Origin: a virus
Taxonomy: Duplodnaviria; Caudoviricetes
Direction: 5' to 3' (one strand)
Virus record (IMG/VR): IMGVR_UViG_3300033406_000296
Coordinates: 1 to 54,455 of that record
DNA length: 54,455 nucleotides
Shown here: positions 1-54,455 of the stretch, piece by piece
Numbering within the stretch: the stretch's first letter is position 1
How the letters are laid out: every line of letters starts with the position of its first letter
The notes under the pieces: model-generated
Told to the model about the DNA's origin: nothing
The model's input: the letters and a program-made list of their open reading frames with translations, nothing else
Databases searched by the model: none
Translations under genes and position numbers: made by a program

Positions 1-42
1 AGTATATAATATTATCGTTGGTGTTTTGCCAAAAATGAATAC

Positions 43-120
43 GCGACCGTAGCTCAGTCTGGTTAGAGTACCACGTTGACATCGTGGGGGTCACTGGTTC
101 GAACCCAGTCGGTCGCACCA
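43..120 (+). tRNA. tRNA-Val(GAC), integration target
   Basis: Acceptor stem GCGACCG/CGGTCGC plus ACCA, D-arm AGCTCAGTCTGGTTAGAG, anticodon arm CCACG-TTGACAT-CGTGG (GAC at 78-80), T-loop GTTCGAA. Confidence 0.97.
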
Positions 121-126
121 GAAAAA
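76..126 (+). repeat. attL core (51-bp direct repeat)
   Basis: TTGACATCGTGGGGGTCACTGGTTCGAACCCAGTCGGTCGCACCAGAAAAA is identical to 54330-54380; starts at the anticodon loop. Confidence 0.96.
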
Positions 127-143
127 GTGAGTAATGAAACGTG

Positions 144-180
144 TTCCGAGGTTTTTAAAACTTCGGAAATTTTTTTATTT
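144..180 (+). terminator. Phage-supplied intrinsic terminator for the tRNA
   Basis: TTCCGAGGTTT/AAACTTCGGAA hairpin followed by a T-tract. Confidence 0.75.
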
Positions 181-188
181 GTTGAGCT

Positions 189-210
189 GTCCCCTAAAGT
201 AGTCCCCTAA
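189..210 (+). promoter_or_regulatory. Putative integrase arm-type sites (2x GTCCCCTAA)
   Basis: Copies at 189-197 and 202-210; near-identical GTCCCTTAA copies lie inside attR. Confidence 0.7.
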
Positions 211-257
211 CAAATAAAACTATGGACAAATCTGTAGGATGTATGCAACCAAGAGAC

Positions 258-1457
258 TTAGTTCGCCGTCCCTTGAGTATTTTTGGTAGTCCTCATATTG
301 TTTAATACGTTGTGCATTATAGAAGCGGTTTCTTCCTGAATGGTTTGTATTTCGTGAATATAAGTATCAAGTGTAAAACTTTTCTTTGTGTGGCCTAATG
401 CTTTTGAAACAGCAGCAATGTCCAGACCGTTTTTTAGTAAATAACTACCATGCATGTGCCGGAGGATATGGGGGGTAATATTAAACAAGCCATTTTCTTT
501 GCAGAATCGCTTTAAAAAAGTATTTAATTGTGTAGGGTGACCTATGGTACCGTCGGCTTTAGTAAAAACCCATTTGTCATCGCTTACGGGATCGGTAAAA
601 ATAATGACTTTATTTCTTTTAGCGCGACGGGCATATTGGGCTTTTACTTCTGCTCGGTATAAGTTCAATAGTCTAACTGTTTCAAAAGGCAAGGATAGTT
701 TTCTTTCACTTGATTCAGTTTTTGTTTGACCTATTTCTATGGGTTCACCACAAATATATGTTGCTGTTCGAATAATTGATACTGAGTTATTATTAAAATC
801 AAAATCTCCCCATTGGAGTCCGGCAATTTCTTCTCGCCGTAGACCACACGTAAATCCTAACATGCACATTAGTTGGTTTTTAATAGGAGCCGTACTTAAA
901 CATTCAAAAAACTTAGCGAATTCTTCTTGTGTAGGAACTTTTTTTCTTTTTCTTTCAGTACGTGGAGCGCTTATCTTTTCCATAGGATTACTTATGATTA
1001 ATTCCCATCTATAAGCTGTTGAAAATAAAATATTTAACAGTTCACGATGTTTTCCAATACTTCGGGCTGATAATGGTTTGTTATCTTTACTTGCTGTTGG
1101 ACTGCTTAATTGTGAGAAGAATTCGACAATATGAGATGGTTTGACCTTGTGTAAATATAAAAGACCTAGACTAGATTCTATTCGAACAAATACCTGTTCA
1201 TATGTTCCCATGGTTGTTTTAGCATAATGAGCAATTGCGTATTTTTCTTTCCAGTAATCATAAAATTGTTTTAATGTCATACGGTCGGTGCCTGAGACTA
1301 TAGCTTTACCTTGATAAACGCTAGCGGCAAATAATGTCCATTGTTGTTCAGCCTCAGGTAATTTATTAGCTTCAATAGTTTTTGTGTAGGCCTGTTGTTC
1401 GTAAACAACAGTTAAAAGGCAAGTGCCATTTTTGCGCATTTTTATTTTGCTTGGCAT
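258..1457 (-). CDS. int: Tyrosine integrase
   Basis: GLRREE (R), HILRH (HxxR), LGH, TLDTY (Y) catalytic motifs; adjacent to attL. Confidence 0.95.
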   Translation of the reverse strand: MPSKIKMRKNGTCLLTVVYEQQAYTKTIEANKLPEAEQQWTLFAASVYQGKAIVSGTDRMTLKQFYDYWKEKYAIAHYAKTTMGTYEQVFVRIESSLGLLYLHKVKPSHIVEFFSQLSSPTASKDNKPLSARSIGKHRELLNILFSTAYRWELIISNPMEKISAPRTERKRKKVPTQEEFAKFFECLSTAPIKNQLMCMLGFTCGLRREEIAGLQWGDFDFNNNSVSIIRTATYICGEPIEIGQTKTESSERKLSLPFETVRLLNLYRAEVKAQYARRAKRNKVIIFTDPVSDDKWVFTKADGTIGHPTQLNTFLKRFCKENGLFNITPHILRHMHGSYLLKNGLDIAAVSKALGHTKKSFTLDTYIHEIQTIQEETASIMHNVLNNMRTTKNTQGTAN

Positions 1458-1484
1458 TTAATTTTCAACTCCTATTAGATTTTT

Positions 1485-1518
1485 TAAAGCCAGTATCTTT
1501 AATTGGATACTGGCTTTA
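1485..1518. terminator. Strong hairpin between cI and int
   Basis: 13-bp perfect inverted repeat TAAAGCCAGTATC/GATACTGGCTTTA. Confidence 0.65.
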
Positions 1519-1519
1519 T

Positions 1520-2134
1520 TTATTTGCGTTTATTTAATTTTTTTGCTAGTTGATGACCTTGATCTAGTGCTGTATAAATTACCTCCAAGTCTTCTGGAGA
1601 TAAAACCTCACCATTCAATGATAACAACTTTTCTCGTTTCAATAATTTTATTATATCTTTAGGCTGTTCATCTGAGGTGAGCGGAGGAAACGCTTCTTTA
1701 GCATACTGCTCAGGTGCGTCATAGCCAGAAAAAATATATAAATCCTTATTGCTAATAAGAAAGTCTACGGGATTATCTGCAACAAGTTTTTTTACCGTTT
1801 CTAAAGAAGGTTGATTGATGGGGGCAGATACCAGTTCTGCTAATTCATTTTCTTCAATTCCGGTGTCATGCGCATACTTTGCTATGGTTCGTTGACCTTG
1901 GGTTATTGCTAAAGAGCTAGCTAAGAGATCTGGATTAAAACCATAACTCAAGTAATCTAGTGTCACATTAAAATATTTAGCGACTTTCTGTATTTTATCA
2001 AAAGAGGGAGAGTTTTGATCCCATCGATAGATAGATCCATTTCCAAACCCTAGTTCCTTCTGCAAATATGCGAGCGTAATGCCTTTTTTATCACATAAAT
2101 GCTGGATTCTTTCTACTAACGACAATGTAGCCAC
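1520..2134 (-). CDS. CI/ImmR-like XRE repressor (likely start TTG 2125)
   Basis: N-terminal HTH (ITLAYLQKELGFGNGSIYRW), second HTH-like segment, no S24 peptidase domain; divergent from cro. Confidence 0.85.
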   Translation of the reverse strand: MATLSLVERIQHLCDKKGITLAYLQKELGFGNGSIYRWDQNSPSFDKIQKVAKYFNVTLDYLSYGFNPDLLASSLAITQGQRTIAKYAHDTGIEENELAELVSAPINQPSLETVKKLVADNPVDFLISNKDLYIFSGYDAPEQYAKEAFPPLTSDEQPKDIIKLLKREKLLSLNGEVLSPEDLEVIYTALDQGHQLAKKLNKRK

Positions 2135-2375
2135 TCACTTTCATGCTTCAAATATGAATAAACTATATTGACTTTCTGCATATTTGCTAATATAATAACA
2201 TTAACAGCACAAATATTGGCAAAAAGGCAACAAAAAACCAAATGGTCTGCAAACCATTTTTGTAAAATCGTTGTGGAACGATGTATTTCTATTGCCTTAA
2301 TATTAGAATATTTTCTAATGCTTGTCAATATTTTTGCTAATAAATTAGCTAATTATCCATGAAAGGAGACTACTT

Positions 2376-2555
2376 ATGAGCGAATATACAGATTTTGGGT
2401 TAAAAGCAAGGTCGATAATGCTTCAAAAAAAGATTACATTAACTGCACTCGCAAAAGAAGTTGGTATATGTCCGCCATATCTATCAGAAATTTTTAGGGG
2501 TACTAGAAAGGGTGAAACTCAAAAAAAGAAGATTGCAAAAATTCTAGGGATATGA
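2376..2555 (+). CDS. Cro-like HTH protein (59 aa, not in ORF track)
   Basis: MSEYTDFGLKARSIMLQKKITLTALAKEVGICPPYLSEIFRGTRKG...; RBS AAAGGAG; divergent from cI. Confidence 0.85.
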   Translation: MSEYTDFGLKARSIMLQKKITLTALAKEVGICPPYLSEIFRGTRKGETQKKKIAKILGI

Positions 2556-2565
2556 GGTAAGCGTA

Positions 2566-2781
2566 ATGCAAACCGTTCAAGATTTTGCGAAATCCCAAAA
2601 TATCTCAAAAGCCATCATTGATACTTGGATATATCGACATGAGTTACCCGTGATCAGGATAGGACGAAGGGTCTATATTGATGAGTCTGACTATATTGAT
2701 TGGATCCAATCTCATCGGCAAGTTGCTACAGAAAAACCAAAAGAAAAAGCGATTGAACTAGCAATCCCAAAACAATGCTGA
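2566..2781 (+). CDS. Excisionase-like HTH protein (possibly truncated by TGA)
   Basis: TVQDFAK...IDTWI...LPVIRIGRRVYI is the MerR/Xis-like winged-helix pattern. Confidence 0.7.
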   Translation: MQTVQDFAKSQNISKAIIDTWIYRHELPVIRIGRRVYIDESDYIDWIQSHRQVATEKPKEKAIELAIPKQC

Positions 2782-2821
2782 AAATCTGGAATTGCTGCTA
2801 AGATGCGGAGAATTTACTAAC

Positions 2822-2840
2822 GGGGCTAACAGCCCCATTT
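2822..2840 (+). terminator. Early-operon terminator
   Basis: GGGGCT-AAC-AGCCCC followed by ATTTT. Confidence 0.55.
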
Positions 2841-2940
2841 TAAACGGCCTTGTCAATTAAAAACGGGCATACCTCGGCAATATATGTATATCCAATGCTG
2901 CCGGGTTTTATACCAAATATTTTGAGGGGAGGTGGAACAG

Positions 2941-3075
2941 ATGAGTGAGCAAAAAAATAGTGCCGACAATCAAAGACTTATCGACACAGTAGTTTTTGGT
3001 ATTATCGGGGGGATGGTTTCATCGGCAATATATTTAGTGCTCGAACGAATATTTTTTACCAATTGCCAAAAATAA
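2941..3075 (+). CDS. Small single-TM protein (44 aa)
   Basis: RBS GGAGGTG; MSEQKNSADNQRLIDTVVFGIIGGMVSSAIYLVLERIFF. Confidence 0.5.
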   Translation: MSEQKNSADNQRLIDTVVFGIIGGMVSSAIYLVLERIFFTNCQK

Positions 3076-3409
3076 GGCGAGCTACAATCTGAACGATTAT
3101 TCCGCCAACAGCACCACTTATTAAACTAGCAAATAAATTCCAACGGCGATCAGCCCAAAGCTTAGTATTTTGCTCTTTAATTTCGCGTTTATACCCATAG
3201 GCCTTATATAAAGGCATGGCAAATGGAATTCGATCACCACTTCTGGATAACGCGACATATCCTTCTTTACTTAATTCTATTAAGGTTGATGATATTTCCT
3301 CCTTTGATAAGTCAGAGAGGTGTTTCGATATTTTACTAACGTAACCGTCATCACGAGCAGGCTTTGTTAAGACATAATCAAGTACCCGATCTTTTGTTTT
3401 TTTATCCAA
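3056..3409 (-). CDS. Moron: winged-helix-like domain with C-terminal TM anchor (start TTG 3409)
   Basis: RBS GGAGGGAG before TTG; hydrophobic C-terminus; antisense to the operon with its own promoter. Confidence 0.7.
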   Translation of the reverse strand: MDKKTKDRVLDYVLTKPARDDGYVSKISKHLSDLSKEEISSTLIELSKEGYVALSRSGDRIPFAMPLYKAYGYKREIKEQNTKLWADRRWNLFASLISGAVGGIIVQIVARLIFGNW

Positions 3410-3437
3410 ACTATTACATCTCCCTCCAAATTCCAAT

Positions 3438-3462
3438 CTTCGACGGGAGGTAAATATTTCCT
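3438..3462 (-). promoter_or_regulatory. Sigma-H-type promoter
   Basis: ttaC-AGGA-N17-GAAG on the minus strand, ~30 nt before the start codon. Confidence 0.65.
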
Positions 3463-3480
3463 GTAAGGGAGGTGAAAACC

Positions 3481-3666
3481 ATGGACGAATGTTACGGCTG
3501 CCCGCATCACCACGATTGCGATTATACACCTGAGGCGTGTCAACAATTCTGGGGCGTAGATAAGGACTTAGGGGTGATATGCATAGTTTGGTTAGTGTGC
3601 TGCTTGATTCTGATATTAGCGCTGGCAGTCGGAATGTACCGGGTGGTGATGGCGTTAATTCAGTGA
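3481..3666 (+). CDS. Cys-rich small membrane protein
   Basis: RBS GGAGGTG; CxxC motif and a TM segment. Confidence 0.55.
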   Translation: MDECYGCPHHHDCDYTPEACQQFWGVDKDLGVICIVWLVCCLILILALAVGMYRVVMALIQ

Positions 3667-3680
3667 AAGGAGGATGATCC

Positions 3681-3917
3681 ATGGATAACGTCGCCGATTG
3701 CGCTCGATGCGGCCACCAATTTTGGCAAAAACATAATCAGCTATATTGCCCATCATGTCGAACTAAGCTGGCCGCTGAAAATAAGAAAGAGCAGCGCATA
3801 CTTAAGCAGCAATTAACTCGTAATCAATATGGTCGCAATGCCGCGGTAATCGTCAGGAACATGCGGGTGGAACGAGTCGTGCTGAGGGAACGCCAGAAAA
3901 AGGAGGTGAGGATATGA
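3681..3917 (+). CDS. Zn-ribbon hypothetical protein
   Basis: CARC...CPSC; RBS AGGAGG. Confidence 0.6.
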   Translation: MDNVADCARCGHQFWQKHNQLYCPSCRTKLAAENKKEQRILKQQLTRNQYGRNAAVIVRNMRVERVVLRERQKKEVRI

Positions 3918-4171
3918 CTGAGCCGGAGTTATTAAAAGTAGCCTTGGATGACACGGCAGAGTGCCGACGGTTTTTCGGTAGTAATCTATGCAACTCCGAA
4001 TGCATGAACTTTAATTTTTGTCGCATGGCGAATACGTTGGAACCGCAACGCGAAGTGGATCGTATAGTCAATATGTTTGCTTTGTACATAGTTATTTTTG
4101 CAGTAGCATTCTTTGGTTACTACCTGTTCGAAGCTTTTTGCGCTGGTAGGTTGCCGTTACCATGGCAATAA
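3914..4171 (+). CDS. Cys-rich membrane hypothetical protein
   Basis: RBS AGGAGGTG; overlaps previous stop; C-terminal TM segment. Confidence 0.6.
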   Translation: MTEPELLKVALDDTAECRRFFGSNLCNSECMNFNFCRMANTLEPQREVDRIVNMFALYIVIFAVAFFGYYLFEAFCAGRLPLPWQ

Positions 4172-4251
4172 AAAAAGCCGCCTTGCAGGGCGGTGAGCGA
4201 CGGTCAGTACCGTCAATGTTTAAAATGTCAACTCCATAATATCACGGCCAA

Positions 4252-4458
4252 TTGTGGTCGTCAAATTTAGGGAGGTTTTACTTGATGCAAATGCGTAGAG
4301 TGAGATGCACGGGCAATGTTAATGGATCTAAGTACCTTAAAGATATTTCTATAATTATGGTTGATGATGCGCTGAGAGCGGCGGGTATAGCTAAGACGGC
4401 ATTTGCTAACGCATATGATTTGCGGTCGCGTGACGTCAGGGTGGTGCGGATCCAGTGA
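4252..4458 (+). CDS. Hypothetical protein (start probably ~4282)
   Basis: RBS GGGAGG upstream; GTGA coupling to the next gene. Confidence 0.45.
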   Translation: MWSSNLGRFYLMQMRRVRCTGNVNGSKYLKDISIIMVDDALRAAGIAKTAFANAYDLRSRDVRVVRIQ

Positions 4459-6431
4459 AACAACTCAAACTAATGTCACTGCTACTCCGAAACTTCAAAG
4501 GTTTAGCGAGCTTTGCATTTACTACGACCGGTGCAAACATCAGCGTATATGGCGATAACGGGACCGGCAAAACCACACTCTTTGATGCGTTTAACTGGCT
4601 ACTGTTCGGTAAAGACAGCCAGAACAAAAAAGATTTCGAGATCAAGACGCTGGATGATGCTGGTAAAGCCCTATCCGGTATCGCTCATGAAGTTGAAGCC
4701 ATTCTCGAGTACGATGGTAAGCTAATAACCTTACGAAAAGTCTATGCCGAGAAGTGGACTAAAAAGCAAGGTAGCATTAAGCCGGAATTTACTGGCCATA
4801 CCACTGATCATTATATAGACGGTGTGCCAGTATCAAAAAAAGCCTTTGATGCGTTGATCGGTAGTATAGTCGCGGAAGATATATTTAAACTTTTGACCAA
4901 CCCGGGTTATTTCAATGAACAGCTTCATTGGCAAGATAGGCGTAAAATACTTATCGAAATATGTGGCGACATATCCGATGACGATGTTATTGCTGCCGAT
5001 CGGGCGCTGGCTAACTTGCCGGCAATATTAAAAGGCCGGGCAATCGAGGATCATCGAAAAGTCATAGCGGCCAAACGGGCCGAGATTAATAAAGAAATCG
5101 AGAAAATTCCAGTTCGCATCGATGAAGCCCAGCGGGGACTGCCGAGTATCGACGGCTTATTTCATAGGGAATATATTGAGTCGGAAATTGCATCTTTTAA
5201 GAAACAGCTGCAGTCAAAGCAGCGGGAGCTAGTTCGGTTAGAAACTGGCGGCGAGGCTGCTAAAAAACAAAAACAGTTGGCCGAAATTGAAAGCCAGCTG
5301 CTCGACATTCAGAATAAGCACCGGTCTGATAGCGGCAATAAACTGTACGAAAAACAAACTGAGTTGCAAAAGCTACGTGCTCAGCTCCGCGAAATTGAGG
5401 ATGATATTGCCGGGAAAAAGCGTTCAATTGAATCCAACAAACGATTGATTGAATTAGACACTATTGATTGTGATCGTCTGCGTGATGAGTGGCATAAGGA
5501 GAATCAAAAAACATTTGAATATAGCCAGGATCCCAATTGCCCGACATGCGGACAAGCTTTGCCGGCAGAACAACTGGAAGTCGCTCGAGCTAAGGCCTTG
5601 GTCCAGTTTAACACCGAAAAATCCCGACGATTAGAAAGTATCCGAGCCCAGGGAAAGCAGGCGAAGGCTATAGTCGATGAGTTGCGGGAAACCAACGCAG
5701 TCCTTGCTGGGAAGCTCGAGACTTTGTTGATCAACCAAGAAGTCGTAGAGGATTCAATTACTGCTCTGCAGGCCGAAATTGACGCCATGAGTGCCGCACC
5801 CGGCATTGAAGAAAACCCCGAATACCAAAAGATATTTCAACAAAAAACAGTGATCGAGGATCAAATTTCGGCGCTTGGTACCCAAAGCAAAGGAGCCATT
5901 CGTAAGATTAAAACCGAGATTGATTTGATCAGTAATGACATTGCCAGTCGTGAAAAAAACTTGGCGATATTGGATCAGCGGGAACAAGGCCAGGTGCGAA
6001 TTGAGGAGCTAAAGGCCCAGGAAAAAGATTTAGCCGCTCAGTTTGAACGGCTAGAGGGTGAGCTTTACCTTACTGAGCAGTTTATCCGAACGAAGGTAAA
6101 TCTTCTCGAGAAAAAGATCAACGGCAAATTTAGCTTTGCACGCTTCAAACTATTTAATCAGCAGGTTAATGGTGGCCTTGAAGAGTGTTGTGAGACAACG
6201 TATAAAGGCGTGCCATATTCATCGCTAAATAATGCGGCCAGGATAAATATTGGATTGGATATTATTAATAGTTTAGCTGATCACTATTGTTTTTCAGCGC
6301 CCATATTTATCGATAATGCTGAAGCGGTAACGCGGCTAATTGATACTAATGCTCAGGTAATCCAGCTGGTGGTTAGTGAGCCGGATAAAGCATTACGAGT
6401 TGAACTAAATAATTTACGGGAGGCAGTTTAA
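4455..6431 (+). CDS. SbcC/Rad50-like AAA ATPase
   Basis: Walker A GDNGTGKT, long coiled coil with Zn-hook CPTCGQ, Walker B IFIDNAE. Confidence 0.9.
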   Translation: MKQLKLMSLLLRNFKGLASFAFTTTGANISVYGDNGTGKTTLFDAFNWLLFGKDSQNKKDFEIKTLDDAGKALSGIAHEVEAILEYDGKLITLRKVYAEKWTKKQGSIKPEFTGHTTDHYIDGVPVSKKAFDALIGSIVAEDIFKLLTNPGYFNEQLHWQDRRKILIEICGDISDDDVIAADRALANLPAILKGRAIEDHRKVIAAKRAEINKEIEKIPVRIDEAQRGLPSIDGLFHREYIESEIASFKKQLQSKQRELVRLETGGEAAKKQKQLAEIESQLLDIQNKHRSDSGNKLYEKQTELQKLRAQLREIEDDIAGKKRSIESNKRLIELDTIDCDRLRDEWHKENQKTFEYSQDPNCPTCGQALPAEQLEVARAKALVQFNTEKSRRLESIRAQGKQAKAIVDELRETNAVLAGKLETLLINQEVVEDSITALQAEIDAMSAAPGIEENPEYQKIFQQKTVIEDQISALGTQSKGAIRKIKTEIDLISNDIASREKNLAILDQREQGQVRIEELKAQEKDLAAQFERLEGELYLTEQFIRTKVNLLEKKINGKFSFARFKLFNQQVNGGLEECCETTYKGVPYSSLNNAARINIGLDIINSLADHYCFSAPIFIDNAEAVTRLIDTNAQVIQLVVSEPDKALRVELNNLREAV

Positions 6432-6432
6432 T

Positions 6433-7425
6433 ATGAGTGAACAACAAGCTTTGGCCAAAGCCGAACAAACAATGTCGGAAAGGTTTATGCAAAAAGTAAT
6501 AGCGGAATTTAGTGGCGGAGTTGGCCCGATTGCGCTAACGGATTTTCAAAAGCGACTGGCGCAAAATTACTTTATCGGCATCGATGCAACGCTAAGAGCT
6601 GCCGAAGAAAAACGACAGAGTAAAAAATCAAACAGAGAGCCGGTGCCTATTGTTTGGGCTAATGTAAATATGGAATCTTTAGCGCGTAATGTGGTATCAG
6701 CTGCTAGAGTGGGTCTTGATCCGGCCCAGAAAAATCATATCAGCATGATACCGTACAAAAATAATTCAACCGGCAAATATGATATTGGTTTTATTGAGGG
6801 CTATCGGGGCATTGAGTTGAAAGCCAAGAAATATGGCTTGGAAATTCCGGAAGTAATTGTTGAACTGGTTTATTCAAACGATGTTTTTAAACCTATAAAA
6901 AAAGATCGGAACAACAAAATTGAAATTTACGAATTTGAAATTACCAATGTATTTGACCGGGGGAAAATCGTCGGCGGTTTTTATTACCACATTTACACTA
7001 ATCCTGAAAAAAATAAGCTGGTGGTCTTTAATCTTAAAGAGATTGAAAAGCGTAAACCACGTTATGCCAGTGTTGAATTTTGGGGCGGAGAAAAAGATGT
7101 CTGGGAGAACGGGAAAAAGACCGGCAAAGAACATGTTGACGGTTGGTATGACCAAATGTGCTACAAGACTATTTACCGGGCCGCTTACGGCAATATCACC
7201 ATTGATAGCCAGAAGATTGATGATGACTATATGCGGCTGAGCCAAATGGAACAATCGCTTAAAGATGTGGAAGTGGCCGAAGAAATCGCGATTAATGCTA
7301 ACTCCGAATCACTAGATATTGAAAGCGAAGTTATAAATGAAACGGATCCAGATCCAGAGACAACTCCAACGCAAAAGCCTCAGCAATCGACGCTAATTAA
7401 TGAAGAAGAAGGTCCTGGTTTCTGA
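6433..7425 (+). CDS. recT: RecT-family single-strand annealing protein
   Basis: ARVGLDP...IPY...GYRG...VYSND motifs; acidic tail; located between the ATPase and the MBL nuclease. Confidence 0.85.
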   Translation: MSEQQALAKAEQTMSERFMQKVIAEFSGGVGPIALTDFQKRLAQNYFIGIDATLRAAEEKRQSKKSNREPVPIVWANVNMESLARNVVSAARVGLDPAQKNHISMIPYKNNSTGKYDIGFIEGYRGIELKAKKYGLEIPEVIVELVYSNDVFKPIKKDRNNKIEIYEFEITNVFDRGKIVGGFYYHIYTNPEKNKLVVFNLKEIEKRKPRYASVEFWGGEKDVWENGKKTGKEHVDGWYDQMCYKTIYRAAYGNITIDSQKIDDDYMRLSQMEQSLKDVEVAEEIAINANSESLDIESEVINETDPDPETTPTQKPQQSTLINEEEGPGF

Positions 7426-8123
7426 TGGACATCGAAGCTTTTGCCAGTAGTAGCGCCGGTAATTGCTATCACATAACAGATGGAAAGACAAGGCTACTGC
7501 TGGATGCCGGGATATCATACCGAGAAATACAGCGGCGGCTTAACTTCAAGGTGTCGGCCATGGCCGGGGTATTGATCACTCACGACCACATGGATCATGC
7601 CAAGGCGGTTAAGAACTTGATGAAAGCTGGAATTGATTGCTATATGAGTGCAGGTACCGCTGGTGCTTTAAGTGTCTTGGGGCATCGGCTGAAACTTGTA
7701 AAATCCAAACAGCAATTCCAACTTGGTAGCTGGACGATATTACCATTTAATGTAGAACACGATACGCCGGAGCCACTGGGGTTTCTACTAGCCAGCGGTA
7801 CCGAGAAACTACTATATGCAACTGATACATATTACTTGAAATATCAATTCGCTGGGCTAACTCATTTACTGATTGAATGTAATCACAGCTATGAAATTAT
7901 AAGGGCTAAAGCTGATTCGGGGACGTTGCCGCTTGAACAAAAAAACAGGCTGATGCGATCGCATTTCAGCCTGGAGAATGTGAAAAAGTTTTTACTGGCC
8001 AATGACCTAAGTCGGGTGCAAGAAATTTGGTTAATCCATCTTAGCGATAGAAACAGCGATGCGGCACAGTTTAAGCGCGAGATCCAGGAGTTGACCGGGA
8101 AGTTGGTTTTGATAGCGGGGTGA
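7425..8123 (+). CDS. MBL-fold metallo-hydrolase (exonuclease)
   Basis: SSSAGNCY, THDHMDH, HD, TDT, ECNH, HLS. Confidence 0.9.
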   Translation: MDIEAFASSSAGNCYHITDGKTRLLLDAGISYREIQRRLNFKVSAMAGVLITHDHMDHAKAVKNLMKAGIDCYMSAGTAGALSVLGHRLKLVKSKQQFQLGSWTILPFNVEHDTPEPLGFLLASGTEKLLYATDTYYLKYQFAGLTHLLIECNHSYEIIRAKADSGTLPLEQKNRLMRSHFSLENVKKFLLANDLSRVQEIWLIHLSDRNSDAAQFKREIQELTGKLVLIAG

Positions 8124-8127
8124 GATA

Positions 8128-8346
8128 ATGCCCACTCCCAAATGCCGGAACTGTCATCGGATCCTGACCGATGCTGAATCAATAGAACGTGGTTTCGGTC
8201 CGGTGTGTTACCGGCGGCATATAGTACTGGGGCAGCCAGTGCAATTGACATTATTTGAGCCTAGCCGGTTATTCAAGCCGGAGATGAGTTTGACCGAGCA
8301 GCACCGGTTAGCGTGTCGGATTATAGAAGGGAGAATCAGTGAATGA
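8128..8346 (+). CDS. DUF6011-like Zn-finger protein
   Basis: CRNCHRILTDAESIERGFGPVC. Confidence 0.75.
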   Translation: MPTPKCRNCHRILTDAESIERGFGPVCYRRHIVLGQPVQLTLFEPSRLFKPEMSLTEQHRLACRIIEGRISE

Positions 8347-8702
8347 GAAAACAGTTGATTTGTGATGGATTTAAGGCAAAGCAATTATCAGAAACAGCGA
8401 TGTGGTGTTTTGGGGCCATAGTTGGGAATCCACCAAACCACAATTTTAGGTATAACCGTGTAGATGAAGTTCTGTTTATAATTAACACCTTGAACGCTAT
8501 GGTTGATAACTATGTAAAAAATGAGCCTACGGTATTCGAGCGTATGTTTATAGCTCAAGGTAAACCAGATAAAACAGACACAGAAGAAGCCTCTGAGGCC
8601 GAACCAGAAGTAATTTGCCCGAGGTGCATTAATAGTGAGATTAATCCTGGCGATAAGTTTTGCAAAATATGCGGTCTGCCGCTAGGTGATGGGAGCGTGT
8701 GA
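8343..8702 (+). CDS. Hypothetical protein with C-terminal Zn ribbon
   Basis: CPRC...FCKICG. Confidence 0.65.
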   Translation: MRKQLICDGFKAKQLSETAMWCFGAIVGNPPNHNFRYNRVDEVLFIINTLNAMVDNYVKNEPTVFERMFIAQGKPDKTDTEEASEAEPEVICPRCINSEINPGDKFCKICGLPLGDGSV

Positions 8703-8704
8703 GT

Positions 8705-8770
8705 ATGCGAAATGATGAAAGCATCGAAGTTATTGGCAATATCATCGATAACCCAGAGTTATTGAAATAA
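8705..8770 (+). pseudogene. YopX C-terminal remnant
   Basis: 21-codon ORF ending IEVIGNIIDNPELLK, the hallmark YopX C-terminus. Confidence 0.7.
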
Positions 8771-8878
8771 AAATAGGCCTGGGGGCGGCGTTATTTTTGA
8801 CTCCGTCTCCTGGGCAACACTACCCCAATATATGATATGCGGCGTGGCCGTATTCTATGTATACGAGGAGCGGATAAA

Positions 8879-9124
8879 GTGAAATCAATTGGTATTGTGC
8901 GTAAGCTGGATGAATTAGGCAGGGTGGTTCTTCCGGTTGAATTGAGACGTAGTCTTGACCTTGAGGAGCGCGATTCATTGGAAATATTCGTCGATGGTAA
9001 CAAGGTTATACTTCAAAAATATCAGCCCGGTTGTACGAATTGCGGGGATCTGGATGTAGTAGTCAGCGTGGGGAAAACGCGATTGTGTCGGGTTTGTTAT
9101 GAAGGGCTGAGGGTAGAAAGGTGA
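8879..9124 (+). CDS. abrB: AbrB-family transition-state regulator
   Basis: MKSIGIVRKLDELGRVVLPVELRRSLDL...EIFVDG..VILQKY followed by CxxC/CxxC; GTG start after GAGGAG. Confidence 0.92.
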   Translation: MKSIGIVRKLDELGRVVLPVELRRSLDLEERDSLEIFVDGNKVILQKYQPGCTNCGDLDVVVSVGKTRLCRVCYEGLRVER

Positions 9125-9126
9125 GT

Positions 9127-9258
9127 ATGATGAAAAAAATCCTATGCGTTTGTTGTAATCAAGAAATAAGTGAAAAGTATATGTTACAAAATGATGACGG
9201 ATCATGGATTTGTGAAGATTGCGCCCAGGATATGAATGATTTAGCTCCTAGTAACTAA
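9127..9258 (+). CDS. Small Zn-finger protein (43 aa)
   Basis: MMKKILCVCCNQE...WICEDCAQD. Confidence 0.55.
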   Translation: MMKKILCVCCNQEISEKYMLQNDDGSWICEDCAQDMNDLAPSN

Positions 9259-9863
9259 ATAGAGTTCCAAATTTGAATGAAAGACATCGCATCACCTTCT
9301 AGGGCAATGCGCATTTTTGAATCTACGGCTTTGTCTAATGGGATTAGACGCGAGCGTTTTACATTTAGTACTGCGCTGGTTGCTTCATTTGGAATTTGTA
9401 AAAATGAGTCTTCCATCAGTGTTAAGAGGGCATCAGATAGTCGTTTGTCGAGTTTTTGACGGTGTTCTTTAAAGTACATTTTTATCCGATAAGGGGTGCC
9501 GTTGATTATTAGACCAAGCTCTGGGGTTGATCGGACCGCCAAATTATGAAAGGACCAAAATGCATCACCGACGTCAAACCATTCAATTTTTTTACCAGAA
9601 CAAAACTTTTTGTAATGATGAACTGCATCAGCGTATTGATGTATCTTCTTTTGATCTACGTCATTTAGCAAAGCATCAAGTCTTGACAAATTATAGTTGT
9701 TTTGATGAATCGTTTTAATTTCATCTCGCAACTTCCTCCAAAAATCCATTGCTGGATGATAAGGTGGCTGGTACTTAATGTTGTGTACAGCAGTTACCCT
9801 AGCAGTGCTACCACGAAGTAGAAAATCAAGAAACTGAGTTAATCCTACAGATATTTTTTCCAA
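9255..9863 (-). CDS. Moron: hypothetical protein, possible degenerate PD-(D/E)xK fold
   Basis: RBS AAAGGAG; own promoter; VRSTPELG...IKMY pattern. Confidence 0.7.
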   Translation of the reverse strand: MEKISVGLTQFLDFLLRGSTARVTAVHNIKYQPPYHPAMDFWRKLRDEIKTIHQNNYNLSRLDALLNDVDQKKIHQYADAVHHYKKFCSGKKIEWFDVGDAFWSFHNLAVRSTPELGLIINGTPYRIKMYFKEHRQKLDKRLSDALLTLMEDSFLQIPNEATSAVLNVKRSRLIPLDKAVDSKMRIALEGDAMSFIQIWNSI

Positions 9864-9897
9864 ACAAGGCTCCTTTCTAGCCTGGGCGCAATTATGA

Positions 9898-9922
9898 CTT
9901 CGTCACTAATAAGGAAAAACCT
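9898..9922 (-). promoter_or_regulatory. Sigma-H-type promoter overlapping a Spo0A-box-like TGACGAA
   Basis: ttaC-AGGT-N17-GAAG on the minus strand. Confidence 0.6.
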
Positions 9923-9985
9923 GTAAAAAATGGAGCCGGAATGTAAAATAATTGTCAAAAACAATAAATGAAGGGTGCAGTGTTT

Positions 9986-10534
9986 ATGAGTACGGATGCA
10001 AGTCGATTAATAGTCATTGAGAACTGGTCCGGTAAATACATGATTAACCAGGAAATTCTTGAGCCGGTAGCCAGGGCGCTATGTAAGAAATTTACCGACC
10101 TAAAGCATGTGCCAGTACCGGCTATTTTATGGCTGGTCAATACCGAAGGGAAGGGCAAAGACGGCGATAAAAAAGCCTATGCAAAGATCAGTAAATTAGC
10201 CGATAAGTGGTCGGATCTTATCTACCAAGTAACCGGTCGGCGGTTTCAGTATCTGGTCGAGGTATTCAAAGTCAATATGGATGATCTCACCTGGTCGCAG
10301 CAAGTCATGGTGATATACAGGGAGTTACGCCGGATCGGAGCCGATGGCGAGTTAAAGCATTACGGCATAGAGGATTGGCCAGAGGTATTCTATGCGCTAG
10401 GGCCAGGGTATTTGGGCAAAGATCGGATATTGCCTAACCTCTTAGAAGATGGGATTACATTCCGGAATATCAATCCTCAGACAAATTTATTTGACCAAGA
10501 TGAAAACACACCAGCGACTGCTGCAGTTAATTAG
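9986..10534 (+). CDS. Phage metallopeptidase-like protein with degenerate active site
   Basis: Family-like context, but YRELRRI..HY replaces HELxH..HD. Confidence 0.6.
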   Translation: MSTDASRLIVIENWSGKYMINQEILEPVARALCKKFTDLKHVPVPAILWLVNTEGKGKDGDKKAYAKISKLADKWSDLIYQVTGRRFQYLVEVFKVNMDDLTWSQQVMVIYRELRRIGADGELKHYGIEDWPEVFYALGPGYLGKDRILPNLLEDGITFRNINPQTNLFDQDENTPATAAVN

Positions 10535-10590
10535 GCAGAGAGAGGTTGGAGGCGGCTATGGGTGCTGTCTCCTGGGGAGGGGGAAAAAAC

Positions 10591-11337
10591 ATGGCAAGGC
10601 CGGTAAGGGATACTGTTGATTATTACCCGCATTTTTGTGATCACGGCAAAACTTTATTTATAATTGAACAACATTATGGCAATGAAGGATACGCTTTTTG
10701 GTTCAAACTACTGGAGTTATTGGGTAAAAATGAAGGTCATTATTATGACTGTAAAAATACAGATGATTGGGAGTTTCTACAGGCAAAAACCCGGTTTCTA
10801 GGGGTAAAATGTGAGGAAATACTAGATAAACTTGCATTACTAGGTGCAATTGACAAGGAATTATGGGAGAATGACCGGATTATTTGGTCTGATAACTTTA
10901 TAAGAAACATTGCCGATGCTTATAAGAATAGAAAGCGCCCTATCCCACAAAAGCCTATTTCTAGGAGTAAAACCCCCGTTTCTACCCCCGAAAATCCACA
11001 TAGTAGAGTAGAGGAGAATATAGTAGATCAAAACATAAAAAAAGAAAATAAAGAAAACGCGTGCGCGCGCGAGGACACCATATCTGTGGATAACTCACAG
11101 AAGAACGACGGGGTTTTAATTCCTACCCCTGATCAAGCCTACAACGAGGTTATCCGAAAGGGAGGCAATACGACGAAGGCCCCTGAATGGACACATGCTA
11201 TTGTTGCTTGGGCAGCTCAAAAATGGGGAACAGGTGATTTAGCACGAGCACCGGCAAAAGATGCTGCATATTTACGAGAACAGTATTTTGCTGAATATAA
11301 CAGGCTTTGTAAAACTTTAAATTTGCATTATGAGTGA
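10591..11337 (+). CDS. Replication initiator (DUF4373/Lin1244-like N-terminus)
   Basis: MARP..TVDYYPH...YGNEGYAFWFKLLELL; internal iterons. Confidence 0.85.
   Translation: MARPVRDTVDYYPHFCDHGKTLFIIEQHYGNEGYAFWFKLLELLGKNEGHYYDCKNTDDWEFLQAKTRFLGVKCEEILDKLALLGAIDKELWENDRIIWSDNFIRNIADAYKNRKRPIPQKPISRSKTPVSTPENPHSRVEENIVDQNIKKENKENACAREDTISVDNSQKNDGVLIPTPDQAYNEVIRKGGNTTKAPEWTHAIVAWAAQKWGTGDLARAPAKDAAYLREQYFAEYNRLCKTLNLHYE
10773..11093. promoter_or_regulatory. Putative phage replication origin (iterons, A-rich tract, DnaA box)
   Basis: RTTTCTA...AAAA repeats at 10773/10794 and 10957/10978 (21-bp spacing), A-rich 11031-11057, TGTGGATAA at 11085-11093. Confidence 0.65.
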
Positions 11338-11348
11338 GGAGAACCGGT

Positions 11349-11762
11349 ATGATTAAATTTACAGTTTTCGGTGAAGCGGTAGCGCAAGGCAGGCCGAGAT
11401 TTACAACAATAGCCGGTCATGCCAAGGCGTATGATCCGCAAACGTCCCGGAACTATAAACAAATTGTTCGGGATGAGGCATTAAAACATAAACCGCCGAT
11501 GCCACTACAAGAGGCAATAAATCTGCGGGTGATTATTTATAAAGGCATACCAAAATCATTTAGTCAGAAACGGCACAAGTTGGCTAGTGATGGGAGCCTA
11601 AGACCGGTAACTAAGCCGGATGTTGACAATGTGGTTAAGGGAATAAAGGATGCCCTGAAATCGGTAATATGGCGCGATGACAGCCAAGTGGTGGCCTTGG
11701 TTGCAGAAAAGTATTATTCAGATACACCCCGGATAGAAATTGAGATTAGTGAAGTAGTGTGA
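11349..11762 (+). CDS. rusA: RusA Holliday junction resolvase
   Basis: AQGRPRF, KPDVDNVVKGIKDAL, DDSQVV. Confidence 0.93.
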   Translation: MIKFTVFGEAVAQGRPRFTTIAGHAKAYDPQTSRNYKQIVRDEALKHKPPMPLQEAINLRVIIYKGIPKSFSQKRHKLASDGSLRPVTKPDVDNVVKGIKDALKSVIWRDDSQVVALVAEKYYSDTPRIEIEISEVV

Positions 11763-11795
11763 TCCTTGAATTTTAAATTGGGGAGAGTGAATAAA

Positions 11796-12818
11796 ATGAC
11801 AGGAAGAGTAAGACAAGCCGGTTCGCCGGTACCGAAAGTATCCGATTCGGACCCAGTACCTAGCCCGGTGGTTACACGTAAAATGACTTTTGTTGAAGCA
11901 TTAGATATAGACATGGCACCACGTCTTGCCTTAGAAAAATGTGATCCAGCGCGGTTAAAAGATATTACTTATGATCGACTTAAGATTTGTGTTGATGGTG
12001 GCCTTACCCGGGATGAAATCATCCAGGCGTTTGGTACGACGCACAACAGCTTGAAAAAAGCCACTAGCAAAGTAAAATTTAGGTTTAGTGAAATGAGACC
12101 GGGACCGGATCCGGTTGAGGCTAAACCTAAAATAGTACCAGAACCGGAGACAACTGAGCCAGCGGCGGTAATTACGGAACCAGCTGTTAGTGTAACGGAA
12201 TCAGCTGAATCTGTACAGAAAGTGTCCGAAAACGTAATTGAAGCTGCCGATCTTGTTCACGATTCCCCGGAAATCGTGAACGATGTGCTAGAAGTTGAAC
12301 AGCCGGCAGTTGAGCCGGATCCAGAAGTAAAAAAGGTGGCACAGCCTAAGGTTGTCCAGGTGAAGTTGGTTCTGATCAGCGGCAACAAACTCGAAATTGA
12401 ACTTCCGGAGCGCATGGTCAGCAGTATGCTTGAAGAATTAAAACGGCACCAGCGCCAATATCGTGGAATATTGGCTAATCACATTGGCGGCGAGCTTATA
12501 GCGGTGGATATGCAGGAAGTTGTGATGATGCAGGCCAGCGGACTAGATACCAAGCTGCCTACACCAACGCCTGTCATTGAGTCAGAGCGCTACAAAGTAG
12601 AGTGCCGTTGTGGTACCGAATATTTCTGCGTGTTGGGGGCAGAACGGGTTAGGGCCAGGTGCAGGAGTTGCAATGAAATAGTATTTGCAGATAGAAACGT
12701 TGAAAAAATCCCTGACCCGAGAGACGGAGAGTCGTCAACGTTGATGACTAACAAATATTTTGTTGAGTCGTATACGCCGTTGGCGCAGAGATGCGAGCAT
12801 GTTTCGAGTCAGGGTTAG
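11796..12818 (+). CDS. Hypothetical protein, acidic linker and C-terminal Zn ribbon
   Basis: Long ORF; ECRCG...RCRSC. Confidence 0.7.
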   Translation: MTGRVRQAGSPVPKVSDSDPVPSPVVTRKMTFVEALDIDMAPRLALEKCDPARLKDITYDRLKICVDGGLTRDEIIQAFGTTHNSLKKATSKVKFRFSEMRPGPDPVEAKPKIVPEPETTEPAAVITEPAVSVTESAESVQKVSENVIEAADLVHDSPEIVNDVLEVEQPAVEPDPEVKKVAQPKVVQVKLVLISGNKLEIELPERMVSSMLEELKRHQRQYRGILANHIGGELIAVDMQEVVMMQASGLDTKLPTPTPVIESERYKVECRCGTEYFCVLGAERVRARCRSCNEIVFADRNVEKIPDPRDGESSTLMTNKYFVESYTPLAQRCEHVSSQG

Positions 12819-12830
12819 GTGGTGATAGCA

Positions 12831-12983
12831 ATGCAGACATGTAAAGATTGTGTGGAGCTGCAGCCTCGAAATCCAAAGTTTCTGGCCAGAAATGCTAAAC
12901 ATCGGTTCGATTGTAAGCGACGAAATAAATACAGGACGGGCACTGAGTTTCCCTGCCTGTACTTTACACCTAAGGGGCGATAA
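12831..12983 (+). CDS. Small Cys-rich protein (50 aa)
   Basis: RBS AGGTGGTG; MQTCKDC...C...C. Confidence 0.5.
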   Translation: MQTCKDCVELQPRNPKFLARNAKHRFDCKRRNKYRTGTEFPCLYFTPKGR

Positions 12984-13036
12984 CAATTGAAAAATAAAAT
13001 AGCCACCGAAATGGTGGCTATGCGGGAAAGGGCTTG

Positions 13037-13408
13037 TCAATTTTTTATTTGTTTCACCATCTCAATAAGTGATTGAAGAGCATTAACATTCATTCCTAAA
13101 GATTTAGATTTTAGTGCAATATCAATAAATGCGGAGTCTTCTTCGGGAATTATGATTTGCGTATAACCAGGAGGTAAATTGATTTTTTCGACCATGAGTT
13201 GTTCATCTTCATAATAAAAATAACCAGCATTGCTAATCCCTAATGCTCTTGCAATTGCGATTACTTTGCCACCATTTGGGTTAGTATTATCTCCTCTTTC
13301 GATAGCAGAGATTTCGCCTTGGCGTAAATTAGAACGTTCTGCAAGAACTTCTTGGGACATATTCTTTTGTTCTCTAAGCTCTTTTAATCTGTAACCTAAA
13401 AAATTCAA
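13037..13408 (-). CDS. XRE HTH regulator (moron)
   Basis: LKELREQKNMSQEVLAERSNLRQGEISAIERG; RBS AAGGAG; TTTACA-N18-TATAAT upstream. Confidence 0.88.
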   Translation of the reverse strand: MNFLGYRLKELREQKNMSQEVLAERSNLRQGEISAIERGDNTNPNGGKVIAIARALGISNAGYFYYEDEQLMVEKINLPPGYTQIIIPEEDSAFIDIALKSKSLGMNVNALQSLIEMVKQIKN

Positions 13409-13471
13409 CAGTAATCACTCCTTGATAAATTATATTAAAAAAATTACTGTTTTGTAAATGTTTAAAAGTAA

Positions 13472-13753
13472 TTGAAACAAGAAAGGCAGGTTATGACAAT
13501 GGCTAAGATAACAGTTGAAGAAGCTATAAAATTACTAACAGAACGCGCTAAGATGTTCGATGATGAGGATTACACAGAAATAGCAGACCTAATACGTGAT
13601 ATGGATAATGAAATTAAGATAGCCAGGGAAATGCGTGAATCAATGCGCGGGGTTGAGATACAAGGGAAGGTTCGTAAAACCGTTCAATTCTTAGAAAAGG
13701 TTGCTGAGTATGACGAATTGTTAGAAAGGGTGGTAAATAATGAGCGAATGTAA
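13472..13753 (+). CDS. Hypothetical protein
   Basis: ORF in operon orientation. Confidence 0.55.
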   Translation: MKQERQVMTMAKITVEEAIKLLTERAKMFDDEDYTEIADLIRDMDNEIKIAREMRESMRGVEIQGKVRKTVQFLEKVAEYDELLERVVNNERM

Positions 13754-14099
13754 ACATGAAAAATCAACGTATCATTACTACATGGAAGAAATATGCGAAT
13801 GCGGATATAAAAAAGTAATGGATGAGAATGAAGCTCAAGACAAAATTGTGTCTCTCCTAGTGTATTCCAAGGACAAAGTACAAAACTGTCTAATCCGACA
13901 AAATGAACAGCTTACCATAGACCTACAGTCTGCAAACGCCAGAGCAGATAAGGCAGAAAAAGATTTGGAAAAGGCAATACAATATATTTATCGTTTAAAA
14001 ACGACTAATGGAGCAATGGAAGATTTAATACAAGAAACGCTGGGAGCTAATAAGGAGGCGGCGGGCAATGGACAAATGGCAACTAAGCAAAGAGGGTAA
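13740..14099 (+). CDS. Hypothetical coiled-coil protein
   Basis: ORF with RBS AAAGGGTGG. Confidence 0.55.
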   Translation: MSECKHEKSTYHYYMEEICECGYKKVMDENEAQDKIVSLLVYSKDKVQNCLIRQNEQLTIDLQSANARADKAEKDLEKAIQYIYRLKTTNGAMEDLIQETLGANKEAAGNGQMATKQRG

Positions 14100-14285
14100 G
14101 TGGTGGTTAAACGGAGTTGGCTTTGGAATAGTTATTGGAATGGTAGTTTTAGCCTGCTTTGTGGGACTGTGAGCGCGATGCCTAACCCATACACATGCCA
14201 ATCATGCGACGGCTGTAACTGCGTTAACCCTGAGGCCCGACGCTTAGGCATGTGCGAGCCGAAGAAATAACAAAGGAGGGTTAGA

Positions 14286-14777
14286 ATGGGCATCCTCCAA
14301 GAATTAGATAATGATTACAAAATCGCTGAAGATTGGCTCTTAAATTACGAATTAAAAAAAGAACAATACTATCGCGATTTGAACTATATTCGTGATGAAA
14401 ATCCAATGCATGAAGTGTATGTCCGTACTGGCCCCGGCAACATTGTTATGCAAAAAGTGGTTACTTTAGCCGAACTTGACCGCGCTGAAAAGTGGCTTTT
14501 GACAATTGAGCTTGTGCAGAACAAACTTGGACCAAAGAAAAGAGCGTTTTTGGAGGTTCGGCGAGAAGCCAGGCGAATGAATCATACGGTCAATGGCAGG
14601 GAAGTTTGGCGCGGATATGTGCAAACTCATTATGCTGATCGAATGGCAAAGGAATACGCAACATCAATGGACAAGTATTGGCTTAGTGAACGCGCAATAA
14701 TGTATTGGTGGAAAACGCTTGTTGAAACAACACGGCTAATTGCATTAAAAAGAGGTTGTAGTTTTGGGAAAAAATAA
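14286..14777 (+). CDS. RinA/ArpU-like late transcriptional activator
   Basis: Last early gene before packaging; helical C-terminal HTH-like segment; mostly a positional call. Confidence 0.6.
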   Translation: MGILQELDNDYKIAEDWLLNYELKKEQYYRDLNYIRDENPMHEVYVRTGPGNIVMQKVVTLAELDRAEKWLLTIELVQNKLGPKKRAFLEVRREARRMNHTVNGREVWRGYVQTHYADRMAKEYATSMDKYWLSERAIMYWWKTLVETTRLIALKRGCSFGKK

Positions 14778-14840
14778 ATTTTTAAGAAGTGTTGCACTCC
14801 ATTGCAGTTTTTCCGTGGTAATATGTTATTAGCAACAGTT

Positions 14841-14870
14841 GCCGTTGGCTGAACAAGCCAGCGGTTTTTT
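14841..14870 (+). terminator. Intrinsic terminator
   Basis: GCCGTTGGCT-GAACA-AGCCAGCGGT followed by TTTTT. Confidence 0.7.
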
Positions 14871-14878
14871 ATATGTGC

Positions 14879-14903
14879 AGGGGAATGAATACTCTTGCCG
14901 AAT
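14879..14903 (+). promoter_or_regulatory. Sigma-H-type promoter
   Basis: gC-AGGG-N17-GAAT, 40 nt before the moron start. Confidence 0.6.
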
Positions 14904-14943
14904 TATGTATATTAATGGGAATTTCATAAGGAGTGAGTATAAT

Positions 14944-15777
14944 TTGGGTACTTTTGATTTAGCTGATTTCGCAAGTGTTATGTTTTATTTAGGTGCAATG
15001 ATTAGTCTTAATAGTCGTTTGAGTAAAAGTAAGATTAGAATTTGCGGTAGCCTTATGTTAACTATAGGTGCTATTATTCAAGTATTTTATATGAAAAGCC
15101 TGTTATCATCTGGTAGTGCTGTTTTATTATGCATTATTATTGGGCATATGCCAAACGAATGGGCTAAAGCAATTGATAATAGACTTTATAGCATTATAAA
15201 CGGTTTAGAAAAGAAAGAAACAAGTACAGTCAGCTGTAGTATAATAAAATTAGTTATGTTTATGATTATAATAATAATAGTAGCATTACTGTTAATTGCA
15301 AGTAATTGGGATTATATAAAAAATGATGGCGCATTACAAGGTCTCATTTATGGTTTACTATTTTCATTTATGGGTGCAGTAATTGGTGGGTTAATTGGTG
15401 GTTATGGAAGCTATTTCGGAGGAATCAATGGAGCAAAAACAAGTTTAAATATGACACAAAGTATTGATCGATATAGATCTAGAAAAATTATTATTAAACA
15501 GTTAGAACGTATAAGAGTTGCAATTGTTGAAAATGATAAAACCAAATATATATTACCTAATACTTTCTTTTTAATTGAAAACTGGCTTGATAAAATTATG
15601 TTCTGTGATTTTGACAATAGGGAAATTGAAATTCTTATAAAATTTTTTCAAAGATGGGAGGCTATAGAACAAGAAGCTAGGGAGAGGGATGATCAGAAAA
15701 TGGATATTGGGACTATAAATATTCATATGACGCAATTTATAGATGATATAGACAAAATAATAGATAAATATAAATAG
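14944..15777 (+). CDS. AT-rich multi-TM moron protein (start TTG 14944)
   Basis: RBS AAGGAG; about 5 hydrophobic segments and a soluble C-terminus; very AT-rich. Confidence 0.75.
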   Translation: MGTFDLADFASVMFYLGAMISLNSRLSKSKIRICGSLMLTIGAIIQVFYMKSLLSSGSAVLLCIIIGHMPNEWAKAIDNRLYSIINGLEKKETSTVSCSIIKLVMFMIIIIIVALLLIASNWDYIKNDGALQGLIYGLLFSFMGAVIGGLIGGYGSYFGGINGAKTSLNMTQSIDRYRSRKIIIKQLERIRVAIVENDKTKYILPNTFFLIENWLDKIMFCDFDNREIEILIKFFQRWEAIEQEARERDDQKMDIGTINIHMTQFIDDIDKIIDKYK

Positions 15778-15875
15778 AATATTTAATAGGGTTTAATATT
15801 AAGAGGTATTAGCAGAAATATAAATTATAGTCCGACAGCTTATGTTGTTGGACTTTTTATATGGGGGTAAACATT

Positions 15876-16082
15876 ATGCCAACTGTAGACTGTGACCGTA
15901 CCGAATGCGAACGCCATGGTATAGAAATATGCATAGCCAGGCGCGTGACATGGAAGGACGGATCTTGTTCTGAGTACCGGCCAAGGGTAGGCAAAGATAT
16001 GCTGGATCAGCCGTTTAATGCTAACTGCCATAAGCGGGGCGGCAAGTACAAGAGCAGTAAGGTGACTGGGGTGTTGAAATGA
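15876..16082 (+). CDS. Small Cys-rich protein (DUF1540-like)
   Basis: VDCDRTEC...C...CSEY. Confidence 0.55.
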   Translation: MPTVDCDRTECERHGIEICIARRVTWKDGSCSEYRPRVGKDMLDQPFNANCHKRGGKYKSSKVTGVLK

Positions 16083-16160
16083 TGCGAAAAAAAAACTAGG
16101 GCCAGTGTACCGATAAAGGTAAGCACTTGCTCTAGTTAGCGTGTATTTAAGGCTGAAATG

Positions 16161-16781
16161 CTAATGTTGGAGTGTAGTTGTGTTATTAGTTTTTGTAGTC
16201 TTATTTCCCACAATGGTTGTTATGTCAGTAGTTTTTGCTTCAGTAGTTGTAGTACCGATTTTTTCCCACGTAGGCCAATCATAATAGTCATCAAGCCATG
16301 CTATTAGCCTTGTAATTTTAGCCTCACGGATTTCTTTATAATTTCCCCATATAGTAATTAAATCGGTAACCAATGTAAGGCCTCCTGATTCAGTAAGAGA
16401 TGGACCGCCTAAAATAAGTAGGTTGGCTTTGTATGAAAAATCGTTAAAATCTTTCATAGCACCATTGCCTAGGTTGGTTAACTTTTTTATAGTGTCTTTA
16501 TTCAATGCAGCTTTATTTATAATTGATAATTCTAATGTCGATTTTAGTGCTGTGAATTTTGCAGCAGCTAATTGATATTTGGTTTTTGCATCTAAGTAAT
16601 CCTCATAGCTAATTCTGCCGTCATGCTTATTATATATTTCTTTTATGTCAGAAGCATAACTTACGGCCATTGCCTTTGCGTAAGCGTAGTTTTCGAGACC
16701 TGCATCTTTTTCTGATGCGAAACAAAAAGCTGATAGGGAAAGTAGAAAAACCAGTGTAGTCATTAGAAATACCTTTTTCAT
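16161..16781 (-). CDS. Secreted moron protein (start ATG 16781)
   Basis: Signal peptide MKKVFLMTTLVFLLSLSAFCFA; Thr-rich tail. Confidence 0.75.
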   Translation of the reverse strand: MKKVFLMTTLVFLLSLSAFCFASEKDAGLENYAYAKAMAVSYASDIKEIYNKHDGRISYEDYLDAKTKYQLAAAKFTALKSTLELSIINKAALNKDTIKKLTNLGNGAMKDFNDFSYKANLLILGGPSLTESGGLTLVTDLITIWGNYKEIREAKITRLIAWLDDYYDWPTWEKIGTTTTEAKTTDITTIVGNKTTKTNNTTTLQH

Positions 16782-16822
16782 GATTATCACGCAGCCTTTC
16801 AAGTTTTTAATTCTGCAGAATA

Positions 16823-16847
16823 ATTCTTCCAAATAAAGTAAAGTCCT
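16823..16847 (-). promoter_or_regulatory. Sigma-H-type promoter
   Basis: GC-AGGA-N17-GAAT, a full consensus match. Confidence 0.72.
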
Positions 16848-16896
16848 GCTCTGGATTAAATATAAATTAAATTTGTGGAGGTGGTGATATGCGATA

Positions 16897-17685
16897 ATGG
16901 CAAATCATGAGCAAGCTGAACGGGACTATATGTTGGGTATGAAATACCAAGCTATAGCGGATAAATATCAAGTCACCGTCAATACGGTTAAGTCTTGGAA
17001 AAGGCGCTATAAATGGGATAGAGTACCCAAAAAGGATGCACCCAAAAAGAAAAATGAGGGTGCATTTAAAAAAGTGTGCAAGCAAGAAAAAAGTATGCAA
17101 GTTGCTGTTCCAGTACATGAAGATGGTTTAACTGAAAAACAGCGACTTTTTTGTTTGTATTACATAAAAAATTTCAATGCAACGCAGGCAGCAATTAAGG
17201 CTGGCTATACAGATAAATATCCCGGAGAAATGGGGTATCAATTACTACAAAAACCTACACTTCGAACCGAGATTAAAAGGCTTAAAGAATTAAAGCGTCA
17301 ATCAATCATGATTAACGAGGATGATATAGTTGAACGGTACATGCGGATTGCTTTTGCGGACATGACCGACTTCGCTGAGTTTGGCACTGAAGAATATCCT
17401 GATATCGACGCTGCAGGTAATACGCAAATAGACTATAACGGCAACGTCAAGATGTGTAAACGTAGTTATCTTGAATTCAAGGATCTTACGGAAGTTGATG
17501 GCGGTCTTATCTGTGAAATTAGCATGGGCCGAAATGGTATGAAGTTTAAATTAGAGGACAGAATGAAAGCGTTGGATTGGCTAAGCAATTATTTCAACAT
17601 GAATCCAATGAATAAGCATAAGCAGCAGTACGATAATGCGCTTCTTGATTTGAAGCGTAAACAAGTCGAAAAGGACGCTTGGTAA
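16897..17685 (+). CDS. Terminase small subunit (YqaS/XtmA, SPP1-G1P-like)
   Basis: N-terminal HTH ([27 protein letters not shown]), [24 protein letters not shown]. Confidence 0.88.
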
Positions 17686-17686
17686 T

Positions 17687-18355
17687 ATGGCTCAGGATTT
17701 TGCTAGAAAACTATATACGTCCAAAGCATGGATTGAGTTAAGGCGTAACCTTATCATCGAGAGGGGGCCGATCTGTCAGAAATGTAATACGCTTATGATT
17801 GATACCTCAAAGCTAATAGGGCATCATACGGAACGGTTAACGCCTTTGAATGTGAATGATCCAAATGTTGCATTGAACCCGAAGAAGATAGAAATTGTTT
17901 GCCTTATGTGTCATAACAAAGAGCCTGGACACTATTCAGGACAGGCAAGCCGATCAGTATATCTGGTATATGGTGCGCCATGTAGTGGTAAATCATCTAT
18001 GGTCAATCAGTTGGCCGTAAGAGGCGACATGATCTTGGATATTGATAAGCTGTTCGAGTGCATTAGTGGACAGACGTTATATGACAAGCCGGATAACCTG
18101 AGGTTCAATGTATTTGCGTTGCGAGATAAGATACTGGACATGATCAAGACTAGATATGGAAAATGGCATGACGCGTATGTTATTGGCGGGTATCCCAATA
18201 AAGCTGAGCGCGATAGATTAGCGTTGGAGCTTGGGGTAGAGGTGATCTATTGTGAGGCAACACTGAGTGAATGTTATGCAATGATGCATCAGAGGCAACT
18301 CCCTAAGGAATATGTTGGATACATCGACCGATGGTTTGCCGAGTACCAGGCGTGA
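17687..18355 (+). CDS. HNH endonuclease fused to a P-loop (AAA_33-like) domain
   Basis: CQKC...GHH...CLMCHNKE, then GAPCSGKS. Confidence 0.85.
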   Translation: MAQDFARKLYTSKAWIELRRNLIIERGPICQKCNTLMIDTSKLIGHHTERLTPLNVNDPNVALNPKKIEIVCLMCHNKEPGHYSGQASRSVYLVYGAPCSGKSSMVNQLAVRGDMILDIDKLFECISGQTLYDKPDNLRFNVFALRDKILDMIKTRYGKWHDAYVIGGYPNKAERDRLALELGVEVIYCEATLSECYAMMHQRQLPKEYVGYIDRWFAEYQA

Positions 18356-18480
18356 CCCCCCAGCATCGGCTTCATGTTCCCGCTAAGCCAGACCGGTGGA
18401 TAGGCATCATTTTTTTATATGGCAAAAATTTGACTTTTCCAGTGATGCTTTTTGAAAAACTTTGAATCTGGGGGTGCATC
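18356..18480. other. Probable cos region
   Basis: Non-coding gap between HNH and P27-type TerS with a C-run and GACCGGTGG; position typical of 3'-cos phages (inference). Confidence 0.4.
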
Positions 18481-18795
18481 GTGGATACTCAGCAAGAGTT
18501 TGAGAGAATAAAGGCCTTGTTTGCGGGTGTAGATGAGAAACAGCTGCAGCTCGTTGAGGGCGCCATAATGGAAGCCGCCCGGCTTCGGGTGGAACTTAAC
18601 CGACTGCATGAAATCGTCAAGCAAACTGGACTTGTCAAAGTGCATCCGGATAACCCTGTGATGCAGAAGGAACTGCCGGTTAGCCGGATGATAGTAAAAG
18701 TCCGTGCCGGGTACATAAACTATATCGGAAAATTGTCTAGCATTTTGGGACGCAGTGTTGTGGATGAGGACGATGACCTAGATGAATTCGCTTAA
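18481..18795 (+). CDS. Second terminase small subunit (P27-like)
   Basis: 104 aa, overlaps TerL start, G..KVHP..P motif, acidic DDDLDEF end. Confidence 0.7.
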   Translation: MDTQQEFERIKALFAGVDEKQLQLVEGAIMEAARLRVELNRLHEIVKQTGLVKVHPDNPVMQKELPVSRMIVKVRAGYINYIGKLSSILGRSVVDEDDDLDEFA

Positions 18796-20524
18796 CGAAA
18801 AATACCCAGGATCATATCTCCTGGATTACTACAAAAAAACGCAGGCGGGGGAAATCATCGTCGGGAAAGAACTCACACTTTGCCTTGAGAATCTGATTAC
18901 TGATTTGCAGGATGAGCAATATCGATATGACCTAGCAGATCCCCAAAAGCGGATTCGGTTTATTGAAACTCAATGCAAGCATTCGATCAGTCCTTTTGCC
19001 GGCAAGCCCTTTTTATTGGAACTATGGGAAAAGGCACTCATTGAAGCCGCATATGGCTTTAAAGTGTATGACAAGGAATTTAAACAGTGGATTCGGCGCT
19101 TTGTCGAAGTACTCTTAATTATAGGCAGAAAAAATGGCAAAACGAGTCTCGCAGCAGCTCTTGGCAATTGCGAGTTTTTTTGTGGGGAAACCGGTACTAA
19201 CGTAATATGCGCCAGCAATGACTATGAGCAAGCGGGGCTGATTTTCGATGAGATAAACAACATGCGCGAGGAGTCACGGAGCCTGGAACGTGTTACCCGG
19301 AAAAACATAAAAGGAATATTTATGGGTAACCCCAAGCAAAAGAAAAAGAAGGGAAAATTCAGCTACCAGAACAAGGCCAAAATAAAAAAACTCTCCGCAA
19401 AGACAGGCGCTAAGGAAGGGAAAAACATTGACTTTGCTATTGTCGATGAAGTTCACGAAATGAAAGACGACGGACTGGTTATGCCGATCAAGCAATCTAT
19501 GTCCACTAAGTTGGAACCACTTATGATCGAGATTACCACCGAAGGATTTACCGATGAAGGGTACCTTGACAACCGCTTATCCTACGCTCGCCGGGTACTG
19601 AAGGGGGAAATCGCAAATGATCGGCTGCTAGTCTGGCTTTATACTCAGGATTCTGAGGAGGAAGTTTGGCAGAATCGAAATAGTTGGGTTAAATCCAATC
19701 CGAATTTAGGTGTTAGTAAGAAATGGTCTTATCTTGACGGTCTAGTAGAGCAAGCAAAAACGGAAACCTCCGTCCGCGCCTATATGTTGGCCAAAGATTT
19801 TAATGTTAAACAAAACTCAGCAGCCGCCTGGCTAACCGAAGCAGATATAAATAATCCGGCTACGTTCGAACTGGATAGGTTTAGAGGTAAATACTACATT
19901 GGCTCGCTCGACTTCGCGGAGACGACCGACCTTTGTAATGCCAAGGCGCTGATTTATGACCGGGAAATAAATCAGGTCTGCACTATGACGATGTACTTTA
20001 TTCCGGAAGATAAAGCCGATGCCATACTGGATGAACCGAATAGTCTCAATCCGGAAAAGAAAAATTATCGGGAATGGGCTAAAGCCGGACTAGTAACTAT
20101 TTGTCCTGGTAGTGAGGTGGATCCGGCAGCAGTTGTGTCCTGGTATTATGGACTTTATAAGCAATACCAAATGACACCGTTTAAAATTGCCTATGATAAC
20201 TGGCATGCCAAGGATTTTAAGCGCCTGGCGGCGGAGCATTTCGGCGAAGAAGTTTTAGAACGGATTAATATGGATTTTATGAGCATGTCCGGTCCAATGC
20301 GGATTATAGAATCGGACCTCAAGTCAAAGAAACTTAATTATAACAATCACCCTATTGATCGCTGGTGCCTTAAGAATACATCATTTAAAACTAATAACCT
20401 TGGCATGATTATGCCGGTGAAAAAATATGGGCAGAGCAAAAACCGGATTGACGGTGCGCTCGGCTTTATTATTGCCTATGCAGCGTATAGCCGGTTTAAG
20501 AATGAGTATATGAGTTTGGTTTAA
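18782..20524 (+). CDS. terL: Terminase large subunit
   Basis: LELWEK, GRKNGKT Walker A, IVDEVHE Walker B, LDFAETTD, RIDG. Confidence 0.96.
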   Translation: MNSLNEKYPGSYLLDYYKKTQAGEIIVGKELTLCLENLITDLQDEQYRYDLADPQKRIRFIETQCKHSISPFAGKPFLLELWEKALIEAAYGFKVYDKEFKQWIRRFVEVLLIIGRKNGKTSLAAALGNCEFFCGETGTNVICASNDYEQAGLIFDEINNMREESRSLERVTRKNIKGIFMGNPKQKKKKGKFSYQNKAKIKKLSAKTGAKEGKNIDFAIVDEVHEMKDDGLVMPIKQSMSTKLEPLMIEITTEGFTDEGYLDNRLSYARRVLKGEIANDRLLVWLYTQDSEEEVWQNRNSWVKSNPNLGVSKKWSYLDGLVEQAKTETSVRAYMLAKDFNVKQNSAAAWLTEADINNPATFELDRFRGKYYIGSLDFAETTDLCNAKALIYDREINQVCTMTMYFIPEDKADAILDEPNSLNPEKKNYREWAKAGLVTICPGSEVDPAAVVSWYYGLYKQYQMTPFKIAYDNWHAKDFKRLAAEHFGEEVLERINMDFMSMSGPMRIIESDLKSKKLNYNNHPIDRWCLKNTSFKTNNLGMIMPVKKYGQSKNRIDGALGFIIAYAAYSRFKNEYMSLV

Positions 20525-20703
20525 AAATATGTAAATAAGTAAATAAGTAAATAGATTTATAAATTTGCATAATTTGTTTTAAATGGTAGAATAAACTAAG
20601 ATGTTGAGATTTAATGACAAAATTGTGATAATAGAGCGGAATTATATATAGTTATTAACATTTGCGTTAATTATAGATAAAGTAAAGGGGAGATTTTATA
20701 AAA

Positions 20704-21378
20704 ATGAATAAAAATTATTTATTGTCAATTTTAGTAGTGATCATAACACTTCTAATTGCTGGTTGTGGGGAAATGGATAAAGCCACAAAACTTATACAGC
20801 AAGGAGATTATTCTTATGCTAAGATGATTCTTTTTAATGATTATCAGGAGGCTAACATAAAAGCAATTGATGATGATCTAAAAAAGATAGGTAAGGCAAT
20901 AGAACATAAACAAGGTATTTCTGAACCAGTAGGTATTAGAAAAGAGCCGGTAATAGTTTTATATAAATATGCAGACGCGAGGGATTCGGAAGCAAAGGGA
21001 AAAATCTATGAGGCAAGTGAAGCTATAAAGAACGTAAGTAATGATTATAAAGGTCCGTTAAGTAAAGAAATACTAGCCTATAAAGATGAGTTTTTATCTA
21101 AATATGCAAGCCAAATACAACAAGCAAGCGATGAAAAGGCAAAGGAAGAAAAAGATCAAAAAGAGACAGCAGAACAAGAAGCAAAAGAGCGAATTGACAC
21201 GTGGAATAAAACAATCAATATTGGGGATTTAAAGGATCACGTTATTGATGTTTTAGGAAACCCAAAAGGAGTTAATACAATAACATATGAAAATGGGACA
21301 GCTGAACAACTGATTTACTCTAATAAATATGTTTATATAAAAAATGGACGAGTTACAGCAATACAAACTGAAAATTAA
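20704..21378 (+). CDS. Lipoprotein moron between terL and portal
   Basis: Lipobox LIAG-C; C-terminal IGD..V..VLGNP (BamE/BLIP-like); AT-rich; sigma-A-like TTGCAT-N16-TAGAAT upstream. Confidence 0.8.
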   Translation: MNKNYLLSILVVIITLLIAGCGEMDKATKLIQQGDYSYAKMILFNDYQEANIKAIDDDLKKIGKAIEHKQGISEPVGIRKEPVIVLYKYADARDSEAKGKIYEASEAIKNVSNDYKGPLSKEILAYKDEFLSKYASQIQQASDEKAKEEKDQKETAEQEAKERIDTWNKTINIGDLKDHVIDVLGNPKGVNTITYENGTAEQLIYSNKYVYIKNGRVTAIQTEN

Positions 21379-21453
21379 TCGTGATTTTTTTAGACCTGTT
21401 ATTTATTGCATAAATGTGATATGTAGCGGTCTTTTTTATGAGGAGGTGACAAT

Positions 21454-22731
21454 TTGATATTTAACTACATAAAAGGCGTGCTCGATCGGTACCAAGCCAA
21501 GCGCCAAGCAAAACAGCTTATATCTTTATTAAATGATGGCCGCGCGATCTTCTCCAGCTTTGGAGAAGATATTTATTTGTCCGATTTCGTAAATAACTGT
21601 ATTGACCGTATTGCCTCGGAAATCAGCAAAATTGATATAGTCTCCGTGGTCCAAAAGCCCGGTTCCATCCGGCAGCAGAATGATGAAATCACGCGCCTGT
21701 TTCGGTTTAAGCCGAACCCGTTGCAGACCACGAAAGACTTCCTTGCATCCTGTGAATGGCTTAGGCGAAAAGACTGCAATTGTTTTATATATCCTCAGTA
21801 CGAAATTGTATATGACCAGGCGGGAAACCCATACAGGAACTATACTGCTTTTTATCCTTTACGCCCGACTCAAATTGAAATGGGGCTTGATGAGGGTGGA
21901 GCTGTTTGGGAAATAAAGTTTTACTGGCAGGATGGAACATCAGATATACTGCCTTATGAGGATATTGTCCATCTACGCTGGCGCCGCGGTAAGAATACTA
22001 TAATTGGAGGCGGGGATGATTTTGGTCGCCCGGAAACTAAAAATTTATTGAGCGCAATAACCACATTGGATAAAGTGATGCAGGGATTGCCTAAGGCGTT
22101 GGAAGCCAGCCTTCAAATTAAGGGGATTTATTCAGCGAAAACCCTGGTAGATTCAGATAAGATAAAAACAGCTCGGGATAAATTTGAGTCTCATGTTTTG
22201 AGTAGCAAATCTGGAATTATTGCAGTTGATTTGGCGGGGGAATTCCAACCGGTTAATGTTAATCCACCGGAAATTAAAAGTGAGGTTATGAGTTTCTTAA
22301 AAGGGATCATCCGTGAACGGTATGGTATTTCGGAGGCTATTTTATTTGGCGATTACAATGATGATCAGCATGAATCGTTTTATCAGAACTGTGTTGAAGA
22401 ATTTATTACGGAGTTTGAACAGGCGATGTCATGCTGTTTGTTTACCCAGCGTGAGCAGGATGTTGGGCATCGGATAAAATGCTACTATAGTCGGGTTGAA
22501 TATCTGTCCATGCAAAATAAAATCGAGCTGGCTACGCTGGCGACTAATACAGGATTGCTAACCCTAAATGAAATTAACGATTTGTTTGGCTTTGAGCCGT
22601 TTGACGATGGAGATCGGCGGCTTCAGTCATTAAATTTTGTGAATACGCAAATCGTTGATAGCTATCAGTTAAAAACGGCGGGTACGGAGAAAACACCGCA
22701 AGGAGGTTCTGGTAGTGGGAAAAAAGTATGA
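21454..22731 (+). CDS. HK97-type portal protein
   Basis: CIDRIASEISK, KPNPLQT, DIVHLR, LTLNEI. Confidence 0.93.
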   Translation: MIFNYIKGVLDRYQAKRQAKQLISLLNDGRAIFSSFGEDIYLSDFVNNCIDRIASEISKIDIVSVVQKPGSIRQQNDEITRLFRFKPNPLQTTKDFLASCEWLRRKDCNCFIYPQYEIVYDQAGNPYRNYTAFYPLRPTQIEMGLDEGGAVWEIKFYWQDGTSDILPYEDIVHLRWRRGKNTIIGGGDDFGRPETKNLLSAITTLDKVMQGLPKALEASLQIKGIYSAKTLVDSDKIKTARDKFESHVLSSKSGIIAVDLAGEFQPVNVNPPEIKSEVMSFLKGIIRERYGISEAILFGDYNDDQHESFYQNCVEEFITEFEQAMSCCLFTQREQDVGHRIKCYYSRVEYLSMQNKIELATLATNTGLLTLNEINDLFGFEPFDDGDRRLQSLNFVNTQIVDSYQLKTAGTEKTPQGGSGSGKKV

Positions 22732-23368
22732 TGAATCCATGATATTAAAACGGAATTTTGAAGTAAAGGATTTTCGGGCGGTACCGGCTGCCGATGATAA
22801 ACCAAAAATGTTGACGGGCCATCCCGCAGTGTTTGATCAAATGACATCCATTGGTGGATGGTATAACGAAATAATTGAGCGTGGTGCATTTGACGGAACG
22901 GACTTTGATGACGTTCTGTTTTTTGTTAACCATGATATGGGGAAGATTCCTTTGGCCAGAAGCCGCAGGAATAATTTAAACAGTACCATGCGGTTAGGAC
23001 TCGACGATATTGGCTTATTTATTGAGGCAGAACTTGATACAGAGAACAACATGGAAGCTCGGCAGGTATATTCCAGCGTCGATCGCGGCGATATAACCGG
23101 CATGAGCTTTTGTTTTCGCGTTGCTGAAGACCAGTGGGAAGACCTTGATACTGATACACCGACCAGGCACATTTTAAAAATAGCCAAGGTCTTTGAAGTG
23201 TCAGCCGTAAATTGCCCGGCTTATGACACTACCGATATTAATGCCCGCGACAAGGCGGCGTTGGATAACGCTAAACGAGTATTGGATAATGCTCGGTCGC
23301 AGGAGTTGGACAACTCCAAGGAGATTGATATATATAAGCTTAAAAATCGAATTTTAGGAGGTTTGTAA
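22715..23368 (+). CDS. HK97 prohead protease (S78)
   Basis: EIIERGAF, VNHD, GMSFCF, EVSAVNCPAY. Confidence 0.95.
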   Translation: MGKKYDESMILKRNFEVKDFRAVPAADDKPKMLTGHPAVFDQMTSIGGWYNEIIERGAFDGTDFDDVLFFVNHDMGKIPLARSRRNNLNSTMRLGLDDIGLFIEAELDTENNMEARQVYSSVDRGDITGMSFCFRVAEDQWEDLDTDTPTRHILKIAKVFEVSAVNCPAYDTTDINARDKAALDNAKRVLDNARSQELDNSKEIDIYKLKNRILGGL

Positions 23369-23372
23369 TTGT

Positions 23373-24638
23373 ATGAAAGATAAATTGTTAAGGTTACTTA
23401 AGGCCAAAGAAGAGGCCCGGGCGGCATTGGTTGCCAAATCTGAAAAGAGCGAAGAGGTAGCCGAACTTAGGAGCATTCATGCGCAGATTGAAAGTATTAA
23501 TACTGAAATTGCGGAGCTGCGGGGATTAATTGCGGAAGCTGAGACAGCGGAAAATCCTGCTGGTACCGATGACGGTCAAGAAGATAGAACTAAAGTAGTC
23601 AATGGCAAGCAACAGGAAAAACCTGCAGAAGCGCGGCAATTTACTCCCGGTAAGGGGTTTGAAAAAATCGACGGACAAAGTCCAGCCGAAGATCGTGCCG
23701 CCAAGGAGCTGGCTGATAAGGAAAAACGAGGCAAAGACCTAATGGAAGGTCGGTCGGTAACGGTAGCAAGCTCTAGTATTGTATTGCCGGCACAAACATC
23801 CAGTACTATTAACCCAACCTTTAATGTGGTTTCAAGCCTGGTTGATCGTGTTGATACGCTGATGCTAAAAGGCGGAGAATCATTTAGTCAGCCATATGAA
23901 AAAGATACGCCAGTTGGTGGTTATACCACTGAGGGGAGCGATTACAACGAGGCGGACGTAACTTTTGGATATGCCGACATTACTAAGGCCAAAATTACAG
24001 CATACTCCGAAACAACTGAAGAAATTCAAAAATTGCCGGCAACCGATTATGAAAGTGTTGTTATGAATGGGATTTCAAAGTCTGCCCGGAGGTATTTGGC
24101 GAAAGAAATTTTAGTTGGTACCGGGGCAACAAATCATTTGTCTGGTATTTTCTCAACTACCGCAACTGCGATTGAAACGGACACTGATATCGAGCTCTCC
24201 GCAATTAGTAATACAACACTAAGCGAAATTATGTTCACCTTTGGTGGCGATGAGGACGTTGAAGACCAGGCAGTCTTAATTTTGAATAAAGTTGATCTTA
24301 AGGCTTTCAGTCAGCTTCGGACAACTGATGGTAAGCCTTTCCACACTATTATTACTCATGGCAACACTGGCACGATCGATGGAGTTCCTTATATCATCAA
24401 CAGCGCATGCTATGCGGTTAGTGCGTCAGCGACTGCTTCAGCTGCGTATTGTATGGCATATGGGCCATTGTCAAATTACAAGCTGGTTATTTTCTCCGAT
24501 CTCGATGTTCGTAAATCAGATGATTACAAATTTAAGACCGGACAAATCGCTCACCGGGGTAGCGTGTTTGCTGGCGGTAACGTAGTTTCCTATAATGGGT
24601 TCCTGCGGGTGAAGAAAGCGACAACTACAACAACCTGA
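23373..24638 (+). CDS. HK97-fold major capsid protein
   Basis: N-terminal coiled-coil delta domain; ILVGTG...GI; follows the protease. Confidence 0.92.
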   Translation: MKDKLLRLLKAKEEARAALVAKSEKSEEVAELRSIHAQIESINTEIAELRGLIAEAETAENPAGTDDGQEDRTKVVNGKQQEKPAEARQFTPGKGFEKIDGQSPAEDRAAKELADKEKRGKDLMEGRSVTVASSSIVLPAQTSSTINPTFNVVSSLVDRVDTLMLKGGESFSQPYEKDTPVGGYTTEGSDYNEADVTFGYADITKAKITAYSETTEEIQKLPATDYESVVMNGISKSARRYLAKEILVGTGATNHLSGIFSTTATAIETDTDIELSAISNTTLSEIMFTFGGDEDVEDQAVLILNKVDLKAFSQLRTTDGKPFHTIITHGNTGTIDGVPYIINSACYAVSASATASAAYCMAYGPLSNYKLVIFSDLDVRKSDDYKFKTGQIAHRGSVFAGGNVVSYNGFLRVKKATTTTT

Positions 24639-24725
24639 TAATTGTAATGAAGTTTGGGGGCTCGATATTATCGCTGCCCCTCATATATTATTGAAAAATA
24701 ACGCCGCCAGCAAGGAGTCGAAATT

Positions 24726-24995
24726 ATGGAAGTTGATGAGTTAAAAGAATATCTTAAAGTTGATGGTAATGACCTGGATACGGTACTTGAAGGCTACATG
24801 GCAGCGGCTGAGACGTATTTAACAAACGCTGGTATTACTAAGGATTATACCAATGGCCTATATAAAACTGTGGTTACGGTGTTCTGTGGGACATTATTGG
24901 AGAATCCGAGCCTGATTGTTGCGGGCAAAGGTAGTTTAGATAGTCTTAGCATTACGTTGAATGCTCTTGTAGCTCAGTTGAGGTTCGCACAATGA
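24726..24995 (+). CDS. Head-tail connector (gp6-like)
   Basis: ELKEYLKVD..D..L..Y..AAETYL. Confidence 0.85.
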   Translation: MEVDELKEYLKVDGNDLDTVLEGYMAAAETYLTNAGITKDYTNGLYKTVVTVFCGTLLENPSLIVAGKGSLDSLSITLNALVAQLRFAQ

Positions 24996-25306
24996 TGATT
25001 GGTAAACTTGATAAACGGATAACCATTACCCAACCCACGAAAACAGACGACGGCCAGGGTGGAAAGATAAAAACATGGACAACAGTAGCAACTGTATGGG
25101 CACAGTTTAAAATACCTAAGGTGACAACAGACGTAGCCACGGGTACGGTGTTAAGTGATTTAACTTGGGAGATCGGCATTAGGTATCGGACTGATATCCT
25201 GAAAGGCTGGAAAGTTAGTTATGGTATCCAGACATTTGAGGTTATGCATGTATATTCTTTGGACCGGGACAAGACTACTCTGATTTGTCGGGAAGTGGTT
25301 AAGTGA
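24992..25306 (+). CDS. Head closure protein
   Basis: GKLDKRITI..DGQGG..W..VWA..IRYR. Confidence 0.88.
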   Translation: MMIGKLDKRITITQPTKTDDGQGGKIKTWTTVATVWAQFKIPKVTTDVATGTVLSDLTWEIGIRYRTDILKGWKVSYGIQTFEVMHVYSLDRDKTTLICREVVK

Positions 25307-25731
25307 AAATCAACATATCCCGTGATATCGGGAGCGTAAGAAAAGTGTTGTCGCGATTTGAAAGCTATGATAGCACGACCCAAGACAAAATACGGGCTTC
25401 TGTTTTATCTTCGCTAAATAATATAAAAGCAGGAGCCAGAAGGCGGGTTCGTGTGCGGTCGGGTATGTTAATGAAAAATATAACCAGCACCTTTGATAGT
25501 AAAACGGCATCCGGTAAAGTTTCAGCAAAATCGCCGCATGCTCACCTTTTAGAATTTGGCGCAAAAGGTGTATTAGTAAGACCGAAAAATAAAAAAGCCC
25601 TGCATTTTAAAGGGGGCTATAGTGCTAAGGCTAATATTCCGGCTCGATCTGCCCGGCCATTTATGCGGCCAGCGTTTGAAGAAGAAAAACCAAGCCTGAT
25701 AAAAAATGTCACTGAGGCGGTAAAACCATGA
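25303..25731 (+). CDS. HK97 gp10-like neck protein
   Basis: VRSGML, AHLLEFG, ARPFMRPAF. Confidence 0.88.
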   Translation: MKINISRDIGSVRKVLSRFESYDSTTQDKIRASVLSSLNNIKAGARRRVRVRSGMLMKNITSTFDSKTASGKVSAKSPHAHLLEFGAKGVLVRPKNKKALHFKGGYSAKANIPARSARPFMRPAFEEEKPSLIKNVTEAVKP

Positions 25732-26135
25732 TTATTGTAAGGCGTATCCCATTGAATGCTCTGCAAAAGAAAATTTATGAATTATTAACTACAGGCCAAA
25801 CCACGCCAGTCTATGATGATGTTCCGCCAGATGCAAGTTTTCCGTATATAACCCTTGGAGCCTTCACCTGTAAGCAAAATGGTGCTAAGAGCTTAGATAT
25901 GTCGGATGTATCCCTGCAAATTGATATTTGGTCGGAATACTGCGGAAAGGCTGAAGTTAATGGCATTATGGATGATATTGCAACACTGCTATCAGCATGT
26001 CCTATCGATTTATCCGACGATAATTTTAAAGTTATCAGTCAAGACATCGATTTTGCTGAAGCTTTCCCAGAAGATAATTTTGGGTACCATGGTGTTTTGA
26101 CACTGGTTTGTAAAATTCAAAACTTAGGAGCGTGA
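25728..26135 (+). CDS. Tail terminator (DUF3168-like)
   Basis: LQKKIY..L, VYDDVP..FPYITLG, IDIWS. Confidence 0.85.
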   Translation: MIIVRRIPLNALQKKIYELLTTGQTTPVYDDVPPDASFPYITLGAFTCKQNGAKSLDMSDVSLQIDIWSEYCGKAEVNGIMDDIATLLSACPIDLSDDNFKVISQDIDFAEAFPEDNFGYHGVLTLVCKIQNLGA

Positions 26136-26139
26136 AATT

Positions 26140-27102
26140 ATGAGTTTGAAAATAGACTTGCCGACAAACCCAATGTCGGAAGAATCCACAGTCGGTAAAG
26201 ATTATCTGCTCTATGTTGCAGGCATTATTGGAACAGCAACAACTGAATCATGGAATCTTATTGGGGGCCAGACCGGCGGATCTGTTGATGAATCTACCGA
26301 TGAGATTGATGTATCGACAAAGACTAGTGGTGGCTACAAAGCTACTGTTGCTGGTATGTCTTCATGGAGTATTGATTTCGATACGGTTGCGATTTTGCCT
26401 AATAGCGATTACGGCATTGAAATTTTGCGGCGGGCAAAGGCCCAGGGTAAGCAAGTAAAAATTAAAATATTATACCCAGATGGAAGTTACCGAGTGGGGT
26501 GGGCAACAACCACGACATATACCGTAGACACACCTCATGATAAAAATGCTACGTTAAAGGGAAAACTGAGTGGCTGTGGTCCCCTTTCAGATTATTCGGT
26601 AACGGTTGCTATTAGCTCAGCAACTGACCAGACTTATTATTTTAACAGCAAAGCCACGGCAACTGCAGTAACTCTTGATTCGGCTACGGTTGCAGCATCA
26701 AACTATACTGCGACAACGGCAGGACAAATTACTTTGTCGGCTTCTTATCTGGCTAATCTTGCATCTGGAGAATATTTGTTTTATGTTGAATTGTCTACCG
26801 GTGGATATTCGCTAATTCCAATAACAATTACGGGAACTGCTTCGATCAGTCCGACAACTGCAACTGTTAGCATTGCATCTACGGCGAATGAAACCTTTAC
26901 CATTACGCCAAGCAAGGAAACAATAGCTAGCGTGAAAAACGGCTCGACGACATTGACATCTGGAACGGATTATACTTATTCGTCAGGGACATTGACTATT
27001 GTAAGCACCTATCTTGCTTCGCTGTCAGCTGGGACCGTGACCTTGACAGTGACTACAACTTCAGGAACTGCACTGACAATTACGTTAACAGTTACGGCAT
27101 AA
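26140..27102 (+). CDS. Major tail tube protein with C-terminal Ig-like (X2-like) domains
   Basis: GKDYLLYV, IGGQ, IDVSTK, GMSSWSID, LSGCGPL; two Thr-rich beta repeats. Confidence 0.88.
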   Translation: MSLKIDLPTNPMSEESTVGKDYLLYVAGIIGTATTESWNLIGGQTGGSVDESTDEIDVSTKTSGGYKATVAGMSSWSIDFDTVAILPNSDYGIEILRRAKAQGKQVKIKILYPDGSYRVGWATTTTYTVDTPHDKNATLKGKLSGCGPLSDYSVTVAISSATDQTYYFNSKATATAVTLDSATVAASNYTATTAGQITLSASYLANLASGEYLFYVELSTGGYSLIPITITGTASISPTTATVSIASTANETFTITPSKETIASVKNGSTTLTSGTDYTYSSGTLTIVSTYLASLSAGTVTLTVTTTSGTALTITLTVTA

Positions 27103-27144
27103 AAAGGCGGCTGATTGTCGCCTAATTTATTTGGAGGAATAACG

Positions 27145-27525
27145 ATGAAAAATACAATCCCATTCGATTTGTTCGGCAAGAAACAGGAGCTATGTTTTAA
27201 AATTAAGGACATTCGTAAATTGGAGCAGGCATTAGGAAAACCGGTTCAAGTAATTTATAGTAATGCGGTAGTTGGTGTTGATTTTTGCTATGCGGCTTAT
27301 CCGATTCTTTTAAAGATATCGGAACAAGAATTTGAAGAAAAACTAGAAAAATACCTTGAGGATGGCGTTGGGACAATTGATCAATTAGCGATGCCAGCGA
27401 TTAACGCCTTGACCATTACTGGTGTAGTTGGTAAACCGTTAGCTGATGCTGTACGGGAACTGTATTATCCGACTGAAAAAGCGCAGGCTGATGAAAAAAA
27501 CGTAGAAGCGACGGTGAATCAATAA
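27145..27525 (+). CDS. Tail assembly chaperone (G)
   Basis: Position; ends with slippery A AAA AAC at 27495-27501. Confidence 0.8.
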   Translation: MKNTIPFDLFGKKQELCFKIKDIRKLEQALGKPVQVIYSNAVVGVDFCYAAYPILLKISEQEFEEKLEKYLEDGVGTIDQLAMPAINALTITGVVGKPLADAVRELYYPTEKAQADEKNVEATVNQ

Positions 27526-27827
27526 CCGTCGCTTCCTTTTATGAATGGTTGTGCTGGGCGGAGCCATTAGCATATGGTCCATTGAATTTAAAACCGTGGG
27601 AATTTGAAGAGCTGCAGCCACATGAATTTTATGAGTTGTTAGATGGGTATGATTGGCGCAAACGAGAAAACGATAATAACCAAGCATATTTTACGCACTG
27701 GATAGTTAATTCGTTCGGTGGAAAAGTCAGCCCAGCTGATATTTTGAAGCCGCTTAGAGAAAATCCTGCCGAGAAAAAACGTACGACGGCAGAAGAATTG
27801 AAGGAAAAGTTTAAGCATGTGCTGTGA
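27498..27827 (+). CDS. Tail assembly chaperone GT extension (-1 frameshift)
   Basis: -1 frame is open from the slippery site: KRRSDGESITVASFYEWLCWAEPLAYGPLNLKPWEFEELQPHEF. Confidence 0.8.
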   Translation, partial: KRRSDGESITVASFYEWLCWAEPLAYGPLNLKPWEFEELQPHEFYELLDGYDWRKRENDNNQAYFTHWIVNSFGGKVSPADILKPLRENPAEKKRTTAEELKEKFKHVL

Positions 27828-28334
27828 TTATTGTTGTGGCCTATTATCAATGTCCTTTTCTTCATTTGCCGCCATAGTCCACAATGTTTGCATCACATCT
27901 TTGTAATTATAATTACCGTAATCAAGCCGACATGCACTTAATTTTGACTTTAAAGTAGGATGCATTGCAAACACTATAACTAATTCGTCCTCACCGATAA
28001 TTCCATTGTACTTGCTATATATACCTATCCGCCAAACTTCCCGTGCGTCTTTATAATCATCTATAATTGGTTGAAATGTTAATTCAAGATAAGGGTCCTT
28101 ATCATTACTGGAGTATTTATCCTCGTATTTTCTAAAATTAACGGCTGCCTTAGACACTAACGAACTATAATCCTGAAAATTAACTCCAGCCTCAACGTTG
28201 TATCTAATTTCCTTAATCGAATCAAGTACTTTTTGAGCATCGGCATTGCTTTCGTCAGAATAGGCAAATGCCGTACTCATTACTGACAGCATTAATATAA
28301 AGATCAACAATAATATTTTTCTCAAACGAACCAA
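27828..28334 (-). CDS. Secreted moron protein
   Basis: Signal peptide ending AFA; antisense insertion before the tape measure gene. Confidence 0.75.
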   Translation of the reverse strand: MVRLRKILLLIFILMLSVMSTAFAYSDESNADAQKVLDSIKEIRYNVEAGVNFQDYSSLVSKAAVNFRKYEDKYSSNDKDPYLELTFQPIIDDYKDAREVWRIGIYSKYNGIIGEDELVIVFAMHPTLKSKLSACRLDYGNYNYKDVMQTLWTMAANEEKDIDNRPQQ

Positions 28335-28409
28335 CTCCCTTTTTATTCCATTTTAATATAGTATGTCCGAATTTATCAATGTATATTTACGTGAAAGGAG
28401 GTACTAAAA

Positions 28410-31400
28410 ATTAGCACAATAGCAGAATTAATGGTTAAGATTGGTGCAGATAATTCCGGCTTGAAATCTGCACTTAAAGATAGCCAATCAAATATAAAGA
28501 CTGCTTTTGCAACTGATCCCGTTAAGGAATTTACCAACGCTCTTGAGGGTACTACGGGCAGTGTTGGTTCGTTGATTAGCCGGTTCTCAGGATTAGCTGC
28601 CGTTGCCGCTGGCGGGTTTGGCTTTGCTGCACTTATTGACAATGCTGTTAATGCTGGTAATGCGGCTTATGAAATGGCTCAACGGTTGGGTGTTTCTAAC
28701 CAGGAGGCTATAAACCTTAGCCGGGTATTATCTATGAGCGGAACAGACGTAGCAATGTTTAATTCCGCTATAATGAGACTAGATAAATCTTTCTATTCAA
28801 CAGGTAATTCAGGGCAATTGTGTCGTGATACGTTAACAGCTACAGGCGTTGCCTTGACTGATGCCAATGGGAAAATGCTGCCGCTAACTGAGCAGTTAGC
28901 CAATATGGCTCAGGGATATGAAAAAGCAAAAGCATCTGGACAGCAACAAGTGTTTTTAATGAATACTCTGGGCGTAAAAGGTCTGCAACTAACAAAAGTA
29001 TTTGAAGAATATAACGAAAAAATGAAAATTGCATCTGAGACTAATGGCGTCGGCCTTAATCCAGAAGAAATGCACAAGCTAAGTTTGGAAATGGATGCTT
29101 TGAAGATACAATCTAGCCAAATTGGGCTTGTTTTTGGAAGTGCGTTAGCGCCGATTGCGGCAGAAGTGTTTCCGCCTATTCTGACCGGGTTAAAAAATGC
29201 GTCAACCTTTTTGGCACAAAATAAAGCTGGTGTTATTGGAGTTACCGAAGAAATACTAAAGCTATATGCTGCCTATAAGCTTGTTAACTTGGGTAAATCG
29301 GCAATTAACACAGTGTCAAATCTTGCTCAAGGGCTAGGTTCGAATGCTGGAGAAAGGGCTGCGGCAAGTGAATTAACCGCTTTTCAGGAAAAGGCTGTTG
29401 AAAGATCAGTAGCGGCCAGTGAACGTGGCTATATGCGTAAGATTAATGCCGCTGTCAGGGCTGCGCAGGCTGAAAGTGCTAGTGCAGATGAAGCCGCTGC
29501 GCAAATTGCAGTGGCTATGCAAAAAATTACAGCTGAATCCGATGCCGCGAGCATAGCAATACGCGAACGAATGACAGCTGCCTTTCTCGGCGCGGCCGCA
29601 TCGGCAGAGGAATCGGCGATTATTATAAATACAGCTCTTGCAGGAACCGGAACTGCGGCAGTTGAAGCCGCGACAGTAAAAACCGCTGCAACAGTAGGAT
29701 CAGCAGAGGCCTGTACCGCCGCAGTTGTCGAATCATCGTTAGTCCAGGAGGGAAGCATTACCGCTGTTGGAGTGGCTGCAGAAGTAGCCGGAGCAAAAGA
29801 AGTAGAGGCAAGTGAATCAGCAGTAGTTGCGGCTAATAAGGTAACTGTTGCTCAAGGAGAAGTAGCCGCGGCGGAGGTTGTTGCAGGCGATACTGCTGTT
29901 ATAGCTGGGACAAAAATGGAAGCGTCTTGTATTTCTGCCGGAGGAGCAGTTAAAAGCTTAGGAAACTTAGTATTGGCGTTGGCCGGCGGCTGGATTGGAG
30001 TAGGTGTTGCAGCAAGCTATGCGGCGTATGAAATTACGAAAGCTTGGGCAGCGCATAATCGGTCAGAAGTTAAACAATACCAGCGTATTGGATTAGATCC
30101 TCAGTACATGGGGTTTCAAGCTGGTACTAGTCCAATGGCTTTTGCCATTAAATCAGCTCCGCCAACTGAAGAAAATGGTCAATATGTTGATATGGAAGCA
30201 AGAGAACAAGCAGAAGCGGAAAAGGCTAAGGCTGAGAAAGAAGCGGCAGACGCCAAAGCCAGGATAGAAGCCCTGCAGGCGGGTATTGGAATTTTGCCGA
30301 CTGCTGAGGGAAAAACGCCTACAGAAAAAACTAAAAAAGAGGCAGCACCTAAAGAGTCGGCTGAACAGCTTGCTGCTGATCGGGCACGACATAAAGAAAT
30401 TGAAGATGCCAACAAATTTGTTGAGCAGATGAATAAAATATATGATGGCATGTTTCTTGATCAAGAAACTGTTAGCCAAAATGCATATCAAAAGCAACTT
30501 GACGATCTTAAAAAATGGCATGATGATGGACTGGTCAGTGAGGAAGATTATACGGCAGATTTGTTGAAACTATCGCAGATGCGTACGGTAAATTTGATTG
30601 CTGAAGCGCAAAAACAACTGGATGCAGAGCGGGGTTATAAGCAAAGCGCTCTTGATTTAGTAGAGTCCTTGCAAAAGCTAAAAGATGCAAGCCTTACCGG
30701 ATCCGCGGCGGCTGCAGTAGCCTTTCAAAGAGAATGGGACAATGCATTGAAAAATGTGAAAAAGCAGGTTGATGATATTGTATCGCAATTAAATAGCATG
30801 AAAGAGCCGGGAGAACGAAATAAGAAAATTAGAGTGTACCAAGATTCGGGAATGATGAATCAGGGCGATTTTACAGGTAAAGCCGTTACTTCTGAGGATT
30901 TTTCAACTTTTTCTCAATCGGCGACAGAGGCTGTAAATAAAAAATTTATTCAGGATAGTCAAGATGAAGATACCATCTATAATAATTGGAGAAAAAATCT
31001 TGATATTGAATATAACCAAGGCCACATTCAAAAATACCAGCAAATGCTCAACGACAAGCAAAACCTTGACCACAACTACTTAGAGGGCCAGAAAGCCTAT
31101 ATGACCGAACTGCAAACCTTGTGGAATCAAACCCATAAATCTATTTATGATAAGTATGCTACATTGTTGTCTGACATGGATTCGGGATTAACAAGTGCGT
31201 TAACTAACTTTATATCGGGCACATCATCAGGCAAAGACGCTTTTCGAAGTTTTGCTGATTCAGTAATCGATAGCATAATCAAAATGGAAGCTCAGGCCGC
31301 GGCGGCTAACATTACATCAAGTATTAGCAAGCTACTTGGTATTGGTACAAGCACGTCGACGGCTAGCAGTAGTAGTAGTGATTCATCAAGTAGCTTGCTT

Positions 31401-31805
31401 ACTTCGGCGATTTCGTTGGTTAGTCAGCTTGCCGATGGCGGTGCGGTTTATGGTCCTGGTACAGGCACAAGTGATTCCATTCCGGCGATGCTTAGTAATG
31501 GTGAGTATGTATTAACCGCAAATGCTACTAGTGCAATTGGCGTGAGCAATTTAGACCGAATAAACAAAGGCTATGCTTCGGGTGGACTTGTAACTGGTCC
31601 ATCGTTAGCTAGTCTGAGTAATTACGGTAATGTTTCTAACGTATCCAGCGCCGGATCATCAAGACGATCTGTTGGAAGCAGCAGTAATCAGAGCAGCGTC
31701 ACAATGAATATTTATGCTCAGGATGTGCGTGGAGCCAAGCAGTCGCAAAGCCAGATGATGGCGGAAGCTTATAATGCGATGTCGAGAGCGAGGAGAAATG
31801 TATGA
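28410..31805 (+). CDS. Tape measure protein (probable ATT start at 28410)
   Basis: AAGGAGGT-N7-ATT AGC ACA ATA GCA GAA TTA ATG; Ala-rich; C-terminal ADGG..GPGTGTSDSIPAMLSNGEYV. Confidence 0.92.
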   Translation: MSTIAELMVKIGADNSGLKSALKDSQSNIKTAFATDPVKEFTNALEGTTGSVGSLISRFSGLAAVAAGGFGFAALIDNAVNAGNAAYEMAQRLGVSNQEAINLSRVLSMSGTDVAMFNSAIMRLDKSFYSTGNSGQLCRDTLTATGVALTDANGKMLPLTEQLANMAQGYEKAKASGQQQVFLMNTLGVKGLQLTKVFEEYNEKMKIASETNGVGLNPEEMHKLSLEMDALKIQSSQIGLVFGSALAPIAAEVFPPILTGLKNASTFLAQNKAGVIGVTEEILKLYAAYKLVNLGKSAINTVSNLAQGLGSNAGERAAASELTAFQEKAVERSVAASERGYMRKINAAVRAAQAESASADEAAAQIAVAMQKITAESDAASIAIRERMTAAFLGAAASAEESAIIINTALAGTGTAAVEAATVKTAATVGSAEACTAAVVESSLVQEGSITAVGVAAEVAGAKEVEASESAVVAANKVTVAQGEVAAAEVVAGDTAVIAGTKMEASCISAGGAVKSLGNLVLALAGGWIGVGVAASYAAYEITKAWAAHNRSEVKQYQRIGLDPQYMGFQAGTSPMAFAIKSAPPTEENGQYVDMEAREQAEAEKAKAEKEAADAKARIEALQAGIGILPTAEGKTPTEKTKKEAAPKESAEQLAADRARHKEIEDANKFVEQMNKIYDGMFLDQETVSQNAYQKQLDDLKKWHDDGLVSEEDYTADLLKLSQMRTVNLIAEAQKQLDAERGYKQSALDLVESLQKLKDASLTGSAAAAVAFQREWDNALKNVKKQVDDIVSQLNSMKEPGERNKKIRVYQDSGMMNQGDFTGKAVTSEDFSTFSQSATEAVNKKFIQDSQDEDTIYNNWRKNLDIEYNQGHIQKYQQMLNDKQNLDHNYLEGQKAYMTELQTLWNQTHKSIYDKYATLLSDMDSGLTSALTNFISGTSSGKDAFRSFADSVIDSIIKMEAQAAAANITSSISKLLGIGTSTSTASSSSSDSSSSLLTSAISLVSQLADGGAVYGPGTGTSDSIPAMLSNGEYVLTANATSAIGVSNLDRINKGYASGGLVTGPSLASLSNYGNVSNVSSAGSSRRSVGSSSNQSSVTMNIYAQDVRGAKQSQSQMMAEAYNAMSRARRNV

Positions 31806-31966
31806 ATAATGAACAGCGCATAGCACAGTTAGAAAAAGAAGTGGCCGATCTCAAACGGCGGCTTGAGAATCAGCCAAAGATAATATCTTTTGATTTTAAA
31901 GTACAAAACTTTAAAGAATTAATGCCTAGGGTTGTCCAGGAATTACACCGACAATTTGGTCGATAA
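31802..31966 (+). CDS. Small coiled-coil protein (54 aa)
   Basis: ATGA coupling to the TMP stop; MNNEQRIAQLEKEVADLKRRLE. Confidence 0.5.
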   Translation: MNNEQRIAQLEKEVADLKRRLENQPKIISFDFKVQNFKELMPRVVQELHRQFGR

Positions 31967-32246
31967 AAAGAGTAATTGAGGCACTGTTTATTTGCTCTCC
32001 GGATAAACCACTTGGATATAAAACAGCATCTTTGAGAGTAACGTAATTTAGATGGTTTACAGATAACTTATGTTCATCGATTATTTGCTCTAATGATTCC
32101 GTATAAGCATCTTTCATATCTTCATCAATAGATCCTACAACTATTCCGGCAGCAGTTATAAAAGTAATTTTATTATTTAGACTGTTTTCGTTGAGTTTGC
32201 TGAAAAGCTGAAACATTGTTATTATGGTCCTTTTTGTATCAGACAC
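31926..32246 (-). CDS. Moron: small beta-rich protein (GvpU/Sm-like, tentative)
   Basis: RBS GGAGGTG; ITFITAAGIVVG...VTLKDAVL...LFIDQIVG. Confidence 0.7.
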   Translation of the reverse strand: MSDTKRTIITMFQLFSKLNENSLNNKITFITAAGIVVGSIDEDMKDAYTESLEQIIDEHKLSVNHLNYVTLKDAVLYPSGLSGEQINSASITLFIDQIVGVIPGQP

Positions 32247-32273
32247 AAAATATCACCTCCCTTCGAGGTGATA

Positions 32274-32298
32274 TTTCTATAAATTCCATTATTTTCCT
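32274..32298 (-). promoter_or_regulatory. Sigma-H-type promoter
   Basis: ttaC-AGGA-N17-GAAA on the minus strand. Confidence 0.65.
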
Positions 32299-32315
32299 GT
32301 AAAGGAGGGCGGATA

Positions 32316-32858
32316 GTGAACTTCGACTTGCAATTATTTTCAGTATCCCTACCAGATAATCCATTCAAATCTGACGCAACCGCTGGCGAATATTATTTGC
32401 TCTATGTCAATGCAGGAACTGTAACTAACCCAGAGTGGAAACGAATTGGCGGTCAACGCAGCTCAACCTTAAATAGAAAAGCTACCAGCGTTGATGTTAG
32501 CAATAGAACGAGTGGCCGCTGGAGAATGAAAAAGGTAGGCCTAAGAGAGTGGAGCATTGATTTGGATGGACTAATTCTGCTAAATGATGGTGGATTAGAA
32601 ATATTAGATCAGGCCTTTATGGACGGACAACAAGCACACCTAAAATTTCAGTATCCCGATTTAACCTACCGTCTAGGGTGGGCAATAATTACTGATTTCA
32701 ACATTGAAAATCCTTACAATGATGCTGCAACGGTGAAGGGGACCCTAGAAGGAAGCGGACCTTTGTCTGACTTGATGGTAGATACATCGAATTTGGTAAC
32801 TATCAGTAAAAATCCAGATAGTAAGCAGATTTTTAACACTGATCATTACATTACATAG
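32316..32858 (+). CDS. Second tail-tube paralogue
   Basis: Aligns by eye with 26140: LP.NP, G..YLLYV, IGGQ, DVS..TSG, WSID, YPD..YR.GWA, AT.KG.L.G.GPLSD. Confidence 0.85.
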   Translation: MNFDLQLFSVSLPDNPFKSDATAGEYYLLYVNAGTVTNPEWKRIGGQRSSTLNRKATSVDVSNRTSGRWRMKKVGLREWSIDLDGLILLNDGGLEILDQAFMDGQQAHLKFQYPDLTYRLGWAIITDFNIENPYNDAATVKGTLEGSGPLSDLMVDTSNLVTISKNPDSKQIFNTDHYIT

Positions 32859-32870
32859 CGGGGTGTAATA

Positions 32871-33485
32871 ATGAGTACAAGTTTTCATGAAATCAGATTC
32901 CCTGTGGATCTCTCCTGGGGTGCATCAGGTGGGCCAGTTTTTGATGTAGATATTATTGAAACAAAGACCAAACTGGAACAACGTAATTTAAATAACTCAT
33001 ACCCGCAAGCAACCTACACCATCCCATATAATCTGAAAAATTTTGATGAGTACCAGGATATTCTAAATTTTTATTATGCCAGACGCGGCAAAACATATGG
33101 ATTCCGGTTTAAGGATTGGAAAGACTACTATGCCGCGGATCAATCGATCGGCAGTTATGATGGCACTACAACCGAATTTCAATTAATTAAGACATACGGG
33201 GATAGCGTTAATACATATACTCGGACAATCACTAAGCCGATAAAAAATACGGTAAGAATCTATGTTGATGGCGATTACTATAAGGACTGGACCTGCGATT
33301 ATACGACTGGAATAATTATCGTTTCCGGTTTAACTGGTACAACCACAAGTGAGAACAAAATTACTGCTGATTTTGAATTCGATGTTCCAGTGAGATTTGA
33401 TAATGACTTTCCCACAGTAGCCGCGGACGATGAAAATGATTTAATATCGGTGAACACAATTACCTTTAAGGAGCTGTTGGCATGA
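32871..33485 (+). CDS. Distal tail protein, DUF2460/TIGR02217 (RcGTA g12-like)
   Basis: FHEIRFP..S.GASGGP.F, ARRG..GFRFKDW.DY, ADFEFDVPVRFD. Confidence 0.9.
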   Translation: MSTSFHEIRFPVDLSWGASGGPVFDVDIIETKTKLEQRNLNNSYPQATYTIPYNLKNFDEYQDILNFYYARRGKTYGFRFKDWKDYYAADQSIGSYDGTTTEFQLIKTYGDSVNTYTRTITKPIKNTVRIYVDGDYYKDWTCDYTTGIIIVSGLTGTTTSENKITADFEFDVPVRFDNDFPTVAADDENDLISVNTITFKELLA

Positions 33486-34312
33486 GCTCAGATATAGGAT
33501 TAACTGATACCGTAACAACCTTATGTACCTGCTGGGAAATTACCCGTAAAGATGGTACCGTGATGGGGTTTACCGATTTTTCCGAGGCACTTACCATTGA
33601 CTCTGTAACTTATGAGGCAAAAACCGGTTATGCGTCAACAACCATTGCATCCTCAAGCGGTTTATCGGTAGATAATCTTGATGTATCAGGAGCACTGTCC
33701 AGTGATGCTATAACCGAAGCCGATATAACTGCAGGCAAATATGATTTTGCGGCAGTACAAATATTTCAAGTTAATTATCTAGAACCTACAGCAGGGGAAA
33801 ATATTCTTCGAACCGGGTATATAGGTAATATTTCGCGTGGTGATCATGCGTTTACCGCTGAAATTAGAGGCTTAGCGCAATTGGCCCAACGAAACATCGG
33901 TGAATTATATTCAGATACTTGTCGGGCTACTCTGGGGGATACCAGGTGCGGGATAGATTTGACCGACTATACATTTACTGCAACTGTGACAGCGGTTGGT
34001 GATGACACTTTCACAATATCGAACAGTGAAACCAAGACAGCTGGCTACTTTAAAAAGGGGCTTGTGACTTTTACCAGTGGCAACAATGATGGCGTAAGCA
34101 TGGAAATTCAAGCGCATACCAAAGATGGTACTTACGATGTGATTACACCATTCTTACCGTTAGCTGAAACTATTGCCGTGGGAGACACTTTGACGATCGT
34201 GGCTGGATGCACTGGTTCTTTTTCGGTATGCTCTGGAACTTTTGATAATTATCTGAATTTCAGAGGTGAACCAAATATTCCAGGCACTGATACCATTTAT
34301 TCCTACGCCTAG
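33482..34312 (+). CDS. Baseplate hub, DUF2163/BR0599 (RcGTA g13-like)
   Basis: TTLCTCWEITRKDG..GFTD, CRATLGD..CG, GC..C..F.N..NFRGEP.IPG. Confidence 0.92.
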   Translation: MSSDIGLTDTVTTLCTCWEITRKDGTVMGFTDFSEALTIDSVTYEAKTGYASTTIASSSGLSVDNLDVSGALSSDAITEADITAGKYDFAAVQIFQVNYLEPTAGENILRTGYIGNISRGDHAFTAEIRGLAQLAQRNIGELYSDTCRATLGDTRCGIDLTDYTFTATVTAVGDDTFTISNSETKTAGYFKKGLVTFTSGNNDGVSMEIQAHTKDGTYDVITPFLPLAETIAVGDTLTIVAGCTGSFSVCSGTFDNYLNFRGEPNIPGTDTIYSYA

Positions 34313-34323
34313 GAGGTGAGATT

Positions 34324-34749
34324 TTGAAACGAACTGAAATTATTAACTCTGCTAGAGGTTGGCTGGATACAAAATGGCAGCACCAAGCCTGCCTTAAAGG
34401 TGTTGCGTGTGATTGCGTGGGGCTTGTCCGTGGTGTGGCTGCAGACTTTGGTCTTAAAGTTGACATCACAGATTTAAATTACTCTCAGCGGCCACATCAT
34501 ACAGATGAAAAGCTTTATCAAAAAGTAAAAAAATATATGCAAGAAATATCGATCGCCGAGGCTAAGCCCGGCGATATTTTATTGTTTGGCTGGGAACAGT
34601 GGCCTGCTTATCATTGCGGTTTTCTTTCGTATAATGGCTTTGTAATTCATACTTGGCTGGACGTAGGCAAGGTTGTTGAAAGCCGCTTAGATGAGACATG
34701 GAAGGAAAACATACGCTACGCTTTCCGCTTGCCTGGAGTTGAGGATTAA
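34324..34749 (+). CDS. NlpC/P60 tail peptidase (TIGR02219, RcGTA g14-like)
   Basis: ARGWLDT..HQA..KGV.CDCVGLVRGV, PGDILLF, HCG, IH. Confidence 0.9.
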   Translation: MKRTEIINSARGWLDTKWQHQACLKGVACDCVGLVRGVAADFGLKVDITDLNYSQRPHHTDEKLYQKVKKYMQEISIAEAKPGDILLFGWEQWPAYHCGFLSYNGFVIHTWLDVGKVVESRLDETWKENIRYAFRLPGVED

Positions 34750-37428
34750 ATGGCGACGATTCTACTCAGTAATGCCATAGCGGCGGCTAATCCATTTTGG
34801 TCAGCGGTATTAAGCTTGGCCGCGACGACTGCAGATCAATATTTATTTGGCAAACACCAAACGGCTACCCGCATGGATAGCACCCAAGTTAACGACAGCA
34901 GCTATGGCAATATGATTCCGATTGTTTTTGGTATGGTGCGAGCTTCCGGCAATATTATTTTTGCTAGTGATTTTACCTCTCATGAAAGTAGTAGCAGTGG
35001 TAAGGGTGGCGGAGGAACAACCACTTATACTTATTCGATTAGTGTTGCAGTTGCTATTTGCAAAGGGCCGATCGTCAAGATACGCCGTATGTGGTTGAAT
35101 GGGACAGAGTATATTTTTACTTCCAAAAGTTCCACTACATATAAGTTCACAAAAGTTGATGACACATCGACAACAGTCTCATGTCGTATTTATCTAGGGA
35201 GTGAGACCCAAGAGCCGGATTCCTATATGGAAACAAAAAACGGCGGAACTGGTACAACTCCTGCATATCGGGGGTTAGTTTATGCCGTTTTCCAAGATCT
35301 CTATTTAACCAATTTCGGTAATGGAATTCCTCAGTTTGCCTTTGAGGTAGTATCTGAAGCCATGGCCGATTCGGTGAATTATAGCGACCAAACAAAAACA
35401 GGACTGACGTTCACAGATGAAGATTTAAGTTTTTCGACATGGGAAAATGCAACGATTAAATATTGTACATTTACTAACTGCCGGCTGGATGGATCATCAT
35501 GGGATAATTCAACTATAAAAAATTGCAGCTTCGAGGGATCAGTTATACGTGATTCTAGCTGGGAAAGTGCGACGATCACTGATTGTACTTTTGATAGTGT
35601 AGATGCTCGCGGTGCAAGCTGGACAAGCGCTAAAATAACGGATTCGTCATTTGATGAGGCAGATGTAAGAGGCTGCGGGACTATGAATGTCGGGAACTGT
35701 ACGTTTGTTAGTGCCTATGTGAATGATACGACGTTTCAGCTAATATCATCTTGCACTTTCACCGATGCCGATTATGATACCGTAGACACGGGATATTTGA
35801 GTTATTATCCATCATGTCCGCTCAGCAAAATCATTTCGACTCTTGCCGATTATGCTGAAATCACGGATGACATGATATCGATGACAGACATTACGAATTC
35901 GGTCAATGGTTATACCATTACCTCACAATCTACTTTTCGGAGCATAATGGAAACCTTCATGCAGGCGTACGCCTTTGATGCCTATGAAGCGGATGGAGTT
36001 TTAAACTGCATTGCTCAAGCCTCACAAGATATAACGGTTATTCCGGAAGCTGATTTAGGAGCAGTAAGCTCTGGCAGTGAGACAATTGATAAGCTGAAAA
36101 TTGAGGACAAGGATGTCTACGAACTGGCACCGCAAATAAATGTTACCTACTACAACTATGCTCAAGATTATCAGCAAGGCACTGTCCGGGCTAGACGCAG
36201 ATTTTACACGGAGTCGCTTGGGGAAGAAACCGTAAATCTTAATATTGTAATGACGAAATCTGAGGCGCAAACAATAGCCGATAATCTTCTCATAAAGGCG
36301 TGGACCAATAAGACTACATACACCACTCAATTAGGTAATAAGTGGGCGTCGCTTCGTCCAGCACAAGTAGTACAAACAACTGTAAAAGGGGTCAAACGGG
36401 TATGGCAAATTACAAAAATAGATTATGATGGCGGAATAATGAAGGTGGAGGGGCAAGGATTTAAGGCTCCTACGGTCGTTTCCCACGTGATAGTTGATCC
36501 GGCTGTAACATTAGTTTCACCAGGGGACATTACTTTATATTTGCTGGACATCCCATTATTGTCTAGTACTGATGGCGCTGGCTTTTATGCCGCTGCTACC
36601 GCTGCAAGTAATTACAAAACGGTATATCTTTACAAGTCCACCACGACTGATGATACAACCTTTAGCTTGCTAGATTCCCTTGAATATGCCGCAACTGCCG
36701 GGGTAGCCAGCTCGGTATTGTCTGACGGTACCGTTTATTTCTTCGACATGGCCAATACGGTTACTGTGACGCTGACGAACGGTACCCTGTCGAGTATGAC
36801 AAAGGCTGACGTGCTAAATGGTAATAACGCGGCTCTGTTGGGTGATGAAATCATTCAATTTATGACGGCAACCTTAGTTGGTACGAACGAATATACACTG
36901 TCTGGATTGCTTCGGGGCCGGAGGGGTACTGAATGGGCCACTAGTATGCATGAGTCGGGAGAACGGTTTATATTGCTTTCGAGCAGTACAGTTCAGTCCG
37001 AAACTATGAGTCTGAGTGATATTGGGCAGGAAATAACTTATCAGTATGGTTATGCCAGCACTGATGGTACAACAGAAACATTTACGGCTACAGGCATTGG
37101 CTACAAACCATATTCGCCTTGCCACGTAAAAGGCACTCGGGATAGTTCGGGTAATCTTACAATTACCTGGATCCGGCGGACACGGATTGGCGGTGAATGG
37201 AAAAACAACATCGATGCTCTGCTAAGTGAAACGACCGAGGCTTACGAAGTTGATATTATGTCCGGCACCACTGTATTGCGGACACTGACGGCCACCTCTG
37301 CAACGGTTGAGTATACAGCGACCTACCAGAAAACAGACTTCGGAAGTGTGCAGGCATCTATTACCGTGAATATCTATCAAATCTCAGAAAAGGTTGGACG
37401 CGGATATGTAAAGGAGGTGGTTTTATGA
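34750..37428 (+). CDS. GTA-type central tail tip/host-specificity protein (g15 megatron-like) with pentapeptide-repeat insert
   Basis: SSYG..IPIVFG..R..GNII, PAYRG..Y.VF..L.L..FGN.IPQF.FEV, LSGLLRGRRGTE, W.RRTR.GG.W. Confidence 0.88.
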   Translation: MATILLSNAIAAANPFWSAVLSLAATTADQYLFGKHQTATRMDSTQVNDSSYGNMIPIVFGMVRASGNIIFASDFTSHESSSSGKGGGGTTTYTYSISVAVAICKGPIVKIRRMWLNGTEYIFTSKSSTTYKFTKVDDTSTTVSCRIYLGSETQEPDSYMETKNGGTGTTPAYRGLVYAVFQDLYLTNFGNGIPQFAFEVVSEAMADSVNYSDQTKTGLTFTDEDLSFSTWENATIKYCTFTNCRLDGSSWDNSTIKNCSFEGSVIRDSSWESATITDCTFDSVDARGASWTSAKITDSSFDEADVRGCGTMNVGNCTFVSAYVNDTTFQLISSCTFTDADYDTVDTGYLSYYPSCPLSKIISTLADYAEITDDMISMTDITNSVNGYTITSQSTFRSIMETFMQAYAFDAYEADGVLNCIAQASQDITVIPEADLGAVSSGSETIDKLKIEDKDVYELAPQINVTYYNYAQDYQQGTVRARRRFYTESLGEETVNLNIVMTKSEAQTIADNLLIKAWTNKTTYTTQLGNKWASLRPAQVVQTTVKGVKRVWQITKIDYDGGIMKVEGQGFKAPTVVSHVIVDPAVTLVSPGDITLYLLDIPLLSSTDGAGFYAAATAASNYKTVYLYKSTTTDDTTFSLLDSLEYAATAGVASSVLSDGTVYFFDMANTVTVTLTNGTLSSMTKADVLNGNNAALLGDEIIQFMTATLVGTNEYTLSGLLRGRRGTEWATSMHESGERFILLSSSTVQSETMSLSDIGQEITYQYGYASTDGTTETFTATGIGYKPYSPCHVKGTRDSSGNLTITWIRRTRIGGEWKNNIDALLSETTEAYEVDIMSGTTVLRTLTATSATVEYTATYQKTDFGSVQASITVNIYQISEKVGRGYVKEVVL

Positions 37429-37970
37429 GCGATACTCCAAGGCTGGCTATGCCTTATTTATCATCAAGTCAGGCGCAAAAAGAAACGACTCATAACGAGT
37501 CGCTTGTAATTTTAGATGCGTATGCACAGACTGCGGTTGAATCGGCAGCCTTAACAGCGCCGCCAAATTCGCTTACAGAAGGAAATTTATATATTGTAGG
37601 AACAAGCGCAACTGATGCATGGGCAGGATATGACAATTATCTAGCTCAATACATTGGAAGCGCTTGGGTTTTTTATAGTCCGTTTTCTGGAATGCGGGCA
37701 TGGGATAAAGCTACGCCACAGGCTTTAGTTTATAAAAGCAGCGCTTGGGTGAATGAACTGACAGCTGCAGCCAAGATAGGCTTTTTTGATACAACGCCGG
37801 TAACTCAAACGATCGTAACAATGAGTAATACGGATGGAGCTATTAGTGGGCTGACAATATCTACAACGTATTCTCAGACTGAGGTCGAAGCGTTGCGAGA
37901 TGCTTGCGAAACATTGGCGCATGATGTGCGAGCCTTGAAAACGGCGTTGGCTAGTTATGGGTTGGTTTAA
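37425..37970 (+). CDS. DUF2793 tail-fibre-related protein
   Basis: TPRLAMPYL..SQAQKE.THNE.L..LD, AWAG, W.F..P..G. Confidence 0.88.
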   Translation: MSDTPRLAMPYLSSSQAQKETTHNESLVILDAYAQTAVESAALTAPPNSLTEGNLYIVGTSATDAWAGYDNYLAQYIGSAWVFYSPFSGMRAWDKATPQALVYKSSAWVNELTAAAKIGFFDTTPVTQTIVTMSNTDGAISGLTISTTYSQTEVEALRDACETLAHDVRALKTALASYGLV

Positions 37971-37979
37971 GGAGGAAGG

Positions 37980-38345
37980 TTGATGGCTGGAATTTATAAT
38001 ATCGAGATTAACCAGGGCGAGGATTTCATTCAGTATTTTAAATGGACACTGACCGATGGTGTGACGCCGGTGCCGTTGACTGGTTTTTCATGGTCCGCCC
38101 AAATACGTTCTACAGCCAATTCATCAAGTATATTAGCAGAACTAACAGTGACGACGGTCAGTGCAACTGAGGGTATATTTACTTTGAGTTTATCAGCTGC
38201 TCTTACTGCTGAATTGCCAACGTCTGGTGAACGCTACTCAGATGTGTCTGAGTACGTTTATGATGTTATTGCAACATCAGCCGCTGGTACTGTTTATAAA
38301 GTGATAAAAGGATCGGTGCTGGTATCTCCGGGGGTGACTAAATAA
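37980..38345 (+). CDS. BppU-like virion adaptor protein
   Basis: YNIEINQGEDF...LTG...AQIR...YVYDV...G.V.VSPGVT. Confidence 0.7.
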   Translation: MMAGIYNIEINQGEDFIQYFKWTLTDGVTPVPLTGFSWSAQIRSTANSSSILAELTVTTVSATEGIFTLSLSAALTAELPTSGERYSDVSEYVYDVIATSAAGTVYKVIKGSVLVSPGVTK

Positions 38346-41068
38346 TGAGTGATTATAAAGTAATTGCAGATATTGGCGGCGGCATAACGCGGGAATTAAC
38401 TGCAGGTTATGCTACGGCTGCAGCAAAGAGCGAAAGTAATGCAGCTACTAGTGAAGCTAACGCCGCAACAAGTGAGACGAACGCTAAAACTAGTGAAAAG
38501 AATGCGGCGACCAGCGAATCTAATGCTGCTGGTTCTGCTGCTATAGCCCAGGAAGTAGCACAGCAAGGTACAGCCTATCCGCTAGATACTGTGCAGACTA
38601 CCATACAAGAATCTACCGGATATGGTGTAATATATGGTCTTGCGGTAACGGCACAAGCAACGGCAGATATGACGGTAGCTATTTCTGCCGGGATTATTCA
38701 TCCGTCAAGTGGTGAGCGTTATGAAATAGCAGAAGTATCAGCGCAGGCAATCGATACAGCAGATAGCGCATTACCGCGAACTGACCTAATATATGTAAGT
38801 TCGGCGGGTGTAGTCACTTACCTAGCTGGTGATCTTGGCACGGCGGCGGTAGCTGGCAGTTGTGCTTATACGCTGACAACTAATTTCGCAAGCGGTGACA
38901 CAACTGTTTTTGACGGAATAACCTTCACAGTCACAACAGCAACCCAAGACTCTACTGACTTTGTTCTTGGTTCAGATATAGCAACGTCAATGACCAATTT
39001 TGCAACCGCTCTAAACGCTAACTCAACGGTTAGTGCTACATATACTGCAAGTGCTAGTGATGGGGTTATAACAATTACTGAGAATACGGCAGGCGGCGGA
39101 AATACGCCATCAGCTATGACGGTGACCGGCACTGGCGTAATTACAGAAGGAACAGCAACAACTAGTACGGCGGCAAGTTCAACTGCTCCTGACTTGCCAG
39201 ACGGTGCATTATCTTTGGCGATGATTGCGGTTGATGCAGGAGTAACGACGATTACCGATGACGACCTTACTGATTTAAGATGGTTTAAGGGTTCTCTAAT
39301 GAATCATCCCGGCGGCACATATAAGGGTGCTATGGTCGCGTTTGTTGGCGATGATGGCCAAAAAACCGCGTGGACTGTATTTTACGAAAAAATCTTTGGG
39401 CCAAAGGCTGAAAATGTCCCATGCACTATACCAATAATTACAAAACAAATTGGCGTCAGTTCATATTTTTTAACGTGGGATCAAGCAGTGGCGTTAAAAA
39501 AGGCCGGATGGACAATTGCATCTCACTCTCACAGTCATATTGATGCTACGGCAGTGACAGAGACAGAATTTGAAGCTGACGTTGTATTATCGAAAAAATT
39601 ATTAGCGGCACATGGCTGTGACGATGATTTTTATTTTGCGCCGAACGGAAAATACAATGAAATGAGTGACAGGGTTACACGAAAGCATTTTCGCGGTGCT
39701 TTTGTTTCTGGCGGAGGCTTTGTAGATGGTGCAGATGATACTACCGGGCTAGGCCGTACTGGTATATTTGACAATTACCATATTGAGCGTCGTGGTGGAA
39801 TCGGTGAAGATGATGTTACTCTAGCAAAATGCAAAGCAGATGTTGATTATGCAGTAGATAATGATTTATTGCTTGTTTTTTGTACTCACCCGCAAAACGT
39901 AGATACCGACGATGAAATTGCAGATTATAGAACATTAATCCAATATATCAAGTCCCTTGACGTGCCTATTGTAAATATGAGAGATGCAATAATGTGTAAG
40001 GGCAATATAGTAGATACTGGGAACCGCAATGTAACGGGTGAAACGTGGGAACGGGTTGACTGCAATGGTAACAGATTTGGGAATACGGACAACGTAGTGT
40101 TGCCGAATTCGAGTACAAGCAGTACGAGTTATGTACAATTTGCAACCGCTAAAATTAAAGCAAGTGAGTGCGGATTTAAGGTTGATTATATTCTCACCAA
40201 TACAACAGGTAGTGCAGCCAGCGCGGGTAATATATCGGTTGAAATCCAGGCCGCATCACCAATTACATCCGATTTGGCGTATGTTCGAATAGCAAACAAT
40301 GTCGAAGAAAATAACGTAAACGGCTTAATTTCAGTTTTCGGGGTTGTGACTGAAGAAGCAACAAAATATAAAATAGTTGATTTTTATATTTGTTACAACA
40401 AGACGTATTCCAATGTTATTTTAAACAATTTTAAGTCTTGGCGATATAATGTTGCTTATTCAGAAATTAGTTTTGTAAATGATGCCGACTTAATTACTGC
40501 TCTCCCCGATGGTACACAATACACGCAAGTTGTATTTGGCGGTATAAAGCCTGTTATTGCTACGGCTGCACCAACGACTGCGCCAAAGTTTATAGGACAA
40601 TCACTTATTAATACAAATGGATATACGTATCTGGCAAATGGCACAAGTGCTAAAACTGATTGGCAAGTATTGGGCACAGTGGTCACGGGTGGCACTTTCA
40701 CCCCAAAAATAATAGGCTCGACCACTGCCGGGAGCCATACTTATACGGTGCAGGAAGGCACGTATACCAAAATTGGTAATGTTATTTTTGGGCATGTTGC
40801 AATAACTGCTACAATTGACAGTACGATTGATGGCAATGTCAGAATTTCCGGATTGCCTTCAACATTTTCTTTCAATACATCGATTACAATAGGCAGGCAA
40901 TCCGGCTGGGGGTCGAGTGGAGTTTTAAGGTCAGCATTTGCGGTTTCCGGCACAAATTATATTCAGTTAGCGACAATTAACAGTTCTTACAATACCGCAT
41001 TGGTACAAGGTTCAGCTATTCAAGGTGCAACTGTGTTAGTATGGTTGCAATTTACTTATTTAGTTTAG
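38345..41068 (+). CDS. Tail fibre/spike with CE4 polysaccharide deacetylase domain
   Basis: N-terminal 7-aa AATSE.N repeats; AFVGDDG, IASHSHSH, F.APNG, LVFCTH; beta-rich C-terminus. Confidence 0.8.
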   Translation: MSDYKVIADIGGGITRELTAGYATAAAKSESNAATSEANAATSETNAKTSEKNAATSESNAAGSAAIAQEVAQQGTAYPLDTVQTTIQESTGYGVIYGLAVTAQATADMTVAISAGIIHPSSGERYEIAEVSAQAIDTADSALPRTDLIYVSSAGVVTYLAGDLGTAAVAGSCAYTLTTNFASGDTTVFDGITFTVTTATQDSTDFVLGSDIATSMTNFATALNANSTVSATYTASASDGVITITENTAGGGNTPSAMTVTGTGVITEGTATTSTAASSTAPDLPDGALSLAMIAVDAGVTTITDDDLTDLRWFKGSLMNHPGGTYKGAMVAFVGDDGQKTAWTVFYEKIFGPKAENVPCTIPIITKQIGVSSYFLTWDQAVALKKAGWTIASHSHSHIDATAVTETEFEADVVLSKKLLAAHGCDDDFYFAPNGKYNEMSDRVTRKHFRGAFVSGGGFVDGADDTTGLGRTGIFDNYHIERRGGIGEDDVTLAKCKADVDYAVDNDLLLVFCTHPQNVDTDDEIADYRTLIQYIKSLDVPIVNMRDAIMCKGNIVDTGNRNVTGETWERVDCNGNRFGNTDNVVLPNSSTSSTSYVQFATAKIKASECGFKVDYILTNTTGSAASAGNISVEIQAASPITSDLAYVRIANNVEENNVNGLISVFGVVTEEATKYKIVDFYICYNKTYSNVILNNFKSWRYNVAYSEISFVNDADLITALPDGTQYTQVVFGGIKPVIATAAPTTAPKFIGQSLINTNGYTYLANGTSAKTDWQVLGTVVTGGTFTPKIIGSTTAGSHTYTVQEGTYTKIGNVIFGHVAITATIDSTIDGNVRISGLPSTFSFNTSITIGRQSGWGSSGVLRSAFAVSGTNYIQLATINSSYNTALVQGSAIQGATVLVWLQFTYLV

Positions 41069-41083
41069 AGGAGGGGTTATAAA

Positions 41084-41365
41084 ATGGCTTTAACAAAGAC
41101 AATCACCTTAGATAGTGGGTTGACTGTAGAGGATGTATACGTGCGTATTGATAATCAAGCTGGTAGAGACTCTATCCGATTGACGGTCAATTATTATGTC
41201 TCACGAACACAATATTATGCTGGATCAAGCGCACTGGCTCCATCAAAATCTTACATCTTTACTCCTGATATAACATCATCCGGTGCTAACTTCATCAAAC
41301 AAGGATATGTATATTTGAAAACTACTGATGATTTTTCAGATGCAACTGATGTTTTAGAAAGTTAA
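41084..41365 (+). CDS. Small fibre-associated protein
   Basis: MALTKTITLDSGLTV..Y.RI...Q.Y.YLKT..F.DA.DV; follows the fibre gene. Confidence 0.65.
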   Translation: MALTKTITLDSGLTVEDVYVRIDNQAGRDSIRLTVNYYVSRTQYYAGSSALAPSKSYIFTPDITSSGANFIKQGYVYLKTTDDFSDATDVLES

Positions 41366-41404
41366 GGCCATAAGGCCTATTTTTTATGGGGAGGGGCAGA
41401 CGAT

Positions 41405-41566
41405 GTGAACGAAATCAACGAGGCTGTTAAACAGTCTAGTATCCCTGTTACGGTGTCGACATTAACGTTTTTGAACATTCAATTAGCAGATTGGGTTTAT
41501 ATTCTTACAGTGATATATCTTGCCTTGCAAATTGTTTATTTAGGCAAAAAAATACTTAGGAGGTGA
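41405..41566 (+). CDS. Holin (T7 gp17.5-like, 53 aa, not in ORF track)
   Basis: RBS GGGGAGG; LADWVYILTVIYLALQIVYLGKKILRR; directly before the endolysin. Confidence 0.75.
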   Translation: MNEINEAVKQSSIPVTVSTLTFLNIQLADWVYILTVIYLALQIVYLGKKILRR

Positions 41567-41571
41567 GAACA

Positions 41572-42120
41572 ATGCAATTGGCTGATATTCGAGAACTTGC
41601 CAAAGCCTCTACTGGTAAAATTGGTCACGTTTACGTCCATTGGACAGCGGCACATTATGGTCAGCAGTTTGACGATTATCACATCTTGGTAGATAAGGAT
41701 GGCACAATCTACACTACGGTAAGCGATTTAACAACGCATCTAAATCACACTTATATGCGTAATTCAGGGGCGATTGCTATTGGGGCACTATGTGCATATC
41801 AGGCCCATTCTACCGATAACCTTGGGCCAGAACCGCCGACTGATGCGCAGATCGAGGCGATAGCCCAGGTGATGGCGGTACTCAGCGAAGAGTTAGAATT
41901 GCCGATCGATATTCAGCACTTTATGACACATGCTGAAGCGGCTGATAACATGGATGGCTTAAATCCCGGGTATGAAGCTAACGGGTATCCTGATGGCAAA
42001 TATGGTCCAGAAAACTCAGTAGAAAGGTGGGATTTTTGGGTGGTCAAAGCGAAAGATCCGCCGGGATCTGGAGGTGATATTTTAAGAGGTAAGGCGCTCT
42101 GGTATTTGCATAATGGTTAG
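41572..42120 (+). CDS. Endolysin, N-acetylmuramoyl-L-alanine amidase (Amidase_2)
   Basis: VHWTA, YHILVD..G, HT..RN, THAE. Confidence 0.88.
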   Translation: MQLADIRELAKASTGKIGHVYVHWTAAHYGQQFDDYHILVDKDGTIYTTVSDLTTHLNHTYMRNSGAIAIGALCAYQAHSTDNLGPEPPTDAQIEAIAQVMAVLSEELELPIDIQHFMTHAEAADNMDGLNPGYEANGYPDGKYGPENSVERWDFWVVKAKDPPGSGGDILRGKALWYLHNG

Positions 42121-42234
42121 TATTGGCCGCTGTTATTAAAGCAGTTGGCTTTTTATTTTAATAAGGGGTAGCACCAACATTATGCGGATTTCATATGCTA
42201 AGAGAATTTTTCGTTCGAGAATAGTCCATTATGT

Positions 42235-42270
42235 TAAAAGCCATCTACTAATTATTGTAGATGGCTTTTA
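42235..42270. terminator. Bidirectional terminator inside the cassette
   Basis: TAAAAGCCATCTAC/GTAGATGGCTTTTA perfect 14-bp inverted repeat. Confidence 0.8.
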
Positions 42271-42276
42271 ATAATA

Positions 42277-42717
42277 TTATTGTGTACGCAATTTAGGAGA
42301 ATTCAACCAAAATCCTGAAATAAATTCTTTATCGCCTTGATCAGCAAAAACAACTTTAACAATCACATCCTCAGGCTCTGCCGTAAAGTGAGCTTTATAT
42401 TTAACAGTTACTCTTTCATTGTTAACTTCATACCCTAGATATTCTTTACTATTAGCAATATACTTCCCAATATTATCTTTAATCGGAATAATTTTATCTT
42501 TATAATTTTCTTCAGATATTGCAACTTTCATTTTATCCGTAAAATCCATTGAAAAATTCGAGTAATTATCTTCATTCATTGCCATTAATATATTTTCTGT
42601 CATTGGATCAGCAAATGGTCTAACATCTTCCGCACTAGGTTGTTTTGCAAGACAGACTGAAAAAATCGTTAGCAACATCAGACACGCAACCAAACATGTC
42701 GCTAATCTCCACCTCAT
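42277..42717 (-). CDS. Exported DUF3887-like protein (cassette cargo)
   Basis: Signal peptide; ENIL.AMN..NY..FS.DF...MK; ISGFWLNSPKL. Confidence 0.75.
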   Translation of the reverse strand: MRWRLATCLVACLMLLTIFSVCLAKQPSAEDVRPFADPMTENILMAMNEDNYSNFSMDFTDKMKVAISEENYKDKIIPIKDNIGKYIANSKEYLGYEVNNERVTVKYKAHFTAEPEDVIVKVVFADQGDKEFISGFWLNSPKLRTQ

Positions 42718-42874
42718 TTATATCACCTCCTAAAATAAATGTATTTCACAGCACACATTTAATTCATATTTTTATATAAATTATTCAATATCCGATAAAA
42801 GAGCCATTCTGTAAACTATCAAACCTTGGAATTCCGCGCAATGTTGGTGCTACCCCAATAAGGAGTGTGATTTC

Positions 42875-43618
42875 ATGGAACACAAGTTCCTACTAAAGAA
42901 AGATACCCCAGACCTACGAGATCATATCTTTTGCTCAGCAACTTTTAAGAAAGAGTCTCATCTGCCAACTAAGGTTGACCTGCGAAAAAAATGCAGCCCG
43001 ATAGTCAACCAAGGCGAAATGGGAAGCTGTACAGCTAATGCCATAGTCAGCGGCTTAAGAGAGTATCAGCTTAAGAATAACGCTTATTGGTTGGCCTTGT
43101 CCCGATTATTTCTATATTACCAGGAACGCTTGTTAGAGGATTCGGTTAATGAGGACAGCGGCGCTATGATCCGGGATGGCATGAAGGTACTGAACCAAAT
43201 TGGCGTGTGCCCTGAAGCTGATTGGCCCTATGATATTTCGACGTTCACTAATCCACCGACTGACAAAATGGTTGCCGATGCCGCACCGTACAAGGTTAAA
43301 GAGTATCACCGCATTACGTCACTGGCACAACTAAAGGCGGCGCTGGCAGAAGGATTGCCTGTTGTTATCGGTATTGAGGTCTATGAATCATTCGAGAGTG
43401 ACGAAGTTGCCAGCACTGGAATAGTGCCGATGCCGGACACTTCAAAAGAAGAATTACTTGGAGGCCATGCGGTTTTAGTGGTTGGCTATGACGATGACAA
43501 GAGTGAGCTAATAGTAAGGAATAGCTGGGGCATAACTTTCGGGGATTTGGGCTACTTTTATCTACCTTATGACTACTACGATAAATACGCCAGTGATTGC
43601 TGGACAAGCAGGGGGTAG
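42875..43618 (+). CDS. C1A papain-family cysteine protease (xylellain-like, no signal peptide)
   Basis: QGEMGSCTANA (Cys), GGHAV (His), IVRNSWG (Asn). Confidence 0.93.
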   Translation: MEHKFLLKKDTPDLRDHIFCSATFKKESHLPTKVDLRKKCSPIVNQGEMGSCTANAIVSGLREYQLKNNAYWLALSRLFLYYQERLLEDSVNEDSGAMIRDGMKVLNQIGVCPEADWPYDISTFTNPPTDKMVADAAPYKVKEYHRITSLAQLKAALAEGLPVVIGIEVYESFESDEVASTGIVPMPDTSKEELLGGHAVLVVGYDDDKSELIVRNSWGITFGDLGYFYLPYDYYDKYASDCWTSRG

Positions 43619-43620
43619 CC

Positions 43621-44418
43621 ATGGATATAGATGAAATTGAAAAACAGGTATTACCATACCTCATAAAACTCGCTGAGTCGCCACCAGTGCAGGCCGAACT
43701 ACAGGCCGCAAAGGTGGCGATTATTAATGTGATCGAAGCGGAGGCGGCTAGAGCCGTCCCGTTTGGACTTCGGACCATCGCCCGGTTACTGCGGTGGACA
43801 ATAAAAAATATAAAAAGGATGTGTTTTTCTATGAAAACGAATTTTAATTTACAGAGGTTTGCTGATGATACCGCAACGACTACTACGGGGAATGTCACCA
43901 TCACAGTCCAAAATAGTGCTGAAACGGTGTTGCCCGGTGCAACGGTCAGCGTAACAATTAGCGATGTGACCACTACTGCTACTACCGGCACCGATGGTAC
44001 TGCAACCTTTAGCGACTTGGCGGCCGGGAGTCAGACCTTTACCGCAACACTTGACGGATACACCTCTAATACTGCTACCGTTACCGTAGAAGCTGGCGAC
44101 ACTGTAACCGGAACTATTACCATGGTTGCAACGACTGCCAGCGCAGTAACTTCAGTTATCACCGCTGTGCTGAGTGAACTGTCCGACCTGATTAGTAATG
44201 CTTCAACTGAGGCTGTAGCAACTGTCATTACCGAGCTAGAAACCGAAATCGACTCCACTTCTAGCCTATGGGTTAAGATTCGTGACAACATGGAAAAAGC
44301 CGTGCTCACATCAATCAAGAGCATTGTTATTTCAACTCTGGTTAGTGCCTTGACTGATAAAATCGAATCGTACTTAAATAAAGTTTTGACAAACGAAGCT
44401 GCTGCCGCTAAAAAGTAA
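43621..44418 (+). CDS. Ig-like (carboxypeptidase-regulatory/Big-type) domain protein with helical C-terminus; internal start at 43831
   Basis: Two RBS+ATG in the same frame (43621, 43831); LPGATV..TGTDGTATF..L..G..T.TAT.DGY. Confidence 0.75.
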   Translation: MDIDEIEKQVLPYLIKLAESPPVQAELQAAKVAIINVIEAEAARAVPFGLRTIARLLRWTIKNIKRMCFSMKTNFNLQRFADDTATTTTGNVTITVQNSAETVLPGATVSVTISDVTTTATTGTDGTATFSDLAAGSQTFTATLDGYTSNTATVTVEAGDTVTGTITMVATTASAVTSVITAVLSELSDLISNASTEAVATVITELETEIDSTSSLWVKIRDNMEKAVLTSIKSIVISTLVSALTDKIESYLNKVLTNEAAAAKK

Positions 44419-44478
44419 GATATTACTGGCCCGGTCTTAATTGATCGGGCCTAATTTTTTTATGTGGGAGGGAGCAAA

Positions 44479-44937
44479 TTGGCAAAGGTAGATATTCTAT
44501 TTTCATATCCATGTACTGAGTTTGGAAAAATTATTGACTGGGCAGAAGGTCCGGGACAAGACCCAAGTCACACGGCTATTTTTATGCTGGGTGGAATCTT
44601 AGAAGCACTTGACAATGGTTTTGTGAAGTCGCCGATAACCTCCTATGACGGATTTAAGACTACGATATTAACTGTTGATGTGCCTGATATAAAGGCAGCT
44701 GAAGCTAAAGCCGAAAAACTGTTAGGCACACCATATGGCTGGGAAGCGTGTATTGATGGCGGGTTACATGATCTTTTAGGAGTTACTGTGCCAGGTGATG
44801 GGGAAAAGACGGTTGACTGTTCGGAGGCAGTTGTGCGGATTCTACAGGCTGGCGGCTTGAATATATTCCCGGATTTTTCGGCAGATAATGTTACGCCAGT
44901 GGATCTGCTGAAAAAGTTGCAGGGATTGATGGTATGA
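44479..44937 (+). CDS. Permuted papain-like NlpC/P60 enzyme (YiiX/C92-like)
   Basis: His before Cys: SHTAI..ILEA, LGTPY, DCSEAV, VTPVDL. Confidence 0.8.
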   Translation: MAKVDILFSYPCTEFGKIIDWAEGPGQDPSHTAIFMLGGILEALDNGFVKSPITSYDGFKTTILTVDVPDIKAAEAKAEKLLGTPYGWEACIDGGLHDLLGVTVPGDGEKTVDCSEAVVRILQAGGLNIFPDFSADNVTPVDLLKKLQGLMV

Positions 44938-45075
44938 GGATGCGCCTACTGGCCTTAGCCTAGCAATGACTATGGTTATGGGGGTTGAACAAGGTTATAG
45001 TACGTGTCAAATGTCTAAAGCCTGTTATATGTGTCCATACTGGAAATATAACCCATTATTAAAGGGGAAGATGGT

Positions 45076-46731
45076 GTGGAAAACCAACTATATTACGGTG
45101 ATAACTTAAAAATACTCCGCAAACACATCTGGGATGAGAGTGTTAATCTTATTTATCTTGATCCTCCATTTAATAGTCAGGCTAGCTATAATATCTTTTT
45201 TAAAGAAAAGGGGGGAGCTGCACCTGAAGCACAAGTCACTGCTTTTGATGATTTTTGGAAGTGGGAATCGCCACATACCGATATAGTATTTAATAAACTA
45301 ATAACCCAGCCTCCAAAAAGATTATCAGACTTAATGGAAGCCTACTTAAAATTTTTAGGGAAAAGTAATTTAATGGCATATATTACTATGATGGCCATTC
45401 GGCTAAAAGAGCTACATCGGGTCTTAAAACCAGAGGGAAATTTGTATCTTCATTGTGATCCGACGGCAAGTCATTATATAAAACTTTTATTAGATGCTAT
45501 TTTTGGTATTGAAAACTTTAGAAACGAAATTATATGGAAGAGGTCTCAGCCCAAGGCGCATATTAGCAGGCGTTTTTCGCGAGCTCATGACGTTTTATTC
45601 TGGTATAGTAAATCAGAGTCATCTATTTTTATTCCTCAATATAAGCCACATGATCCTGAATATATTCAGAAATTTTACCGATTTACAGAACCTGATACGG
45701 GAAGACGATATCGGCTGGGAGATTTGACTAATCCAAATAAAAATCGTCCTAACCTAACTTATGAATTTCCACCTGGCAGTGGTGTAGTTCGGGTTTGGCG
45801 ATGGACAAAAGATAAAATGCAGAAGGCATGGAAAGACGGGATAATAGTTGTTCCGAAAAGTGGGAAGGTCGTCCAATGCAAGCGATATTTAGATGAGATG
45901 AAAGGGAGCCCTATTACTGATCTGTGGGATGATATAGAACATTTGCATGGTAATCATAAGGAGACTGTGGGATTTCCAACGCAAAAACCACTATCGTTAT
46001 TGAATCGTATAATTCAAGCTACTACTAAACCTGAAGATGTAGTACTAGATCCTTTCTGTGGATGCGGTACAACAATTGCTGCAGCTGAAAAACTAAATAG
46101 AAGATGGATAGGTATTGATATTACGCATTTGGCGATTGCTATAATAAAAAACAGGTTGGAATTGGGGATACATAATCCTTATGAGGTAATTGGTCTTCCA
46201 AATGATTTAAGTGGGGCAAAAGAATTAGCTAGTAATAAATACGAGTTTGAGTATTGGGCGGTAGACCTAATCGGGGGTTATCCAAAATCAGATAAAAAGA
46301 AGAAAGGTGCTGACGGGGGAATTGACGGTTATATAAAATTTGTAGATGATAATCCCCTAAAACCTAAAACTATGTTAGTACAGGTGAAAAGTGGTCATGT
46401 AGGTGTTGATGATATACGCAGTTTTGCCAGAGTAATTGATCGGGAATGTGCTGCAATGGGAGTGTTTGTTACATTGGAAAAACCTACAGGCCCCATGGTC
46501 AAAGAGGCTGCAGAATTTGGTATATATAAATCGAAAATACTTGGTAGTGAAGATCAAATAGCCAAACTACAAATTTTAACAATAGAAGATATTTTAAAGG
46601 GCGTTAAAGTTCGGTTACCTAGCGTTCAGCCGATCAAGCCGAATGACCTTAATAATAATTCACGAGTTGGAGAAAAGCTTGCACATATTCAGTATAATCA
46701 ACATGTTGAATTGTTTGGGAAAGAAGTCTAA
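45076..46731 (+). CDS. Beta-class N4/N6 DNA methyltransferase fused to an Mrr-like endonuclease domain
   Basis: IYLDPPF, FPTQKP, VLDPFCGCGTT; C-terminal FE.W...DGGIDG...VQVKSG. Confidence 0.9.
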   Translation: MENQLYYGDNLKILRKHIWDESVNLIYLDPPFNSQASYNIFFKEKGGAAPEAQVTAFDDFWKWESPHTDIVFNKLITQPPKRLSDLMEAYLKFLGKSNLMAYITMMAIRLKELHRVLKPEGNLYLHCDPTASHYIKLLLDAIFGIENFRNEIIWKRSQPKAHISRRFSRAHDVLFWYSKSESSIFIPQYKPHDPEYIQKFYRFTEPDTGRRYRLGDLTNPNKNRPNLTYEFPPGSGVVRVWRWTKDKMQKAWKDGIIVVPKSGKVVQCKRYLDEMKGSPITDLWDDIEHLHGNHKETVGFPTQKPLSLLNRIIQATTKPEDVVLDPFCGCGTTIAAAEKLNRRWIGIDITHLAIAIIKNRLELGIHNPYEVIGLPNDLSGAKELASNKYEFEYWAVDLIGGYPKSDKKKKGADGGIDGYIKFVDDNPLKPKTMLVQVKSGHVGVDDIRSFARVIDRECAAMGVFVTLEKPTGPMVKEAAEFGIYKSKILGSEDQIAKLQILTIEDILKGVKVRLPSVQPIKPNDLNNNSRVGEKLAHIQYNQHVELFGKEV

Positions 46732-46740
46732 TTATGGTTA

Positions 46741-46923
46741 CGGGTACGGCCATTATCTATAACTTGGGAAGATGGCCGGGAGTTTATAATTGACCGGGTT
46801 ATTGACGTGCGTAGGGCCGCCTCTCTAAAGGCTGGCGGTCTGGGAATTCGGTACACATGCAAAATTAGCGGTAAGCAAGTATATTTGTTTGGCGATGATG
46901 GTAAGTGGTTTATAGAGAAATGA
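46741..46923 (+). pseudogene. 5'-truncated conserved small protein usually linked to DinB/UmuC cassettes
   Basis: RVRPLSITWEDGREFIIDRVIDVRRAASLKAGGLGIRYTC...KWFIEK; N-terminus missing, no start codon before this segment. Confidence 0.65.
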
Positions 46924-46956
46924 TAATGTCGTTGATCGGTTGGCGGCATAAATAAT

Positions 46957-46986
46957 GGCCCTGGCGTGTGCTGGGGCTTTTTTTTT
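46957..46986 (+). terminator. Intrinsic terminator
   Basis: GGCCCTGGC-GTGT-GCTGGGGCT followed by a T-tract. Confidence 0.7.
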
Positions 46987-47050
46987 AGCGGATAATTATG
47001 AATATAAAAATGTAAAAGTGATAATAATAAAACGCCGGAGGTGGGGCATC

Positions 47051-47509
47051 GTGACAATTAATTTAATACCTTTTGTATATACGGCAATTTTTGCAGTTCT
47101 ACTTTTTATACTTGTTCCTAGAAACGATATAAGAAGGTTATTGATATATGGAATTATTTATGGCGGGGTTTTTGATGTTGTTTTACTAAGCATCACAAAC
47201 TTTATCGGCGAATTTCGGTATATAAATTATGAACCATTTGGTTTAATGGGGATTCATTTCTTAGCACCTATATCATGGTCGATTTTTTTCGTTATGTATT
47301 TTTATTTTTTGCCAGAAAAGCCTAAATATGTATACGTATATGTGATTGCGGCAATTTTCTATAGCATGTTATTTTGCCAAATGATTACCAAAATGGGTGT
47401 CTTACAATTGGCGCACGGAATATGGGATTCAATAATACCCTTTATATTATGGTTTCCTCTTGCTACGTGGGGCTACTATAGGTTGACAAAAGGAGCGAAG
47501 CTAAGGTAA
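47051..47509 (+). CDS. Integral membrane protein (CBO0543-like, tentative)
   Basis: RBS GGAGGTG before GTG; about 5 TM segments. Confidence 0.7.
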   Translation: MTINLIPFVYTAIFAVLLFILVPRNDIRRLLIYGIIYGGVFDVVLLSITNFIGEFRYINYEPFGLMGIHFLAPISWSIFFVMYFYFLPEKPKYVYVYVIAAIFYSMLFCQMITKMGVLQLAHGIWDSIIPFILWFPLATWGYYRLTKGAKLR

Positions 47510-47728
47510 GTCCTTTTCAACTGTAAGGCGTAAAAGAAGATGCTACCCCATTGCGGGCGGCTCCTTTTTTGCGGTCCTATATAACTGGAATCATTTGTTC
47601 ATAGTCTCGGTTAACATGACATGCTATAATGAAACTGCATTTCGGTATTATTACATACTCCTATCTATATGGTGGGAGTTTTTTTACATTAATACGCCCC
47701 TGGCCGTTTGGTTGGGGGTCTTTACTGT

Positions 47729-48352
47729 TTATCGGTAATCAGTATTAATGTATAAAAAATCTGAATCAGTAATTTCTTTATAACCCAATTTATACATATA
47801 ACTTCGAAGTATAGTGTCAATATCATGTCCGTTGACGGACTTAATTATTGTTTGATCATTTTCTTTGGGAACATAGAAGGCCAGAGGAATCATGATAATA
47901 CACCCTATTTTTAAACCGAGTGAGTGAAATAAAATATTATCTATGTTAGTAATAACTGATTTCGCCACATTACTATACTCGTCTTTAATATGAATAGTCT
48001 CTAATGAAAGTATGTTTTTATGCTTACCGACAAACTTACTGCTGAACCTGTTGCTCTCGGTTAATGTATTATAAGCTGACGACATATCTTCACTTATTGC
48101 ATTGAAAACATTGTAAACGGAATCGTTGGCATGTTCGATCTTAACTATATCAATAAATGTACTTTCAATAAAACCAATATTCTCAGCAACGCCTTCTTCC
48201 CCGTTTTTTAATTCAATCCCGTAAATTTCTGTTAGGACATAATAACTGTAGTGTTTTGGTTTTAGGTCAGTAGGCCAAGAGTCTTTCAATGGAACAATAA
48301 AAGGTTTTAAAGGGGATTTCGATACTTCAAACTGAAGTTTATCTATTCTCAT
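47729..48352 (-). CDS. Hypothetical protein (possible degenerate GNAT fold)
   Basis: ILSLETIHIKDEY...YMYKLGYKEI. Confidence 0.65.
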   Translation of the reverse strand: MRIDKLQFEVSKSPLKPFIVPLKDSWPTDLKPKHYSYYVLTEIYGIELKNGEEGVAENIGFIESTFIDIVKIEHANDSVYNVFNAISEDMSSAYNTLTESNRFSSKFVGKHKNILSLETIHIKDEYSNVAKSVITNIDNILFHSLGLKIGCIIMIPLAFYVPKENDQTIIKSVNGHDIDTILRSYMYKLGYKEITDSDFLYINTDYR

Positions 48353-48474
48353 GTTCGTATCACTCGCAATCTATTTTATACCTGGTATTGTGGCTGGGTA
48401 TTAACAGCATCTTCTCTACGAAAAATGAGAATATATTTAATTTATGACATATATAGCCAAAATCCTTCTAATGC

Positions 48475-48499
48475 AGGAATATAATGTAAATAGAAGAAT
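48475..48499 (+). promoter_or_regulatory. Sigma-H-type promoter
   Basis: GC-AGGA-N17-GAAT, a full consensus match. Confidence 0.72.
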
Positions 48500-48531
48500 A
48501 ACTTACTATTATATTCTTATGGCGGTGGGTT

Positions 48532-48732
48532 ATGCTTAAAAACCGATTAAAACATTTTCGACACAAGCACGAGATGAACCAGACTGAGTTTGCAGAGTTT
48601 TTGGGATTTTCGGTTGGCACATACAACCAATGGGAAAACCACAAGCGTGAGCCTGCTCTTGATAATGCATGGCAGATTGCAAAAAAATTAAACTGTACAG
48701 TTAATGACCTGTTCGAGGAAATTAATCCTTGA
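48532..48732 (+). CDS. XRE HTH regulator
   Basis: NRLKHFR..MNQTEFAEFLG...YNQWE; terminator hairpin 48709-48745 overlaps its end. Confidence 0.9.
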   Translation: MLKNRLKHFRHKHEMNQTEFAEFLGFSVGTYNQWENHKREPALDNAWQIAKKLNCTVNDLFEEINP

Positions 48733-48850
48733 ACAGGCTTTTTATTTATCATATAAAAACTTAACGCGGACGTGCAATATTATCACGTTAATGCATATCT
48801 ATATAGCAAACAATATACTCACCATCAAGGTATATAGGAGGCTATATAGT

Positions 48851-49651
48851 ATGATCGCAGTGGATTGTGGGAGGTTCGCCGTAAAGGCAGTAAGAGACCA
48901 CCGAATAATCATTCCAAGTGTAGTCGGAGAATGGCGAGAGCGACGAATAACCGAGGGAGGCAATTACGAGGTAAGTATAAATGGACAGAAATATTTCATT
49001 GGGGAACTTGCTCAGCAGGAGAGCCGTTTCGCCCGAGACATGACAACCAGGAGTAAAATCCACGAGGAAACGAAGATCCTCACGCTGACAGCGATAGCAT
49101 TATTAACCGACACGGAACGGGTTCAGTTAGTTACCGGCTTGCCGGTTGAGCAACACACCCCAAACACAAAGGCCGAATTAAGGAAACTGTTTACCGGAAT
49201 TTATGATGTTGAAGTGAACGGAGTAAGGAAGCATATTCGCTTAGCTGAATCCGACATCGTAATAACCATTGAAGGGGCCGGGGCGTACATCGCAGAATCG
49301 CCTCCCGGTAAGTGCCGGATCATCGATGCTGGCAGCCGAACGATCAATACACTCACGATCGATGAAAATAAAAAATACCGCGACCTGCAGTCCGGTACGT
49401 TGGATTACGGATGTATGGAATTAATGGCTGACAATCAGACGGAGCAGTTTTCACGACGAATTATAACCGATCTAAGTAAGCTATGGGTGAAATATTCTGG
49501 AGAGCCTGTACTGTTGACCGGTGGAGGTGCAGGGGTGCTTGAGCCGTATCTGAGTAAGCATTTTAAGGTTAGGCAGGTAAGCAGTCCGATTTATGCTAAT
49601 GCTCTAGGCTATCATGCTCTGGGGGTGCGAATGTGGCAAAAACAAGGTTAG
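48851..49651 (+). CDS. parM: ParM/StbA-family actin-like ATPase
   Basis: IAVDCGRFAVK (phosphate 1), VTGLP, EG, IIDAGSRT (phosphate 2), LTGGGA, YANALG. Confidence 0.9.
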   Translation: MIAVDCGRFAVKAVRDHRIIIPSVVGEWRERRITEGGNYEVSINGQKYFIGELAQQESRFARDMTTRSKIHEETKILTLTAIALLTDTERVQLVTGLPVEQHTPNTKAELRKLFTGIYDVEVNGVRKHIRLAESDIVITIEGAGAYIAESPPGKCRIIDAGSRTINTLTIDENKKYRDLQSGTLDYGCMELMADNQTEQFSRRIITDLSKLWVKYSGEPVLLTGGGAGVLEPYLSKHFKVRQVSSPIYANALGYHALGVRMWQKQG

Positions 49652-49848
49652 TGTATTTTACCGATTCTGACGCAGAGTTACTGAAATACAGCAAAGAACT
49701 GCCCAATTTCAGTCGTTGGGTAAAGCAAAAACTAGCCACCGAGCGTGATACGGGAAGCATTGAAGCGTTGATTAATAAATTGATAGATGCACGGCTCGGG
49801 GCGGTTGCGGTGACCAGTAACGATGCAGATTTTAGTCAGTTTATTTGA
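49633..49848 (+). CDS. ParR-like small DNA-binding adaptor
   Basis: Overlaps parM; beta-alpha-alpha N-terminus (TRLVYF..D.ELL...NFSRWVK) and short acidic-hydrophobic tail. Confidence 0.65.
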   Translation: MAKTRLVYFTDSDAELLKYSKELPNFSRWVKQKLATERDTGSIEALINKLIDARLGAVAVTSNDADFSQFI

Positions 49849-49866
49849 GAGTATAATTTTCCCATT

Positions 49867-49881
49867 GCTGTCACTGACAGC
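49867..49881. promoter_or_regulatory. Perfect palindrome, putative operator
   Basis: GCTGTCA-C-TGACAGC, 50 nt upstream of the membrane/ATPase operon. Confidence 0.5.
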
Positions 49882-49930
49882 TTATGATAGGGACAACCGA
49901 AAAGATGCATGTCAAAGGAGGATTTTAAAA

Positions 49931-50026
49931 ATGTTGTGGGCGATTTGTTGGGCGGGGTTAAAAATCGGCTTAACCCTAGGGGCAACATTTTGGATGGCTG
50001 CGGTCAGGGCAAGGAGGATGGAATAA
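49931..50026 (+). CDS. 31-aa hydrophobic peptide
   Basis: RBS AAGGAGG; MLWAICWAGLKIGLTLGATFWMAAVRARRME; TAATG coupling to the next gene. Confidence 0.6.
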   Translation: MLWAICWAGLKIGLTLGATFWMAAVRARRME

Positions 50027-50352
50027 TGATTATTACTGCAGGATGGTGGCGTAAACCTAAAATTCCAGCGGAAGTATCGGTTATACCATTAATGGCAGCA
50101 ACTATGCTCGGGGTTGATCATACGGTTTTAGCCTATACGCAGGGGACGATCGCGGCTAAGGCTGATCCAATCATTCAAATGATCCGCGAATTGGCTGATC
50201 CTGTGGCTTACTGCGTATTTCTGTGGGCTTGCCTCCGTTTTATAATGCATCAAGCACCAGAGGCTAAATCAATGATGAAGGATTGTGCCTGGGGATATTT
50301 TTTGGTGCAGATGGCACCAGTGTTCATGGGAATGATCCGCGATGTTAAGTGA
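50026..50352 (+). CDS. VirB2/TrbC pilin-like membrane protein (108 aa)
   Basis: RBS AAGGAGG; leader ending VLA, then a two-TM hairpin (ADPVAYCVFLWACLRFIM / AWGYFLVQMAPVF). Confidence 0.6.
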   Translation: MIITAGWWRKPKIPAEVSVIPLMAATMLGVDHTVLAYTQGTIAAKADPIIQMIRELADPVAYCVFLWACLRFIMHQAPEAKSMMKDCAWGYFLVQMAPVFMGMIRDVK

Positions 50353-50494
50353 TTACATATCTATAAGTGATATTGACAGCATGGCCTCAATCATTGTAAT
50401 GGTATTAGCGCTGGGGTATATGTTAGGTGCAAAGATCGGTAAAATTGCCTATTGGGTAATGGCTATTTATTTAATAGTAAAAGTTGCTTGGTAG
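50342..50494 (+). CDS. 50-aa two-TM protein (not in ORF track)
   Basis: MLSDYISISDIDSMASIIVMVLALGYMLGAKIGKIAYWVMAIYLIVKVAW; fills the gap between neighbours. Confidence 0.6.
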   Translation: MLSDYISISDIDSMASIIVMVLALGYMLGAKIGKIAYWVMAIYLIVKVAW

Positions 50495-50507
50495 GAGGTG
50501 CCTGCAG

Positions 50508-52766
50508 GTGTTTATTAAGATCGATAATCCCAAAATGGTTACCCTGCAGTTGGTCCCCGATCGTACAGTAAGAAACCATCATGTTGATGATCTGGCACGT
50601 AACTTACATGAGTTATATCGAAACGTGTTGAACGGTGTTAATTATAATGAGGGAAAAGTAGAATATCAGTCGCCGGACTATTCTGCTTTTGATATTATCT
50701 TATCGGCTGATGCGGTGAAATTTTATCTAACTATACCAGCAGAGTGGCAGGATTTTGCTCGAACAAAATTGACTGCTGTGTGGCCAAAAATCACTATTAT
50801 TCCGTCTGGCATAACGTATCCTCAACCTGATAAAATTTCAGTTGCGCGGCTTAAAACTAAAAATCATGACTTTTACTCTTTGCATACGGCCAAAAATGAT
50901 AACCGTCCGCTGGGGGCCATAATGGAAACCGCCAAAGATTTGCGAGCAGATGAGTATATAAGAATTCAAACTATTGCACGTCCGGCTGATCGGCAGCAAT
51001 GGGAGCATGAAGCCCTGCAGGCGTATTTGGCCCACCGACAAGGCAAACCGCTTGAACGCAGGGAAGTTTCGGTAGGGGCAGCAGTGCAAAGTGTAGCTAA
51101 ATATGCGGATGGATTTATGACTGAATTATATAGTTTTGCTTCAGATATGTTAAATATGGTGCCGGAAAAGAAACAGGAGAATTTAATTTTTAGCGATAAA
51201 TACGCTAAATTTGCACTGATGAACCGTCGCCAACTTACTGAAGCCACGGTCCATAAAATGAAAGAGGCGATATTCCACACCGAACTGCGAATATTAGCTG
51301 ATAGCAATAGTTTACAACGGAGCCGACTTTTAGTTAAAGGAATCGGCAATGCATATATTGAGTTGGCCAGTACCGATAATGAGTTTGTGATTAAACCGGT
51401 ACCGGAAAAATTCACTAAAGCGTTTATTCGTGATATAGAAACGCTTTGCTTGCCGATTTACTCAACCCATACAATAACATTATCAGCGTCGGAAATGGGT
51501 AAACTCCTGCAACTACCTGGGGCCGAATTACAACAAGATTATCCGATGATTGAACAAATAAGTACCCGAGAAACGCATTTACCCTCTGCCGTAACTGATC
51601 CTGCAGGTATATTGCTCGGAACGATCCGGTGCCAGGGGCAGGACCTTCCTGTGTATATCCCGATCAATAATTATGATGAACTATGTCTGCCGCGGATTGT
51701 TATTGGGGGAATGGGGTGCGGGAAGACACGGGGGTTTGGCGGGAATCTGATTGTCGAAGCTGTTCGGCATGGTTTTACGGCTATTGCTATTGATCCAGCC
51801 AAGGGGGAACTGTATGAAGAGGTCGTTGCAGGCTTGAAACCAGAAAGAATAGTTCATGTTAAATTCGGAGAAAGTTTGATATCCTTAGATTGGCGGGAAG
51901 TTAAATATGGGAATACAGCCAGGAGCCGACTGGCTAGTGAACTGATTTCATTCATTGAAACCGCATCAGACGAAACCGGCGTGCAAACTATGCGATATTT
52001 GAGGAGCGCGGCTAAGGCAGTCCCAACCGGACGGCTAACTGAAATAGTGGAGTTACTTACTAATCCGTCATATAGACGAAAATTAATGAAGTCAATGCCC
52101 GATCGGGAGATCGAGACATGGGATACTTACGACAAAATGAGTGATGCTAGACAAACGCAGATTGCTGGGCCGTTATTGAATCGCCTGGATGTAATTACAG
52201 GGGACGATTATTTGGCTAGTTGTCTGGAAGCTGAAAATGGAATTGATTTTGTAAATTTAATTGATTCAGGTCCGAAAGCTATTATTATTGATTTGCCAAA
52301 AGCGTCATTGGGTCCAGAAGGGGTAGACGTATTAGCAGCATTGATGGCTACAAAACTGGATTTGGCTATGGTGCTCCGTAAAACCCAATATCCGGTTTTT
52401 GTTATCCAGGATGAGCCGCATCAATATATGCGGTCAGCCCGGACATGGAAGGCAGCTACAGTGGAATCCCGTAAGTGGCGATTTGCATATTGTTGGATGT
52501 TCCATAGCGCCGAACAGATACCTAAACAATTATTGGAGATAATTAAGGCTGCTGGTCCGCATTATCATATTTATAATTCCAGCAAAAAAACATATAAGGA
52601 GCTAGCTGAAGAGCTAACTCCTTGGACAATTGAGGAAGCGTTAGAGACTAAAACGCATCACGCTTTAAATATTATTAGGGCTGAGGGGAAAAACGTTCCC
52701 GTGTTTATGGCTAAAATGGCAGCGCCGCTAACTATTAGAAAAAATAATAAAAATAGACTGGAATGA
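50508..52766 (+). CDS. VirD4/TraG/HerA-FtsK-superfamily P-loop ATPase
   Basis: Walker A GGMGCGKT, AIDPAKG, Walker B FVIQDEPHQ, ESRKW; GTG start after GGAGGTG. Confidence 0.85.
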   Translation: MFIKIDNPKMVTLQLVPDRTVRNHHVDDLARNLHELYRNVLNGVNYNEGKVEYQSPDYSAFDIILSADAVKFYLTIPAEWQDFARTKLTAVWPKITIIPSGITYPQPDKISVARLKTKNHDFYSLHTAKNDNRPLGAIMETAKDLRADEYIRIQTIARPADRQQWEHEALQAYLAHRQGKPLERREVSVGAAVQSVAKYADGFMTELYSFASDMLNMVPEKKQENLIFSDKYAKFALMNRRQLTEATVHKMKEAIFHTELRILADSNSLQRSRLLVKGIGNAYIELASTDNEFVIKPVPEKFTKAFIRDIETLCLPIYSTHTITLSASEMGKLLQLPGAELQQDYPMIEQISTRETHLPSAVTDPAGILLGTIRCQGQDLPVYIPINNYDELCLPRIVIGGMGCGKTRGFGGNLIVEAVRHGFTAIAIDPAKGELYEEVVAGLKPERIVHVKFGESLISLDWREVKYGNTARSRLASELISFIETASDETGVQTMRYLRSAAKAVPTGRLTEIVELLTNPSYRRKLMKSMPDREIETWDTYDKMSDARQTQIAGPLLNRLDVITGDDYLASCLEAENGIDFVNLIDSGPKAIIIDLPKASLGPEGVDVLAALMATKLDLAMVLRKTQYPVFVIQDEPHQYMRSARTWKAATVESRKWRFAYCWMFHSAEQIPKQLLEIIKAAGPHYHIYNSSKKTYKELAEELTPWTIEEALETKTHHALNIIRAEGKNVPVFMAKMAAPLTIRKNNKNRLE

Positions 52767-52768
52767 AA

Positions 52769-52793
52769 AGGAAAAACGTTTTTGCGATAGAAA
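52769..52793 (+). promoter_or_regulatory. Sigma-H-type promoter with no ORF directly downstream
   Basis: AA-AGGA-N17-GAAA. Confidence 0.45.
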
Positions 52794-53079
52794 TTATAAT
52801 AGTGCCACGCAATTTTGCAGTGACACAGAAAACGTCTATTTTCTTTTATTCTTTTTTGGACTAAAAATTATGCAAAACGCTTTTAGTTAAGATTTTTACT
52901 GAAATCTTAAAATTACACCGCTAAAAGTGAATTTATGTTCATTATTAGTATATCAAAAAAAATAAAAATGTAAATAGATTTTAAAAAAATAGTAAAAGGA
53001 GAGTTGTTTATTGTTTAATTGGTTTTTCGGGATAGTTAACTAGTCAAGAAAAAATAATCCAAAATAATCCAAAATAGGA

Positions 53080-53104
53080 AGGTATTTGATTCAGAGCCAA
53101 GAAG
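53080..53104 (+). promoter_or_regulatory. Sigma-H-type promoter; Spo0A box TGTCGAA at 53147-53153
   Basis: GA-AGGT-N17-GAAG upstream of the XRE gene at 53203. Confidence 0.5.
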
Positions 53105-53202
53105 TAATTATACTTTTATGCCCTAAATTTCAAAATATAAGCCTTATGTCGAAAAAGATAGAAAAATGTAGTATGATGTAATCATTCGGCTCCGTATTAA
53201 GG

Positions 53203-53412
53203 ATGGTGTTAGTGGAGCGTAATTACATCAAGGAATATAGAAAAATAAGAGGCATAAAATATCAAGCGGATTTAGCAAAGTTAGCAAACGTACCAAAGTC
53301 AACACTCGGCGAAATTGAACGGCATAAAATGAGAGGAAATCCCGAAACGCTGGATGCAATTGCAAAAGCGCTCGGGATTTCCAGGGAGGAGCTTTATATG
53401 CCGCCTGAATAA
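53203..53412 (+). CDS. XRE HTH regulator
   Basis: IKEYRKIRG..QADLAKLANVPKSTLGEIER. Confidence 0.85.
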   Translation: MVLVERNYIKEYRKIRGIKYQADLAKLANVPKSTLGEIERHKMRGNPETLDAIAKALGISREELYMPPE

Positions 53413-53691
53413 TTATTTATAAGAAGAGTTGTATTTCCACCGCAAATAGTCTTTAAATACCTTAAGTTCCTGCAACGCGGGTGCAGGAAGATCATCGTTT
53501 TCACGGAAAAAGTCTTCGATGCCAATTTCAAGACCGTCACAAATTTTTTCTATCGTTCGCACGGTGGCGGTTGAATCTTTCGACACAATATTTTGAAGTG
53601 TTGACTGTGGGACACCTGATATATCCGCTAAGCGGTTTATCGAAATCTCCAGTGCATCACACAGATAAAAAATTCGTTTAGTAATATCCAC
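53413..53691 (-). CDS. XRE HTH regulator (start GTG 53691; longer in-frame start possible)
   Basis: RBS GGAGGG; ISINRLADISGVPQSTLQNI..TIEKICDGL. Confidence 0.85.
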   Translation of the reverse strand: MDITKRIFYLCDALEISINRLADISGVPQSTLQNIVSKDSTATVRTIEKICDGLEIGIEDFFRENDDLPAPALQELKVFKDYLRWKYNSSYK

Positions 53692-53934
53692 ATAACCCTC
53701 CGTTGTGACTGACGTTAGCCCGATTATACGTTTTGAAGCTAACACTCTGCCACTAAAATAAGGGTTAATAATAAACCGTTCATGGGTAAAATACATGAAA
53801 AGCACCACCCCTTGCTCGGGTGGCAAAAAACAATAATAAAAATAAAACAATAATTACAATAATTTATATGTTGATTTTTAGCAATAGTCATTTAGTCCTA
53901 TTTAAAAATAAGGTAGCTCTTAAGGAGAGGATAA

Positions 53935-54135
53935 ATGATGAAAAGCAAATCAAGAAAAGGAAATAAAATCATAAATGATATAATTATATATTTCCCTGAT
54001 GTAAGTGTGAGCATGATGGAAATTGTTTATGCGCATTTAGAAGCTGTAAATTTGTCTGAAGATGAAATTAATAAATTTATGATTTTGTATGCAAATGGAT
54101 GTGATAAACATTATAAAAAAGGTTACTTTGCATAA
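53935..54135 (+). CDS. Hypothetical protein
   Basis: RBS AAGGAGAGG. Confidence 0.5.
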   Translation: MMKSKSRKGNKIINDIIIYFPDVSVSMMEIVYAHLEAVNLSEDEINKFMILYANGCDKHYKKGYFA

Positions 54136-54155
54136 ATCAAAAATTAAGAGTAAAC

Positions 54156-54193
54156 TTAAGGGACAAAAAGTAGTCCCTTAAGTTGTCCCTTAA
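54156..54193. promoter_or_regulatory. Putative integrase arm-type sites (3x GTCCCTTAA)
   Basis: Inverted copy at 54156-54164; direct copies at 54173-54181 and 54185-54193. Confidence 0.7.
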
Positions 54194-54329
54194 GCTATGT
54201 TTTTAGGGGTTCAAGTCAGCTTAAAACTGCTAAAATGGCAGCAAGGTAAATATATACAAATGGCCTCCGCGCCTTTAAATACGCGGATGTGTTGAAATCA
54301 AAATAGAGATATTTTTATTATGAACTTCT

Positions 54330-54380
54330 TTGACATCGTGGGGGTCACTGGTTCGAACCCAGTCGGTCGCACCAGAAAAA
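54330..54380 (+). repeat. attR core (duplicated tRNA-Val 3' half)
   Basis: Identical to 76-126; followed by the original host terminator hairpin (~54384-54415). Confidence 0.96.
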
Positions 54381-54455
54381 TTAAGGGTTCTGAGATTTCT
54401 CAGGCCTGTTTTTTGTGTTTTGATAACATTTTGACGTAAGCGTTGTCATGAGTTG

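Follow-up and report, generated by a model that had tools for sequence, protein, structure and literature searches.

The window analysed here, the whole stretch of 54,455 nucleotides, is a prophage integrated in tRNA-Val. The tRNA gene (43-120) lies close to an integrase gene on the minus strand (258-1457), and a 56-nt att repeat with 96% identity is found at 76-131 and 54330-54385. The accessory right arm of this prophage carries a cassette placed between the lysis genes and attR and adjoining a methylase-Mrr fusion. Its gene order runs from an XRE regulator through a ParM/AlfA-type actin-like protein, an RHH-like protein, a TrbC/VirB2-type pilin-like protein and one or two tiny membrane peptides to a soluble ATPase of about 750 aa. 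The original prediction of a prophage-borne gene run from ParM to the ATPase is borne out, these being real genes in a prophage marked by its tRNA-Val, att repeat and integrase. We describe them as one cassette of two linked units, the ParM/AlfA-type actin-like protein and a temperate-phage form of the SPP1 31/31.1/31.2/32 set, and we hold the identity of the parts with high confidence.

The head gene encodes an XRE/Cro-type HTH regulator of 66 aa (48532-48732, plus strand; PF01381, E 3.5e-12), with homologues at the cassette head in loci L006, L007, L008, L011, L012, L014 and L018. A sigma-H-type promoter motif, gcAGGAATA-N11-gaaGAAT (48473-48499, plus strand), lies 33 nt 5' of its start codon and is the sole strict match in the window to what we take to be the sigma-H consensus. 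In the window alone this match is not beyond chance (1 against 0.29 expected per spacing, with at least one in 26 of 100 shuffles). A motif of this type just 5' of an XRE-like head gene is nevertheless a new and constant feature of the related prophages, being present in 8/8 loci with such a gene at an AGGA-to-GAAT distance of 21-22 nt. Strict matches up to 2.6 kb upstream of the ATPase amount to 3 against 0.36 expected, a count reached by 1 of 300 block shuffles. As a detector the pattern is neither sensitive nor validated; in a host-type genome, the likely sigma-H promoter of spo0A (AGGATAT-N14-GAAAAT) escaped it. Three such sites had been proposed: the one at 48475 follows the strict consensus and is kept in 8/8 prophages, while those at 52769 and 53080 are off consensus on reading the sequence. 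Where the XRE gene ends, a terminator-like hairpin (48708-48747, plus strand) combines a 12-bp stem with 6 GC pairs and a T run, CTTTTTATTT, so the sigma-H motif may drive the regulator only. Further downstream, three [C/G]TATATAG palindromes (48799, 48830 and 48842; 48799-48849) span the ParM promoter and RBS as a candidate operator or centromere-like site. A palindromic operator had been proposed here. The clustering is visible, but the count of the 8-mer over the whole window is within chance (7 for an expectation of 4.16, with 7 or more in 16 of 100 shuffles).

The actin-like protein of 266 aa (48851-49651, plus strand, RBS AGGAGG) matches ALP_N (E 5.2e-28, 98.5 bits for a cut-off of 26.3) and phrog_691 'partition protein' (E 4.7e-48), and its nearest solved chains are pCBH ParM (6e-12) and AlfA (1.8e-7). 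The start of the next gene (49633-49848, plus strand) overlaps its end by 19 nt and occupies the position of ParR. It encodes a 71-aa RHH-like, DNA-binding-type protein of the SPP1 gp31 family, in which F9, N25-F26-S27 and K31 are invariant across 10 sequences. With a leave-one-out profile E of 2.9e-5 and no match to Pfam or, by sequence, to the PDB, the window's protein is a weak family member by sequence. The claim that it is a ParR is only partly sustained: a small DNA-binding-type gene does overlap ParM, but the family travels with the ATPase in 18 of 30 loci, and ParM is present in only 4 of the 30.

The 108-aa protein that follows (50026-50352, plus strand) contains hydrophobic segments and belongs to the SPP1 gp31.1 family (phrog_5422, E 2.7e-12; leave-one-out E 2.1e-12), whose members precede the ATPase gene in 27 of the 30 loci. 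Eight of 17 family members match PF04956 TrbC and six of 17 match PF18895 T4SS_pilin, and look-alikes in the Atlas agree with a TrbC/VirB2-type pilin-like reading. The window's own protein, with an E of 0.034 for T4SS_pilin, below the cut-off, is a weak member by sequence. Two tiny ORFs flank it. The upstream one (31 aa, 49931-50026, plus strand) contains one hydrophobic segment and is preceded by a good RBS, AAGGAGG; its status is uncertain, and no relative was found among the 30 loci. The downstream one (50342-50494, plus strand) encodes a strongly hydrophobic one-helix peptide of 50 aa, whose slot is filled by a 44-aa one-helix ORF in 7 loci and by a 105-119-aa two-helix protein in SPP1, Wes44 and Sam46, with no sequence similarity found between the peptide and the proteins in the same slot elsewhere. 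Of the three small membrane proteins first proposed, the 108-aa and 50-aa products stand and the 31-aa ORF is the weaker case.

The cassette ends with the ATPase of the SPP1 gp32 family (phrog_5156), which extends on the plus strand from a GTG at 50508 (alternative TTG at 50484) to 52766. K414 and D643/E644, at the positions that we read from the alignment as Walker A and Walker B, are conserved in 92 homologues, in agreement with the intact motifs noted earlier. Foldseek with the whole model returned only TrwK/VirB4 chains at ranks 1-8 (E 7e-14 to 7e-13). The N-domain folded alone (pLDDT 91.8) again matched TrwK/VirB4 (E 3.3e-7), the best 10 of 14 rows with E <= 0.001 all being TrwK chains. 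The N- and the C-domain thus both match the type IV secretion motor ATPase VirB4, and this architecture replaces the VirD4/HerA-like label first given to the protein. Together with the TrbC/VirB2-like 108-aa protein, it upholds a type IV secretion origin of the parts, with no Pfam or NCBIfam sequence membership in the VirB2/VirB4 families of conjugative systems. A prophage-borne anti-phage defence built on a HerA/DndH-type ATPase would suit the accessory region beside the methylase-Mrr fusion and the weak PDB profile matches of the ATPase to DptH, TdpA and HerA. We give it very little credence: unlike HerA, DndH (DptH) and TdpA, the window ATPase has an N-domain matching VirB4, PADLOC matched no cassette protein, no nuclease or Sir2-type effector adjoins, and many virulent phages carry the family as an early gene.

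A relaxase was said to be missing, and a profile search of the entire record with PF03432 indeed gave no match; FtsK_SpoIIIE, AAA_10 and TrwB_AAD were likewise unmatched in the record. The Replic_Relax and TrbL_4 profiles gave nothing in the record, their controls being equally silent. Relaxase-free, conjugation-like transfer to a neighbouring cell, the second option first raised, as in archaeal Ced or Streptomyces TraB, would make use of parts derived from type IV secretion, and the VirB2/VirB4-type sets of Ced and ComB do move DNA without a relaxase. Some relatives hold further components beside the ATPase: a VirB6-like and a TraG-like gene in phage G (gp153, TrbL_4; gp155, with a TraG P-loop), and a nickase-type Replic_Relax gene in SPO1 (gp27.3, E 2.9e-12) and PJN02 (gp022, E 5.1e-11). 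Such transfer is nonetheless very unlikely. The searches run found no VirB8, wall hydrolase (VirB1) or coupling protein (VirD4) in the window, and no VirB6-like platform was matched there, the control of that search being silent too. Mobility typing of the 54 plasmids with the family gave 46 non-mobilizable, 8 mobilizable and 0 conjugative; virulent carriers kill the donor cell, and virions already serve phage transfer.

Another reading is a minimal pair for pilus biogenesis, in which the VirB4-like ATPase and the pilin-like protein would build a filament, extracellular or spanning the envelope, or would secrete protein in place of DNA. The two are similar to TrbC/VirB2 and VirB4, a role in drawing pilin out of the membrane is proposed for VirB4, and a Clostridium sporogenes plasmid carries the pair only, as a 'TrbC/VirB2 family protein' and the ATPase. 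In TP-84, the homologue of the pilin-like protein, TP84_47, was reported from mass spectrometry of purified virions (PMC5889276). A role with DNA is suggested instead by the RHH-like DNA-binding gene in the set (18 of 30 loci) and by neighbours such as ParM and Replic_Relax, and the unmatched VirB6-like platform, with its silent control, is a further mark against a filament, which we find quite improbable.

The RHH, pilin and ATPase genes together make up the cassette known from SPP1 as genes 31/31.1/32, which is present also in SPO1, SP-10, TP-84, D6E and phage G. Virulent carriers hold it as an early-gene cassette (SPP1 gene 32, SPO1 27.4, SP-10, TP-84); it is therefore no device for excised prophage circles as such, and the proposal of a mover of such circles is not supported in that form. 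Sigma-H control, for the same reason, cannot be general. The ATPase family also recurs beside ParM, a new observation, in the window, D6E, an Ornithinibacillus prophage, SPO1, PJN02 and Basilisk. Two unrelated cassettes could account for much of this, ParM and the RHH-like protein organising the replication or segregation of phage DNA, the pilin-like protein and ATPase forming a general early-infection membrane device (for superinfection exclusion, say, or to anchor replication at the membrane or assist genome entry), and neither having a sporulation tie. SPP1 is a headful-packaging phage with a circularly permuted genome, and genome-entry help is unlikely for it. The early-gene position in virulent phages and the presence of ParM in 4 of 30 loci only favour such a division, as does Basilisk, where ParM and RHH are parted from pilin and ATPase by an anti-repressor gene and a gene for a small hypothetical protein, both on the minus strand. 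So does the account of SPP1 genes 31, 31.1 and 31.2 as highly conserved among SPP1 relatives (PMC9607348). We regard this division as rather unlikely; it does not explain why unrelated phages have joined the family to ParM again and again, nor does it account for the motif conserved in 8/8 prophage loci and the confinement of the family to elements of endospore-forming genera in two classes.

This confinement, new for the ATPase family, holds for phages and plasmids alike. The family occurs in 111 of 50,697 phage records, all named for endospore-forming genera or phage D6E, and in 54 of 72,556 plasmid records (Clostridium 32, Bacillus 20, Alicyclobacillus 1, Aneurinibacillus 1). TerL of the same prophage, taken as a control, was found in 371 Streptococcus, 242 Staphylococcus and 142 Enterococcus records. 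The restriction may mirror shared phage gene pools instead of sporulation, and Spo0A_C occurs in 335 of 401 sampled genomes, which leaves a genome cross-tabulation without power. With these carriers and the 48475-type motif in 8/8 prophages, the suggested sporulation link keeps its plausibility. SPO1, for its part, is described as forming virospores, in an article that discusses its ParM gene 27.9 with regard to entrapment (PMC12991052).

Our best reading as a whole, a DNA handler derived from type IV secretion, docked at the membrane and tied to sporulation, possibly through spore carriage, is tentative and falls a little short of an even call. We lean slightly towards its central element, the membrane-docked DNA-handling device of type IV secretion origin; a link to the carriage of phage genomes into spores is possible but doubtful. 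The RHH protein would mark a site on phage DNA, a ring of the VirB4-like ATPase docked on the pilin-like membrane proteins would hold or pump the marked DNA at the cytoplasmic membrane, and ParM filaments, where present, would carry it poleward. In a lysogen, the cassette might be induced at the host's entry into stationary phase or sporulation, and the phage would gain by having a copy of its genome delivered to the forespore. Threading a circular genome through a closed septum is topologically hard, and VirB4 is not known to be the DNA pump of conjugation systems.

The closest known system is SPP1 31/31.1/31.2/32, with the same three families in the same order. There, gp31 is the RHH-like protein (leave-one-out E 1.7e-19) and gp31.1 the pilin-like membrane protein (5e-20), a second small membrane protein completes the set as in the window (105 aa against 50 aa), and the ATPases align by tblastn with 24% identity across 97% of the query (E 4e-42). 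In SPP1 this is an early set of a virulent phage, whereas in the window it belongs to an integrated prophage, where ParM and the XRE gene with its sigma-H-type motif lie 5' of it. A TrwB/VirB4/FtsK-like C-terminal homology is noted for gp32 by Godinho et al. 2018 (PMC6316719), where gp32 is given as non-essential, ORF 31.2 and gene 32 as dispensable in lytic growth, and a translocon with gp31.1/gp31.2 is proposed. The idea of a membrane translocon is thus already in print for the SPP1 family (PMC6316719).

Compared with conjugative type IV secretion systems (VirB2/VirB4; R388 TrwL/TrwK), the window is without matches to VirB8, VirB1, VirD4 and a relaxase, and its family is carried by phages and non-conjugative plasmids. 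Archaeal Ced/Ted DNA import and Helicobacter ComB also pair a VirB2-like pilin with a VirB4-like ATPase without a relaxase or coupling protein; they include a VirB6-like channel protein as well and are cellular, not viral, and their likeness to the cassette is one of shared fold class. For the ParM unit, the comparison systems are the plasmid partition systems ParMRC and AlfA-AlfB, and AlpC-AlpA of prophage CGP3. Like these, the window joins an actin-like ATPase gene to an overlapping small DNA-binding-type gene and short repeats in the promoter region; unlike in these, its adaptor comes from a family found mostly with the VirB4-like ATPase and without ParM (18 loci against 4 of 30). Given the integration of the element and the virulent lifestyle of some carriers, plasmid partition is not the obvious need. 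SpoIIIE/FtsK, finally, are P-loop ATPases of the same superfamily as the window ATPase, and 'FtsK/SpoIIIE' genes are reported in Bacillus phages by a review (PMC4113786). That phage copies assist the passage of DNA into the forespore is a speculation of long standing.

The cassette at the right-hand end of this prophage is a new member of a gene family already flagged in phage SPP1. It occupies the final 6 kb ahead of attR, in a virus record of 54,455 bases that IMG/VR rates as 92% complete. The left end of the prophage carries a tRNA-Val gene (43-120), a tyrosine integrase gene on the minus strand (258-1457) and a cI-type repressor gene, the att repeat being the 3' half of tRNA-Val (76-131 versus 54330-54385, 96% identity). 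Recombination, replication, terminase and structural genes then follow on the plus strand. Shortly upstream of the cassette, a 551-aa ORF (45076-46731, plus strand) combines an N6/N4 DNA methylase (PF01555, E 1.6e-46) with an Mrr-type restriction endonuclease domain (PF04471, E 2.4e-11). A protein of 184 aa (46955-47509, plus strand) has four hydrophobic segments and no family in Pfam, PHROGs, NCBIfam, PADLOC or the Atlas; it is not included in the cassette. The 207-aa product of a minus-strand gene (47729-48352) found no family in any library tried. The cassette genes, defined by reading frames, ribosome-binding sites and hydrophobicity, all lie on the plus strand. The module of the original prediction is made of real genes, and its description was right only in part.

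The last and largest gene of the cassette encodes an ATPase of about 750 aa (from a GTG at 50508 or a TTG at 50484 to 52766), which belongs to phrog_5156, a family of 'unknown function' (E 1.9e-175). Among the 1.84 billion representative proteins searched, 1,653 are relatives at E <= 0.001 and 143 at E <= 1e-30. Pfam, NCBIfam and PADLOC provided no assignment for it, the best NCBIfam match, to a VirD4-like model, reaching 13.8 bits where the cut-off is 250, and AAA_10 had no match anywhere in the record; as judged by these models, the protein falls outside the curated VirB4 families. Searching solved structures with the single ATPase sequence gave nothing meaningful. Residues K414 and D643/E644 are kept in an alignment of 92 relatives and are read as the Walker A and Walker B motifs, apparently both intact, of a C-terminal RecA-type P-loop domain.

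With the AlphaFold model of the whole ATPase (pLDDT 92.3, pTM 0.83), a Foldseek search of the PDB placed TrwK/VirB4 chains from the type IV secretion system (T4SS) of R388 in ranks 1-8, followed by HerA, DotL, DndH-C and TrwB. The question of the fold is decided by the N-terminal 360 residues which, modelled alone (pLDDT 91.8), matched TrwK/VirB4 chains best (E 3.3e-7), the next matches appearing only from E 8e-3. The models thus predict a VirB4-type N-terminal domain and, with the whole-model matches, a two-domain VirB4 build, where a VirD4/HerA-like enzyme had first been proposed. The ATPase has no membrane segment of its own: its sole hydrophobic segment spans residues 606-624 (numbered from the GVF... 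start), and the N-terminal part has none.

The family is well represented in phages. Out of 50,697 phage records searched with tblastn, 111 matched the ATPase, 99 of them with at least 80% query coverage, and the homologues include SPP1 gene 32, SPO1 gene 27.4 and TP-84 gp48 as well as proteins of SP-10, D6E, GBK2, Sam46 and phage G. Genome contigs yielded no loci when searched with the ATPase as a single protein and 18 loci with a seven-sequence alignment. Two irregular copies were met: in the Clostridium phage phiCp-D (L038, 3487-5902) the annotation splits the ATPase into two ORFs (179 and 631 aa), and in a Paenibacillus genome (G002:C1:1956125-1958407) the match holds three stop codons and is therefore probably a decayed copy.

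The conservation of the partners was assessed over 30 distinct loci in which the ATPase ORF is long, comprising the window, 13 phage records chosen from the hit list, two IMG/VR loci and 14 genome loci, with iterated profiles built from the window proteins. Excluded from this set were L004 and L027 (which duplicate the window and L011), the fragments L019-L024, and L028 and L030-L034, for which the ORF scan covered the plus strand only or the match was confined to the ATPase core. Upstream of the ATPase, 27 of the 30 loci encode a relative of the 108-aa membrane protein of the window (50026-50352; phrog_5422, E 2.7e-12), and leave-one-out searches recovered both the window protein (E 2.1e-12) and SPP1 gp31.1 (E 5e-20). 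Among 17 members of this family, eight match PF04956 TrbC/VirB2 (best E 3.2e-6) and six match PF18895 T4SS_pilin (best E 2.7e-7), the window protein itself staying under the cut-off for the latter (E 0.034, 14.6 bits versus 26.6). Look-alikes in the Atlas likewise indicate a TrbC/VirB2-type pilin, and a homologue on a Clostridium sporogenes plasmid is named 'TrbC/VirB2 family protein' by NCBI. The protein has hydrophobic segments, and the family alignment displays a leader with small residues at its end, followed by a conserved proline and a hairpin; the 108-aa protein thereby presents the predicted TrbC/VirB2 layout of hydrophobic leader, two helices and short charged loop. As a side observation, the homologue in phage TP-84, TP84_47 (L002, 4624-5004), is reported in PMC5889276 as detected by mass spectrometry in purified virions, where it could be either a genuine constituent of the particle or membrane material carried over.

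A hydrophobic ORF of 31 aa (49931-50026) has a good ribosome-binding site and no relative across the 30 loci. The 50-aa ORF (50342-50494) has a single strongly hydrophobic segment, and its slot is filled by a one-helix 44-aa ORF in seven loci and by a two-helix protein of 105-119 aa in SPP1, Wes44 and Sam46. The partner counts and the pilin matches therefore point to a core consisting of a pilin-like protein and a VirB4-like ATPase, usually accompanied by a putative DNA-binding protein of ribbon-helix-helix (RHH) type.

This third member of the conserved trio, a 71-aa protein (49633-49848), is present in 18 of the 30 loci, with leave-one-out E-values of 2.9e-5 for the window, 1.7e-19 for SPP1 gp31 and 1.6e-17 for Sam46 gp41. 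The 71-aa protein had no sequence match in Pfam or the PDB, the family profile found nothing among solved structures, and Pfam produced only scattered single matches on family members. Read by eye, the family alignment has a strand-helix-helix pattern with a conserved NFS motif, and depositors annotated homologues as CopG/Arc (Sam46) or ParG-like (PJN02).

In the window, the RHH-like gene overlaps by 19 nt the end of a gene for a 266-aa ParM-type protein (48851-49651; ALP_N, E 5.2e-28; phrog_691 'partition protein', E 4.7e-48). With 98.5 bits against a cut-off of 26.3 for the ALP N-terminal domain (PF17989), and with pCBH ParM (6e-12) and AlfA (1.8e-7) as the nearest solved chains, this protein is a predicted member of the actin-like proteins. 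Three [C/G]TATATAG palindromes cover the parM promoter and ribosome-binding site upstream of the gene, with the CTATATAG cluster at 48799-48849. The overlapping RHH-like gene and the palindromes stand where a ParMRC system could have its ParR adaptor and centromere repeats; the count of these 8-mers over the whole window is within chance.

ParM recurs in four of the 30 loci: the window, D6E, an Ornithinibacillus prophage and SPO1 (gp27.9). SPO1 and the unrelated PJN02 share the order ParM, small protein in ParR position, small membrane proteins, ATPase and Replic_Relax; the protein in ParR position belongs to the RHH family in PJN02 and was undetected as such by profile in SPO1. In Basilisk, ParM is followed by an RHH-family gene and lies about 1.3 kb downstream of the pilin-like/ATPase pair. 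D6E has one RHH-like copy in the ParR position and another beside the pilin/ATPase pair. The arrangements in PJN02, Basilisk and D6E thus place the RHH-like family both in the ParR position and on the pilin/ATPase side, and the single copy of the window could serve ParM and the pilin/ATPase pair alike.

Other phages carry further conjugation-related genes around the ATPase. Replic_Relax (PF13814) stands directly 3' of it in SPO1 (L036, 6657-7481, E 2.9e-12) and PJN02 (L044, 11358-12185, E 5.1e-11), two unrelated large virulent phages. Directly before the ATPase, phage G (L043) encodes a TrbL_4, VirB6-like membrane protein (776-1735, E 1.8e-11) and a second ATPase of TraG/AAA_10 type (2198-3847, E 1.6e-15), by which it has a fuller T4SS-like set. 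Searches of the 54-kb record found no VirB6, VirB8, hydrolase, coupling protein or relaxase; the Replic_Relax and TrbL_4 models gave no match in the window, their controls being silent as well. The lack of a visible relaxase, on which the original prediction had built, is thus borne out by these searches with the same caveat for the Replic_Relax control.

Such a relaxase-free cassette might be thought to move phage DNA from cell to cell. This is unlikely, because the searches of the window turned up neither a channel nor a wall hydrolase nor a coupling protein, and because none of the 54 plasmids carrying the family is typed as conjugative (46 are non-mobilizable and eight mobilizable). A role in anti-phage defence is also unlikely, because the PADLOC models matched the cassette proteins only once and at chance level (RT_XIII on ParM, E 0.0034), the N-domain of the ATPase is VirB4-like and the family is carried by virulent phages.

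By organism name, the phage matches of the family belong to Bacillus (99), Geobacillus (5), Lysinibacillus (2), Brevibacillus, Alicyclobacillus and Clostridium (one each) and D6E (2), whose records give no host. A search with TerL of the same prophage, used as a control on the make-up of the phage collection, reached 2,162 phage records, including 371 from Streptococcus, 242 from Staphylococcus and 142 from Enterococcus. The 54 matching plasmids, out of 72,556, come from Clostridium (32), Bacillus (20), Alicyclobacillus and Aneurinibacillus (one each), and the genome loci from Bacillaceae, Paenibacillaceae and Brevibacillus. All carrier genera found are endospore formers. This restriction to spore formers across two classes is striking, the counts being uncorrected for phylogeny. 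Among 401 sampled bacterial genomes, phrog_5156 occurs in 25 at E <= 1e-10 and is near full-length by eye in five (G001, in two adjacent pieces, G114, G275, G346 and G367). These five are among the 335 genomes with Spo0A_C, a proportion so high that the genome test of the spore link has no power.

Regulation may offer a further connection with sporulation. The cassette is headed by a gene for a 66-aa XRE helix-turn-helix regulator (48532-48732; PF01381, E 3.5e-12). The sigma-H consensus used here is RnAGGAwWW-N11-12-RnnGAAT. Its one strict match in the window (48473-48499) precedes the start codon of the XRE gene by 33 nt, and by count alone it is within chance. It coincides with the first of three sigma-H sites originally proposed (48475); the other two (52769 and 53080) depart from the consensus. 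Five strict matches occur in the 337 kb of the 30 loci, scanned on the plus strand only, and shuffles give 1.2-1.5. Of these five, three are at most 2.6 kb upstream of the ATPase, a number reached by one of 300 block shuffles, and all three directly precede the small XRE-like head gene of the cassette. The XRE profile finds this head gene with strong E-values in eight loci (the window, L006, L007, L008, L011, L012, L014 and L018) and weakly in a ninth (L026, E 3e-4). In all eight, AGGAWW...GAAT closely precedes the ribosome-binding site with an AGGA-to-GAAT distance of 21-22 nt (six by script, two read by eye from the printed sequence). The putative sigma-H-type promoter is therefore a motif conserved in related prophages. 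The GAAT-based pattern missed a likely sigma-H promoter upstream of spo0A in genome G001 (AGGATAT-N14-GAAAAT). A terminator-like hairpin at the end of the XRE gene (48708-48737, plus strand) may confine the promoter to the regulator alone.

Several other sequence elements were noted in these regions. In five prophage loci (L006, L008, L012, L014 and L018), a conserved hairpin-like element with the rough consensus ...aaactgtgtagcgtaggcaaacagttttt... stands ahead of the sigma-H-type motif, some 60-130 nt before the XRE-like gene, and could either terminate the upstream unit or have a regulatory role. The window has 11 copies of the Spo0A-box heptamer TGTCGAA, for instance at 48557 (minus), 51752 (plus), 53147 (plus) and 53579 (minus), against 5.0 +/- 2.1 expected, a count reached by two of 100 shuffles; four of the 11 fall in the last 6 kb. 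The copy at 53147 overlaps a promoter-like sequence that precedes a second XRE gene (53203-53412). After the ATPase gene, AAAATAATCC is exactly duplicated in tandem in intergenic sequence (53051-53070, plus strand).

How might these parts work together? The RHH protein would mark phage DNA, the ATPase ring would dock on the pilin-like proteins to hold or move this DNA at the membrane, and ParM filaments would take it towards a pole. We lean slightly towards such a membrane-docked DNA-handling device. That its purpose would be the carriage of phage genomes into forespores is a tentative proposal, which we judge less likely than not. Phage genome entry into endospores has so far mostly been tied to host Spo0J/parS and Spo0A boxes. 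According to PMC12991052, SPO1 forms virospores and its ParM gene is mentioned in that connection, which is in line with forespore carriage. Against it count the early expression of the set in virulent phages and its dispensability in SPP1, as well as the topological difficulty of passing a closed septum. Going further, a dedicated spore-boarding machine could be imagined, in which a stripped-down T4SS module (VirB2-like pilin, VirB4-like ATPase, RHH adaptor and often ParM), which sigma-H would switch on in lysogens and virulent phages would express early, would position the phage genome, actively deliver it into the forespore and so make virospores; this stronger version we consider improbable.

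According to Godinho et al. (2018; PMC6316719), SPP1 ORF 31.2 and gene 32 are non-essential, the gp32 C-terminus is likened to TrwB, VirB4 and FtsK, and gp31.1 and gp31.2, which have membrane segments, are suggested as a possible translocon with gp32, its role being left to establish. A later paper (PMC9607348) describes genes 31, 31.1 and 31.2 as highly conserved and of unknown function, and PMC13212656 makes no mention of gp32, gp31, VirB4 or a translocon. Literature searches on phage VirB4, gp32, VirB2, SpoIIIE, sporulation and ParM/TrwB found no functional study of the ATPase family. Beyond what we found in print, the present analysis adds that the ATPase has the complete VirB4 architecture, that its partner is pilin-like, that an RHH-like adaptor is shared, that the family was seen in spore formers only and that the sigma-H-type motif is conserved; together, these five points describe a stripped-down type IV secretion remnant that would work in phages outside conjugation.

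The cassette may bear on the old question of the route by which virulent and temperate phage genomes reach endospores. It is widespread, with its 1,653 relatives; its carriers include SPP1 and SPO1, both model phages, and although conserved it is not required for SPP1 to grow lytically. A T4SS-derived pilin/VirB4 pair, on elements of spore formers only and with a sigma-H-type motif in prophages, yields a concrete hypothesis. Should the spore link prove wrong, a T4SS remnant of two or three genes that works outside conjugation would still inform the evolution of VirB4 machines and their minimal mechanics.

Conjugative VirB4 proteins are encoded with mating-pair-formation genes and a coupling protein or relaxase, none of which the searches of the record found with the ATPase of the window. 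Unlike FtsK/SpoIIIE, its N-terminal part has no membrane anchor, and PF01580 is absent from the record (the control was positive in 10 of 14 genomes), which argues against membership of that family. Were the spore-boarding machine real, it would be a viral counterpart of SpoIIIE made from conjugation parts.
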